A stretch of 64,000 nt of DNA from Oikopleura dioica (Eukaryota > Animalia > Chordata): contig OU015567.1 of NCBI GenBank assembly GCA_907165135.1, positions 9,114,001 to 9,178,000 on the forward strand. The letters are read 5' to 3'. Numbering within the stretch: position 1 is the stretch's first letter; the number at the start of each line of letters is the position of its first letter. Positions 1 to 64,000 of the stretch are shown here, piece after piece. Made by a program: the position numbers and the translations under genes. The notes under the pieces were generated by a model that saw only the letters and a program-made list of their open reading frames with translations, did not search any database and was not told the DNA's origin.

Positions 1-80
1 CGAATATAAAAAGCAAACAACGAAATTCCCAAAAGTGTTAATTTCACCAGAGCCCCTGAGCAACCAGAGTCTGCACCCAT
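1..80 (-). CDS. 5' end of a probable membrane protein gene truncated by the window edge (MGADSGCSGALVKLTLLGISLFAFYIR...)
   Basis: ATG at 80 and an open frame to the window edge, with a hydrophobic segment ending in R (weakly STT3/POMT-like first TM). Unpaired acceptor CTTTTTTCAG at 141-150 upstream. Confidence 0.5.
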   Translation of the reverse strand, partial: MGADSGCSGALVKLTLLGISLFAFYI

Positions 81-140
81 TTTCTCTCTTACTGTAGTGT
101 GAGTACAGTATTTTTCCTTCAATTCTCTACGATCCGAAGC

Positions 141-150
141 CTGAAAAAAG
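141..150 (-). promoter_or_regulatory. Putative SL trans-splice acceptor for the downstream operon gene
   Basis: CTTTTTTCAG on the minus strand, between the SURF6 stop (270) and the next ATG (80). Confidence 0.45.
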
Positions 151-269
151 AGGAAAAAGTCTCTATTGTTTTTTGTCGTATTATTTGACAGGTTTTTATT
201 GTTAGGGATTCAAGAAATGCCGTGTTTTTGAAACAAGAATCGAAAAATTTCGATGATTTCAGGTCTTCT

Positions 270-2168
270 TTAAAATCCGGGAGTCTTTCTTTTACCACCG
301 CCTCCTTTTTTCTTTTGAGCACCGCCTTTCTTCTTCGCGCTTCGTTCCTAGAGTTTGGGATTAAGTTTTCGCTCTATCTGGGAGTCTCGTTTTTCCTCGT
401 AAAAATGATGGACCGACCCTTGTTTACTGTTTACCTTTAAATTAGCCTTTCGTTTGTCTTGCTTGGCCTTCATTTTCTCCTGCAGCTGCTCGGTTCTCTG
501 CGCCCACTTGGTCTTTGACTTTTCTTTCTTTTTCTCGACTCGTTTGAGACTTCGTTTCAACAGATTTGCATCATCTTTAACCTTTAAAAATCTCATATTC
601 GAAAATCTCATGTCAGCGCATTTCTACCAAGAAGTTTAGCTCTTGTGGGAGAAAGCCCCTGGGCCCCCTTCCCCGTATCCCGCGCAAATCACTGTCGGGG
701 AAGTCTAGAAAATTTCTTTACCACTTGCTTGGCGGTTTAGAAGAATCTCGAGATTCTGAAGAACAGAATCTGGAAAGTAAACGGGTCTGAGCCAATGAGA
801 GAGCCGACAGGGGTTTGCGCGGCTTCTCCCCAAAATTAGGCGCGCTCAGAAATGCCCATGTCCCGGGCCAATATCTCCCGCCACATGTCTTCAGACATGG
901 GCAGATTCTCCTATCTCCCTTTACTGCTCAACTTCATGGTACCTTTTCTCCTTTCATTCTCGTCATCGCATTCTTCCACTTTGCCTTTTCTCTCAAAGCT
1001 TCGGCCTTTTCAGGATTCGTTTCCTCTAGCTGTTCCAGTCTGGCTTCTTTGATTTCCGCCTCTTTGAGGCGAGTTTGCAGACTCTTCTTTTTCTACAAAA
1101 ATGACATGAAACGAAGAACCAAACAAAAGGGCGCGTTACCTTTTGCTTCTCTTTTTCCGCTTCAAGAGGATCTTTGATGAGATCAAATTTGTTGAAAATG
1201 ACTTTTCCATTTTCAACTGGTTCTTTTCTCGGGCTCTGGCTTCCGCGCTGCTGATCAGCCGCCGCGATTTCTTTAACTTTTGTTTTGAGTTTTTGCTTCT
1301 TTGCCTTTTTTCGTTCTCTTTCTGCTTTTCGTTTTTCACTGAGAACAAATGAAGAAAGGTTCTTCTGCGAAGTCATTTTACCTGACGATTCGTTGTTCCT
1401 CTTCAGTTCTCGGCGTCTTCGGCAGATCTCGTTTTTGGTTCGCTCTGATTTCCGCCATTTTCTCCGCGAACTTCTCCTTCAAGTCTGACGGCCTCAAAGC
1501 GTCGTTTTCAGTTGATCTTGGTGCGCTTTGTTCCGTCGGTGCATCTGCAGCCATACATTGTAGAAGCTTCTGAAATACACCGCATCAGATAAATAGCACA
1601 AAAAGATATCTTACCATGCTCGTAGTCAAGGCCGTATCTGGATTCAGTCGGAGTCGTCGCTTTTCAGCCTTGGAAATTCCTTCATTCTTCGCTTTTTCGG
1701 CATAATCAGTGGGGATCTAAAAATTCTAGTCAGCGTGTCCAAGAGTTACTTTTACGTCAAGCTTAAAAGAAAATGGAAAACCGACTTGTTTATTGTGTTG
1801 AATATATTGATGGGAATGAAAAAAACGAATTGTGAAAAAAAAAGCTATTAGGAAACGCAGCACGTGAGAGCGATTCACTGGAGAAAAGGGCGTTTATCGA
1901 AATAATTTTGTAAAATTTGCCGGCCCTCGTGGGACCGGCTCGCTCAGGTTTAAATTTAATTAAGTTTTACATTTTTATTAGTTAAACAAGTGAAGCAAAT
2001 AAATTACTTCTCAAGCATCATAAATGGCTGCTGAAATAGCCGGGCCCTTCTGCTCAAGTTATCAAATAGTTTTCTTACATAAACAGAAGCCGGAACAAGA
2101 TCGACCAGGTCCGTCACCCAATTATCGAAGCTGATCAATTTTTCCTCCAATTTCTTCTCGTCACCCAT
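270..2168 (-). CDS. SURF6: Surfeit locus protein 6 / Rrp14-like nucleolar protein (multi-exon)
   Basis: Exon 1 MGDEKKLEEKLISFDNWVTDLVDLVPASVY resembles the RRP14 N-terminus. SURF6 domain KVIFNKFD...KAKWKNAMTRMKGEK|VKDDANLLKRSLKRVEKKKEKSKTKWAQR...KRKANL. C-terminus KRKTPGF* ends at 270. Confidence 0.92.
627..939. mobile_element. TA-flanked MITE (Tc1/mariner-type) inside a SURF6 intron
   Basis: TIRs CCAAGAAGTTTAGC (627-640) and GCTCAACTTCATGG (926-939) match 12/14. TA on both sides (625-626, 940-941). Additional internal inverted repeats. Removing it restores a 46-nt intron. Confidence 0.75.
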
Positions 2169-2331
2169 CGGAATTCAAGTTTTTGAGCAATTCCGTGTTC
2201 TAAAACCAATTATGCATAACTTTGATTTTGAATGGTTTGAAATGAATTCAAAGGACAGAATTGAAATGTTTTTGATTTGAAATCAGAAGAAAAGTTGAAG
2301 AAAAAATGATCGCCATCAATTTGACACGATG

Positions 2332-5300
2332 TCAATTAGTAACGATGTCGATAGAGTTTGAAATGAGCTGTTGAAGGTTGCTTCTTGGCTCGACAAGGTC
2401 TTCGTTTAGGAACTTCATGAGCTGGGAAAAGGTGCAACTGCGGATGCTCCACGCGCTTTCGTCGCTTGATTCAAAGATTTGGGCGGCAAGGGACTCTCGC
2501 GTCTCACGTGATAAGAGATCGACCGACTGAAACGATTAATTACTGCCAAATTTACGAAATTTATGATAGCACGTGATCAATAAATTGTATTATAAAATAA
2601 ACCCCAGAAAAAAGCTCAAAATTGAATTACTCGATCGCTCAAGTGAATGATACCCTGACGCAATCACAAATATACATAATTTTCTCAGTGAAATTATCAA
2701 ATCAATCAAAACGTAACTAACTTACTTTCTCTGATCGAAGAAGGGTGAGAGCTTCTGTCGGGCTTTTTGCTTTGATTTCAAGAAATTCTGCTTCGAGCAG
2801 GAGGCCCCTTAGTTTGAGCATGATTTCGGCGGGATCTTCATTCAGCGCTTGGAAGCACCAGAAGTCGCACATCCGGTCGTTCTTCTTGCGGAATAAGCAA
2901 CATTAAGTAATATCCTCAGCACAATGAAACTATGCTGAGAATCGATAAGCATTCTGCTTTCTCGCTGAGCAAAGCGCTATTCCGCTCCTGATACTCTTCG
3001 ATACCAGGGTTCCCACCGAACAAGAGCATCACCGAATCTGTTTTACCGGGCTCAATATATTGAATACTTTCTTCGAAAAACCGAAAAACTAGCAAAAATG
3101 GACAAACTTGAGAACCAAGAAGAATGGTCGAAACTGACAATGATTGACTATCCAAAAGCTAAGAGCCAAATAGCAGCAATAATGCTGGAAAAGATAGATG
3201 AGATGGAGGAAAAGTTACTCCTAGCTAACTGGTATCTGCAAAGGAAGGGTGAGATAGGATAGAAGAAAAGATAGAGAAAACAATTTCCCTCATCCTTTTG
3301 TAAGAGAGAGAACTGTACCTGGTGATCTTTGGCCAACAGTAAAGAATATTCGAGACCTAAATTATCTCAGGAGGAGCTCTATACTTTTCTAGGAGCAAAC
3401 GATTCTACAAAAATGAACATGAGCGGACTGCTAGCCAAGTTTACGCACAAAATAATCATGAATCTCGTACCAGAGATCGAAAATGTCCGACTGAGCAAAC
3501 TTCTTGCTATAAAATGATTCCACAAAATGATTCAAAATACCGTAAATGGAGCTCGATAAAGGCTAGACATGAAGTCACTCGACCTTTACTTCACGTGGCA
3601 TGAGATTAATTCAGTCTAGGATACTCTCTCGTCCAATCTGGCAGTCAATTTGTCTCAGAGATCTTGAAGATCTCGGAAAAAGTCACGTGAGTATCCGGGT
3701 TCAAGACCAAGTAATGACGGCAGCGCGAAGGCTCGCAGGCTACTACGCAATAACTCTGGAAAACTTGAGACGATTTAATAATCAGAAAAGCACTGGCAGT
3801 ACTGGCTCATGGTTATCTTCATTAGCACTGAGTAGGGCGACCAAGGAGGAGGGTAAGCTGGCAATGATGACCGTAAGTCGCTTGGAAGTGGGGATCATCT
3901 CTTGAGCCATTTCAGATGGTGGAAAAGTCAACGATCGAGAAAATCCGGATGGAAAGGTCTAAGATGCAGATGAATGCGATTATACAGGATCTCTATCAAT
4001 CCTACGAACACCGATTCGAGTTATTTCGTCAGCCGCGGGTTTGTCAAAATTTTGTTGAAAAAAAAATCATTTGATATAATAACCCTGATTAGATGGAAGA
4101 TAGAAGCAAGGAAAAGAACAACACTGGAGCTGTCGATATTTGCCGGCAATTATTAGCCCTACTTGGATGCAGAAGAGGAGTACGAGTTAAGCCTGTAACT
4201 TGAAACAAAAATAAAGAGTAAATTGAGCCATCCCTGATAGATTTGTTACTGCATGAGCTCTTCTAGCAATCGGACCAGAATTATGTTTCATTATCCGCCA
4301 CTGTTTCTTGTCTATGGAATAGATCCACATGGCCAGACCTAAAAAAACGAGTTAGACGCAAGATTTAGTGGAAATTGTAGTGGACCATCGATGGTTGCGT
4401 TTCTTGACTTTTTGTAAGTTCTGCTGGACTGGACCGCTGAGCCAACAAGAACGCGAATTTGTCGCTTTTGTTGGTGGAAAAATGCCCTCTGCGTGAGTCC
4501 ACATGGTGGCGCCAAAGGACCCTTCCCATCGTGAAGGGTTGACACTTGACAGCTGCTCAAGTCATAGGCGATCAGGTCATTCAGATCCGTTTTACTTTTC
4601 AGACCGCCCAAGATATAAAGAATCCCAGAGGACTGGTCTAGGGTCATTGCGTGCGAATTTCGCGGGATTATCGGAGTCTCCACGAGAGTCCACGAGTTAT
4701 GATGCGAATTCTAGACATTTTTAATTCAATTATAGCAATTTTAAATGCTGATCTCAAGTAGTTTTTATGAGGAGGCTGAAAACCCTCACATAACTAGGAA
4801 ATTGGTCGCTAAATGGTACAACTTTTGATGAGGCTTACCCATTTGTAGAAATTGCCATAATTGGAGCGGATTGGACTCGTCGGTTGAAAATCATCAAGAC
4901 TAAAATCCTCGATTCTTGTCGTCCTTTGTAAGACCCGCCCACCAAAGCAGACCAAATCGCCCGTCTTTTCAGAAAACAGCATCTGATGATCGTAGATCAG
5001 CGGCGGCCCTCCTTCTTTTTCGACATCTTCAGAGATCAAAGCCCATTTGTTCGAGTTGATTTCGTATTTGTAGAAATCGTTTGGAATGCGTTTCTTTTGT
5101 TGACCAATATTGTCTACGTATCTACCAAGGAAAAAAATCGTGCCGCTTGTTCTGTCGATCGCCATTTTGTGACAACAGCGAGGAGAAGGGCCGTCTTGAA
5201 CTTGAGCATCGTTAGTGACCATTTTCCACTGTTCGGAGAGGAAGTCGTACTGCCAAAAGTCCCCGAGCTCGGATGTTCCTGTCCAGCCGCCGTGGAGATA

Positions 5301-6295
5301 CAGCTTTGAGCTGAAACAACATCCGTCAAAATGAACCTTTAGTACATTCGAGATCTTACTTATATGTAACCATTTGATGGCCTCCACGAGGGGCCGGCCA
5401 CGAGTCAGTCACTTTTTTCATTTTGATTCTTCTCCATGCACCTATCGGTGTTTTTTGAACAAGAACTTCGGAAAATTCTGGATCTTGTAGAAGTTTCTCG
5501 ACTGATTGATAGTTTCCTTCTGTCACTAGTTCCTCGAACAGCCTCGTTACTATGCTTGCTTCGAGTTTTCTTCCGTCTGAACTGGAGAGAAGAGCTCTGT
5601 AAGCATCGACGTAGCCGTTTGAGCGAAGATATTTGAGGGTCATTTTGTGAGCTTGAAGCTGGCTGTTTTCCGCTCGAACTCGGTTGAATTTTTTGACGAT
5701 ATCCGGAGCAGCTGTGCCTCGCAGCCTGAAATTGTGGAAATTAAAGACTTCGATAATAGGTGCAAATTACTTACTCTAGGATCATCGATCCACTGTCAAA
5801 GCTGTGGCCGCATATATCCGATTCTATGACGAGGGCATTCGACGGAATTAGACTTTCCGTTTTCTCCAAGATGGTTGAAGAAATGTCTCTGTATTGAAAG
5901 AGCCAAGAGCAGCTGAGCGGCGAGGTCTCGTGGTAGAGTTCGCCCAGCCGTCGAATGTTTGAGTCTTTCTGGCTACCGCCGACGTAAAAGGAGAAATCGG
6001 CATTGAGGACGTCGTTGATTGACGCTGCTGTTTCGGGCGGAAGACGGACAGAGATCTCAGTAATTATTGAGTCACATGGAAGACGGACATAGACGGTATG
6101 ACGGCGGCGTTCTGGGCGATGTCTGTGACGTTCAAAAATTGATTTAACCTCGTCCAAAACTCCTCCTAGATTATCATCGTTCCATCATGTTCTTTGAAGA
6201 AGGCATCTACCTTTAGAGGCAGCAAAAGCTCCGGGAAATGGCCCTGGTGAGTAGGAAACGAGATCAAACTTCAACTCTTCGCATAAATCTTGCAT
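2332..6295 (-). CDS. MKLN1: Muskelin (discoidin-LisH-CTLH-kelch; CTLH/GID complex subunit)
   Basis: LisH LKYLRSNGYVDAYRALL and CTLH LFEELVTEGNYQSVEKLL. Kelch motifs PAPRGGHQMV, LYLHGGWTG..LGDFWQY, PSPRCCHKMAID, GGPPLIYDHQM, LFGGNPG...RMCDFW. C-terminus FSQLMKFLNEDLVEPRSNL. Confidence 0.92.
3098..4203 (+). CDS. Putative nested antisense multi-exon gene in a muskelin intron; unknown product
   Basis: ATG at 3098 (MDKLENQEEWSKLTMIDYPK...). Series of short GT..AG-bounded coding segments. Last exon ...LLGCRRGVRVKPVT* at 4201-4203 is followed by AATAAA. Confidence 0.45.
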
Positions 6296-6561
6296 CCCAT
6301 CATTCATTCAAATAATTTCTTCAAAGAAAAAATACGATGATTAGGCTCATTCGGATTCAAAGAATTCAGTTTTTTATTAGTGCTGTGCCAATAAAATAAA
6401 TAAATGCATCAATGAAAACACACAGTGGATCAGAGGGAGAAGAAGATAATTGAAGAAATTAAAAATTGAACGATTGAACGGTCGTTAATTAAATAAGACT
6501 AGCAACGTTTGAACTATTCGAGGCTATTATCATTGTTTTTTGTATAATTTGTAAGCGTTTA

Positions 6562-8081
6562 TTAATTCGGTTTGGGTTTGAGCTCTTTGAGCTTCTTTTT
6601 GCTGTACAAGGTCATCATCAAAGTCGAGAAATTGCCCAGAGCAAGAATCAAATACAGCGTCGACATCCAAATGATCTAAGAGAACAGTTAGATTTTACAA
6701 ATATTCACAATATGAAAACATGCATGCAACATAAAATTGCTGAAATTTATTTAGACAACGAAGAAGACGACTAAAATATCTTACATGCTTTCCGTTGTTC
6801 TGAAAATAAGCTTTAGTAAGTGCGATAAAGGAGTGTTGCGATAAGGGAGTTTTGTCTGATAAGTGGACATAAATTGAAACCTGTAATGAGAAGCTGGGGA
6901 ACTTTGCGTCAAAATTATTATCTTGCTTTAGCTGAAACAAGATCAGTCCCCTGAAAAGTTGAAAACAAAGAGTTACAAACCTGCCAAGTATTGGAAGGAC
7001 CATCTGTGGGCTCAATGGAAAGCCAGAGCATAAGTAGCGCGACGGAAAGGTAGAATTGGTAAGCGTAGATCATGATCAAGAACGGGGTGACGACATAGAG
7101 AGCGAGCGCGTCTTTCGAGGCAACAGCCCAGCTTGGAATTCCATCGACCGTAATGTGCAGGAAATCGACTTTTCGCAAACTTCGGAGGCGGTAAAGAAGA
7201 CCAGATTGATACGTGTATTGGATGATCTAGTTTTGATGCGTAAAGGGAAAATTGGAGATGGAGAAATACCTGTACAAGGGAGATCATAAGGGAAAGAACG
7301 ACGAATTTGGTCCTGAATCTCATGTATTCGTGCGCATCTGCCGGCCATAAAATATGAATCCCAGTGAGAAAGGCGCTAACATAGTGGTGGGAAACCCACC
7401 AGCCTCTGATGCGTGAACCGTTCGCCACGAGAATCGACTCTCGGATCGTCAAAGTGCAGTAAAACCAAAGAATAAGAAAATAGTGCAACGCATCTGTCAA
7501 TCGATGTGAGAAGATCAAATTGAAAACGGAAAAGATAGCGATGGCGATGGAAACTCCTGAAGACGAATAAATGAGAAATCAAGGAGGAGTTTTTCGGAGT
7601 TACCTAATTTCCACTCTTCATAACTTTCCTTGTACTTTCTTTTCAGTTCAGAAGTAGGAAGCGTAACATTCAGATTTCCAACAATTAGTTGGAGATAGAG
7701 GCCATTATTCCCAGGCAATCGCGTCTCCTGATCATGGATTCGGCTCAACTAAAGAGTTTAATAAGCCAATTATAAGATATAAAAGTTGTCATACGTAATC
7801 TTTTATTTCTCGGTCGAGATCTCGGATTTGATCATCGTGTTGAGACTTCGGAATGTTTTGGATGTCGTTTTTAGGCCGCGAAATTTTCGCTTGTGACGGG
7901 TCATCTCAGCTACGAAATTCAAAAGAAGAAGTGAAAAGATCGCCGTACCTTTGCATTTAGACTGTAGCTGATGATAAATAATCGACTGTTTTGCGAATTC
8001 ATCGCGAACTTGCTTTGTCGCCGCGAATTCGTCCCTCAAATAACCGAGTTCTTCCTCGATCGGCTTGACTGGGTCCTCCAT
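6562..8081 (-). CDS. TMEM120: TMEM120 (TMPIT/TACAN family) membrane protein
   Basis: DALHYFLILWFYCTLTIRESILVANGSRIRGWWVSHHYVSAFLTGIHILWP, LPGNNGLYLQLIVGNLNVTL, an N-terminal coiled coil and a GNFST C-terminal motif. Confidence 0.95.
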
Positions 8082-8529
8082 CAGCCCCTTAATTTAACAA
8101 GTAAAGAGATATCCTCAACTGAAGACGAAGGATAGTAGTTTTAAAGTCATACAGATACAATAAAGTAAAGAAAACAATCTCCGTCAAAAACTCAAGAAAA
8201 TACATAATGAAAAACCCCGCTTGATTTCAAGAAAAAACAAGCAGTCATAGTAGAGGATTTAAGGGAATTTAAAGTAGGCTAGTTTGGAGTTAATAAAAAT
8301 GTTTCAAGACAAAAGGCAAGAAAGCTTTTTCCAGAAAAAGCTCTAGAAATTTTCGCTACTTGCTATCGAGATTTTTTAACATTTAGGAATTCTAGCAGTT
8401 CAGTAACTTGTTCAGTTGTGGACAGTTTTTTTTTTTATTTTTTGGAAGAGGTTTATTTTTTTATTCATTTTTATTGAGGCAAAGAACTTCTTTTTTCTGT
8501 CTTTTTTTTCTTGTTTATCAAGTTGAAAT

Positions 8530-9566
8530 TCAGTCGTTTTCCATCGCTTCTTCGTCTTCTCCAACCATCATTGCCGAATCGTCCTTCGAAAGTGCCGCCC
8601 ACTTAGAGCTTCCTTTCTTCGCCTGAAAGAAGGGTTTAACAAAAACGAGAAAGGGTTGTTTTAACCTGTTCTTTCTCAATTTTGTCGGTAATGTCGCTTT
8701 CTTTCGTTGCTTTGATGACTTTGCTTCGTCGGAACTCGGTCGATCCAGCCGCCTCCAGCTTCCGTTTCATTTCGCTCTGATGCTTCTCGATCGCGTTGAA
8801 GAAATCAACCACGCCTCTACAAAAAATACATCATCAAATTTGCTTGAATGCTCGAAGAAAATCACCTCTTGGCGATGCTCTCAAGTTGTTTATCCGCAGA
8901 TGTGTGATGGGTTGGCTTGCTGCGGCTCAGATTTTCCCACTCCTTCTTTTGCTTGTTCGCCGATCGCACTTTCTTCTTCCTCTCTTTTTCCAATTGACGA
9001 CGGTCGGCAGCGGAGGATGCTTTGAATCGACACAGAATTGCTAGATTTATTCACTTCAGCTTTCTTTACCAAGCGTATAACTTATACGGTATAAGAAAAT
9101 TAATACTTTCAATAAAGTTATAATTATTTTCTTTTGTCTCCAATTCAGGAATGCTCGACAATTTTACTTGCAATTAGGATAATTCTTCAAATAAGTCTCT
9201 GTTCTTTGAATTCAGAGGTATGCTGATTGACGATCTTTGAGCATTTTAAATTTGATGCTATACGCTTCCATAATACCGTAAATAACACTTTAGCTTATCG
9301 AATTTTACGTAAAACTGCAATAAAAGCGCAGCAATTATTTTACCTGTAGACGCATTCGGAGGAAGAGGTTTGGCAAGAATCTTTCGGCAGCAATCGTGAA
9401 AAGCGGTTAAATCAACTTCCATGTCTTTTTCGTGAAGTGGCTCGTGGTCGATCATGAATTGCTCATCGTTGGCGGAAGTGGCCGACATCGAAGAAACGCG
9501 GGAGCCGGTGTCGGAGTCGAAATCGGAGGAGCCATAATCGGTCGAGCTTCCGTCGCTAGAACCCAT
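8530..9566 (-). CDS. RRP15: RRP15-like ribosome biogenesis protein
   Basis: Spliced translation contains KKEWENLSRSKP...QLESIAKRGVVDFFNAIEKHQSEMKRKLEAAGSTEFRRSKVI and a W..L..D..M C-terminal motif. Acidic N-terminus. Confidence 0.88.
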
Positions 9567-10276
9567 TCGATTTTCTTTTTTATTCAATCTGAAAGGGAAC
9601 CGATTGAAAATCGCTGTAGACGTCTTTGAGAAAGAGTTCAACTGACTACTTTAACTAGTCAGTGGAGAATAGAACTGTTGTGTCATAGTTGGAAAAATAA
9701 TTGGGATTGGAAATGTCTTTTTTGATTTATAATAACGTCTTGTCTCAGATCTGAGACGTCTTTGTAAGTCAGAAAAAGTAAGAATCAGTGATTCTGAATC
9801 GCGTAATTTCTTTCTGGGGATAAGACGGTGTTGACTAATCGTCTTAACCTGATTTCTGGGTTCGAAGAATGAAAACTGAAGAAAAAGAACGAACCCAAAA
9901 GCGAAGAATATGATTTCTCACGTGATCAACTCATCAGGAAAACGAAGAAAATAGACAGTTTTCGGAATTTAGCCGTTTCTTTCCACTATTTTGAAGAAAT
10001 AATATATCATTTGTTTGAATACTTGTTATTTACTAAAATCAAGGTGTAAACAACTAAATAGCTAATTGTCCCTAAAATTTTTTATCAGATATGAAAATCA
10101 AGTAGGCGTGTCATTCGCCCTAGTCGACGGTTTTTTCTCTAGATGGCAAAAGCGATTTTCGCATTTCTCCAACGAAAGTTTTCTCAGTCGCCATTTTGAT
10201 TGGCCAGGAGGTGCGCGCCCGTCACGACTCCGTTATTTTTCGAGAAACAAGCTGCTTTTTTTTTTGCGATTTCTTG

Positions 10277-10852
10277 GGCCAATTTCAATAAGGAATAGAA
10301 ATTCCAAATCCTAACCCCCCATGTTTTTGTGCTCGTTAGAAAGAGCGTAAAAAGTTACGTCAGAAAAAAATATTTTTAGGGGCTGAGTCATCATTAATGA
10401 CGTCATGGCGGCTGGTTGAAGTTCCAAAAGTCCCAAACGTTGGGTCCCCTCTCATTTTTTTTCTAGAAATGGAAAATTTGAGTTCAATATATCAAAATGA
10501 TCGCCTTGACCTACTCTAGGTGAAGAGCTATATATGAAAGATCCAACTCTAGAAAAAAAATTTTTTTTTCGATTTTTTCAAAATTTTTTCCGAAAAATAA
10601 AGCTCTTCACCTAGAGTAGGTCAAGGCGATCATTTTCCTGTATTTAACACAAATTTTCCATTTGTGGAAAAAAAATGAGAGGGGACCCAACCTTTGGGCT
10701 TTTGGAACTTCAACCAGCCGCCATGACGTCATTTGTGATGACTCAGCCTCTAGAAATATTTTTTTCTGACGTAATTTTTTACGCTCTTTCCAACGATCAT
10801 AAATACATGGGAGGTAAGGATTTGGAATTTCTGTTCCTTATTGAAATTGGCC
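10277..10852. mobile_element. Fold-back MITE with ~250-bp TIRs (PIF/Harbinger/Tourist-like)
   Basis: GGCCAATTTCAATAAGGAA... at the left end and ...TTCCTTATTGAAATTGGCC at the right; arms are near-complementary. 3-bp direct repeat TTG on both flanks. Confidence 0.85.
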
Positions 10853-10893
10853 TTGGGTTTCCCTTGAATTACTGAAGACCTGACAGTTTTAGA

Positions 10894-12543
10894 ATGCTTT
10901 TCAAAGAGATCTACCGGCTGATGAATGAGGGACTGCTCGGCAGGGACCTCCGCGGTACACTCAGACTAGAAGATTTGCGGAAGTAAGTACAGTCTATTAA
11001 CTATGAGGACAACCAACAAAATCCTAACTCTTCGTTTGCTCAGGCCGACCCAGTCGACGGCGGTGTCAGTGTACATGTCAGCGATACAGAACCTGTCGAT
11101 ATCGTTCGAGAACGCGACAGTAGCTCCTTACACGGGAAACGACCCAGTCATGATGGAAGCGCTCTTCAGCGACGGCCACTACTACTTCAGCTACATCGTC
11201 TCGAGAATGAACATGATCTTCGAGAAGTGCCGCATCCAGTTGAAAGGCGACCCGAAGTGCTTCCATCTCGGCGACATCATCCACCCACAAAAGGACAGAT
11301 TCAACGAAATTCTCTCACACTTGGTCAAACTCACACAATTTTTCAAACTCGCCGACGTAAGACTCTTTCTCTTTTATCCTTTTTAACCTTTTGACTTTAG
11401 GAGAAAATCGCCGAGGTTGCCAACGATTTCGAAGAGCACAAACAGCAGAATGAAAAAGACAAGAGAAAAGTCGGAGAAATAGAGAAGGTAAAAATAGGCG
11501 CTTTTAATTACAAAGTTTTTTTCTATACATTCGCCTCCTCTTTCAACGTCATTTTCAGCAAATAGCGGAAATCGAGAAGGAGCGTTCAAACCGAGAAGCA
11601 GAAATGAAGTCGCTGAAAAACGAGATCGATGAGAAACAAGTGGAAGAGCAGCGGATCAGAGACGAGTACTTCGAGAAAAACGAGGAAAACAAGCGAAATC
11701 AGGACGAGGCGTCGTTGCTGCGCTCGAACGTGGCGAATCAGAATCAGGAAATCCAAATCTTCACCAGAGAAAAGAAGACTCTCCAAGAGCTCGAAGTCGA
11801 CGATCCCGAGATGTGGGATCGCCTCTTTGTCGAGAAAGCAGCTTTGATTGAACGACTCAAGAGCGAGAATGCGCAACTCTCTGCTGAAATTCCTCGGTAG
11901 CTTACCCTTCTCGCTCTATTTCTTTTCATCCCTTTTTCTTTTAGAACTCATAAGACGCACACGGAAGAGCTCGGAATCGTAGACCAGCTCAAGATTATGT
12001 CCGAGGCGCTGACTGCCTACGTCGAGAAAGTAAAGACAAAAGACGAGTGCGAAGCTACTTTCAAAACAGCCAAACGACGTCGTCAAGAAGTACGTATCCT
12101 CTCTTTATCACTCCCCTTTTTACCAAATTCGTAGCTCAACCAAAAACAGAGCAATCTCCGCTCGGACTTGAATGCGCAAAACGCGAAGTGCGAGAAAATG
12201 CACCGAAAGATCGTCCAAAATCTCGACTCTGCGAAAAACGCGCAGAAGATTCTTCAGTCAAAACTCGAGAAGGTTAACGACGAGCATCACGGTACAATCC
12301 TCTCACTCCTTCCGCCGATTTAATTTTCATTTAGAATATCTTTCGATGAAGGAGAATCTTGAGAACGAGCTGGCCCAGTACTCGCTCGAATACGAGGAGC
12401 GAAAAGAGTTCAACCAAAAGTCCAAAGCGGCGCACGACGAGTTCATGAACGAACTCAAGTTCTACGCCGACGAGTTGAGCGTCGTCTTCCAACAAGTCCA
12501 CAAGAGCCGCCTCAACGTCATGAAGAAAACCTTCATTTCCTAA
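10894..12543 (+). CDS. NUF2: Kinetochore protein NUF2-like (CH domain + coiled coil); 5' end uncertain
   Basis: EDLRKPTQSTAVSVYMSAIQ...FHLGDIIHPQKDRFNEILSHLVKLTQFF matches the Nuf2 CH-domain pattern, followed by long coiled-coil exons. Confidence 0.78.
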
Positions 12544-12898
12544 AACGTTCAGTTAGCGACACTGCCCCACTTATCGTTCACCAAAGTCAACCTTTCATAC
12601 TCCACACATTCACCACTCACGGCATTCCCAATAAAGCCAAACACCAAAAAGCATTCCAATGGTTTGATTTTATTCTCGAATGTTCTCTTCTAGCGTAGCA
12701 GGTCGTTATTTCAATACAAAATGAAGCAGGGCTACTATTTTCTTAGTAAAAAAGAGGAAGTAATACCTACTCAACTGGTAGAGTATTACTGTTTCATACA
12801 GGCATTAAGAGAACATATTTTTCACAAAAATAGTAAATTCTGAAATATCTTTTTATTCTGAGATAAAAATTATTTCTAATCAATCCAATTAAGAGAAA

Positions 12899-15446
12899 AT
12901 GGTAGTGGCAGAGAGCGTTTGGAACGCGATAGAGCTGGCAGAATCCTTTGGCTGTGTTGTAAGACGAGCGGCTATTGATGGAGAGTAAGCGCAAATTAGA
13001 ACTTGGTTAATATTTTAATTGTTCTCCAATTGTTTATTGGTCTTTTGTGCATAAATTCTAATTGTCCCCCTGCAATTTAAACTTCTTTTTACAAGGCATA
13101 AAGATGTCGAGCACATTCCACTTACAATGGAGCCATCGCCGATCAGCAAGCAAAACTTCTTAGAGCTCGAAGCCGCCGAGCTCGTTTTCAGCGAATTGAT
13201 TCATAAAATGTCCTCCGATCGGGATTTTATGAACGAGGCGCTGAAAGAAACTGCGGCAGAAGATGCGTTTTGGAGACGTCTTTTGGAGATTTACAATAGA
13301 GTGCAGGAGGAAGCGCCGAATCCGATCCTTCTCGGGCTGCATCGAATGGACTACTTGCTCGAAACAATCGGAAATGACGAGTTTGCTAGAATGGTGGAAT
13401 TTAATACAACTGCCGCGTCGATGGGCGGCCATGCGGAGAAGATTGCCGAGATCCACCGAATAAACGGGCACAAGTACGGTAATTTCGATTCGATCTGATA
13501 ATTGACAAAAGAACAATTCAGGCCTGAGGATAATTCCGTTACGCCCAAACTTGCCGAGCATCTTGCTGAATCAGTAAAAGCTTATTCGAAGAAATTCAAT
13601 ACGCCGATTGAAAATTTGACAGTTCTGACCATACGGGAAACGCCTGGATCTGTGAATTTTTCTGACCAACGGTAGGCGCATCTTTTTAAAGAAGTGGAAG
13701 TATGGAATCGTATGTAGGAAGGTGGAGTTATCTGTGAGCAAGCGGCTTGGATACAAATGTCCTGTTCGACGAGTCACTTTCACAGATCTGGCGAATAAGG
13801 AAAATGTCAAAATCACGGGCGACAGAAGATTCTTCTACCAGGGCACAGAAGTGGCTACATTTTACATGCGAGATGGTTATGATTTGGGCTCCTAAAAAGG
13901 ATAATTTCAAATTTAATTATTTTCTTCGTGAAATTTTTCATTAAATTATGATTGAATAATATCTGTATTTTGACATGACGGTGAATTTATGGCCGTTCAG
14001 AGACAGCATCAGACTGTGTAATTATCATAATAATTTATTCAGATCACAATTTTGCGGCGGGAAATCATATGACACGATAATGAGTTGTATTTTTTTACCT
14101 TTGTTTCGAGCCTATCAAAGATCCAGTGTCTTTCCCAACGGAGGAATTGTGGAAAGCGCGAGAAAATGTAGATACCTCCGTCGCCGTCAAATGCCCAAGT
14201 GTTCAATATCATCTTATGACGAATAAGGTAAACTCCAGAATCAGAGCACGAAGACCATAAAGTCTACAGTCTGCCTTTTAAATGCAATATTAATCGTTCC
14301 CAGATTCATCGAATCAACGGAGTTTCCCTGAGTTACGGTATTGATTTACAGTACATCTCGGAGCGCACGACTCCTAGTATGTCGAAATCCTTCGTTGAGA
14401 TCTCCAAGTTCTCTTCGGTGGAGCACAAGCATACTCACAGTAAAATTGGGCTTACAGAAAGGGAAGATGATCACATATCTTTCCTTAGAGAGGTTGACCA
14501 AACAATCGAACTATCAAGGACCATATAAAGGACCGTTACGAATAAATAAATGTTTTTCTGTGTACACAGATTCTCGTGACAAAGTTAAGTGTGAAAGTAG
14601 AGACTGTATTGATTTATGGTCCATCTATCATTTAAGCACTTTGTTTGGTGGAACTCGAGGTCGAAAAATCCCGTTTTGTCTCTTGAGGAATTGAATTTCA
14701 AACTGCCAGCAACTGTATCTGTAGTTAGGGTGGACAAATCTCTCCTTTGTTTTACCTCAATAACGGTACACACAATCGATCTTTTCAGGTCTTCCAAGCT
14801 TGTTTCTCAAATAAAAAACTGCTGCATAAATACATCAGCCAAGAAGAAATCGAATCTATCAAGAATTTCATCGCTCCCATGTGCTACGTAAGAAACGTTC
14901 CAAAGCGGCCTCAAAATCAACTGTTTTCCTTTTGTAGCTCACGGACTGGAATAATCCGATCGTTACCCAGGCGTTTTCGACGCCATCCTCATACTGTTTG
15001 AAGATATTGCGCGAGGGAGGCCATTTAGGTAATATTTTCGATGAAAAGGAGGTGCTAGAGACGCTGGAAAGGATGAAAACGGATAAGGTTTTACGGTAAG
15101 TTCTAATTTGTTCATTTTTCCTTGAATATTTGTGTTTTTTCAGAACGGAATACTGTCTAATGGGAAAAATCAAATCCGATGTTCATCCAAATACTCTTGG
15201 TAAGCCAAACTTAGTGTTGGTAACTGTTGTATTCATTCAAATTTAGTGAGAAGCGGAAAAACCGATGGTCCCCAACGAACGATCGCAGAATATGGCATTT
15301 TCGGTGGATTTCTTTGCGTGGACGGAGAAGTTTTGAAAAACGAAGTTTGCGGTCATTTAGTTCGAGTGAAACCGGAACATTCTCACCTCGGAGGCGTCAA
15401 TGTTGGCGGAGCGTGTGTTGGTTCAATGAAAATTGTCGAAAACTAA
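12899..15446 (+). CDS. GSS: Glutathione synthetase-like (eukaryotic ATP-grasp type), divergent
   Basis: LGLHRMDY, MVEFNTTAASMGG, FYMRDGY, AVKCPSVQYHL, LKILREGG, YCLMGKI, AEYGIFG...GHLVRVK...GGVNVG. Confidence 0.9.
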
Positions 15447-15515
15447 CTCATTTCTGTAAATTGAAAATATGATTCAAAACGCGATTTCTCCTTTCACTTT
15501 ATTCCAATCAAGTTC

Positions 15516-16163
15516 CTATAAAAAACCAAATAAAATCAGCTTCAATCTTTCTCCTGAGCTGGAGGAAGAGGCAGGACTTTCTTCCCGAAACGCTTCAGAT
15601 AATCGGCTCTCGATTGTTTTACAGTTTCTTCCTGAAAATTAAAGATAACGCGATACCGGTTATTTTTAAATTCTCCTTACGTTAGAGGGGTCATCTGATA
15701 TCTTTGAGGAAGGGAATCTTTGCTTCAGCGAAGGATTGATAGAATCGCGTAAGATGGGTTCTTCCGTGCAACTGAGACTCGTTGTTTCTGGGTCTTCGGC
15801 GATTCTCGTTCGAGAATCTTCGAAATTTTGTAAAGGAGCTGGTGAATTGGAATGATGGGAGTCTGACGCGCCAGAATTTCCAATTTTGTCAGTTGATTTG
15901 ATACTCGAAGGGGTAGTTTCTTCCTTTGGATCATCGTCATCGCAACCCAGCATCTGCAAATTTGAATTCGACGCATTCTCCTCAAGGGCAGATTCATCAA
16001 CTTTCTTCAAGGAAGAATCTTCCTTCGAAACATTCCCAGCTTGTTCTGTTCCTTCTTCTATCTCTTCATAAGCATCAGGAATAGTCAAGCTGATCAAATG
16101 CGATAATATCGAGTCAACAACAGAAGGTAGACTTTCTTGAGGTTCGGATTCTTCTACTTTCAT
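15516..16163 (-). CDS. Unknown acidic low-complexity protein (2 coding exons)
   Basis: ~160-codon ORF with a GTAAG donor, spliced in frame to EETVKQSRADYLKRF...FL*. Lies directly downstream of SNX3 on the same strand. Confidence 0.55.
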
Positions 16164-16606
16164 TAAATTTGTAGTCTTTTTATAACTGCTTTCTGTCCGA
16201 TAATTTCATTTTTACAATTTTATATTCTAGAAGATTTTATGCTTGGTCTGACATGAGAGAATGTTCCTTGTGAAATACCGATAATTACGATGAAGCCGAG
16301 TTCTACTTTCGAAGAAAAAACCAACAAAAGTAGTTATTGTGAACGATGGTTTTTCCCCGAATGATTTGGTAGCATAAATATTTAGTATTTATTTATTATT
16401 GACAGATTGTATTTTCAAATCACACCAGAACTTAGGAATCATACTGTATTGCATTGGGTGTCGTGAGAAAGAACTTTTTACTGGAAAATAATGAAAATAA
16501 AAGGGATGAGAAAATGTAGAAATGGTGAATGGACATTTATAGAAATAATAAAGCACGAAAAGCGTTTTTTCTTAATAAAAAAGGATTTTTCATGAGTGCT
16601 TTTAAA

Positions 16607-17684
16607 TCAAGAAGGACGCATCTTTCCAGGAGTATAATTTTTGTCGATGACTGTTTCTTGAAGGAATTGGTGGAGGGAGCGCTCGTTTTGGGCGAGAGGG
16701 TGGCCCGCGATTTTGTTGATGAAAACTTCGAGTCCTTGGCGTCTTACTTCGATGAAACCCGGGTCAAATATTCCGTCGTCGTTGCGGAAGGGTAGGAGCC
16801 GATTCAGCGCCTTTCCGGGGAGGGAGGGGACAACTACCTGAAAGAACAGTTACAGAATCTACAGACGAGAAGAAACTCTTTGAAAGTCTCTTTACCTTGC
16901 TGTCTCGTTCGAGTTCATTCCTGAGCCACTCAAAGTCCGAGTAGCGTCGTCTGACAGACAACTCCTTCTTCTTGAAAATGGGCAGATTCGTATTCAGCTT
17001 CACCTCGTAATCAGTGAACCGTTTCCTGCCAAACTCGTGCGTCTTCGAGTCGCGCACTGAACAACCGCTGGAATTAAACTTCGAATTAAATTTAAAAGAT
17101 TGGGGATTATTCGCATACATGGGGGATTATGCAGCGTCGATTCCTTCTCAATCCTTGGCAAGGTTTTATTCAATCCGGGGAGCTAGGATTGAATTTGCTT
17201 GGGGTTTATTGGGTTCGTTTGAATGAACTTTCCAAAGCCATATTTTCTGATAAAAAAGCGATAGGAAAATTGCTCTAATAGAGAATATGATTAATATTCA
17301 ACTCTCTTACATTCAAAAGTTTATGTTTATACAGTAAGAAAGCTGAATATTGATGACATTCTATAAAAGGGGGCACAATTATAACGGGCAAATTCTTCCC
17401 GCGGCACACAATTATAACGGGTTCAATATTCTTCCCTGGACTCACTTTAGTTAACTTAAGTTAACGGGTTTCAGATTATTTAAGGAATATCTCAGGTCAG
17501 AATGATCCAATATTCCTCAAATAAGGTGATAAACTAGCCTTTTCAAGGACTTGTTTGAGATGCGAATCAACAGTAATTCATCTGTACCTTCTATTTCGAG
17601 AAAATTGGCAGGTTCTGAATACGCATCAGCCAGGTCGACTTCTTTTTTCTTGCCTACAGGGAGTCTATCTGTGTTCAAACTCAT
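16607..17684 (-). CDS. SNX3: Sorting nexin 3/12 (PX-only)
   Basis: MSLNTDRL...DAYSEPANFLEIE|VRDSKTHEFGRKRFTDYEVKLNTNLPIFKKKELSVRRRYSDFEWLRNELERDSK|VVVPSLPGKA...IAGHPLAQNERSLHQFLQ. Confidence 0.95.
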
Positions 17685-18286
17685 TCTAAACAGCTTATAT
17701 TAACAATCAGTAAATCAGCAATTGAATGACGAAAGAGTTCTCTGAGCCAGAGTGTAAGAACGTCTCGTTTTGATCGTTTTTTCAAGGCTTGAAAGGAGGA
17801 AAAGAGAGATTGATGATTCATCGGAGAGCGAGTGGCCAATCACAACGCGAGAGGAAAATTGCTTTCCAGTTCATCTTCAGTCTCTTTTCTCTAACGCGTA
17901 AGTGGAATAATGGTGTTTAGTTTTGTAGTTGGTTGTAGCTCGTTTTGTTTGTAGAAATAGCAATTTATTACGTAATCAAATTTTTTTTATCGAATGTCTC
18001 AGAAGATCGAGCGCTGTAATGGACTTTACAGGTTAAATACAGTAACTAGAGATTGCCAGATATTATTTTGAATCTTTCCTTTTTCACGACGTAGTTACGA
18101 ATGAAATTTACTTTTCGATTGATCACGAAAATTAAATATTAAAAACATAAGATTTATTTTTTCATTATAGTTTTTATTTTACAGAACGTGATTTGAAAAA
18201 AATGGGAGTGAACAGTAGTGTGTGAATTGATTTTTTTCAAAATTTCAAAATCGAACGAAGAAATAATAAAGAACAGATAAAAACGC

Positions 18287-19794
18287 TCAATTGCTCAGTT
18301 TTTGCTCTTCTTTCGGGGGAACCGGAGTGGGCACCGCTGAGGGCGCTTTTGAAGGAACAGCTGAAGGTTGCTTCGACCCAGAAGGTTCTAAAAACAGTTA
18401 GTGTCTCAGGAAGAAGAAAATAACGCACCTTCGAAGGGATTCTGCGGAGCTGGGGATTTCGGTGGCGGCCCAGGAGTCTTTATTTCGAGTTGTCAATCAA
18501 AAGAGAGCTCTTAGAGCTAACTAATCTAACAATTTAAATAAACAATAAATAGAAATATTCTTTCATATGAAAGACTATGGATTCAACATATGACTCATAT
18601 GATATGAGCTGATCTTAATTCAAATTGCTCTACAATTTTCTACGTAGATATCAAGACGACTATCTTTGTGGCTAGCCGTCAAATTATCCATTATCTTTAG
18701 CTACTCGAGATACAATGTGTAGCTATAGCATGACAAAACCGGCCTTTGGAGCGGGAGTTTTGCACGGTGTCTTTAGTCCATTACCAGTAGTCGTCATCGT
18801 TGTGACGCGGGGTTCAGGAATAGCCTGAGTGGAAGGTTTGAAATCGGAAAGGGATTCCGTCCCATCTGCCTCGTCAAAAACAGTGCGTTAGCGAATTACT
18901 TCATTATCCAAATCTCCCTTAAGACTGATATCAAAAAGCACCGCGTGCCTAGATCCGCCAAAATTGCGGCAAGTGCCTCTCTAGCCGCTGGATTAGCCGC
19001 CACTGCCATGCACAACTGCGGCTTAACTCAATAGGTCCTCAATTTTATTCGAATGTCGATCGTTTGGAATTTTGGAGGACCCTTCCGTTGAGGGCGTTTT
19101 TGGGTGCGCGGGGAGAGTGAGGACACTTTCGCGCCCGTTTTGCAAAGTGGACTTGGGCCGCATTTCAAACCCTCCCTTGGAATCGTCTATCGACGGCTTG
19201 ACGGAGATCTCGGTTACTTTTCCGGGCTCGCTCGGCTGCGTCACCGTCTGAAAATCGCAAATGTCAAGAATATTGAGAAATATCGCATTTCCGCTTTTAT
19301 TCTTTCAAGGAAACTCGAATTCAGATGGGCCATCTGAGATGGCTCGTTGATATATAATATATCATATATTCATAAATAAGTATTCTTTCCCGTGTGTTCG
19401 AATTATTACGTCAGGGTGTTTTTTTCAATATCCGCTCTTTACACTCGAATGCTCTTATTTTGCTATAACAATTAAAATTCGATTTCCAAGGCAGAGTTAT
19501 TAAATCTGATATTTATCTGGTCTGGAGCATCAGACCGAGAAATTTGCGTCAAGAAAGACTGCTTTTCATAATCTTAGATAATCGAATGAAACGATTATAT
19601 TTGTAGATAGAGTTCATTCTTTTCGCTTTTGTTCCTTGAAAGAATCAAAGCTCTTTTAAAACGACCGTTTTTCTATTTTGAACCTGGAGCTTGGCACCAG
19701 CCCATGGGTCGGTGTGACTCGCCCCCGGGCGATCTTCAATCTGTTGCACTTTAACGAGACTGACCTGCGCGGCTTTGGATCCGCCACAACCCAT
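18287..19794 (-). CDS. Unknown Pro/Ser-rich protein with N-terminal myristoylation/palmitoylation motif (MGCGGSK)
   Basis: Exon 1 MGCGGSKAAQ...AKLQ|GT, exon 2 TVTQPSEPGK..., last exon EPSGSKQPSAVPSKAPSAVPTPVPPKEEQKLSN*. Internal junctions are uncertain. Confidence 0.6.
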
Positions 19795-20082
19795 TTTTTC
19801 GGATTCAGACGAAAGAAGTCCTCTTTCTTGGTTTTGAAAAGAATGTACGAAAATGGGAAAATAAGACTTGAGGCGGCGGCGGACCGAGCGGTTTATACTC
19901 CTTCCATTAAAAATTGACGGAGCACCTGATCTTGCGGGGAGCGTTCCTCGCTCGTGGAACCATGAATCAAGTTATTGTTTAATTCAAGAGAAGCATCAGT
20001 TATTCAAGAAGTTAGAAGGTCTCGTTTTGGTAAGCACATGCTCTCTCCTTCATCACGTGAATTCGCGCATTATCTACGTGAG

Positions 20083-20392
20083 CAGGGTTCGGTAATTTGA
20101 GCTCACGCTAAAACTCAAGGAAACAAAGCTTGAGACTCACGTTTTTTAATTTGAGTTTTGAGAACTCAGAGATGAGAAATCAATTCTGGCGATCCATGAG
20201 CCAATCAAGGAAGCGCTCGCTTAATTTGAGTTTTGAAAACTCAAAACTCTCAAATCTCCCAAAAACTCAAAACTCTCAAAATCTCAAATCTTCTCAAAAT
20301 GATTTCTCAAGTCACTTTGAGTTCTCAATTTGAGGAAATTTGAGCGTCTAGCCAAGATGAGTTTTAGCTTGAGCTCAAATTACCGAACCCTG
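20083..20392. mobile_element. hAT-family MITE
   Basis: Perfect 23-bp TIR CAGGGTTCGGTAATTTGAGCTCA. Perfect 8-bp TSD TACGTGAG (20075-20082, 20393-20400). Internal TGAG/CTCA motif arrays. Confidence 0.95.
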
Positions 20393-20514
20393 TACGTGAG
20401 TGAAACTCTCTGTTAGAAGAAAGGCCATTGTATTTGATATATTTTGAACTTGTCAGGCAAAATTCAGTCAATCAAAGAACCGGTAGCAACAGATATTAAG
20501 CATAAACATTTTGT

Positions 20515-23500
20515 TCAAAGCAAATCCGCGGTCCATTCATCTTTTCGCCATCGAAGAGGGCTGAAATTAAATCGTCATTCAAAAGAAGGAATTCGTTCTA
20601 ATTAGCCTCCTTTTGCCTATATAAAGGGCCTGGGCACAGCCTTCTTTTTTCATGATTCTTAATTTATCTTAAAACAATCGAACTTACTTTGGGGAGAGCG
20701 AGGATGGCACGTTTTTCAAGTAGCCCTGGCGCGCTAAGTTCATAAATATATTCTACTCTTTATGAAATTAAGATCACATGAGCCTCGGTGATTGTATAAA
20801 AACTATTTAACACTTGATTGCGTTTTAATCAAAATTCTGGAACTGCGTAACTGAGATGTGAAACAAGAATTGCGAGGGCAGCATTGGATACAGGTCGATT
20901 CTCCCGACTCCCAGTCGCATTTTGAAGCGCTAGAAATAGAAGTAGTAATGAAAATCTTCATGCTTGATTACATAATGCGTTCTTGATATACCTCTTGTCG
21001 AGCAGACAGCTAGGATGGTCAGCGCAGCCCATTGCGTAGCTGGTTACGACTCCATCTTCTAGTGCCAATTCAGGAAAAAAAGCGTTCCGACTTTATATAA
21101 CCACAGATGTTCGGAGTCTATGAACCATCTATGGATTCATTTTCAATTGGGTGTGTCTTGAAATTATGGTGAAAACGGAGTGGAACGCTGCCTAATTTGC
21201 ATCCGAGTTGATTTTTCGCGCACTAAATTATTTCAATAAGCGTAATTCATGGTGGAAAAGACTGCGCGTCTTTTCGAATGCTGTCAGCATCAGATGTAAA
21301 TGAAATATTGACCTTATATAAGACTGAATATTAATTCTGCCGTTTCATAACGCCTGTTAGATTCATAAAAGAAATTAACTCTTTCTAGGTGCCCTTAACC
21401 CGTTAACAGGCGCGTGGCCGTCTCACGGCCACGCGTGGAAACCAGTAGCCAATAGCATGCCCGGATCCATCATTTCACTCAATCACAAACAGGCAAAAGC
21501 GTAGGCGAAATCGACCGCCCTGTTAACGGGTTAATGTTCGGCCCGGAAGAACAGTAACCCGCCTTGTTTGAAATCGGCCTACGCAGATTTCGCACTTGCA
21601 AAATTTTTTTGCTGATTTGGAGAGATGTTTGATCAACAAGTAAACTTGCTTATTTACGACTATAACATCGCTGGGACTCGTTTGGGGACTCATACAGCTG
21701 TTTTTGTTTATGACGAAGAGTTCTGGTTTTCCATCGAAGGGATCAAGGTAATTAAAGAAATAAATGAAGCATTTTTTATTGGAAAATAAATTTCAGAAAC
21801 GATGTGGAGAGAAAAAGTACCAGTTTTGTGAAAAGCGATTCGTCTGGGAACCGATTTTACCAGGAGTGAGGTATCAAGTAGATATTTCTTTTCATGTCAG
21901 GTGAAACTAGAACAAGTGATTCAATCGAGCAATTTATGTAATTATTTGCGCATAACATCTTGGCTCAAAACCTCACGAGTAAAATTTTCTATCAGGAGTC
22001 CCTCATTCCTAGTGAGACTAATCGTTCTATAAATTATAGAACATAGACTATAACCCAAAGAATTAATTTGTCGATCATGTCTTGAAATCATTCCACTTGT
22101 ATAGAAAAAACTCATGATGTCTTGGAATCACAGGATATTCAGGCTATCATATGCTATATTCGTCTTGAATTAAACCACCTCCTGATCCCTAACTTTTTGC
22201 TTTGCTCGTCAAGAGTCTAGTTTTTCACTATCACGAGGAAAGAAACCTTGTATCCTTCGACAAACTTGAACTTAGAAGTTTCTCATTTCTGAATTCCAAA
22301 ATTGAAGTCGCGGCCCGGCGCAATTAAAAAATTAAAGCTGCGCAATTTCGATAATTACCTCTTAAAAAAGAAGACTTTGTTCCAAGTTTAAACATTGTCC
22401 AGAACTTGGAATCAAAAGTACGCAATCTGGGATCTGTCTCCAGCCAAACGAAAAGGCCAAAAGAGGTGCTTAATTTGGGACAGACACCGATTTCAAAGTC
22501 GGACTTTCTGCAACATCTGGAGTGCTTCCTTCTTCCTGAATTTAACAGGTACTGTTTTACGTCACAATATTCCCGGTCGAGTCAGTTTCTTGACGTCGAG
22601 ACGTACCGTATTAATTATACAGTATAATATGTAATAAGTGAAAGTTTTGAGCCAATAAGAGCCCCTTGTTCTTCCGCTCAACCAATAAGAAGCTAGAATT
22701 TCTTGCTGTCTAATAAATTAATACAATTTTTCAGAAACACATATTCTCTAACTACACTGAACTGCAACACCTTCTGCAATGCTGTGATCACCTATCTCCG
22801 ACCAACCAACAGAGAGCTCGGGAGAAATCGACTGAATCAAATTTTCGACGAGACGGATAAAACAGTCCAGGACGTGAAAGAAACCGCCGTAGCCGTGGTA
22901 GATCAATCGGGGCAAATGATCAAAACTGTAGCTGGCGTTGCGCTAGGATCGGGATTCTTCTCTCTAGATTTACATCATTTAGGCTCAATTTAATCGAGTT
23001 TAATTGCCCTGGCATCTGTGGGAGTATCCTTTGTGAAGAAAGTGGTTACCAAATGATTTCATCATATTTTCAGAAGCCGCCCAACAAGAACTGAACGCTT
23101 TATCTAATCTTTCTTTTCAATAAAATACAATAAATTTCTGTCACTAAAAGAACTATTACAGTAGGCACTGATGACAGCGTAATGAAAGAAATATGTGATG
23201 GTTTCTCGGTAAATTCAGAACAGAAACTCTGGATGATCCATTCATATTAAAACTTTTGTTCCAAAGAAGACTCGCGACTTAAAAACTTTAGCTACTATTA
23301 AAACAAAGTGAAGAAAAAGAAAAACGCAGCATTTCATCTTCGCACATTTGAATAGACACAGGACAAATAAAATGCTTTCTCAAACCCGGACATTGCCAGC
23401 TCGTTTTCAACTTGAAGCGACTTGAAAAAGATTTGCCCACGATATAAACCTTTCTTCGAGAAAGAAATAAAAAGGAGATGAGATCGAAAACTCCAACGTA

Positions 23501-26393
23501 AGAGAAATTCCTAAAATGATGTATTAAAAGAGTATTCTAGGGCGAAATCATGCATGATCGTTGTCAGCCTGCAGATTATTGTTGCAGCTCTTTTATTCAT
23601 TCTTTACTACAGGTAAATCCGTATTACGGGCCTCAAATAAGGGGGTTTATGAGCCACTCAAGCTGGGGAAGATCTTAACCGGATTATACGGTATAATAAG
23701 TACGGCAAGAAGAAGATAATTCAAGTGCTTTAATGCTTGAATGGGTTAGGAAATGCACAATTTTATGGATAAATAAACCGTGTATGATAATCCCAAAATT
23801 CATATAAAATCCAGATTGATTCTTTCTCCACGTAACTGCACGTGAAATAAACCAACTCAACACTAGTCATCAAAGTCCTCTTCAGAGCTCAGTTCTGGGC
23901 AGTTTCAGCTTTCGAATACCACCAGTATGTACGCTGCGGGAGCGACTTGGATGAACTCGACGCCCGCTGGAAGAAGCTAGAGGAAACTCGCCACGCGGAA
24001 GCGACCATGGTCAGAAATATCATGAAGACGGAAAAAAGAAAATGCGCATCTGGGGCTTTCTTCATTTCCGTCTTTTATACGACTTGTATGACGAATGGAT
24101 TCTGGGTACTGCAAGTTTATCCGCTCATGACGGCGATCGTTCAAGCGCTCATTGTTTGGTACCTCCAGGAAATGATTCGAACAAGATTCAAGAGTCGAGA
24201 TAAACACAGTTTAATCTTGCTCTGATGGTATCGAAATCATAATTTTAGCGAGGCCCATTGACGGAGAAAACGTTTAGAAAGCCAGCATTTGTCACGTGTT
24301 TGCTCAGTTCATTGATTATGGTCTCTCTAAATGCCGTTAACTTGATCACTTCATGGTAAGAAGTCATTCTTATAGCGAAAAAATAGCCAGATTGAGTCTG
24401 ACAGATTCAAGTTGAAGAAGTAAGCAGCTGCCATGCTGGAAACTTATCCACCCGGAAGTTTCAATTTCTATCTTTCAGCTTCTGTCTATCTAACGTTTCG
24501 TCAATGTCTCATGACTCCTCCGGCTGCGGAAAGGCCTCCTGTGGGATGGAAGCGATATCTTCGTTGATTGCCACTGGTACGAGCGCCATGGTAGCCGGTT
24601 TCATCGTTTATGGTAAGATTGAGAGTAAATTATCGCAATTCTGAGATAACCGCACGATCAAAAATCGTGATCCTAAACTACTTTTAAGCTTATATGACGA
24701 GATTACGCCAGCTGGATCATGCGCTTCAGGAACGTTCTCTCTTTAGAAAGCCAATTTGGTGGTTTTATGATCTTGATTGTTGAGGGGAATCTCAGGAGCT
24801 GAAAAATAAATCTGCACACGAATCGAATCAGGAACTTGATGAAATTTCGACAAATAACATCCCATTCCTAGCTGGCGCCAAGATCAAGGTAAAATTTAAA
24901 AAATCTAGATTAGCGAATCCTAAAAACGGGAGGGTCCATTTTCTTCACCGGAAAAGCGTCCCGTTTTAGAGCCATGAACTGTATTTTCGGGTAAATGATC
25001 CGAATAGATGATTTTTTACCGAGAAAGCTTATCTCAACGAAAAATCAACCTCATGTGCTTCTAATTATTTCAGACTGAACCTGGCCGGCGAGTCAGATGA
25101 GCTTCTTTCGTATTCACGAAACGAGATAACCACCGTTCTACCTCTTCCCCAGCCAGATCCTGCGTGATTTTTACATGGACCCGACATAAGCCCCAATTAT
25201 CTCCACAGCCCTTTCTGAAAACCGATACTGATTCCTTCTGTCAATTAAAATCGACTCTCGACTGAGCGTAGTTACACGTGGAAAACTTGACACCAGGGAG
25301 CTACAACTTGAGAGCCTGTTTTTGAGATTCCTGTATTTTCCGGGATCAAAATATGAGACACATCATCCTTTCACTCAGCTTGAACCCGACAAGTTCAATT
25401 CATCATTCGACAAGACATCTTTTATGTTTTAGAAGAATTTTATGTTTTAGAAAATTTTTTATGTTTTTAGGCTTTTGTGTTCTCTGTCGCTCGAAACCTC
25501 AAACGATCGATTTTAAGCAGCTATTCGACTATTTTTTTGGATGAAAATTTGATCGAAATTATTTTCACATGATAATGAAAAACATTAATTAAGATGAGAT
25601 ACGTCAATTTTCGTGGACCCCGTTATTATGACGTTTTTTGTATACTCTCTGGCGAAATTATCATTAAATCACGTTGGTAGTGTTTCAGCTGTAATTTTCT
25701 ATGTCATAGCACTTAAATTTCTAATTGGCTTAACTCTTCACAAACTATAGTGTATCGTAGACAAGGGATTTGGAGACTGTTAGAAGGAGCCTAGTAAGTC
25801 GAATGAAAACCGTAGTGCGGTCGAGATGACGTGTGGGAATCTACAGTAGTAATCTTGGAAGGTTGATCTCCGAACTCTTCGAAGACGAGTTTCGAGTTTT
25901 GCTTTCTGAATTCTGAATCACCGGTTTTCGAGCGTTCGCCGGCGAGTAGTGTTTCACTCGTCGAGAATCGAAAATGGGCATAAAAACATCCTTCTCAGTT
26001 TCCATCTCCGAGGAGCTGACGTAGCTCCATCGCCGAAGAAAAAAAAAACGGTCAAGCGATTGTCCGGCCGGGGAAGCTGACTCGCGCTCCGCGGATAAAT
26101 GCACCTTCGATCTAGTCTAATTGCTCTCGCTCCCAATTATGAAGAAGATTATAACCATTTTTTTCGGCTATTTTTAAACTATAGCTGCTGGATTTAGAGA
26201 CAAATTTCTCTGTTTCGAGACAGAAAATGGACCGAAAAAGAGCATAAATTAGACCGTAATTTACCTTTTGAAGAATTCCATATCTATTACAATCGAATTT
26301 GTTCTTCGCATCGCAGTTCCAGCAGTAAAAGACATCCGAATCATCAGAAGATACTATCATGAAAAGAACATAAAGAAGTATACGTGTAATCAT
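20515..26393 (-). CDS. Secreted 12-Cys three-finger (Ly6/uPAR-like) protein with a 5-kb first intron
   Basis: Spliced product MITRILLYVLFMIVSS-DDSDVFYCWNCDAKNKFDCNRYGILQK|CAKNQLGCKL|MVHRL|QDGVVTSYAMGCADHPSCLLDK|SASKCDWESGESTCIQCCPRNSC...WRKDEWTADLL*. Intron 21223-26264 is GT..AG and in phase. Confidence 0.7.
21399..21530. mobile_element. Tiny piggyBac-like MITE
   Basis: TTAA on both sides (21395-21398, 21531-21534). TIR CCCGTTAACAGG. Internal hairpin CGCGTGGCCGT..ACGGCCACGCG. Confidence 0.85.
21625..23122 (+). CDS. PPPDE / DESI-like deSUMOylating isopeptidase (nested gene); 3' end approximate
   Basis: VNLLIYD...THTAVFVYDEEFWF carries the catalytic His, LNLGQT follows, and YSLTTLNCNTFCNAV carries the catalytic NCN motif. 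Confidence 0.85.
23478..25167 (+). CDS. Unknown multi-pass membrane protein (nested gene)
   Basis: Several GT..AG exons with hydrophobic helices (CMIVVSLQIIVAALLFILYY; GAFFISVFYTT; VYPLMTAIVQALIVWYL; ISSLIATGTSAMVAGFIVY). Confidence 0.55.
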
Positions 26394-29300
26394 CTTCTGT
26401 ATTTCCTAACTGGTACTTTTCGAAGTTTCTCTGGATGAAAATTGACGTATTAGGCGGGAGAGATGAGCGCTTGACTCGGATTCGGACTCAGGCGCTTGAC
26501 ATTTTGAAGAAATTGGATTTTGATCTGCGAATAAATTTCAGCACTGCAATATTACCGGCGATGATACTGGCAAAGCGACCGGCTGAAGATATAAAAACAA
26601 AGTTGTGCCGGCTCAAAAGGGGCGGATAGAGCCAGTATAACTCAGACAAAGTAGCTCTGAGCTCAGTTGAACATCTGAAAAGTAGCAGCTCCAGTTGTTT
26701 CAGCGAGCCATTTTAGAATGAAATGATAATTTTATTTTCTGTTTGAAGTGATTCCAGACTAGAATTAAGCCATCTTCCATATCGAGTTTCGAGACCGGTC
26801 AGCTAAATTTGGTCTGTATTCCGCAGCGCTTAGGGTTATTTTTAACCCTCTCCGAAGGTGTTTTTCAGCTAGCAAGAGACGAGAAGACCAAGGTGGAAAA
26901 CGAGCTGCTCGGAGGTTGGCCGCATAACACGACGCGCTTGGCTGAATCCGGAGGAAAACACGAAACGAATCGTCAATTCTTTCAGCTCAGGCTTCTCTCA
27001 CATGGCTCAGCTGATCGGAGATCGCCGTCATTTATTTCTGGCTAAATTGATTATTTAATGGAACATCGGAGCAGTTTACTGTAAACACAAATCTTCAAAG
27101 ATATTCAGAAATAAAAATCATGATAAATGATCATTTTCTTTATAAAAAAAAGACATGAAACGAGGCATGTAAGAGCATCAATACTGCGCCAGAAAATTTT
27201 GAAAGATCAAAGAAGGAAAGTGAGCACTTCAATTCGAATTATGACAATTTGTACGATAGACGATTGAGATGACAGTTGTATATGGCAGTTGTAAATTACG
27301 ACAGTGGGATTCTCCCGAAAATGCCGAGACCGGCTTATCAACGAGAGAGACTAGTCACCTCCTACTCGTTGGCGGTCGCTGGAGTTACAAAAACAAGCAA
27401 TCGTTTGAGACATTTTAAAGCTACCTTTCCATCATCAAAAAGAGATTTATACAAAGGTAAGTTCCGTTAAAGAAAGATGAAATAATTAAAAAAGGATTGA
27501 CTCATCAAGTATAGAACATTTATCACTTGTTTTTGATGATAAGATTCAAAATTATAGGTCTAAAACTAGGTTATATATTTTCTGATAAGAATAAAAATTT
27601 GAACGTTCGAAATCAGTGTCGTCAAAGAAAGCGCCACAAATATAAATGTACAAAACGTATATATTGACTCTACCCTACATATACCTTTCATAACCTCTAT
27701 GGGAAAGTGCGTCCGTTGCCTTTTCTCCCAGGCCTATTTTCTAATCTGTTTGTGAAACAAGTGGCTCAGAACACGTAGCTTATCGAAGTTGTAAATTCTC
27801 GTTGGTAAAGCAGAATATCGGAAATACTGAATCTTCTCTTCTTTTGTGGTGTTTGCTTAAAATCGCTCTATAATTATCATTGAGCCGAAAAAGAATCAAG
27901 CAATTTTTTATATAAACGTGGATAAGTCGGCGTTTTTCAGTCGAGAACAATCCATCGAAGTAAGTTTAACTAAAATATTATTACTAAAGAGCAACCTTTA
28001 CTTACTCGCCATTTATCGAACGACATCGGAACGTTTCAATGCTAATATAAAATATCAAAGCTTTTTAATTCAAAAGGGCCTACCTAACAGTCGATTTCCA
28101 GACAAATTAGCAGTGGTCAGTCAATTCATTATTCATAAAGTTGACAATATTTTCGAGCAAATTGAGAAAAATGAGTATCATGAGGGATGAAGAGTGACTT
28201 TGTCCTAGACATACTGACCGACTGGTAGACTGACCGAGGGAGCTATAAAACCGTACATTAATAGAACGCCAGACAATTAAATTTTATCCGATTTTTTCGA
28301 CCACGATTTTGAAGAATTCAGAGTTTTTCAGCCAAAATTTTCAGTTGGAGTTTTTTGGAATCTGGACACGGGACACCAGGCCGTGGTGTCTAGCTCCACC
28401 TCAGTAGCGCTCATCGTATCCGTTCTTTCCTTTAAAAAGACTCGGGCAAGGGCGATTGTTGAATCAGACCAAGTTACCGGTTAGCCATGTAACTCCTCTC
28501 CTTAGTGAGGATTCCAACCCTTTTCGACTATTTTTGAGGTAGGCGTAAACTCCTCCTTGATTTCAGTTTTCTTCTTGTAATCGGCAGATTTCATTTTGAA
28601 AATTGAGATTTGCCGGTTACAATTATTAACGATAGAATCTTAATAACGGCCAAAGATAACAACATTGGATAACCCTCAAAAAGACTGATTACAATTATTT
28701 AAACATCAACCCAAACTTTTGACGACGCTTTTATTTAAAGAAGATTCCTTCACAAATTGCAGTAAGTTACAGTTTCGTCTCAAGGCCAGCATCTGGCTTT
28801 CAGAAACGATTGAAACTCAAATATTTTTATTCGACGATTCTTGGACTCTCTTTTCGGACCCACTTAAAATTTTAAATTTCTAAATATCAGCGCCTCTATT
28901 CTACTAGAAAAGCGACTGTATCTATGCCTCCCGCAGTTACGTAAGCTGTTGTAAGCTCACACAGGGTTGTATTAACCCTACATAGTTCGATCCAGTGAAC
29001 AATTCGCTGGCTCAAGGCCTAAAACGAACCAAAGAGCTCGAAAATACTTTTTTATGTGTGTTTTTGAGTTTTTGTGCTTGAGATAGAGGGTGGACGAACC
29101 ACTTTAAAAGCTCAAAAAAGGCGAGATGATCATCTTTTTCACAAATTTTGGCAAATTCTTCCTCAACTCGCCCCACTAGAAGACAGACTCGAGCTAGAGA
29201 TACTACATGTTCTAACTAAGCGAGGCACAGAGGAGCAAGGAATTTGCCAAGATCGCCAGGAAAACGCAGCAAAAGTGCGGACGAACTGGCCCTGCTTGGG

Positions 29301-30580
29301 CCAGATTCGCGGGTCACCGAACAACACTCACTAGAAAACCTTATTTATACTGTTCCGGCGAATTCAGTTGCGCAATTCAAATGTAAGCGGAAAAAATGAT
29401 ATGACCCAAGTGCAGGGGTCATTCATTAGATGACCTCCAGAATTCTCAAATTTGAACTGTCAAAAACACAGTTTTAGGAAAACACAGTCTTCGATTATAA
29501 AGACCTTATATAACCCCTTCTTAGTGTTCGGAATTCCATAGCATGAAATCATAATTTTATTGCCCAGGATACCATAGGGAGTCAACCGAAAGCCCTAAAC
29601 TGCCTATCGGATAGATCATTATGTAACAAGTCTTCCAGACTGAACTACCAAATCTCCCAAAAAACGCCCAATTTTGAGAGGAGGGGCATTTTTTCTGCGT
29701 CGGGTACATTTTCTTCCAGTCCCCAATTTTCTTGCTCAACGACTTGTAAAATTATAGAAGTATTGTACTCCAATATTCTTATACGTATTTGCAAGGCGTG
29801 CCTTCGATAAAGTACTTGATAATTATGATTTATGGCACCATGAATAAATGTATGCATAATTTAATTTATGCTTCACTTAGCAAAGGAAATCGGCAGAAAT
29901 TTATGCAAGGCCAATTATTTTTTTGGCAACATGTAGTTAGATTGCTTGAACTCTGTCAGTTTTTCGCGACGGCTACAACGGCTACAGATAGGGCCGGTTG
30001 TATGAGACACCAAATCATCATTATCAGTAAAAACAGCACGAGCGAGCGCCGTTTCAAAACAGCTCGGACCTCCTGCCACATTCTAGGACCAAGTATCAGA
30101 TCAAATAAGATAAATTATCGAGAGTGGTCAAAATATAAAACATTTTTCTTCAGAAGGAACGAATTTTTGCGTCAATTTACTCAGTGATTACGTTTTTCCA
30201 AGAACTTTTCCGTAAGTGTTCCTTGAGAAGGGTCTGCCGCAGTAGACCACTCTTCTTTCCAAATAAAATGGAAGTTAAGATTGCCATGGTTTTGGTTTTC
30301 CTACGGTCAATATGTTTTTCTCTGGCGAGCTCCTCTAGTGAGCAAATTTGTTCTTTTGAAATTTTTTTTAGTTTTTTCCTCGTTTTTTGTTCAAAAGCGT
30401 TTTTGCATCGTCGATGACGGTCGTGGCGACATTCTACGTTAAATTATTCGAGATTTTTAGACTTTTTCAATTGCCCACTTGGTCATAAATTAAACGAAGA
30501 AACCTTTAGAAAAAAAAACAACAAAAGCTAAACAAGCATATTCTAGCACGAGACAAAGCAGCAAAAAGCCCGATAGCGAC

Positions 30581-31645
30581 ATGAATTTCTTCTTGACTCA
30601 CCAACCCTCTCTCCTTCCCCTCTTCACTCTCTTCCTCCTTACGTCCGCCCAGTCCGGCGGCAACTCCTGCGACTTGAAGAACATTTGCAAGACTAGTTTG
30701 AATAGGGAGACGACCGATTCTTGGAACGCCCAGTCTTGGAACAGTCTTTTAAAATCGACACGCCCCAGACTCGACTTTTTCAACACCTTCATCGACGGCT
30801 TCCTGGAACAGAAAACAGCCATCACCAACATGGACTACGTTCATTGCCTTGTTAACTCCTGTGAAAATGAGCCGATGAAAGTCTTCAAACACCTGGTCCT
30901 CCAACTCAACAAGATCAGCAGAGAGAGCAAAAAAAGTAACTTTTACAACGCGTTTACGATGATCGAAATGGTGATGACCAAGAGACAACGAGAAGACTTG
31001 CACTTTTTGCTGAAGCAACAAGCTATGCGCTCGAGAAAACCATTCCATATCCCGAGTCGAATAACTGCGGAGAACCGCGTTTTCTTCAACGGATGGGAAA
31101 ATGGCTTCGGTTCGCTGGACGAGAAAACTTTTAATAGACAGAATGAAGAATTACGGAAGATTATTATTAAAGATTTCTTGCGCTGGCCGATCGAGCACTG
31201 TGAGAATCATATATTCTCTCTATATAAAAAGTTCCGATATATATTATATATTTATTTATGAATAATAATTATTAACTACTTTTTAATAGATATGGATTAT
31301 ATTATCTCTGCGAAGGACGAAACATTCTCACTTCTTCGAAACCTTTGCCCTGGGGGGAACTCTTTGGCCCGCCGAGCTTTGAGCCGCCGAGGAGACTGGA
31401 ATCAAAGTGTAAGTACAGGCGATAATTCTGAAACTGAGTGGCTAAATCGACGTAGATTCTCGAATTCTGAAATTTGATTTTTAGGTGAATCTTTCCCAGA
31501 ATTATTTCGGCGTCCGATTCAGCGATTGCGAGGCTCGCAAGTCCACATGTACCATGCGAAATCGCGTCTTTGCCGTGGTAGCGCAGTACATACTCGAAAC
31601 CCGACAAAGCTTGAACTCCCAATTCCTCAAGGACGTTTGCCAGTA
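30581..31645 (+). CDS. Unknown secreted protein
   Basis: 226-codon ORF with signal peptide (LLPLFTLFLLTSAQS) and further exons at ~31290 and ~31486 ending ...FLKDVCQ*. Confidence 0.65.
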
Positions 31646-33140
31646 AATCCTGCCTCCCGAAACAAATGAATCTTCCAAAAATTCTTGACAAGTCTCCAAG
31701 TTCTCTCACTCCATCACTCCATTTTCCTCGAGTTGAGTTCAGAACCCAGATGGTACATTCGGGTGTAGAGGCGGCCGCTCTCTCTCACTCTCGAGGCCGA
31801 AAAAATCGCGCCCGAGGACGAAAAAAGCGAGCGATGATGACCCCTATGTGCTCCCGAGCATGTCACCTTTTGAACTTTTCAACTCTCTCTGCTTCTGCTG
31901 CCAGAACTTCCAATACCACAACTACTCAATTCTCTACTACAGTATTTACCGAGGAGAACATCTATCTCGTCTTTTTCAAATAAGAATCGAAGATGCCTGT
32001 TCTTCGCGGTAACTATCTATCTTGCAAATGTAATTTTATGCTTATCACTATAAGAAAACTTTAAATATCTTGAAAACTCCTTCAAAAACCATCAATAAGA
32101 ATTATACAGAACTCTACCATATATAACTATCTCTACTCTTCACTACCTGCTCGCTATCTAAAGTTTCTTAACCCACAAACTATATAATAATTTCTCCCCT
32201 TCCCTACCTTCGTGTCGTTACGGACCCACTCTGTTCTTTGCCACCCCAATTTTAACAAAAAAACTACCCGTCGAACCTTTGCTGAAATTGACTTTTTGAA
32301 ATAAAAATCAAAATCTTTAATGAAGTAAGGTCGATGATTGCACGCATAAAAACGGAATGATCACTAACTCAATCTTCTTCCTTGACAATCTGAGCATCAG
32401 GAGAAAATACGGTAATGTAACTGTTGTTGTGGCAATCAAGAAATCGACAAAAAAAAAATAAACGCACAATTTTGTGATCACGCCTTCTTTTCCAAAAAAG
32501 CCGGCAACTTGACAACGAACGCAGTATAGGACCTGTAGAACATGTCTTTATTTGATCATCTTCTGAAGGGTAGATTCTTTAACGGATAACTGGAAAGCTT
32601 GTTCTTCCAGAAAGAACGTGTATTTGCCAGGATCAGAAATGAACCGAGTTCAAAGTTCAGGCAAAATATTCTTCTTTGGAATCTGAAAAACGAAAACACT
32701 GTCTATTGCCAACTCAATATCGGTAATAATATTATGGCAGCAGCCGACACTATAATGAGATATCTAAAGATTGTCTGAAAGCGATCGTCTTACTACTGCA
32801 GCTAACAGTTGGCATGCAGACGATATTTTCAACCCTTGTTTTCGACGTTACGTTTTCCGATGCGATTTTTTATCCCAACTGATAAGATATCCACGAATCA
32901 GGATATTTTGATTGATTTGATAATCCAGTCGTCTCGGACGTCTTTTTTCTCGGTTGATAGAACTGATTTTGTAAATCTGACCGAAAAGACGATTAGGAAA
33001 TCGTAACTATATGGCCCGAGATTTGAACCTAGAGAGGAGGTTCATCGGGCGATTTGCTTAATCCCGTAATCACGATTCTTATGAAACAAAAGAAAAAGAC
33101 CGGCAAGTGTATGTACCGACTCAAGATCTGCAGAGCTGAC

Positions 33141-33185
33141 GCGCCATCTACTGCACGCCATCTAGCGCCATGCCTTCTATATAAG
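33141..33185 (+). promoter_or_regulatory. Tandem CGCCATCTA motifs followed by a TATA box
   Basis: GCGCCATCTACTG and ACGCCATCTAGCG, then TATATAA at 33178, about 95 nt upstream of the ATG at 33275. Confidence 0.5.
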
Positions 33186-33274
33186 AAACATTCCAGCACC
33201 ATTCTTTCATCATATCAGTCCTAATCAGACTAACTATCTACAACCGATAGAAAAAAGCAGCACCAAAAAGCAGC

Positions 33275-33744
33275 ATGCAAATAGGAATCGTTACATTCGC
33301 TACTCTCCTTTCCTTCGCCAAAGCGATGAACTCGTGCAATCTCTGGACGAGAAAAATCGCCCGAACGGAACGTCAAAAGGTACAAATAGTCCACTCAAAC
33401 AAGCCCTAACTAAATCTTCTAGTGGAATCTCTCCGGATCGCGCCCTCAAAAGAAAAACTGCCTAAAAACTTACGGATCGTCAGAGATGACCGCTGATGTT
33501 TTCTTCTGCTCCGATGTTTGCATCATCCCCGACGGATTCGCCTGCAACCCCAACCCAGGATACGGCCGCGACATTTGCGGCATCGACTCTTACTGCGATA
33601 CTACTGAGCGAATCTGCAAGGCTCTTTACGTAAGAACCCACTTTTAATTCACTCATCTAACCTCAACTTTAGTTTGATGAATCCTCATTCTCTTCGTCCT
33701 CTTTCGATGATTTCTTCTATCCCGACATCATCCAATTCGACTGA
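33275..33744 (+). CDS. Small secreted cysteine-rich protein (IGFBP-N-like Cys spacing)
   Basis: Signal MQIGIVTFATLLSFAKA. Exon 2 ...FFCSDVCIIPDGFACNPNPGYGRDICGIDSYCDTTERIC. Acidic/aromatic tail. Canonical introns. Confidence 0.7.
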
Positions 33745-36611
33745 TTATGGTAGAATCAAATCTCCAAAGACTCAATTTATAACTCTTTTTTCAGAAAAGG
33801 ATCCCAAAAACCGCTCTCAATGTCTCCCAACTTTTCTCCCAACAAAACCAACAAAATGTTCTCCCAAACGCGCTCATCTGTTTGCTACGAAGTAGGATGA
33901 AAGAGGAGCCCACACCAGACCTTCTATGGAAGCACTTCTTCTCAATTTAGACTACCCAAATAATTTTTATACTCGTTCTTACGTTTCTTTTCAATTCGCT
34001 ATTTATACGCTCTTTATTAGCGCTCAAGTGTAGTTATGATCTTTTTATTGACCGGTGAGGTCAGCCTCCGACCAGTTGCTCTGCTGGTCAAGAAGGAGTA
34101 TCTGTGTCTTGCTTACAGTTTACTGTTTACTTTTTCAAAGTTCAATGTATCTGCTGCTTTTGCTCCTTGTCCTAAATCGAGCAGTTGTTGCGACATAGAA
34201 ATGATTGCTCGGTCGATTTTTTTATAAAATACCCGTCCGCTTTTAAAACATAAAAATAGATAAATAAAACAAAAAAAATGCGCTCAAATTTATTTTTTCT
34301 CTTTCTAAGACCTCAGGTTTATTTTCTGGCAGGAACAAACAGTTAAAAAACGGCTATCTTAAGGGGGTACACATCAATAACCGCGGCTTTCGAGCAGTAT
34401 TTTTGTTGAAAAATAATAAAGTGACGCCCTTTTTGTATTTTACGAGAAGACTAAGTTCTTTCAGGAAAAAAATCTACTCAAAAATTCGGTTCTTGATGTC
34501 CAACCCTCAAAAATGTGTATAAAAATGTGCACAAGAAACGTTCCCTTTAAAAGATTCCATGGGAGCAGCATCCACCGCGTTTGAAAGAGTAGCAAGCTTC
34601 TTGGTAGATGACCCTTTTTTGAACTGGCGAGGAAGAAGCTTAATAAAATATCAAGAAGAAAAATTGGAGAACGAGCTATAAAAAAAAATGATGATCGGGA
34701 CAATAAATATAAATTTATTGCCGTTCAAAAAATATGGTGCGATGTCACTGACAGGCAAATTTAATGTTTGATAAGACACCTCCCAAAAAGAATCATCAAC
34801 TCTGATGCAATTTGCACGTTTGGAGAGTTTGAAGAACGTGCAAGAGAAACTCGAAAATATTGATTCAGGGAAGCAGCAAGACTTTTGGCCTTCTTCCCAA
34901 AAGTTCACTTCTATTTCATAAATCAGGCAGAAAACAGGCTGGAACAAGACGCTATATTGCGTCTCATAACAAGCTGTTTTATTGACCAACTCTTTAGTGA
35001 AGGCAATCTCTTTTTTTTTCTCATTGAAATCAAGGAAGAAAGCAAGTCGACTCTTGAAAAAACGGATAATTTATAGACTTACTGGTCAAACCACACTGAC
35101 GACAAATCAATCTTCTTTGAGCCATCGGAAGAGGAAACTGGCAACTGCTGACGTTGGAGACCATTGAAGCCCTTAAAAATCATGATTTCGTTCAATAAAA
35201 ATAGGCTTACCAAAATGAAACGATCGCGAAAAAATTCATATCTCTATTGATCAAAACTTTATTTGAAAACTTCTTTCTGATTGTAATTAATATTGCCTGA
35301 GGCGTGTTCTTGAATCTCTTTTTATACTGTCAGTGCTGCGCGGCGCTAAAGAGAAGGCTCGTTTCAGGGTTGACTTTTTGTTATTCTATTTCATGGACTT
35401 ATTTGGTCAGTCACGTGTTTGCATTTAGATTCTATCAAAATGATTTTAAAATGATATTTATTTAATCTGGATTTGGCGAAAGAAGCGTTTTATTCGGCCG
35501 TTGTTAAATATTGTTTCTTGCATTAAAATTCTCTATAAAAAATATTGATAATTGTCGACAATCGTAAAGTAAAGATAGTCTATTTTAAATAGATCTTAAA
35601 GTTTATCAATTCGATAATACCAACATATATTTGAAATTCGATATATATATTGGCTGTGACGAGGAGAATATTTAATTCAATTTTGGAAAATATCGACTTA
35701 GTGCTTTAAAAGGAGTAAAAGGCTATCTCAAGCAAACTTCCTTGTTATCGACCTCTTCACTGTAATTGAGTCTGATTACTGTATTTAATAGAGATAACAA
35801 GGAAAAAGAGACAAGCGCCATTTCTGCGGTTCTCTTAAAATGTGGTTCAGTCGGTTTACCGCCAAAAGTCACTTTATTAATTAACTGAATCCATTTACAA
35901 AGACAGGGTTTTCCAAAAATGACGTTTAGCAAAGTAAATCGGAAACGAGAAAACCTGATCTGTCATTTATCCAAATTGCCCACTGACTTTTTCCATTACG
36001 CGCAAATCGAGCGGACAGGGACCATTTACGTCATGGCTAGAGACAGACTGTATAAAATCGGCTGAATTTGTCAAGTCAAGACTCGGATCGTCTTTTACGG
36101 AGCTTCTTATTGGCACTTAATCTTTCTCAATTCGTCAATTTCATATTTTATTATATGAATTATTGAAAATACTTACTGAACAATTTCTGTGACTGAAAGA
36201 TTGATGAGTTCAATTTCCATCAGACAGTAAAATCCATTTTTTTCTTGATGAACCCACAAAACACTCGGTATTACATTACATGCCAGTACATGAACCTCGA
36301 TGATTTCCAATAGGTAGAAGTAGTACTACTCATCAATTTCAAATACACGCAGCCATCTCATTACTTATATATTTTCACCAGGACTCGTGGACTCGAGTCA
36401 TATCTGAACATATCGCGCGGCCGAAAATTTGCTGTATTGTGTATTATCCTCATTTTCGCACTGATTGAAATACAATTTAATTATCCAGTTGGATGCAGAT
36501 TGGGGTAAGCAAGCGGTGTAAATAACGTCTCAACAATTCGTTTACGCGAGCATTGGCAAATGCTGCATTATTCATTCAATGAAGTCTGTCGAAAAAACCG
36601 CGTTTGATTAA

Positions 36612-37372
36612 GGCTATAACGTCTCTTTTGGCCTCTCTGGAAAACGGACTTCCCTTGGTCGATTTTGAAAATTTAAAAGGCAAACATACTTGTTTTCTCC
36701 TAAAAAATTCAAAAATGCCATCAAAAAATACTTTTTTTAGGTAATTTTTAGCTTTAGAATCATTCAAAAATCGCCGATCGGTTTTCCGAGAAAACTAGAG
36801 GTTAAGAGGTAGAATTAATCCGATTATAATATTAACTCGGGCAGATTCTATGATCCCTATGGAAAAAATTTAAAGAAATTGTCCGAATTATGATTATAGT
36901 TCTCTCTTCTTTTAAAACTCTTTTGTTTATAGACTGACGCTTGAGATCCGCGCAGCCAATCAGAGCGCGATGAATCGCTTGACTCACACGCTCGCCAACA
37001 GCGCTCTCTTTTCGGCCTGGAGGATAGCACTCCGCGCAGCGCGTACACGCGCATTTTTATCCTCAGGTGCCCGCACTAACATGGCGCTAGAATGAAAATT
37101 TAAACAGATATCGAAGATTTTTTCCAAAGGGATTGTAGAGAAGGCTTTAATCTATTAACTGATCGAAAAAATCTACCTCTGTAATGGTAAAATTCTTCGG
37201 AAAACCGATCGGCGTTTTTTAAATGATTGTAAAGTCGAAATTTCAAAAGAAAAATAATTTTTGATCGCATTTTTGAAATCTACGATAGATTTTGAGTATA
37301 TAAGCTTTTTAATTTTTGAAATCGACCAAGGGAAGTCGGTTTTCCAGAGAGGCCAAAAGAGACGTTATAGCC
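36612..37372. mobile_element. TTAA-flanked fold-back MITE with GG termini (Kolobok-like)
   Basis: TTAA at 36608-36611 and 37373-37376. TIR GGCTATAACGTCTCTTTTGGCCTCTCTGGAAAAC..., with imperfect complementarity over ~200 bp. Confidence 0.9.
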
Positions 37373-37736
37373 TTAAGTTTTCAGGAGCTAACGTACCCCC
37401 TAGCTCGCTCACATTTTGTGAGCATTTTTCCCTTGCTCGCTTAGTTAAATTTTATCAAAGTCCCCTTGCTCGCTCTCATTCTTGTTTCAGCGCGCTCCAT
37501 TAGTCGCCATCCTTCTTTTACCTCGCGCGCCCTTGTTCGCTCCTCCTCACCCATTTATCCCTTGTTCGCCGCGAGACCGCCAAAGCCTAGCTCGGCTTGG
37601 GTCGCTCTTACAGCTCTTACTGAACTTTCGACTCAAGCTTTTCATAGGGAACTAAATTTTCATTTTCATGAATATTTTGACAGTAACTAAACTTCATTTC
37701 CTCTTTTAAGCGTCCAGTTAAATTTTTGTATCTTAA

Positions 37737-38389
37737 GGGGAGGTCGACGAGAATCGGGATTTCTGTAACCAAAAATGCGAAAAAACCTGCTTAGATAGGC
37801 GAATTTTGACTTTTCACGCGGAAAGAAAAGGGTTTCAAAAATACAGCGGCGAAAACTAGAAAAAAAATTTTCTCGAAAAAATCTTGAAAAAATTAGGGCA
37901 AAGTGGGGGTGTCTCGTAACCAAAAATCTCGAAAACGGGATTATTTTTTCTCCATCAAATACTGTAAATAGTAAGTTCAAACCCTTAAAAATACAGCGGC
38001 GACAATAAAAAAGGGATGCTTCTCTTGAAAATTTTTTACTGTTGATTAAAAATATCCGATTTTCCTTAAAATCGTCATTTTTGCTCATTTTTTACAGCGA
38101 ATTTTACAAAACTCGCGGAGACTCGTAATTTTTTACTGATAATGATAGAAAAACCATTAAAAACAATATCTAGCAAAAAAAATTCGGATAAAGACTGTTT
38201 TTGTGTGAGAAAGCCAACTTTAAAATTTCGTGAAATCTCGAATTCCAGACACAAAATCGAAAATTTTGTTAAAAAAAGTTTATCAATGCGCAAAATGCTG
38301 GAGACCAAAAATGCTCCTTTTCTATTAAGGAATCCAAAAATATTGTCAAAATTTTGAAAAAGCGAAAAAATTTCTCGTCGACCCCCTCG
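37737..38389. mobile_element. Nested TTAA-flanked MITE
   Basis: TTAA-GGGGAGGTCGACGAGAA ... TTCTCGTCGACCCCCTCG-TTAA, with internal direct repeats AAAATACAGCGGCGA. Confidence 0.7.
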
Positions 38390-38485
38390 TTAAAGCAACG
38401 CGGTATTATGCCGTAAACTTGATAGTTTGACTTTATATGTACATTTATACTCAAAATAGTCGAATCTTCATGTTGACACTGGTTC

Positions 38486-38922
38486 CAGAGTTGCAAATTT
38501 GCTGAGCTGAGTGAGCTGAGCAGTCGCTCAGCTCAGTGATTTTGGAAAATGATCTGATCTGCTCAGCTCAGCTCAGACAATTTTCACTCAGCTCAGCTCA
38601 GCTCAGCTCCATTATTTTCGAACATGATCTGTTCTGCTCAGCTCAGCTCAGCTCAGCTCAGACGATTATCACTTAGCTAAGCTCAGCTCAGCTCAATGAT
38701 TTGAATACAATTTTACTACCGAAAAACAGTAAAAACAGCTCAGCTCAGCTCTAATTAGGGTCCGCTCAGCTCAGCTCAGCTCAACTCTCTTAAACAAAAG
38801 GTCTGCTCAGCTCAGCTCAGAAACCTCCGAAGTAGGCCAGCTCAGCTCAGCTCAGCTCAGAGAAATTTTTTCGCAGGTCAGCTCAGCTCAGCTCGGAAAA
38901 ATTAATCAAAATTTGCAACTCT
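38486..38922. mobile_element. Nested hAT-like MITE with (GCTCA)n arrays
   Basis: TIR CAGAGTTGCAAATTT / AAATTTGCAACTCT with many GCTCA pentamers. The terminal G and the TSD are not preserved on the right. Confidence 0.75.
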
Positions 38923-39675
38923 CGAGGAAAATGGCATTTTATTTTTTTATAAAAACAGTCTCAAAGTTTCAATCCATGTATTTCGAGTACTTTTGTTTAC
39001 TTAAAATGGAGTGTCCAAATTTCTTCTTATTAAGAAGATATGAAAATTTGACAAAATGGACGTGAAAGAGCATAAAAAAATAAGTTTGCTTGGAAAAAAT
39101 CATGAAAATCGAATTTTGAGACCATTCTACGAGTTAAAAAGCCTTTTAAAAGTGAAAAAGAAAGTGAGCAACGCGTTATAAAGCGTTCTCGCGGGGCTTC
39201 AGGAGCGAACAAGGGATAAATGACGGAGAAAGGCGGGCGAGCAAAGGTGCGCCGTCGAAACCAAGGAGGGCGAACAAGGGGTCGTAGAATGCAAAAGAAG
39301 GAAAGCGACCAACGGATCTTGGTAACAAAAAGCGAGCGACCAAGGGGGTCTTGTTGGAGTTTAACTAAGCGAAAAAGGGAAAAATGTTCACAAAATGTGA
39401 GCGAGCTAGGGGGGGGGGTACGTTACTTTACTGTAACCTCTCTTGAATAATTTTCCTTTATTCTCGATCCCGGACATGCACTCTTACATCGCAAAAATAC
39501 CTAGCTGGCAGAAAAAGCTCTTTTTTTCTTGTTCAAACAGGGAAACAAAGATGTTATAAAACTTGTGAAATCAGAAAGAAAAACTGTTTTATTGAAGGAA
39601 TTTATTGAAATGAAAAGTAGTCAGATACTTGAGCTGTTACTTTTCAAGACAAACAAGATGTGAATAAACTGCGAG

Positions 39676-40411
39676 TTATTGAGCATTCTCCAAGACTGTA
39701 GCAAGAACTGATGAATCAGAGCTGACTTCGAGTGAATTATCTTCGACTGGAGGAGATTCAACGTTTTCCTCGTTGCTTTCCTCGTTGCCCGTTCCAAAGA
39801 TGTTTTTGAAGAGGTCCTTTACTTGAAAACCATATCTATCAAATGTTGAAAATTAGCAAGAAGAAGAATAGTTCAAACCTTGATGCATACCAAGGTCGCT
39901 CGTTTCTATCGTTGTCGTAGTTTCTGTCCGAAATACTGGCCGATTGAAAGTCGGTTGAATCCGCATCAAATCTTCCCCCAGCTCGGCCAGTTTGCCGCTG
40001 CCCGTTTCTGAAAGCAGCGCAAGAATGTCTCGGACGAGCGGGGTTGTAAGGAATCCAGGTGCACACTTGCTCGCCGAATTCGACTACTTCGACGCCGCAG
40101 TTGGTTCCGCGCTTTCGAAGGCGAATGTTTTCCTGACGATCGCCTTCGGAGCAGCAGCTGCTCCATTCGCTCCATTGGTGCATTCCCTTAATTTTTTAAA
40201 GGAGAAGCAAGCATCGCAGCCTTACCTTTTCGCAACTTTCGCTTTCCTGCGCTTCATCTGCTCCGAATCCACACTGTCTCTTTCTAATTCTACTTCCAGT
40301 TCCACATTGCTTTCCTCCTTCGATTTCGCAATTAGACCAGTTAGACCAGCGACCACCAAAGCAAAAACTCTCTGCAGATCCCACAAAAAACGCTACTGCT
40401 CCTATTTTCAT
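39676..40411 (-). CDS. Secreted protein with two thrombospondin type-1 repeats and an acidic tail
   Basis: Signal MKIGAVAFFVGSAES, then WSNWSNC...CGTGSRIRKRQC and WSEWSSCC...IRLRKRG. Confidence 0.85.
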
Positions 40412-40770
40412 TTTATTTTTCAGCTAGAAAAAGACGAGAGCCTTGATTTCCAGCGCTTTTTATTGAGAAAAGGGTGGGAATTGCATTTCTCGTGAAAATA
40501 AACGAGCAATTTTAAACGTGGCCCGGTCACGTGGATGTCAAAAAAAACTGTGGAATCGAAGATAATCTTCAAAAATAATTAATAATGCTTTTGATCTTCA
40601 ATTGTAAGTTTCAAGTGAAATTGAAAATAATTTATTTTTAATGTTTCACTTTTAAAGATGAGAATTTGATCGCTTTGGTCTCAAGCCTTGAGAATCCAGT
40701 AAATAAATACAGTTACAAATATTTGTCTCTTCCCCCAAAAAATCAAGTTTTTAGCAAGTTCCAGTCAAAA

Positions 40771-42261
40771 ATGAGAAATATTGGTGTCCTGTTGGTTTCT
40801 GTTGCGTATTGTTCTTATTCTTGCTGGACTCCTGGAAAATTATACAGGTAAAATTTGAAGATGGGTAAAAAAAGTTGATTTGAAAATTGAGAGGATCTGT
40901 ATCGAGAACAAAAAGCGGTAGAACTTGTCAACGATGGGGCTCGGGCTCAACTCATCAAGAGAACCCGATCAAATTGCCTCCTAGTTGGGATAGAGCCGAG
41001 AACTACTGTCGAAATCACGATTACAAGCACATGAGGCCCTGGTGTTACACAACCGACCCGAACGTACGGCATGAAGAATGCCCGATTCGTCTTTGTCGGT
41101 CTTCGAAACCAGTAAATCGCCCTACACGAAGACCAACAACCCTCCAAGCGCGAACAACAAAACCGCCCAAAGAAATTTATTCGAACTCATTTTGCGAAGA
41201 CTGTAACAGCGGCTTATGCGGCTCAGTGAACGGTCCCAATGTTTTCGGGGAAAAAGAAAACGTTACCTGCCTAAACAGTTGCCACGAAGAGCACTTTTGC
41301 ACAGAACGAGTTTATTGACGGATAAAACGAATTCTTATGGCATCAAATCTGTTGCGACTTAAAATATTTTATCCCGATCGTAGAATGGGTCAATTTCTAA
41401 ATCTGATTTTTCATGGCCTTGGCAGGTTTATGTAAAGAAAAAAAGTTAACCACGAATTTCAATTTCATTTCAGCTTCCTCAAGCAGGATGTGGTGGAAGC
41501 TTGTTATCAGCGAATACGATTCTTACAGAAAAAGTTACAAAAATAGCTAAAGAAACTTTTTAGAAAGCAAAGTTTAACTTTTATAAGCTGCTCATTGCGT
41601 TATCAGCAGCCGTAACGGTCGCGATAAGAATCTTCGTGGAACCCTTGTTGTTGCTGGTGGAAAATCGCTGTCTTCAGAAAACCGTCAACTAAGAAGCATC
41701 GGAAGCATTTCCCTCATCCCGAGTACAATCTCCGTTCTCAACACAACGACATCGCCATTTTAAAAGTCTCAACTCCATTTTCAATCAACACATTCGTCCG
41801 CCCCGTCTGCTTGCCCTGTCACAGCAGACCTCTTCCAGACAAAGCGAAATGTATCGTCACTGGCTTCGGATTGACCGAACGGGGCAGAACCACTGAGGAC
41901 AAGATTTTCGCTTCAGTAGAGACGCATTCAAAAGAATTCTGCAGCTCTCGATTCGGATATGGCTTCAAAGATGGTAATGTTGAAAGCATAGAGGTCTTGT
42001 TAGTTTGCTAGGAATGATGTGCGCCGGAGGAAGAACAGCGGATACATGCAGGGGTGATTCTGGTGGACCCCTCGTTTGCAGCATAAACGGACATTATTAT
42101 ATCTTTGGGATTACCTCCTGGGGCCAGGAAAGGTTTGAATGAAATGGTTCATCGAGATTGAAAGCACATTCGACCTCAAAAAGAATCCCAACTGCCAAGG
42201 TGGACAAGGAGTCTATACAAGTGTTCCAAGCTATCTCGAATGGATACATCAAAATTTTTGA
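40771..42261 (+). CDS. Secreted kringle + trypsin-like serine protease (plasminogen-related)
   Basis: Kringle [17 protein letters not shown]...NYCRN...PWCYTTDP. Protease motifs [43 protein letters not shown]. Confidence 0.93.
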
Positions 42262-42950
42262 TCATAATTTATAAATAAAGTTTTATTGAAATTTATTCAT
42301 TCATTTATGCAAGCAAATAATAAAACAAGAAGAAGCGAGGTACTGAAAAAATTACAGTAAAGCAAAAAGCACTGTCCTCTGATTGAAATTTCAAGTACAA
42401 AATTGAAACTAGAGGATTAATAAATAAAATAATGAGTAAAATGACAAAACTTTAAGCTGATAGCAATACTAAAGTAGCGGTAAAAATAAAGGTTGAAATT
42501 TGAACTTCCAGAAACAGGCGAGATAGATATAGTTTTTGTTCGACAGAAAAGTAAAGTAAGGAGTAGTATTAAGGTCAATTCTTTATTGTTAAATTAAGGG
42601 GACTTCAATTCATCAGACTAAAAAAGGATTTATGAGCGGCACAAGAGGATTTTGAGAAGGAAAAAAATATTTTTTTTAAGTTGCGACTCATAAAGCTAGC
42701 ACAAAAAGAAACACAGGACAATCAAACATACTTGGACTGAAAAACAAAACTAGGCACTGTCTGGTAGACAGTCGTTGGGACAGAGGAGCTTGGAAGAATT
42801 TCGGAGAATGGCTTGATGAGTTAGGATTTGGGTGGTGCTCATATGAAAATGCATGTTTTTCTCGCATGTCGAGGTTGAGGTTTGCTAATTTTTAAAAGAC
42901 TACTGTAGCAAAAGACAAGCTGTATACTTGTTCAAGAAAGCAAGCTGAAG

Positions 42951-45938
42951 TCAACCTCTGGAAGGTCTGTTTTCCAGTACTTGTAGCTCGAGACAGATTG
43001 GTCCGGCACTTCTGGTTCTGAAAAATGTCAATTTTGCGGACGTTTTCGATTTCTTACGGTTTTTATCAGGAAAAAAGTGGTCGCAGTTGTCCCCAAGGTC
43101 CTTGTAGCAAGTAGAGTAGCCACTGATCGAGCTCTGTTGTTCCTTCAGATGGCCCAGCGGATTCACGATGTAAATTCGTCGATCAGTTATGCCGACGTTT
43201 CTGTAGGACTTGACGTCGGTTGGTCGATTCCCGAAACCGGCCCAAAATGGATTGACCGTCTCATCCTTGTCTGCAAAAACTTGCCTGATACCGTGAAGGC
43301 AGGAGATCTTGAATTCCTCGGGGCGACGGACGATCACTTCTTTGTGGAAAGCGTTGAATAAGGAGGTCGGGTTGAGCATCACCGGCCCGGAAGGTAGTGG
43401 AACGCCATCTTGGATTACCGACTTGAGGTAATTCTTCGTCATGTGAGCCTGGAAAACTTGATAAGAAAATGAAATTTCTAAAATATTATATTGTTTCATG
43501 TATTTCATATATAGTTGGATTTTAACCTGGCCAATAGCGCGCGAGCTGAGGTATAAAATCTTGTATCCATTATTATGAATTCGTTGGTAGAGATGAGTGA
43601 CGCCCTTTTGCGACCAATCCTTACCAATTGCCGGAAAGATGTTGCCCATCACATCCGACTTGGTGATCGTCCCGTCAATGTCGGAAATGACTATGCTATC
43701 CGTCGTATTCCATAAATAAATAGAAGCTGATATTTTCGTCGTGCCTTGCAGCATCGTCGTCAGCCAAAAATCAATAGTGTTTTCTCCGTATTTTAGGTTG
43801 AGCTTTTTGAGCTCGTCGGAGGAAAGAACAAGGGTCTTCTTCATAATTCTGTCGCCGTCTTGGAAAATTGGACAGAAGTCGGGGGAAGGGACGGAAAAGC
43901 TCCGCGATAGCTCGAGTCCGTTAGCAGCAGGAGGAACTTCTAGGGACTCGCTTGAGGCCGGTAGTTTTGGTTTACTGGGCATGCTGATAGGAGCTGGGTT
44001 GCGAGAGTAAGCCTCTGAAGTCGAAACAGAGCGGGGCCAGTAGCCAGCGAACCAGGAACGTTTTCTAAGACTCTCTTGTTGCAGCCCATTGACGGTGTCT
44101 TCGGAAAGGGGTCGCTGGTAAACCATCATTGAAAGAATAATTGCGCTACAGGCAGTCCAGTTGTAGTACTTCGTCCCCATCCGGACAACCAGTGATGGAT
44201 GCGTGATGAACTTCTTGGGCTCCCGAGAAAACTGCTCAAATGTGACTAGATTCTTTTTGAAGCTATCTGGACATGAAATTTCATTGTTTTCTAATAGACC
44301 GCCACAGAGAGAGAGCGAGAACTCCGCCTCAAAGTCGTCACAGTCAGTGCCAGAATCAATCGTCTCTAGAATTAAAAATCAGCAAAGGACGATTTCAAAA
44401 AGGTTTTTACCGGAGAATGGAGACAGGGGAGAGGTTGGTGAAAAAACTTCCGGGAGGTCACTGGTCCTCATTTTCGTCAATGCAAGTGGCGGTTCAGAAT
44501 CGAACCTCCTTCTCCTTGGAATTCGTTTAGGCACGGAAGAGAGGACTAAAGACGGAGGACGGCGATTTTGATTAAACCTATCTTCTTTCGGTACTTCTTG
44601 TGGTAGTTCTCCAAAAGGCCAGACCATTGTCGGGGTGTTGTTGTCTACTGGCGAGTCACTACTCATCGAGTGGCGACGACGTATCCGCCTATATAGACGA
44701 ATGAAGATAAATAATTGTCGCCTGCTTTTATATTACCTTGGACTGTCCATTTTCAGACTTTCCAGTCGCTGCAGCAGGTTATCTGGGTTAGCAAATCGAT
44801 CGCTCTCCTCAGAATCCCCTCGTTCATTAAGAGTAGGCTGATAATTTTCCATCCCCTGGCTAAATAAATAAAATAAGCAAAAATAAAAGAAATAGTCTTT
44901 CACGTTAGACACAACATGATAAATATATGATGAGTACACTTGAGCAAGCAAAGAGAGCAAAAGGAGCTTATTTTCAAGCTCCGAAGCTTCAAACGTCAAA
45001 GAGTTTTGAGGCTTGAAAATAGCTCTTTAGGAGAAATCTCGGGACAAGCGCGTGACGGGCTAATTTCATCCGCTTTTCCCGTCTTTTTGAATTATCTCAT
45101 GCAGTTTTTGAAAGGAAAAGCACTCCCTTACTCTCTCGAGATGGTAATTGACTCCCTAGGAGTCTGGAAATAATTACTAAGATGATGATTTGAGCTGATA
45201 AGCGGGCTACTAGTTTTGTATACCTGAAGATGCTATCCCGGGGTGTGTAAAATGGTGGATGGTCGGGAGGACCTTCCTCGATACTGTTTGAAAATAGTTA
45301 AAATACAGAATCAAATGGTGATAAAAATACGTACAATTCTGTCTCGTCGAATTCCATGTCGAGCATGTCTCCTTCGGAACCATAAACATTGTTGTTCTCA
45401 ACAACATTTGGACGCGGAGATTCAGGGCGAGAAGGGACAGGTGTTAGTTCCATGGGACTTCTAATCGGAGAAGTGATGTAAGCAGTTGGAAGAACTTCAT
45501 TCACGCCTCGCTCAGTCACTGAAAATCACAGTACAAACGGTGATAAAAGAAGAAATCGATTGAAACCCCCAGAGATTTTGAGAGTACAATTGGATACCGT
45601 GTTTATTTCGAAGAAAGGAATCCCTTGGGATTCATCCTGACTTCTGACAAAGAATTTACAATGATGATTGATGAATTCTTACCAAAGAAAGCTTCGCCTT
45701 GGTCACCGAGTTTCATGTGAATGTCATCTACGACTTCGCCATTGATGGAGATGTTGATAATTTTTTCCTTGGGACTGAGGACGCCCAATTTGCCAAAGCG
45801 AACATGGAACGGGCTCGTAGTAAGCTCGCCATTTGGATGTTGAGCGACAATTATATCTATAGCACCAGATAATGTAGCTGGGTTGAGGTTGTTGTAGGCA
45901 TCGCGGATATAACTGCCAAAGCTTTTTACATAATCCAT
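42951..45938 (-). CDS. LPIN: Lipin (phosphatidate phosphatase)
   Basis: [17 protein letters not shown]...[13 protein letters not shown]...[18 protein letters not shown] motif [29 protein letters not shown]. Confidence 0.97.
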
Positions 45939-46753
45939 TTCAATAAAGTCCTAAAAACAGTTCATTCTCTCCTCAAGCAATATTTCTTGAAAAAAATATA
46001 TCTTTTAAATATTTATTCTTTCTAGGAATAAGGGAATGGGAAAGAGAAACGCGCTTTGTTTGAAAAATAATGGGGCCATACGCGAATACCTGGCATATAA
46101 TCAAGTAAAGAGCGTAAAAAGTAAAGGATCAAAAACGATTTTTGTAGATTAGTCAAAAATTAACCCATTTCCTTCTCTAAAAATATTTTTTTAAAAATTT
46201 AGAGTACCCTAAGCAATGAAAAGCTTTGATGGAGAATAAAATTGAGCATTTTATGAAAAAATAGAAAATTTCATAAAAAAATTATTTTGAATGATTCTCT
46301 GTACTCACTTTTTAATTGTGATACATGTCTCTTTCTATTTCGCTATTTTCGAAGAAAAATTGCTATGAAGTTATTGAATTTTTCATTTCGCAACTGCGCA
46401 GGAGCGTTTCAGACAATCCTTGAGACATTCGTGGCGGTAAACACGCACTCATCGAATCTCATCATCGTAAAAAAGAGTGATTTTTTCTCATTCGATAAAT
46501 ATTTGTGAAAACCCCGAATTTGAAAAGAGGAGGGCTGTAGCTGACGTAGTTCTCTCTTAGTTGTAACAACTGAGTCACGTGAGCGGTCTATCACGAGTTT
46601 ATGGCCCGTTAAACGGCCACAAATCCCAGCAAAAGAAAGAGGAAAAGGCAAGGGAGTAATATCAACAAACTGAGATGATCAACAGACGGCAATTCCCAAA
46701 GGATCACAAAAGAAAAAAACATTTCCCCAAGTTCAAAAGCGGTTATTCCCTTG

Positions 46754-47682
46754 TGACCTTGGATAAATATTTAGCCAGTGATCGTCGCTTCTATGTCTGA
46801 CCAAATCGGACCATCTTTGGCCATAGTTGGACTTCGCCCAGTAATTTGCAACTGTTACTGTTAGTTTTACTATCGGGAATATTACCTATGATTTCTTATT
46901 CATCCTTTTTCAGACCACTCTTTATTGAAAGTAATAAATTACTCACCTACTCAGCAGCATTTGCGGACGATAGCAGCTCTATGCAATTTCCTCTATGATT
47001 TTCTTTTTCTCCTCACATGCGCCTCTGCATGCAAAGAGCGGTAGTGTAATTTACAGTCAGGTCAAGTTCTGTCTCTCTCTCCTTGGTTGAGAATTGTTTG
47101 TTGTCGCCGCGCTGGGGAGCGGCGTGAAAACGGCAAGGAGTTAGAGCTGGCCTCGCTAGCTCTGGCGCAAACTCGGGCAGGGCGATCAGGGGTAAGACTG
47201 GTCAGAGTTCAAGGTCACTTGGGGCTCCTACGCGCGCACCGTGGTTGGTGGCACCACTCGCTTTGCACCTTCCATTGGCCGCCGGCGGACAGTGCGACCT
47301 CCAGACAAGCCTCCCTCCAATCCCGTGACTGGCTAGTAGAACAAAGAAACGCCCAACTCAGCGAGAATCGTTGCATAACAAATTGGTAACATCCCAATTC
47401 GAACTACTGTAAATCCTCGCCGCCTGCTCGAGAAATTTACTCACCTCGCTGGATACAGTGATAATTCGCCACTAAGCTTGCGCACAAGATATTCTTGAAC
47501 AGCCTTGGGAAATCTTTGAACGTTCAAATTAGAGAATCGAGGTCAACAACACGTTTTGGTTTACGGGCGCGTCGTTAAACTTTTTAATTGTGATTTCACA
47601 CTGACAAGTACAATTTAAAATCCTTAATTTTTTTGGTCTGGAATTTGTATGATTCATACAGTATGAAAGAAAAACTTGACCT
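46754..47682. promoter_or_regulatory. Cluster of nuclear-receptor half sites upstream of the lipin coding region
   Basis: TGACCTTGG 46754, AGGTCA 47059, TGGTCAgAGTTCAAGGTCA 47199-47217, AGGTCA 47540, TGACCT 47677. Confidence 0.4.
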
Positions 47683-47976
47683 TTTCTACGGTAAAGTAAG
47701 GCGTTACATAATCAGCGCTAATCGAAGAACTTAGTTACCGTGCTTTTCAAATAAAAATTCAAGTAATTTTTATCATCGAAAGATACCACCGAGTCGGTTG
47801 GACCGACGGTAGATTACAACTTCCTGAGTTTTTATCATGAATCTAGATCGAACTGTTCAAGTTTTCAAATGATTGTGGCAGTGATTCGCAAGAATTATGC
47901 CATACTCTTTCTTTCTTGTCTATTTGAAGATGAATTATTTGAAAAAAATGGGTTGATTTAGTATCTTTATTTTTCA

Positions 47977-49630
47977 TCAAACGAGACAGTAGCTATCTGG
48001 TACCAAAATAGCATAAGGATGGTTGTAGTTCAGGAGAGTAGGGTGTTCTTCCATGAGTTTTTCTCCTTCAATCGAGGTCCAATCTTCACTGAGGGTGTAT
48101 TTTTCGAAGTGATGCTCCTGGCTGCCTCCAAGTATCAAGAGCTCGTTAGGAGCAAGACGAACTAGTCGCGCCTGTGCTCGCGTTTTATAAACACCACTTA
48201 AGTAGCTCGATTAGTTATTAGAATTTAACTCTACGTTTACTCAACAACAGTTCCAATAGTAGTCCACTGGTCATCAAAAAGCCTCCAAATCTTTCCAGCT
48301 TGTCTGAAATTTAAAAGAATAGAAAAGAATTAGTGAAAGATGCATCTTACCCAGAAGTGTAACCAGGGAACAGGATGATACCCAAATCTCTGTCCGAAAC
48401 ATGTGTGAACTGGTAAGTGTACCCATCTGGCCACACTAGTGATTCTTCAACAGACCAGCCATATAAATTCCTAAATGTTTCAGGTTTGCAAAGTCTAAGA
48501 AGTGATAATTCTTACGTAAAGCGTTCAACAACCGGGTGGTATGAACCAGTATCGGCATCTCTTCCAGAGATCAAGATAGGATTCCCCTCGTATGATGCAA
48601 TCTGACCTCCTTGATATTGATGGCCTCGGTTTGGTGATTGACTGTCCCAAAATTTACTTCCATCGTAAGTTTGGACCTTCTTCATACCATCGTAGATCAT
48701 GATGTATGCTTGTGGGTCATCTTCGGAAGGTAGATAGCCGACAGAACCTGTATTGCAGTTATGGTTGATCTCTTCTCCTTCCGCTTTAACAATATCGCAA
48801 CCGTCGAGAATGTGCGGCCCGTAGATTGTCGGTCCACCGTCATTAGAGTACCGTCCGCCAAAAAGGAAGTTCATTCCTTTGTAAAGAACAGAACAGCCCT
48901 CATAAAAGAAATACTCTCGATTATCTGGACCGTTGTCATACCAAGAAACAGTGATGTCTTCAGTGTAGTGGTCGAAATTTGCAAGAGCGGGCACGTGAGC
49001 TGGGTATGTTCGATCAAGGATCAGTACGGATGTCAGCTGCTGCGGAGGAATAGTAGGGTTGACCGAGGGACACTCGTAGTTTGGACATGGACATCCATTA
49101 GGGCAGCCAGATTCACATGGACAGTTTTCGAAGTTTTCAAGGAAGTCCGTGTTGCACTAAAATTGTTGAGCATATTTTTTTTATAAATTAAGATTAAAAC
49201 CTGAATGACACAAGTAGAACTCCCAGAGCAATCATTTAGGCACTGGATAAGGTCCAACTCAAGCTGATTGAGACACGTTTTGTAATCTGGGTTCTCTCCA
49301 GGTTCAAAACAAACGTTGCAGATGACTGCAGCGCAACCATCACAGCCCTCGAAGCAATCAGCATGACAAGGACACCCATCGACACAGTCGAATCCTTGAC
49401 GAATGCAGCTATTCTCACAAGAAACATCTCCGGGTGCGCAAAAAGCTAAGCAAGATCGGACGCGCTCTGAGCACTCCGCTGAGCATAACTCTCCAAGATC
49501 TAAGTCCGTGCAGTTTTCATTGAGTCTCACTGCAGGAAAAGAGAACAAATTTCGATCGGCAACTTCCGAGTAAAGTTCCATAGCGTCAGGAATGAAAACA
49601 ACGCTCAAAAAGAATTTGCGCCGGTTTCAT
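47977..49630 (-). CDS. Secreted Cys-rich repeat + kelch-like beta-propeller protein (larvacean-type family)
   Basis: CPCHADCFEGCDGC and CPCESGCPNGCPCPNYEC motifs, then propeller blades (GCSVLYKGMNFLFGG; LLILGG). The signal peptide needs a 1-nt correction in a T-run near 49607-49611. Confidence 0.75.
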
Positions 49631-49741
49631 TGAACCAACAGAAGGCTTATTCTCAGAAAAATTAGTAGCCTACCGGCGTGCTTCCGTGCCCTTTAGATAC
49701 TCTTTCGTCGATTCGATTTTTTATCAGAAAAGATCTTTTAT

Positions 49742-52089
49742 TCATTCTTCAGCTTTTTGGATTTCAATCGAGTAAGCTTGAGGCAGTAAATACCAAGTGT
49801 CTTTTTCCATTAAATCTTCGTTTGTCAGCGGAGCAAAAACGTTTGTTTTCTTATCATTGATTGCGCTCACGTTCGTTGTTGGATCAAAGAATCTGTTGTA
49901 TGCTTCCTTGTCGACAAAATATTCTTTTGTCATCGGAATACACAGTTTGATAGAATGTTGCGCCGTAGGCTGGTTGTTCTGAATGATGTATTCGTTGTTC
50001 TCGATTCGATCAAGGATCATTTGATGAAAGAAAACTCCGGAATGGCTTGAAGATCTGAATGCTCCAGTGATCGTAAGAGGTCGGACAAATGTGAAATTTT
50101 GATTCAAATAAACTAAAATTGAGTTTGATTGGAATGGACCCTAGGCCTTTTACCTTTTTCATAAACGAAACTACTGCCAGCAAGAAGATCCATACTCTTG
50201 AGGAAATCTCTAGAAATCAATCGACGCATCCACTCCCACCCGGCTTCATGAGCAAAAGTTTCCATCGCCATTCTGTCTAAGAGAGTCTCGATCTCAACCA
50301 ACTGAAATTTGTTTTCCGTCTCTGCTTTCTTCAAGCTGAGACCGGCCAAACTTCTCGGATAGACTCGCATAGTGATGAACTCCAAAATGAGTTGTATTGA
50401 AAACTTGTTCATGACTTTCTTCTTGAAGTACTCTTCTTCATTCTCAATAGCTTCTCGCAAAGCATGACGAATAAGAGTAGCGACTTTAGCAGGTTATTCT
50501 TTGATTGTGATAAAGAGAACTTATCTAGCTTCAAATTCAATTATTAAACCCCCTAACTGAAATCGGAACGCATAAGTTCGAGGTTTTCTGGTCGATAACA
50601 TCCTTTGTGACATTTGTAAAGTTAGTGTTCCTCGCTTTTGCGAGCCGATTTTTCAACTGGTTTACTTTGATCGATTTCGTCAAGTTTTCGTCCATCGTAT
50701 AAAGCTCCGAAGACTCTGGGAGAGAGATTACGGCAGATACAGCATTCATGTCATCATCGTTTACTTTCCATCGGTAGAATTGACCTCTGCCGAGCCAAGA
50801 TGCATTCGCTTTTTCCAAAAGTTTTTTGACATCTTCTTCTTCGTCCTCTTCGATTGGGTTGTAGATCAAGGTCCACGCAGTTTTCCAGTCGCAAAAGATG
50901 AAGAAAAAGAGTCGCTTGCTTATAGGAGCATCTTCTTTTCGCCGTCTTCTAGGGCCGCCGAGAATTTGATTGGTGCTGCAAAAACCTGGGGTCCCGGCTT
51001 CTATAAAGATGATCAGCTGACCGTTTTATTGGGATCAACTTACGTAAAGATTGAAAGTTCCGAAACTTGCTCCCTCGTCTTACGTAGCCCATTTTTCTGT
51101 AGCTTTCTCGACCGGAGAATTCTGTCATGACGCCAAAATCAATCCACTTAGGAATTTTTTTCTTCCCAAATAAAATAACATTCTCCAATTTTTGATCGCT
51201 ATGTTCCAGGTCAATTTTCCATAGATATTCTAAGCCGCCTTTGATTCCAAGAGCAATTCGTCTTCGTTCATCAATCGTAAGACTTTCGTTTTTCAAAGCA
51301 TTTCGTAGACTTTCAGCTCCTTCTTCCATGATTGTGATCCACCCAAGACAGTCCTGCATTTTCTTATCCGTCTTCAGAAAAATCTCAATATTCGCAAGAT
51401 GTTCGATGACATTTTCATGTCGGGGAACAATGTTTACACCGGTGTTTTCTTCGGTTCCAGCTTCAAAATCTTAAAACTCCAATCAATAATATGCGCGGGA
51501 AAAATCTTTACCTGATGACATATTTATTTCAAAGTGCATATCCTCGTCGGTAAAATTTCCGGCAAAAAGAAAAGGATCGAAACAATGAATCCGGAAGAGC
51601 GCATTGAGTTTGTCCGACTGTCTGCCTAAGATTGCTTCTCCGCCTTTATAAGATTAACCAATGCCTTTTTACAATTCAATATTCTACAATAGAATTTGAA
51701 TTGATAGAAAATGCCAATTTTAAGTTTTAAACTTTTCCTGAAGATAGAATGTTCTCATCAAAAAGCCATTTTCCAGTTTCTTCTCGAATATTCGACCGTT
51801 TGAACATCTTGCTCATCAAGTATTTGTTGCTCTTCAACAATTTGCATTGAAAATGCGTCGCTTGCCACGTATCCAAAACTTCATTTTTCCAGTTGAAAAT
51901 TCTCCCGACAATGCTCGAATCTTGAAACGAAAATTGACATTGAGACCACCACATAGCAAAATGATCGTCTTTGAAGGTCATTCGTTCGACAGACATGATT
52001 AGACGGCATTTGGGGACTCTGGTTGTCTCTCTTATCAATTTGGGTGTAATATCGTTTAGCCATTCCGCGATTGTCTCTTTACTTAGCAT
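49742..52089 (-). CDS. Divergent protein kinase-like domain fused to a C-terminal papain-like cysteine protease domain
   Basis: Kinase motifs SSG/GEA, HENVI, IMEEG, GLEYL, HSDQKLEN, IDFG, AGTPGF. C-terminal DQKTSNLC and HQMILDRIENNEYIIQN. Confidence 0.8.
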
Positions 52090-52136
52090 TTTGAAGCCTC
52101 TAAGTCATCGGTTTCTAAGGCGGTTGATTATCCTTT

Positions 52137-52779
52137 GATGATTTCAAAAAACTTTTTGTGGGGCCGGAAATCGTCAAAAATCTGTAAGTGCAGTTTTTTT
52201 CAGCTCGTCGAGACGAGTCGAATGATGGGTCTTACTCCTGATAACTGTCAGGATTTACCGGTTTACCGGCTGGTTACCGGAAAATACGTTGTCACCGGCC
52301 GTTTTTGTTCTAGAAGTGGTAAACAGATGATTGACCCAGGAAATTGTTCCTTATAGTCGGTTCTACTCTCGGCTGAAAGATGAGGCTCGTATCAATACTC
52401 TGAAGAGAGTTATCACAAAAACAGTAAATTTTACATGCATTTTGTTGTTGCTGCACGTTCCTGATTTTTTGTCCCATTTCTGCCATAAATAGTATTTTAG
52501 TGATAACTCTCTTCAGAGTATTGATACGAGCCTCATCTTTGAGCCGAGAGTAGAACCGACTATAAGGAACAATTTCCTGGGTCAGTCATCTGTTTACCAC
52601 TTCTAGAACAAAAACGGCCGGTGACAACGTATTTTCCGGTAACCAGCCGGTAAACCGGTAAATCCTGACAGTTATCAGGAGTAAGACCCATCATTCGACT
52701 CGTCTCGACGAGCTGAAAAAAACTGCACTTACAGATTTTTTACGATTTCCGGTCTCACAAAAAGTTTTTTGAAATCATC
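52137..52779. mobile_element. Near-perfect fold-back element (~280-bp TIRs, ~80-bp spacer)
   Basis: GATGATTTCAAAAAACTTTTTGTG... and ...CACAAAAAGTTTTTTGAAATCATC. Arms differ at only a handful of positions. Flanked by TTT on both sides. Confidence 0.92.
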
Positions 52780-52794
52780 TTTTGATTTCTGCAG

Positions 52795-53804
52795 ATCATC
52801 CGTAGGTTTGTGACTCATAAAGGCCTTAGCGAATAGGAAAAGATAGAAAAACAAAGAAATCACAACCAGATCAATAGGTATCAGTGATCTGATAACGCAT
52901 CACCCTGCTTTATTTTTGGATGCTGTTGTTGGATGGTTACTTTATCAAGATTGTTTCGAGAACTCCACGCCTACTCATGAGGATCCGATGATCAGATTGC
53001 GAGCAGGAGAGGCGAAAAAAAGCAGAGAATGAAAACCATTTTCGCTGTAGAAACCGGCCGACCCAAAGAACTGAGAGCTATCTTTCTCAATATCCCGCGT
53101 CAACCCAAGTCGCCATCATCCACTAGTGTAGAATCTACACTACACTGTAGATTGCACAATAAGCTGCTGGGGAGATGATGTTTTTTGGGTGAAAATCTCT
53201 GACCCAAAAGCCAAGTTCTCTGCAGTAAGTCTGGGCCCAAAGAATGGGCCTTAAACTGCTGGTATGCTCTACCATATGCTGCTCTACTACTTGAATCTGA
53301 CTGATATTATTTAGAACCTTGAGATCTGCAGATCATTGTTTCGACCATTCTTCACGATTTGCCGAGATCAATTCCGTCTTCAACGCTTGGGAGTGCGTTC
53401 AATTTTAGCTAGTCTTACGAAAGTAAATTATAATTCTAACGAAAGGCTGCTGGCACTTTGTGGCGCGACGTTGCCTGCACCTTCTGTGACCCCAACTCTC
53501 AGGAAGAAAAAGTCAAAGGGCTTTCTTTTGACGAGCGATTTGCATGGCTTTATCCCAGGTGCTACCACAACGGCAACGTTTGCGACGCGCACAACAAGCG
53601 AATCAAAGGCATGATGCCACACTTCTACATCAACGATATGGTTTGTTTCTCTATTCTAGCATCGATTTGATTTATTGATTTATCAATAAAAATTAGGATA
53701 GCGACGGCGATCATGTTGGAACCGTCGAGCTGCGACCACTCTTCGACATGGGAACTCGAGCAGGATACGATACCCACCATTCTATGGGGAACATCCGTGG
53801 CTAG
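52795..53804 (+). CDS. Unknown multi-exon protein; start not resolved
   Basis: Exons SCWGDDVFWVKISDP, ADHCFDHSSRFAEINSVFNAWEC, AAGTLWRDVACTFCDP...HFYINDM|DSDGDHVG...NIRG*, separated by short introns. Confidence 0.5.
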
Positions 53805-53994
53805 TCTCAAGTCTTCACTTTATATTACCAAGAACTCACTGTCACTCTACTATCTATACTGCAGCCCTTAATCTTTTCATTCAAAACTGGTTCCAAATAA
53901 ACATGATCTTAGGAAGCTTGCTTCAAGAATCGTTTATTTTTAGCAGGAGGCGCTTACGAATTTAAAAAAATTGAGGAGGTACAATAGACAGTTG

Positions 53995-54229
53995 TCAGGA
54001 AAATGCAATCTCGATGATGTTTTTCTAAAATAAAATTTACGAGTTTTCGACTGAATATATTTCTAATTTCTACCTGTAGCCTCAGATTTCTCTCGTGATG
54101 AATCCGCAACCAAATAATAAGAACAAAAATGACGAGCATAACAATTCCCGTGCAAAAACCAGCGATACGAGCATCGTTTATATCTTCAAAAAAGCGAATT
54201 TCTATGTTTCCACTGTTGTGTCTCGACAT
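53995..54229 (-). CDS. Small single-pass membrane protein
   Basis: MSRHNSG...IAGFCTGIVMLVIFVLIIWLRIHH...LQ|KNIIEIAFS*, with a canonical short intron. Confidence 0.55.
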
Positions 54230-54551
54230 TTTGAGATCGAAATTAGCAAGATACTTTGAAAAAAGTTCAGTAAAGCCACGAAACCTCGCAAAACCGAGCG
54301 AGAGATCTGCTTTCAATAGTTTTGTGGCCCTAAAAATAGGGATTTCTCAAAAATCGAAGCAATGGAGATGATGAAAAAGGAATCGATTTAAACTCCTTTT
54401 GAACTTCTCTAGATTTTATTTTATAAAATTTCTCTAGATTTGCTAATTTTGTCCTGCATCCGCCATTACTCCGGGCAAATTTCAACGAGCAATCCACGAA
54501 ATAAACAGATAAAAATCCGTTAAAATGGACCGTAAGATCAACAACAACACC

Positions 54552-54925
54552 ATGGCTGGTGTCTCGCGAAACACTTCTCGGGTGCTTGCTCCTCCAGGTG
54601 GACGATCGTAAGTACAAAATAAACTGACACTACTACAACACGTTTTTCAGAAACATTTTCTTCGGAGATGAATCTGCTCCTCCAGCCGCTACTGCAGCAC
54701 CAAAGGTCGAAGAAGTCGCCCCACCCGTCAGCGCTGGTCCCGCCAAAACTACAGCTGCTGAAGCGAAGCCTGCGGAAGGCGCTGCAAATCCAGCTGATTC
54801 AGGAAAGGATTCACATCATTAATTTGAGCTCTTCTAAGGCAATCAATGAATTGCATCCTTTTTTAGCCAGCAATTCCGCCGCCCGAAACAAGAACAAGAA
54901 TACCATCTCCCAGATAACTTTCTAA
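54552..54925 (+). CDS. JPT: Jupiter / HN1-like microtubule-associated protein
   Basis: MAGVSRNTSRVLAPPGGRS|NIFFG matches the SRVLxPPGGxS signature. Possible upstream in-frame ATG at 54525. Confidence 0.8.
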
Positions 54926-55604
54926 CCGTCCTTGAAAAAATGACTGCCTTTTCTCGCGAACACCTATTTTTATCACAATTGTACGAACTAGCCAGAATAA
55001 AAGCAACACATGAAACCACACAACTCGTGTTTTGGGCGTCAATATTTCTTTCATACCAAACAACATCTCTATTTTAGGCATATTAAACTAGACATGTGAA
55101 ATGTCTGCAAAAACTAGATAGATATTTTTACAGTTTCTTCCGGCAGCTATAAGTGCCCGACGGAAGTCGCCAGTATTAGCTTCTCCGCTACTTGAAATTC
55201 TCAGTCTTCGGAAATCCGACCTTTTTCAACCTTTTAATAATTTGATCCTTCATTGATAGAAATTTCAAAAGGCAAAATATCAGGACTCTCCACTGTCAGC
55301 ATTTTCTGATAGTCATTATCTTTTGTGTATTCTTATCATGAGAAATGTCCATGCTTCTTAATTTTCGAAGTAAACTGTTTCTGTTAAAAATGTGTAGCCT
55401 CAAATCAGGGGACGATAAAAATGCTCAAGCGGGTTGATATCAGACCGATTACTCGACTCTAGTGCCGACTGGTGCACGAAATCCCCCCTCTACAGATTTG
55501 CCGCCCCAAGCGCTGTTAGCGTGCTTCCCTGGCTTTTTTAAAAGTACGACCGCTTCGTTAGCATAAAACGACGATAATAGAGCTCAATTTCACATTTGTT
55601 TTAA

Positions 55605-56660
55605 ATGCGATCAACGTGGTTGATTTTCCTCTTCAAGGATAGCGAGGCAAATCCTTTTTGCGGGCCAGCGGCTTATTTGTAAGAGATCTACATCCGTTTT
55701 TTAAAGAGAGTTATGAGAAGTGTTAAGGCTTGCTGATCAAACTGAGACGTTGAAGAGTCCAAATTTCCCTAGTTTGTTTCCATCTCAAATTCAGTGCCTT
55801 TGGAATATTGAAACAGGTATGTGCTAAGTAATGTTTTTCATAATAAACACGCACGTTTACGTCAACGGAAAGGGGGTGAAATGAATTAAGAATAGATCAT
55901 TGAGTTCAATTAAAAAAATATGATTAGATGCTGGTAGCCGTATCAAAATTGAATTTGCTGATTGGGACTTGCCAATGTCAAGGAAATGTCAAACATAGTA
56001 GACGGGACTTAGTTTAACTTATACCTACAATACAGGTGTATCAATTTTAAAAGCTCCTGTGTTGACTCAATCAAAGACTCTCAAGTGCATATATGGATGC
56101 GCCACAGAATACAATGTGTACAGCTGCATATCTCCAATTTACCTATTTTGACTTTAAAAAACATAAAAGCGAGGTGAAAATATGCGGCGCGAACCCGGGC
56201 TTTATCATTTCGAACGGCCCACGTGTACAGGTAGAAGTCTAATCGACAACGAAAAGATGATCAAAAAATTTCGTAGATACAGCTTCATGGATCTGATGAT
56301 GGAAGAGGAGGACTTTTTCGACTAAAGCTTTCTCGAGCGCCAATAAATGCTCAACAGAGATTGCTCGCGACGGATGGAAGAAGCGTAGCGGAGAAAGTCA
56401 AGCCTAGACGACCTCAAAAGCCAATAGTAACTAGCTCAAGTTTTCCATCCGGAGGGTTTGCAACAGATACTCAATCAAATCAGCCGATGGAAAAGGAAGG
56501 CGATTCAAGTGAGCCGAAATCGAAACTTCCGGTCAAATGGTTCGCCATTTTGGGAGTCCTTTTTGGATTCATTGGAATAATTGTGCTAAAATCAAAAAAG
56601 AAGAAAACAACAACTGAGCCATCATCAGCGAACGGAGCTTCCGAAGAATCCGCCGCTTAG
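55605..56660 (+). CDS. Single CUB-domain type I membrane protein
   Basis: Signal MRSTWLIFLFKDSEA, then FCG...LKSPNFPSLFPSQIQCLWNIET|DAGSRIKIEFADWDL...KICG...ISNGPRV. TM WFAILGVLFGFIGIIVL followed by KSKKKK. Confidence 0.82.
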
Positions 56661-56756
56661 AAAATCTTAAACTGCCACACAAGAAAGAGCCTGATTTGTA
56701 AATAAACCTTATCCTGTAGCTAACAAAAATACGAACAATTTTCGGTCAATTTTATT

Positions 56757-56986
56757 TCATTTAGCAGCATTGAAAAATCCAAAGTCGTTTCGTTTAATTT
56801 TGTTGTAGAAAGGTCGCTCGTTTTTCCGGATTCCAATGGGCACTAGAAATGGCCCACTTCCTTTAAATCAAAAATTTTGACTAGAAGAAAAAATAGCTGG
56901 CTACCTATGTTTCCGCTATGAAATACTGAAGCGGCAACAGTTTTGTCGTTCACCAAAAAGAGACAAATTGCAGCTAAAAATTTCAT
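56757..56986 (-). CDS. Small secreted peptide precursor (55 aa, 2 exons)
   Basis: MKFLAAICLFLVNDKTVAASVFHSGNI|VPIGIRKNERPFYNKIKRNDFGFFNAAK*. TATAAAA ~55 nt upstream and AATAAA right after the stop. Confidence 0.65.
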
Positions 56987-57181
56987 TTTCCGATTTGACG
57001 ATTTGATGTCTTGAGTTTTTCGTTCTGACAACAAATGCTTTTATACGAAGTGAACTTGCTTAACTAAGTAGAAACATCGCGTTTAATATTCACTGCTTTG
57101 ATTTACAACTTCCAAGGACTTTGAAGAATAATTTATTGTATCATATAAAAACGGGAAATGAAGCACCAAATACAGTATGTG

Positions 57182-59852
57182 CTACAGAGAAACCAGCTTA
57201 TCAATAACTTTCCAGCTAGTTTTATTTAACCCTTCGGAGGTTTCAGGCAAAAGAGCTTTTTGAGGCTTCGCAGTTGCCCTAATTACTCTAATATTTCTCA
57301 CTCCCGGTGGGTACATTTTATCGTTGCTTGTTGTCAAAAAACGAAGGATCGATCCTTTGACTGGATTTCTAAAGATAAGCTGGTGTCTCTTTCCATTCTG
57401 AAAACTCGTCAGGAAGCTGTAACGCGCTACGCTCTTGAATCCCGTGTCAGTTTTTAGTTTTACAGAGACAGATGAACAGTTGTTGTCGACGAAGGAAATA
57501 CTGTAGATTCCAATGGAAGCGCCGAAATTGGCGTCAACGGTGCCATCTGAGCTTGTTTTTATTGTGTAACTGGCAGTGTTCAGCTTCTAAAAAGGATTAG
57601 TTATGATTTTGACTGAATTATCTTACCAAGGAAGATTTAGGCAGCATCTTTTGAAAGTTATGCGTAGCTTTTGTTAATTGAGCCCTGATTAGAATTACTC
57701 CAGATGGAAGTATTGAGTCCTTGCGTCGTAAAGTTGTTGACGATATTTGAAGTCGTATTTTGTGAGTGCTGCTGGAAGCTTTGTGGTTGTTGCGAGAGGG
57801 GAGTTTGATTGAGGCTGGAGTTTTGGAGCGCTTGTTGAAGTTGGCTGTTGTTTCTGAAATTGTGAGTTGGAATTGGTGACTTGAATGGAATTTTCATGAC
57901 GTGTTATTTACTGTTGATTCGCGCGTAAGGACTGTTTGCAGTGCGTGGATAAGAAAATTTTTCAAATGATAAAAAACTTACCTAAAAGAAGGATTGTTCC
58001 GTAGAATGGCGATCAGATCGTCTTCGGTGAGATTATTAACCCTTTGATTGACCAATTCTTCGGTGGGGACGCAGCACTCCTCGCACTCTTGGCAGTCACA
58101 GTCGCACAAAAAGTCTCCGCAAAGCTAGAATTTACTGTCAACGAATTAAAGATGTAAAACACCAGTAAATAAGTCTCGACCCGCCACATTCTACGAAACT
58201 ACTTAACCTATTTGCGGGTTATTTCAAACCCGCAGCAATCCATTTTGAATGAAGGAGGCTGTATCTGAATCTTAAAAACGTAAATCTCACACTTGAAAGT
58301 TCTGAAAGTGACTGTAACCCGGGGTTACTTCCTTAAAAAAGGAACAAAGGATTAATTCAAGTAATCTCTGTTTGCTGAGTTTAAACTCAGATTAGTATTT
58401 TTCTCTTCCTTGATTTCAACTTTGAAAATCACTTTTCTAGAGCTACTTACAGGTGGTGCTTCTGGATCAGTCTCGCAGCAGGAACAGCACCCTTCGCAAA
58501 CGGCAAACACTTAACAGCTGGTTACGAAAGACCTTTGCTTTACGAAATCCGCGAAAAAGAAAGACAGTTGGTGTTTTTCACACAATCGACGGAGGATATT
58601 GAATTTGATTAGGAGCCGCTCTGGAATAATGGAAAAGTGCACAATGGCGCCGGGCTCATATTTACACTTTTCTCGCGTTTTAAACTCAAGCAAATAAAGC
58701 GCCTCTGATAGTCGAGCATTTCCGGAAGGAAGGCGGAAATTAACCGCCAAAATTAAAACTGACAGTAAAGCGCTTGAGACTGTCATTAACTCTCTCGTAA
58801 CCCGTTCCGTCGCAGTTGGTGTCTTTTCGTCTCTCGAAGCAGCCACAATCTTCGCAATCCAAGCTCTAAACTGTCTTTACAAAATCTTGAAGAATAGAAA
58901 GTGATTGTCCATTCTCAAGGGTTCTCTTTTATCGTTCTAAGTGCCGGTTATTCAGCACTGGTTGTATTTACTTTCTAGCCACTGTAATAAAGGTGAATTA
59001 ATTCATCATTTTACATAAATGTTTTTGACTTATACCTTATATAAACAAATAAAGGTTTAAATTGGATGGTTAGAGTTGCACGCAATCCCATACGTACTCG
59101 AACATTGTATGGCTATTTCATTACTATTTATTGTCCATTATACGGAGCGTAATCGTGATTGATAAGTAAATTTACCTTGAGACAGGCAAAATCGCATTGA
59201 CAGCAAGCTGCAGGGTGACATTTGACATCAGGTCCGCTCCTGCCCAGACACATCCAAACAATCACTGCAATCACAAACAAATACGCCAAAACGCCCCCGA
59301 CAATGTACTGCAGATGGGTTCGGAGGGGGTTTTACTGTAATTAAATATTGACGTCTACTTTGCTCATCCTAAGTTATGACTTCCCAGAATAACTTATTCT
59401 GAACAAGAGACTAGCTAGACTTGAAATATTCAAAAGTTCACTTCGGATCGAATGAACTTTGTTGCTTCTTTGAAAGAATGATGATGATGGTGATGAAGAT
59501 TCATTATTAAATTTAAGATTATATGGAAGTCATTGATATTAATTCATCGGATGGGGATGGCTAAACAAGGGCTTGAGATAATATTCTGTTACCGTCGATT
59601 AGCAACTGAGTTTACAGTTGACATTTTTATAAGATTAACATGGTGACTCCCTTATGTTTTCTTAGGTGCACATAAAAGAAGCAAACAAAAATTCATATCT
59701 TTAATAATTTTTTACCCACGAACCCATCCCACTCTCCAGTCGCTCGATTCTCCTTCTGTGCTACTTGTCAGTACTTCAGCAAGCACAGTTGTCGTGTCTT
59801 CGATTAGTTTTGCAGTACTCTCTATTACAGTAGTACTTGTGGTAGTACTCAT
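57182..59852 (-). CDS. Unknown single-pass membrane protein: Thr-rich N-terminus, TM, Cys-rich juxtamembrane region, Gln-rich region
   Basis: MSTTTSTTVIEST...; YIVGGVLAYLFVIAVIVWMCL; CHPAACCQCDFAC; CEGCCSCC; LCGDFLCDCDCQECEECC. Exon connectivity is partly inferred. Confidence 0.55.
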
Positions 59853-61099
59853 GCTGGCATTTGAAAAGAGTCTCTTTTTCAAAGTTCGAAATTTCCAATT
59901 TCCTGATTCTCTTTCTTTCTAACCAGGTCGTCTTAGTAACGAGGGCAATTACGAGCTGCGTAAATTTACTTTTCAATTCTTCAAAGTCGAAAATCTTTTC
60001 TGAATAAATTTCTCGCCCCAGAGCGAGTTCCCGCTGAGAAAAGGCCTTTTCAGCCGCCAATTGACCAGAAAAAGACAATGGCAAAGAGCTTTTTTGGAGA
60101 TATTACTAAACTTATTTTAAATCCTAATAGGAAAAAACGCTTTAGGGGTTAGGGTTAGCAAGTGATGAACTAATCTTGATTAAAGATTCATTCCAATAGA
60201 TAAAAATTGTTCTTCGTGAGCAGTAGGTTAATAATTAAAAGGTTTATAAGCTGTTAGAAAGTAAGCATAAGCGGATACAAGCAGATCTTGTTCGACATAT
60301 TGTTTGGCAGATTTTTCTTGCAAGTTCAATGCTACAAGCCTGCTGGAACTAAAAAATTAATTCAATTGAAACTGAGAACGTCTGTTTTATTTGAGTTGAT
60401 GACTTCTCAAATCAGTATGAAAGATAAGAGTCGTTGACCGACAATTGTTATGAAAACGTGTCAGAAGAGATTTATTCTGTCTCACTTCCAAGATTAAGGA
60501 TAACTACCAAACTGCGGTGAATATTTATTAGTGTGCCATTTAAAATATTGATGGCTTAACAGACCAGGACAACGCGCCCGAGGCAGACTAGGAAATCACC
60601 CGCCAATCCAAAATACGCCTTCCAAGAAAAGGTTCAAAAACTTTTAACACGAGAAAATCAAGGAAGAAAAATCAAATGCAAATATCAATAGATGATGATA
60701 AGCTGGTTCCGCTTATTGTGCTCTACACTTCGTCCATATTCTTGATTTTGTAAAGGATTTAGCATGTAAAATTCTATGATTGATAAAAAAAGAGTTTTTA
60801 CTGATAAAAGTGAGAATAAAATTATGCTATTATACAAGTCATATTCAAATAAGTAGCAAATAGATGATTTTCATCTGAAGTCATTTTCGCTAAAGTACTT
60901 TTGACATAATTTAAAGTTCGTTTCAATAATTTGAAATGAGCTCATTTTGCGTTAACTTGAGCTCTTTCTTGTCGAATAATTTGTCTTATTTCGCAGAAAA
61001 AATAGTTATTTATGACACTTTTAGTTGTAAATAATTAAAGCGAGAATCGTTGCTAAGTCCTTGAAGATTGTCCTTTCCTACTTGGTTTTCCTTATGTAC

Positions 61100-61990
61100 G
61101 TGTGCCTGGCTCCCTACACTCCTCCTGAAATTCAGATTTGGCTATAGCCACCTTGTAAACCCTTTCTGTAGAAATAAATAATGCACATACTTTCGAATTC
61201 CTCAGGTTTTAATCATGGATTGATCAAAGCATTTTTGAAATCAACAACGACTCATCCTCGGCAAACAAATTAAATAACCCCCAAGCCGACAATCTCTTTA
61301 AACTTGGCAGATCTTATGCAAATCCCATGCTTTCCGTAACTTAATTCTAGCGCCAGGCACGTGCGAGATCCAATTTGGGACCTTTGAAATTAATAACTTG
61401 TAGAAAAAGCGCACCATGTGGTGTTTTTGCTCCCAGAATAAATTTTGCGATGACGCAAGAAAACCAGATTAGTATTTTATTGTTTATTTCTGTGTGTGCG
61501 GCGGAGTTTGAGGAGAAACACGCGTTCTGGAGCGGAACTACACCAATACTCGCCCTCGTCAGATTTTGATACAGCGGAAATCGTGTACACAAGATTTCCA
61601 TTATCTTCTTGCTCAGCAACTTTTTGCGGCTTTTCGAACATTTTCGTTATTCAATTAAAAAGACCTTAAAGATTGGATTATTTCCAATAAGCCGCTTCCT
61701 AGTCTCGCTTGTCCATTGAAAATCGCCTCGTCTGATCGCAAACATGAAAACGAAAAGCTCCGCCCTTGATGTCGCTTTACCGTCGTCTAAACACCATTAG
61801 AATACGCGCACTCACACTCGCGCTGGATGCTGCCTATTTGGCATCAAACTCAGGCTGAGTCTCAGCGGCTATTTCCACTTGCGTCAGATAAATAGACGAT
61901 TTCACGATAAATTTATTATTTTCCGATGTCACTTACGACTTCGCGTTTTGGGCCTTGACGAGCGTATTTGGTAAGGAGCATCGGGAAACA
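61100..61990 (-). CDS. Immunoglobulin-like domain protein (partial model; ends uncertain)
   Basis: TTVKRHQGRSFSFSC (~61740-61785) and NLVYTISAVSKSDEGEYWCSS (~61530-61595) give the Ig B- and F-strand motifs. Confidence 0.6.
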
Positions 61991-62001
61991 GTCCCCGCAA
62001 G

Positions 62002-64000
62002 CAGGGTTCTAAATCGACTAGTCGAGTTTCGACTAAAGTCGAAGTCGAGTCGAGTCTTAGTCGAAAAGACTAGCTCGACTCGACTTGGTTGATTGTGAGA
62101 GAAAGTCGACTCGACTCGACTAGAAAATCATAAATATGTCGACTTAATTTCGACTAGTCGAATAAGTCGAAAAAGAAGTTAAAGATGTAGTCGAAAAAGT
62201 CGAAAATCAAGTCGAAAAAGTCGAAAATTGAGTCGAAAAAGTCGAAAATTTAGTCGAATAAGTCGATTTGAAAAGTCGAAAACATTCGGCAGTGAACTCA
62301 AATCTTTTCTAGATTTTGTAAACTGACTTTTCTAGACTTCAGAAATGAGCCTCGCGCCAGCATCATTTTCTCGCCGCTTTAGTCGAAGGCAACATGTCGA
62401 AGGACACTTCGAGGCCAAAAAAGAGGAAAATAGACCATGATTTTTCGCTTGATGAAATCTCCGAAATGCCGGAACTTTCTCAGGAATCGACCAATCAGAG
62501 TCAAGAGATCCAGCAGTCTGCGAGTCAGCAAGTTACGGCGGAAATTTTCGATTTGACCCTCGCAGAAGAAAATGTAGTCGACGAGGCTGCATTAAATGAC
62601 CACACATGGGAGAAAATAGAGTCGACTACAATTATCAATTGGCTTAAGAGACAGGATAAAGAAGTTTACGATCTACCAGAAGCTTTTTTCGCCAAACTCG
62701 ACAAAAACGGAATTTTTACCGGAACAGTAAAATGCAACCGTGAGAATTGTCCAACATTTGTGAGCCGCGAGACTAAAAACAAGAAGAATATAAATGTGAA
62801 AACATCTCACTGTAAGCTTTCTACGATGAAGTAATCATAATTCTTTTTAGTTTTGCAGCATCTCAAAGCAGCTCATAAAATCGAAAAAGAAAAAGATTTG
62901 CCTGCTGCTTTTTCACGATTTCGCGCAAGAAAAACACCGACGATTTCCGAAAAAAATAAACAGGAAATACTTGAAATCGAATGCTCTATCTTAAGCGAGT
63001 GCAAGCTTCCAATGAGTTTCTTCCAAAGGCACTGTTTTCAAATTACTTTATTGATGATAACCATGATGCTTTTAGAGAAGCGATCAAAAAACGGGACAAA
63101 GCGATGATGAGATCAGTTGGAATTAACGAGGAAGTGATCGACCAATATATGAGTTCAAGTCCTCATATGATGAAAGAACAAATGAAAAAAAATAATGAAG
63201 AAATGAAGAAGATATTCGTAGAGATTGGTCCTTTTCTCGTTGAAGATGGAACAATGCATCTCGAAATCGATCACAAGAGCATTAAAAAGGGCACACAAGA
63301 CGAAGAGAAACACGGATTTGGAATCGTCGCGATTCTGAATTATGAAGAGATTCATGAACGATACATGATGAGTTTCAAAGCAACAGACTATACCGACACT
63401 GCAACGAACGTCATTTTATTAGAACAATGTTTGAAGGTAAGATTATTATCAAAATTACTCGAAAAACAATGAATCAAGGAATATGGGCTAATCGACGCCT
63501 GGAAAGAGAAAAGAATAATCATCAGTGGCGACTCAAAGATGGTAGGAACCATGGAAGCCCATGCGTGTCTCTGGACGATATGCCTCTCACACACTTTGGG
63601 ATGCGCCGTTGATGGGATACGAGCAAAATCGCCCATTTTCGGAGTCGAAAAGAGCAAGTTTGAAGGTCCTGATAACTTTGTCAAGGAGGCGCGAAAATCA
63701 AGAAAAATACCTCATTCTGCTCCTAAAGGTGAGTTTTCCAAAGATCAAAACAATCTTTTTTTGTCAGAAAATTTTTGCCAAAGACCAAAACAAACCATAC
63801 TTTAGTCAAAAATTATCATAAGATGCAATTGCCAAAGATCATAACAATCAAAATAGTCCAAATAAATATTTTTAGACTCGCCCAAATCGATTTCAAAATA
63901 CTTGCAGAACCAATCAATTACAGAAGTTGCCCAGTTGGACAATTTTTTTCTGTCGTTTCCTGAACAATATCAAGATTACGATCCAGAAGATGAAAAATAT
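62002..64000 (+). mobile_element. hAT-superfamily DNA transposon, left part (runs off the window)
   Basis: Starts with CAGGGTTC, followed by a dense (GTCGA) subterminal array at ~62014-62280 and then a transposase gene. Confidence 0.88.
62394..64000 (+). CDS. hAT transposase with spliceosomal introns (3' truncated by the window)
   Basis: BED finger VKCNRENC...FLQHLKAAH, LPMSFF, first Asp HLEIDH, second Asp ISGDS, and the CxxH motif ICLSHTL. Introns 62812-62850 (GT-AG), 63029-63075 (GC-AG) and 63437-63478 keep the frame. Confidence 0.85.

What the first reader, a model, noticed from the sequence alone, without database searches (positions are those of the whole stretch)
49742..52089. Kinase fused to a cryptic papain-like cysteine protease with exact catalytic spacing
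Seen: after a divergent kinase domain (HSDQKLEN, DFG, AGTPGF; beta-3 Lys apparently replaced by Arg in ALFR; C-lobe shortened), the spliced frame continues into VIDQKTSNLCVPIS (Gln codon 50588-50590, Cys 50570-50572). It later reaches FFHQMILDRIENNEYIIQN (His 50024-50026, Asn 49976-49978). Known: papain (clan CA, family C1) has oxyanion Gln19 six residues before Cys25, and His159 sixteen residues before Asn175, in the pattern H-(hydrophobic strand)...Y.IIKN. Both spacings (+6, +16) are reproduced exactly here, and the Cys-His distance of roughly 140-150 aa is comparable. Inference: this is a cytosolic kinase/pseudokinase-protease fusion with no signal or pro-peptide. It could be a phosphorylation- or nucleotide-gated protease or deconjugase in signalling or innate immunity. 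I do not recognise the architecture from characterised proteins.
Basis: partly seen in the sequence, partly recalled or inferred. Interest (0 to 1): 0.82.

Follow-up and report, generated by a model that had tools for sequence, protein, structure and literature searches.

The report
Kinase fused to papain-fold protease
This gene of the tunicate Oikopleura dioica is one conserved copy of a family of over a hundred genes, described in no paper I could find, that join an unusual protein kinase to a very divergent papain-type cysteine protease; in this copy the two halves of the protease are separated by an intron with no normal in-frame splice sites.

Summary
On the minus strand, 49742-52089, six exons encode an N-terminal domain, a protein-kinase domain (Pfam Pkinase above cut-off; HSDQKLEN and DFG kept, beta-3 Lys replaced by Arg) and a C-terminal domain. 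Gln, Cys, His and Asn sit at the stated codons.

New for this copy:
- Intron 1 is GA-AG.
- The intron right after the catalytic Cys has no in-frame GT-AG pair, and the public annotation (OKI2018_I69 g6531) calls only the 3' half.
- Two environmental alleles share this junction. Their exon differences are 22 synonymous against 1-2 non-synonymous, so both halves are under purifying selection.

No RNA reads covered the gene, so the splice is unresolved. Function is untested.

This scan had already noted the same family at eight or more other places in this genome.

The parts
51738..52089 (-). Exon 1: start ATG at 52089-52087; family-specific N-terminal alpha/beta domain, about 117 aa, ending ...ENILSS plus the first base of a Gly codon.
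   Evidence: ORF. Aligns to the N-termini of P0001, P0002, P0008 and paralogue ORFs. No Pfam match.
51644..51737 (-). Intron 1, 94 nt, non-canonical GA-AG. Only this pair gives ILSS-GGEAIL, as in paralogues (ISSGGEAIV).
   Evidence: Sequence; family alignment. GA-AG introns are frequent in O. dioica (PMC7072748).
51512..51643 (-). Exon 2: degenerate glycine loop (SSGGEAIL) and the beta-3 strand NALFRIH, with Arg (51593-51591) in the column of the invariant Lys.
   Evidence: Paralogues have AVRI, AVRV or AARL; the divergent copy in L029 has AAKA.
51461..51511 (-). Intron 2, 51 nt, GT-AG.
   Evidence: Sequence; frame confirmed by alignment to P0001.
51044..51460 (-). Exon 3: kinase core. HENVI (beta-4), catalytic loop HSDQKLEN (Asp 51197-51195), DFG (51140-51132), start of the activation loop.
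   Evidence: Pfam PF00069, E 2.1e-8, 34.3 bits against a cut-off of 31.7; translation.
51001..51043 (-). Intron 3, 43 nt, GT-AG (GTAAGT donor). Conserved in the environmental alleles.
50558..51000 (-). Exon 4: kinase C-lobe (AGTPGF, CDWKTAW), an acidic linker, then the start of the protease-like domain with Gln (50590-50588) and Cys (50572-50570) in DQKTSNLCVPIS. The 3' end is uncertain by 1-20 nt.
   Evidence: Translation; alignments. Against L033 and L034: 11 synonymous and 1-2 non-synonymous differences in 114 codons.
50484..50557 (-). Intron 4, about 73-74 nt, specific to this gene. GT(TAGG)...AG splicing shifts the frame. In-frame options are GG-AG, GA-AG, or a junction shifted by one base (TT-AG or GT-AA).
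   Evidence: It diverges 14.7% between alleles, against 3-4% in exons. It occurs once in the genome. The closest relative, P0030, and most paralogues have no intron here.
50154..50483 (-). Exon 5: helical lobe of the protease-like domain (ATLIRHALREAI..., YPRSLAGL, EAGWEW).
   Evidence: Against L034: 11 synonymous and 0 non-synonymous differences in 95 codons. The 69 nt upstream of the annotated Met are constrained like exon (2 differences; P=0.0015 against the intron rate).
50113..50153 (-). Intron 5, 41 nt, GT-AG.
   Evidence: The junction is identical to that in the annotated protein P0005 / CAG5112304.1.
49742..50112 (-). Exon 6: beta lobe with His (50026-50024) and Asn (49978-49976) in FFHQMILDRIENNEYIIQN, and the C-terminal strand WYLLPQAYSIEI. 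Stop at 49744-49742.
   Evidence: 100% identical to P0005 residues 88-209.

Best explanation
This is an Oikopleura dioica gene (OKI2018_I69, chr2) of a lineage-specific family with more than 100 copies. The encoded protein, about 680 aa, has three parts: an N-terminal alpha/beta domain, a divergent eukaryotic protein-kinase domain, and a C-terminal domain of about 270 aa with the papain-like (clan CA) fold.

Shown:
- The domain order.
- The kinase and papain-like folds, in close family members.
- Conservation of the catalytic-type residues.
- Purifying selection on both halves of this copy.

Inferred:
- The protein is cytosolic. No signal-peptide-like or pro-peptide-like sequence was seen by eye.
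- The C-terminal domain is an active cysteine peptidase or isopeptidase. Cys would sit on the N-terminus of the central helix, with Gln as oxyanion-hole residue and a His/Asn pair on a beta-hairpin.
- The kinase domain acts as a nucleotide-binding regulator or substrate-recruiting module rather than a standard kinase. It keeps the catalytic Asp, Asn and DFG but has Arg for the ATP-anchoring Lys.
- Exons 4 and 5 are joined in frame by an unusual, non-GT-AG splice of the kind common in this species.
For: Kinase:
- Pfam PF00069 scores above its cut-off on exon 3.
- The model of P0001:1-420 has pLDDT 83 and pTM 0.84. It matches PKR, IRAK4, PERK and DAPK at E about 1e-7.

Family:
- 116 matches to exon 6 and 106 to exon 5 in G000.
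- Single ORFs span kinase plus protease in paralogues: L026 635 aa, L025 404 aa.
- Annotated O. dioica proteins P0001, P0002 and P0031 belong to it.

Protease fold:
- The model of the uninterrupted paralogue L012:1492-2370 has pLDDT 81.4 and pTM 0.75. Cys58 lies at the start of helix 58-73, His204 in strand 201-212, and Asn220 directly after strand 215-219.
- The ESM Atlas shape search returns C39 clusters.
- The nearest named clusters by language-model features are PF00112 (0.90).

Residues:
- Q, C, H and N are conserved.
- A co-linear hhalign alignment to O. dioica cathepsins pairs Q-Q, C-C, H-H and N-N, though without significance.

Selection on this copy:
- Against two environmental alleles, exon 4 has 11 synonymous and 1-2 non-synonymous differences. 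Exon 5 has 11 and 0. Intron 4 has 11 differences in 75 sites.
- Exon 5 upstream of its first Met is constrained, and has no ATG of its own, so it needs an in-frame join.
Against: - No RNA evidence: reads from four RNA runs did not cover the gene. The runs are probably from another O. dioica lineage, so this is no test.
- No in-frame GT-AG pair exists at intron 4, and the public annotation calls only exon 5 (from Met24) plus exon 6 as a 209-aa protein.
- No sequence profile links the domain to a peptidase family at a significant level. Foldseek against PDB has no hit below E 0.06.
- I could not measure Cys-His-Asn distances, because model coordinates are not exposed.
- The fold was predicted for a paralogue, not for this copy. 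The joined exon model was deliberately not built.
- Arg for the beta-3 Lys normally abolishes kinase activity.
- A few copies have Ser for Cys (L027, P0008).
Confidence: 0.7

Rival explanations
1. In this copy the fusion is broken. Normal GT-AG splicing of intron 4 shifts the frame. The locus then makes a kinase protein that ends shortly after the catalytic Cys, plus, at most, a separate 209-aa protein holding only the His/Asn half (as annotated). No single chain has a complete protease active site.
For: - The only GT donor (TCA|GTTAGG, or GTAAAG in the environmental alleles) with the only usable AG gives a -1 frame.
- That frame stops at a TGA overlapping the ATG of the annotated CDS, as ATGA.
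- The annotation CAG5112304.1 starts at that ATG.
- Allele L034 also carries an 11-nt deletion in exon 5.
Against: - The 69 nt of exon 5 upstream of that ATG show 2 differences, both synonymous in the family frame and both non-synonymous in the shifted frame. This is far fewer than at the intron rate (P=0.0015).
- Those 69 nt encode the conserved helix that follows the catalytic Cys, and have no start codon of their own.
- The junction is shared by diverged alleles, yet both halves stay under strong purifying selection.
- GA-AG and other G*-AG introns are common in O. dioica, and intron 1 of this same gene is one.
Confidence: 0.2
2. The papain-fold domain is not a peptidase. It may be another thiol enzyme of the same fold (deubiquitinase-like isopeptidase, transglutaminase, acyltransferase, amidase) or a non-catalytic binding module. 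The kinase would then be the effector.
For: - The papain-like superfamily includes many non-peptidase activities, and includes kinase-fused EDR1 domains (PMC10318531).
- No sequence link to any peptidase family.
- Some copies have Ser for Cys or lack the Asn.
- ATG4, UfSP and viral deubiquitinase structures are among the matches.
Against: - The full Gln/Cys/His/Asn set, with C1-like spacing, is kept in 92-96% of the 28 genomic copies despite about 40% overall identity. This argues for catalysis, and for a C1-like oxyanion hole rather than the Cys-His-Asp of transglutaminases.
- The best structural and feature matches are C1 peptidases.
Confidence: 0.25
3. The Gln-x5-Cys and His-x15-Asn patterns are chance matches in an unrelated C-terminal region.
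For: Short spaced motifs are frequent by chance. No Pfam or PDB sequence hit.
Against: Family-wide conservation of exactly these residues. Papain-like fold in all 50 listed structural matches. Correct placement on secondary-structure elements.
Confidence: 0.02

Closest known systems
Papain-family (MEROPS C1A) peptidases: papain, cathepsins B, L and C, Der p 1, falcipains
   Different: No significant sequence or profile similarity: PF00112 finds only the ordinary cathepsins in this genome. No signal-peptide-like or I29 pro-region sequence seen. No Trp after the Asn (QNN or QNT instead of NSWG). A long helical insert. Fused behind a kinase. Presumably cytosolic.
C39 bacteriocin-processing peptidase domains (PCAT1, ComA) and other minimal clan CA domains (ATG4, UfSP, staphopain)
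   Different: They are bacterial or autophagy/UFM1-specific families with other motifs. There is no sequence match, and they lack the C1-like His+16 Asn spacing.
Plant EDR1/CTR1 Raf-like kinases (PF14381 EDR1 domain plus PF07714)
   Same: One chain combines a papain-like-superfamily domain with a protein kinase (PMC10318531).
   Different: Opposite order: the papain-like domain is N-terminal. The EDR1 domain is close to C71/C93 and transglutaminase-like families. No PF14381 match here. Unrelated lineage.
KSR-type pseudokinases (from my own knowledge)
   Same: Arg replaces the beta-3 (VAIK) Lys while the rest of the kinase core is recognisable.
   Different: No specific sequence relationship. 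Structural matches are spread over PKR, IRAK4, PERK, Myt1 and DAPK.
Other members of the same O. dioica family (P0001; P0031 = CBY31442.1; paralogues in L012, L023, L025, L026) and earlier notes of this scan
   Same: Same three-part architecture and motifs, at 35-50% identity.
   Different: This copy has its own intron directly after the catalytic Cys, with no in-frame canonical splice sites, and is split in the public annotation.

Membership tests
Clan CA (papain-like fold) cysteine peptidases | Two-lobe fold: helical lobe carrying the nucleophile, and a beta-barrel lobe | tested here: met
Clan CA (papain-like fold) cysteine peptidases | Catalytic Cys at the N-terminus of the central helix, preceding the catalytic His in sequence | tested here: met
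   Cys58 starts helix 58-73, and His204 lies in strand 201-212 of the model. The window residues align to these columns.
Clan CA (papain-like fold) cysteine peptidases | Cys, His and Asn/Asp side chains adjacent in three dimensions | tested here: inconclusive
   Model coordinates are not exposed, so no distances were measured. The only support is indirect: structural alignments start at model residue 51, which pairs with the residue before the oxyanion Gln of Der f 1, cathepsin B and cathepsin C (that numbering is from memory).
Papain family C1 (Pfam PF00112 / PF03051) | Significant match to the family profile | tested here: not met
   No Pfam hit for the window exons or paralogues. PF03051 appears only sub-threshold, in 3 of 73 members, best E 0.0036. 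A PF00112 scan of G000 finds only ordinary cathepsin genes. hhalign against O. dioica cathepsins gives E 0.18-0.53.
Papain family C1 (Pfam PF00112 / PF03051) | Gln-x5-Cys and His-x15-Asn catalytic spacing | tested here: met
Papain family C1 (Pfam PF00112 / PF03051) | Secretory signal peptide and inhibitory pro-region (C1A) | tested here: not met
   The sequence upstream of the domain is the N-terminal domain plus kinase. No hydrophobic N-terminal leader is visible in exon 1 (by inspection).
Papain family C1 (Pfam PF00112 / PF03051) | Aromatic Trp two residues after the Asn (N-S-W-G) | tested here: not met
   The window has IIQNNQP. The family consensus is QNT or QNS.
Eukaryotic protein kinase (PF00069) | Profile match and bilobal kinase fold | tested here: met
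   Exon 3 scores 34.3 bits against a cut-off of 31.7. The family member's model matches PKR, IRAK4 and others at E 1e-7.
Eukaryotic protein kinase (PF00069) | Catalytic loop HxDxKxxN and Mg-binding DFG | tested here: met
   HSDQKLEN and DFG in exon 3. Conserved in the family.
Eukaryotic protein kinase (PF00069) | Invariant beta-3 Lys (VAIK) that anchors ATP | tested here: not met
   The window has Arg (ALFR), as do nearly all paralogues. Only the divergent L029 copy has Lys in this column.
EDR1/CTR1-type papain-like domain plus kinase (PF14381) | Match to PF14381, with the papain-like domain N-terminal to the kinase | tested here: not met
   No PF14381 hit. The domain order here is kinase, then papain-like domain.

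The most novel reading that the evidence does not exclude
The family is an intracellular surveillance or genetic-conflict system peculiar to appendicularians. Each copy would be a one-chain switch. The Arg-substituted kinase module would sense a nucleotide, a phosphoprotein or a pathogen factor, and would release or aim a cysteine peptidase or isopeptidase effector. That would explain the expansion to more than 100 fast-diverging, clustered copies.

In this copy, expression of the complete enzyme would additionally depend on an unusual splice placed directly after the catalytic Cys.
Probability: 0.12. Interest if true: 0.85.

Novelty: new variant of a known kind. Interest (0 to 1): 0.55.

Why it matters
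If the C-terminal domain is active, this would be a new family of papain-fold cysteine peptidases, beyond the reach of the Pfam, PDB-sequence and hhalign searches run here, permanently tethered to a kinase-like module. That architecture has only a distant precedent, in plant EDR1/CTR1.

The family has expanded to over a hundred copies in a chordate with one of the most compact and fastest-evolving animal genomes. Such expansion is typical of immune or conflict genes, which are poorly known in appendicularians.

This copy also gives a clean natural test of non-canonical splicing in O. dioica. An intron sits next to the catalytic Cys, no canonical in-frame sites exist, and both flanking exons are under strong purifying selection. 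It also shows that the public annotation splits at least one family member because of this.

Tried and rejected
- RNA evidence. Read laying on three oligo-dT runs and one single-cell run labelled as the same species gave no read on the gene. There were only partial 90-95% matches to the upstream repeat. This is no test, because the runs probably come from another O. dioica lineage.
- Spliced junction in metagenomes. A pattern allowing 0-25 nt between the exon 4 end and the exon 5 start gave 0 matches in metagenome contigs.
- Sequence links for the C-terminal domain. Pfam on window exons and paralogues: nothing. PDB sequence search: nothing. Foldseek against PDB: best E 0.064, with only a scatter of clan CA entries among the weak rows. 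hhalign of the family profile against one cathepsin exon and against a small O. dioica cathepsin alignment: E 0.53 and 0.18, not significant, although the catalytic residues co-align.
- Assembly error as the cause of the frame problem. Rejected: two independent environmental contigs have the same junction geometry and intron length.
- Intron 4 as a repeat or introner copy. Rejected: it occurs once in the genome.
- The first 19 nt after TCA as coding, which a GA-AG donor further downstream would imply. Disfavoured: 3 of 19 sites differ between alleles, with 2 of the 3 changed codons non-synonymous, like the rest of the intron.
- Word-index protein search with a 635-aa paralogue ORF found only two O. 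dioica proteins. The exhaustive profile search was needed.
- Literature. No paper on this family was found.
- Left out on purpose. Each exon was used by reference, and uninterrupted paralogue ORFs and database proteins stood in for the whole domain.
Full report
**What is there**

The window has the compact, short-intron look of a small animal genome. The region 49742-52089 carries one gene on the minus strand.

Exact identity of a database protein to exons 5 and 6 identifies the genome. P0005 is CAG5112304.1, 'Oidioi.mRNA.OKI2018_I69.chr2.g6531.t1.cds', on a 16.16-Mb record. So this is Oikopleura dioica, Okinawa assembly OKI2018_I69, as earlier notes of this scan had said.

I built the gene model by hand. 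I checked it against a spliced family member (P0001) by tblastn and against two family alignments. It has six exons:
- E1, 52089-51738.
- E2, 51643-51512.
- E3, 51460-51044.
- E4, 51000 to about 50558.
- E5, 50483-50154.
- E6, 50112-49742.

Introns 2, 3 and 5 are GT-AG and 41-51 nt long. Intron 1 can only be GA-AG: this pair gives ILSS-GGEAIL, matching ISSGGEAIV in paralogues. That type is frequent in O. dioica (PMC7072748).

**Check of the observation**

- Gln 50590-50588.
- Cys 50572-50570.
- His 50026-50024.
- Asn 49978-49976.
- HSDQKLEN, DFG, AGTPGF and ALFR.

The spacings are Gln+6=Cys and His+16=Asn. Cys to His is about 144 residues.

**Kinase part**

Exon 3 alone passes the Pfam Pkinase cut-off (34.3 against 31.7 bits, E 2e-8).

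A family member's N-terminal 420 residues fold with pLDDT 83 and pTM 0.84. The model matches PKR, IRAK4, PERK, Myt1 and DAPK at E about 1e-7 with probability 1.00. No subfamily stands out.

In the family alignment:
- The catalytic loop HxDxKxxN and DFG are kept.
- The glycine loop is degenerate (S-x-G-G-E-A).
- The beta-3 Lys column holds Arg in this gene and in nearly all paralogues. One divergent paralogue (L029) has Lys there, which confirms the column.

The first 120-130 residues form a separate alpha/beta domain with no Pfam match.

**Protease-like part**

Exons 5 and 6 have 106 and 116 matches in the 64-Mb genome. Only the gene itself lies in this window.

Several paralogues carry the whole C-terminal domain in one uninterrupted ORF: L012 293 aa, L028, L023 and L025. 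One (L026) has a 635-aa ORF running from the N-terminus through the kinase into the Cys half. In the window gene itself, exon 4 contains both the kinase C-lobe and the Gln/Cys motif. The fusion therefore does not depend on any splice prediction.

Pfam and PDB sequence searches find nothing for the domain.

An exhaustive profile search of 1.84 billion representatives finds only 197 proteins at E <= 1e-3, mostly exon-sized fragments. The named hits seen are all from O. dioica. The rest come from marine metagenome assemblies.

Some metagenomic relatives are much more divergent (P0130, P0138, P0144, P0151). They have a more papain-like His motif (HAVxL...Y.FKNS), and they again sit directly downstream of a Pkinase ORF.

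*Fold.* I folded the intron-free paralogue L012:1492-2370 with a 73-row alignment. The result was pLDDT 81.4 and pTM 0.75. Cys58 opens helix 58-73, His204 lies in strand 201-212, and Asn220 lies just after strand 215-219.

*Structure searches:*
- Foldseek against PDB gave no significant hit (best E 0.064). The weak rows include staphopain, falcipain, xylellain, AvrPphB and a C39 domain among many unrelated entries.
- Several alignments begin at model residue 51. By the published numbering as I remember it, that pairs with the residue before the oxyanion Gln in Der f 1, cathepsin B and cathepsin C.
- The ESM Atlas shape search returns C39 clusters, TM 0.38-0.45 by the query.
- The nearest named clusters by language-model features are PF00112 clusters at 0.90.

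*Sequence-level tests against family C1:*
- Member-wise Pfam scanning gives only sub-threshold PF03051 hits in 3 of 73 members.
- hhalign against O. dioica's own cathepsins is not significant (E 0.18-0.53). It does align Q-Q, C-C, H-H and N-N co-linearly.
- A PF00112 scan of the whole genome finds only the ordinary cathepsins.

*Verdict on the domain.* It has a papain-like (clan CA) fold with a C1-like catalytic signature. It is not a demonstrable member of C1.

*Conservation in 28 genomic loci:*

| Residue | Kept |
|---|---|
| Gln | 24/26 |
| Cys | 24/25 (one Ser) |
| His | 27/28 |
| Asn | 26/28 |

The wider alignment shows the same for Q, C and H and a more variable Asn.

**The junction after the Cys**

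Between CVPIS and ATLIRHAL lies a stretch of about 74 nt that most paralogues lack, as does the closest relative P0030.

The only GT donor (TCA|GTTAGG) combined with the only usable AG (GCTAAAG|TC) puts exon 5 out of frame. That frame ends at a TGA overlapping the ATG (ATGA) where the public annotation starts its 209-aa protein.

In-frame alternatives are:
- GG-AG, adding 1 or 2 residues.
- GA-AG, adding 7 residues.
- A junction shifted by one base (TT-AG or GT-AA), which reproduces the family length exactly (CVPISVATLIRHA against CVPISVTTLLRHA).

Two independent environmental contigs are alleles of this gene: L033 from a Tara Oceans sample, and L034. Their exons differ from the window's at 3-4% of sites. 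They have the same junction geometry and intron length, so this is not an assembly error.

Between the window and these alleles:

| Region | Differences |
|---|---|
| Exon 4 (114 codons) | 11 synonymous, 1-2 non-synonymous |
| Exon 5 (95 codons, L034) | 11 synonymous, 0 non-synonymous |
| Intron 4 (75 sites) | 11 (14.7%) |
| First 19 nt after TCA | 3 (intron rate) |
| 69 nt of exon 5 upstream of its first Met | 2, both synonymous in the family frame |

For the last row, P = 0.0015 against the intron rate. Those 69 nt have no start codon of their own.

Both halves are therefore under purifying selection in the family frame, and the helix-coding start of exon 5 must be reached from exon 4. I conclude that an in-frame, non-canonical splice is the most likely reading (about 0.7). 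A split or truncated product is the main rival (about 0.2).

Other points on this junction:
- L034 also has an 11-nt deletion in exon 5. This may be a recent lesion or a low-coverage artefact.
- The intron is not a repeat.
- RNA reads from the available runs did not cover the gene and are no test.
- A scan for the spliced junction in metagenome contigs was blank.

**How it probably works**

*Shown:* the architecture, the folds, the conserved catalytic-type residues, and purifying selection.

*Inferred:*
- A cytosolic cysteine peptidase or isopeptidase using Cys/His with Gln and Asn as helpers.
- A kinase-like module tethered to it that keeps the phosphotransfer loop but lacks the ATP-anchoring Lys. 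It more likely acts as a nucleotide-binding regulator or substrate adaptor.
- The size, clustering and divergence of the family suggest a defence or conflict role. Nothing tests that.

**Comparison and novelty**

The closest known structures are C1A peptidases. The closest known architecture is plant EDR1/CTR1, where a papain-like-superfamily domain precedes a kinase (PMC10318531). Here the order is reversed and there is no sequence relation.

I found no paper on this family.

This scan had already flagged and followed up the same family at eight or more other places of this genome. My tests independently agree with those notes. What this report adds is the copy-specific junction problem, the population evidence for selection, the split public annotation, and the EDR1 precedent.

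Exons were used one by one by reference, and uninterrupted paralogue ORFs and database proteins stood in.

Noticed in passing
window 52137-52426 and 52490-52779: A 290-nt inverted repeat, 97% complementary, with a 63-nt loop. It starts 48 nt upstream of the gene's ATG. It is the only part of the stretch that RNA reads touched: partial 90-95% matches that run on into unlike sequence. So it belongs to a transcribed repeat family (foldback or MITE-like).
   Followed up: partly
window 49033-49608 (minus strand): A 191-aa cysteine-rich ORF starts about 130 nt downstream of this gene's stop, on the same strand. It has no Pfam match. It may be an operon neighbour in this operon-rich genome.
   Followed up: partly
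window 50413-50416 (minus strand, ATGA): If intron 4 is spliced GT-AG, the shifted upstream frame ends at a TGA that overlaps the ATG of the annotated 209-aa CDS (g6531).
   Followed up: partly
L034, aligned to window about 50237-50247: An environmental allele of this gene has an 11-nt deletion inside exon 5, in the EAGWEW motif. Differences downstream of it stay synonymous in the original frame. This is either a recent lesion or a low-coverage assembly artefact.
   Followed up: no
L029 (G000:C4:805000-809500): Tandem divergent family copies. One 596-aa ORF runs from the His/Asn half of one copy straight into the N-terminal and kinase part of the next. This kinase keeps Lys at the beta-3 position (YAAKAH).
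   Followed up: partly
L027:1666-3672 and P0008: These family copies have Ser in place of the catalytic Cys (FLSVPFSV, SNLSVPIS). They may be serine-nucleophile or inactive variants.
   Followed up: no
L030, L031, L032 (ENA metagenome contigs ERZ508537, ERZ27248569): Much more divergent relatives from an unidentified marine eukaryote. Their kinases look more canonical (HLDLKxSN, DFG, GTPGFASPE) and their His motif more papain-like. P0151 has two protease-like domains flanking a kinase C-lobe.
   Followed up: partly
It is unrelated to the finding and I did not examine it.
   Followed up: no
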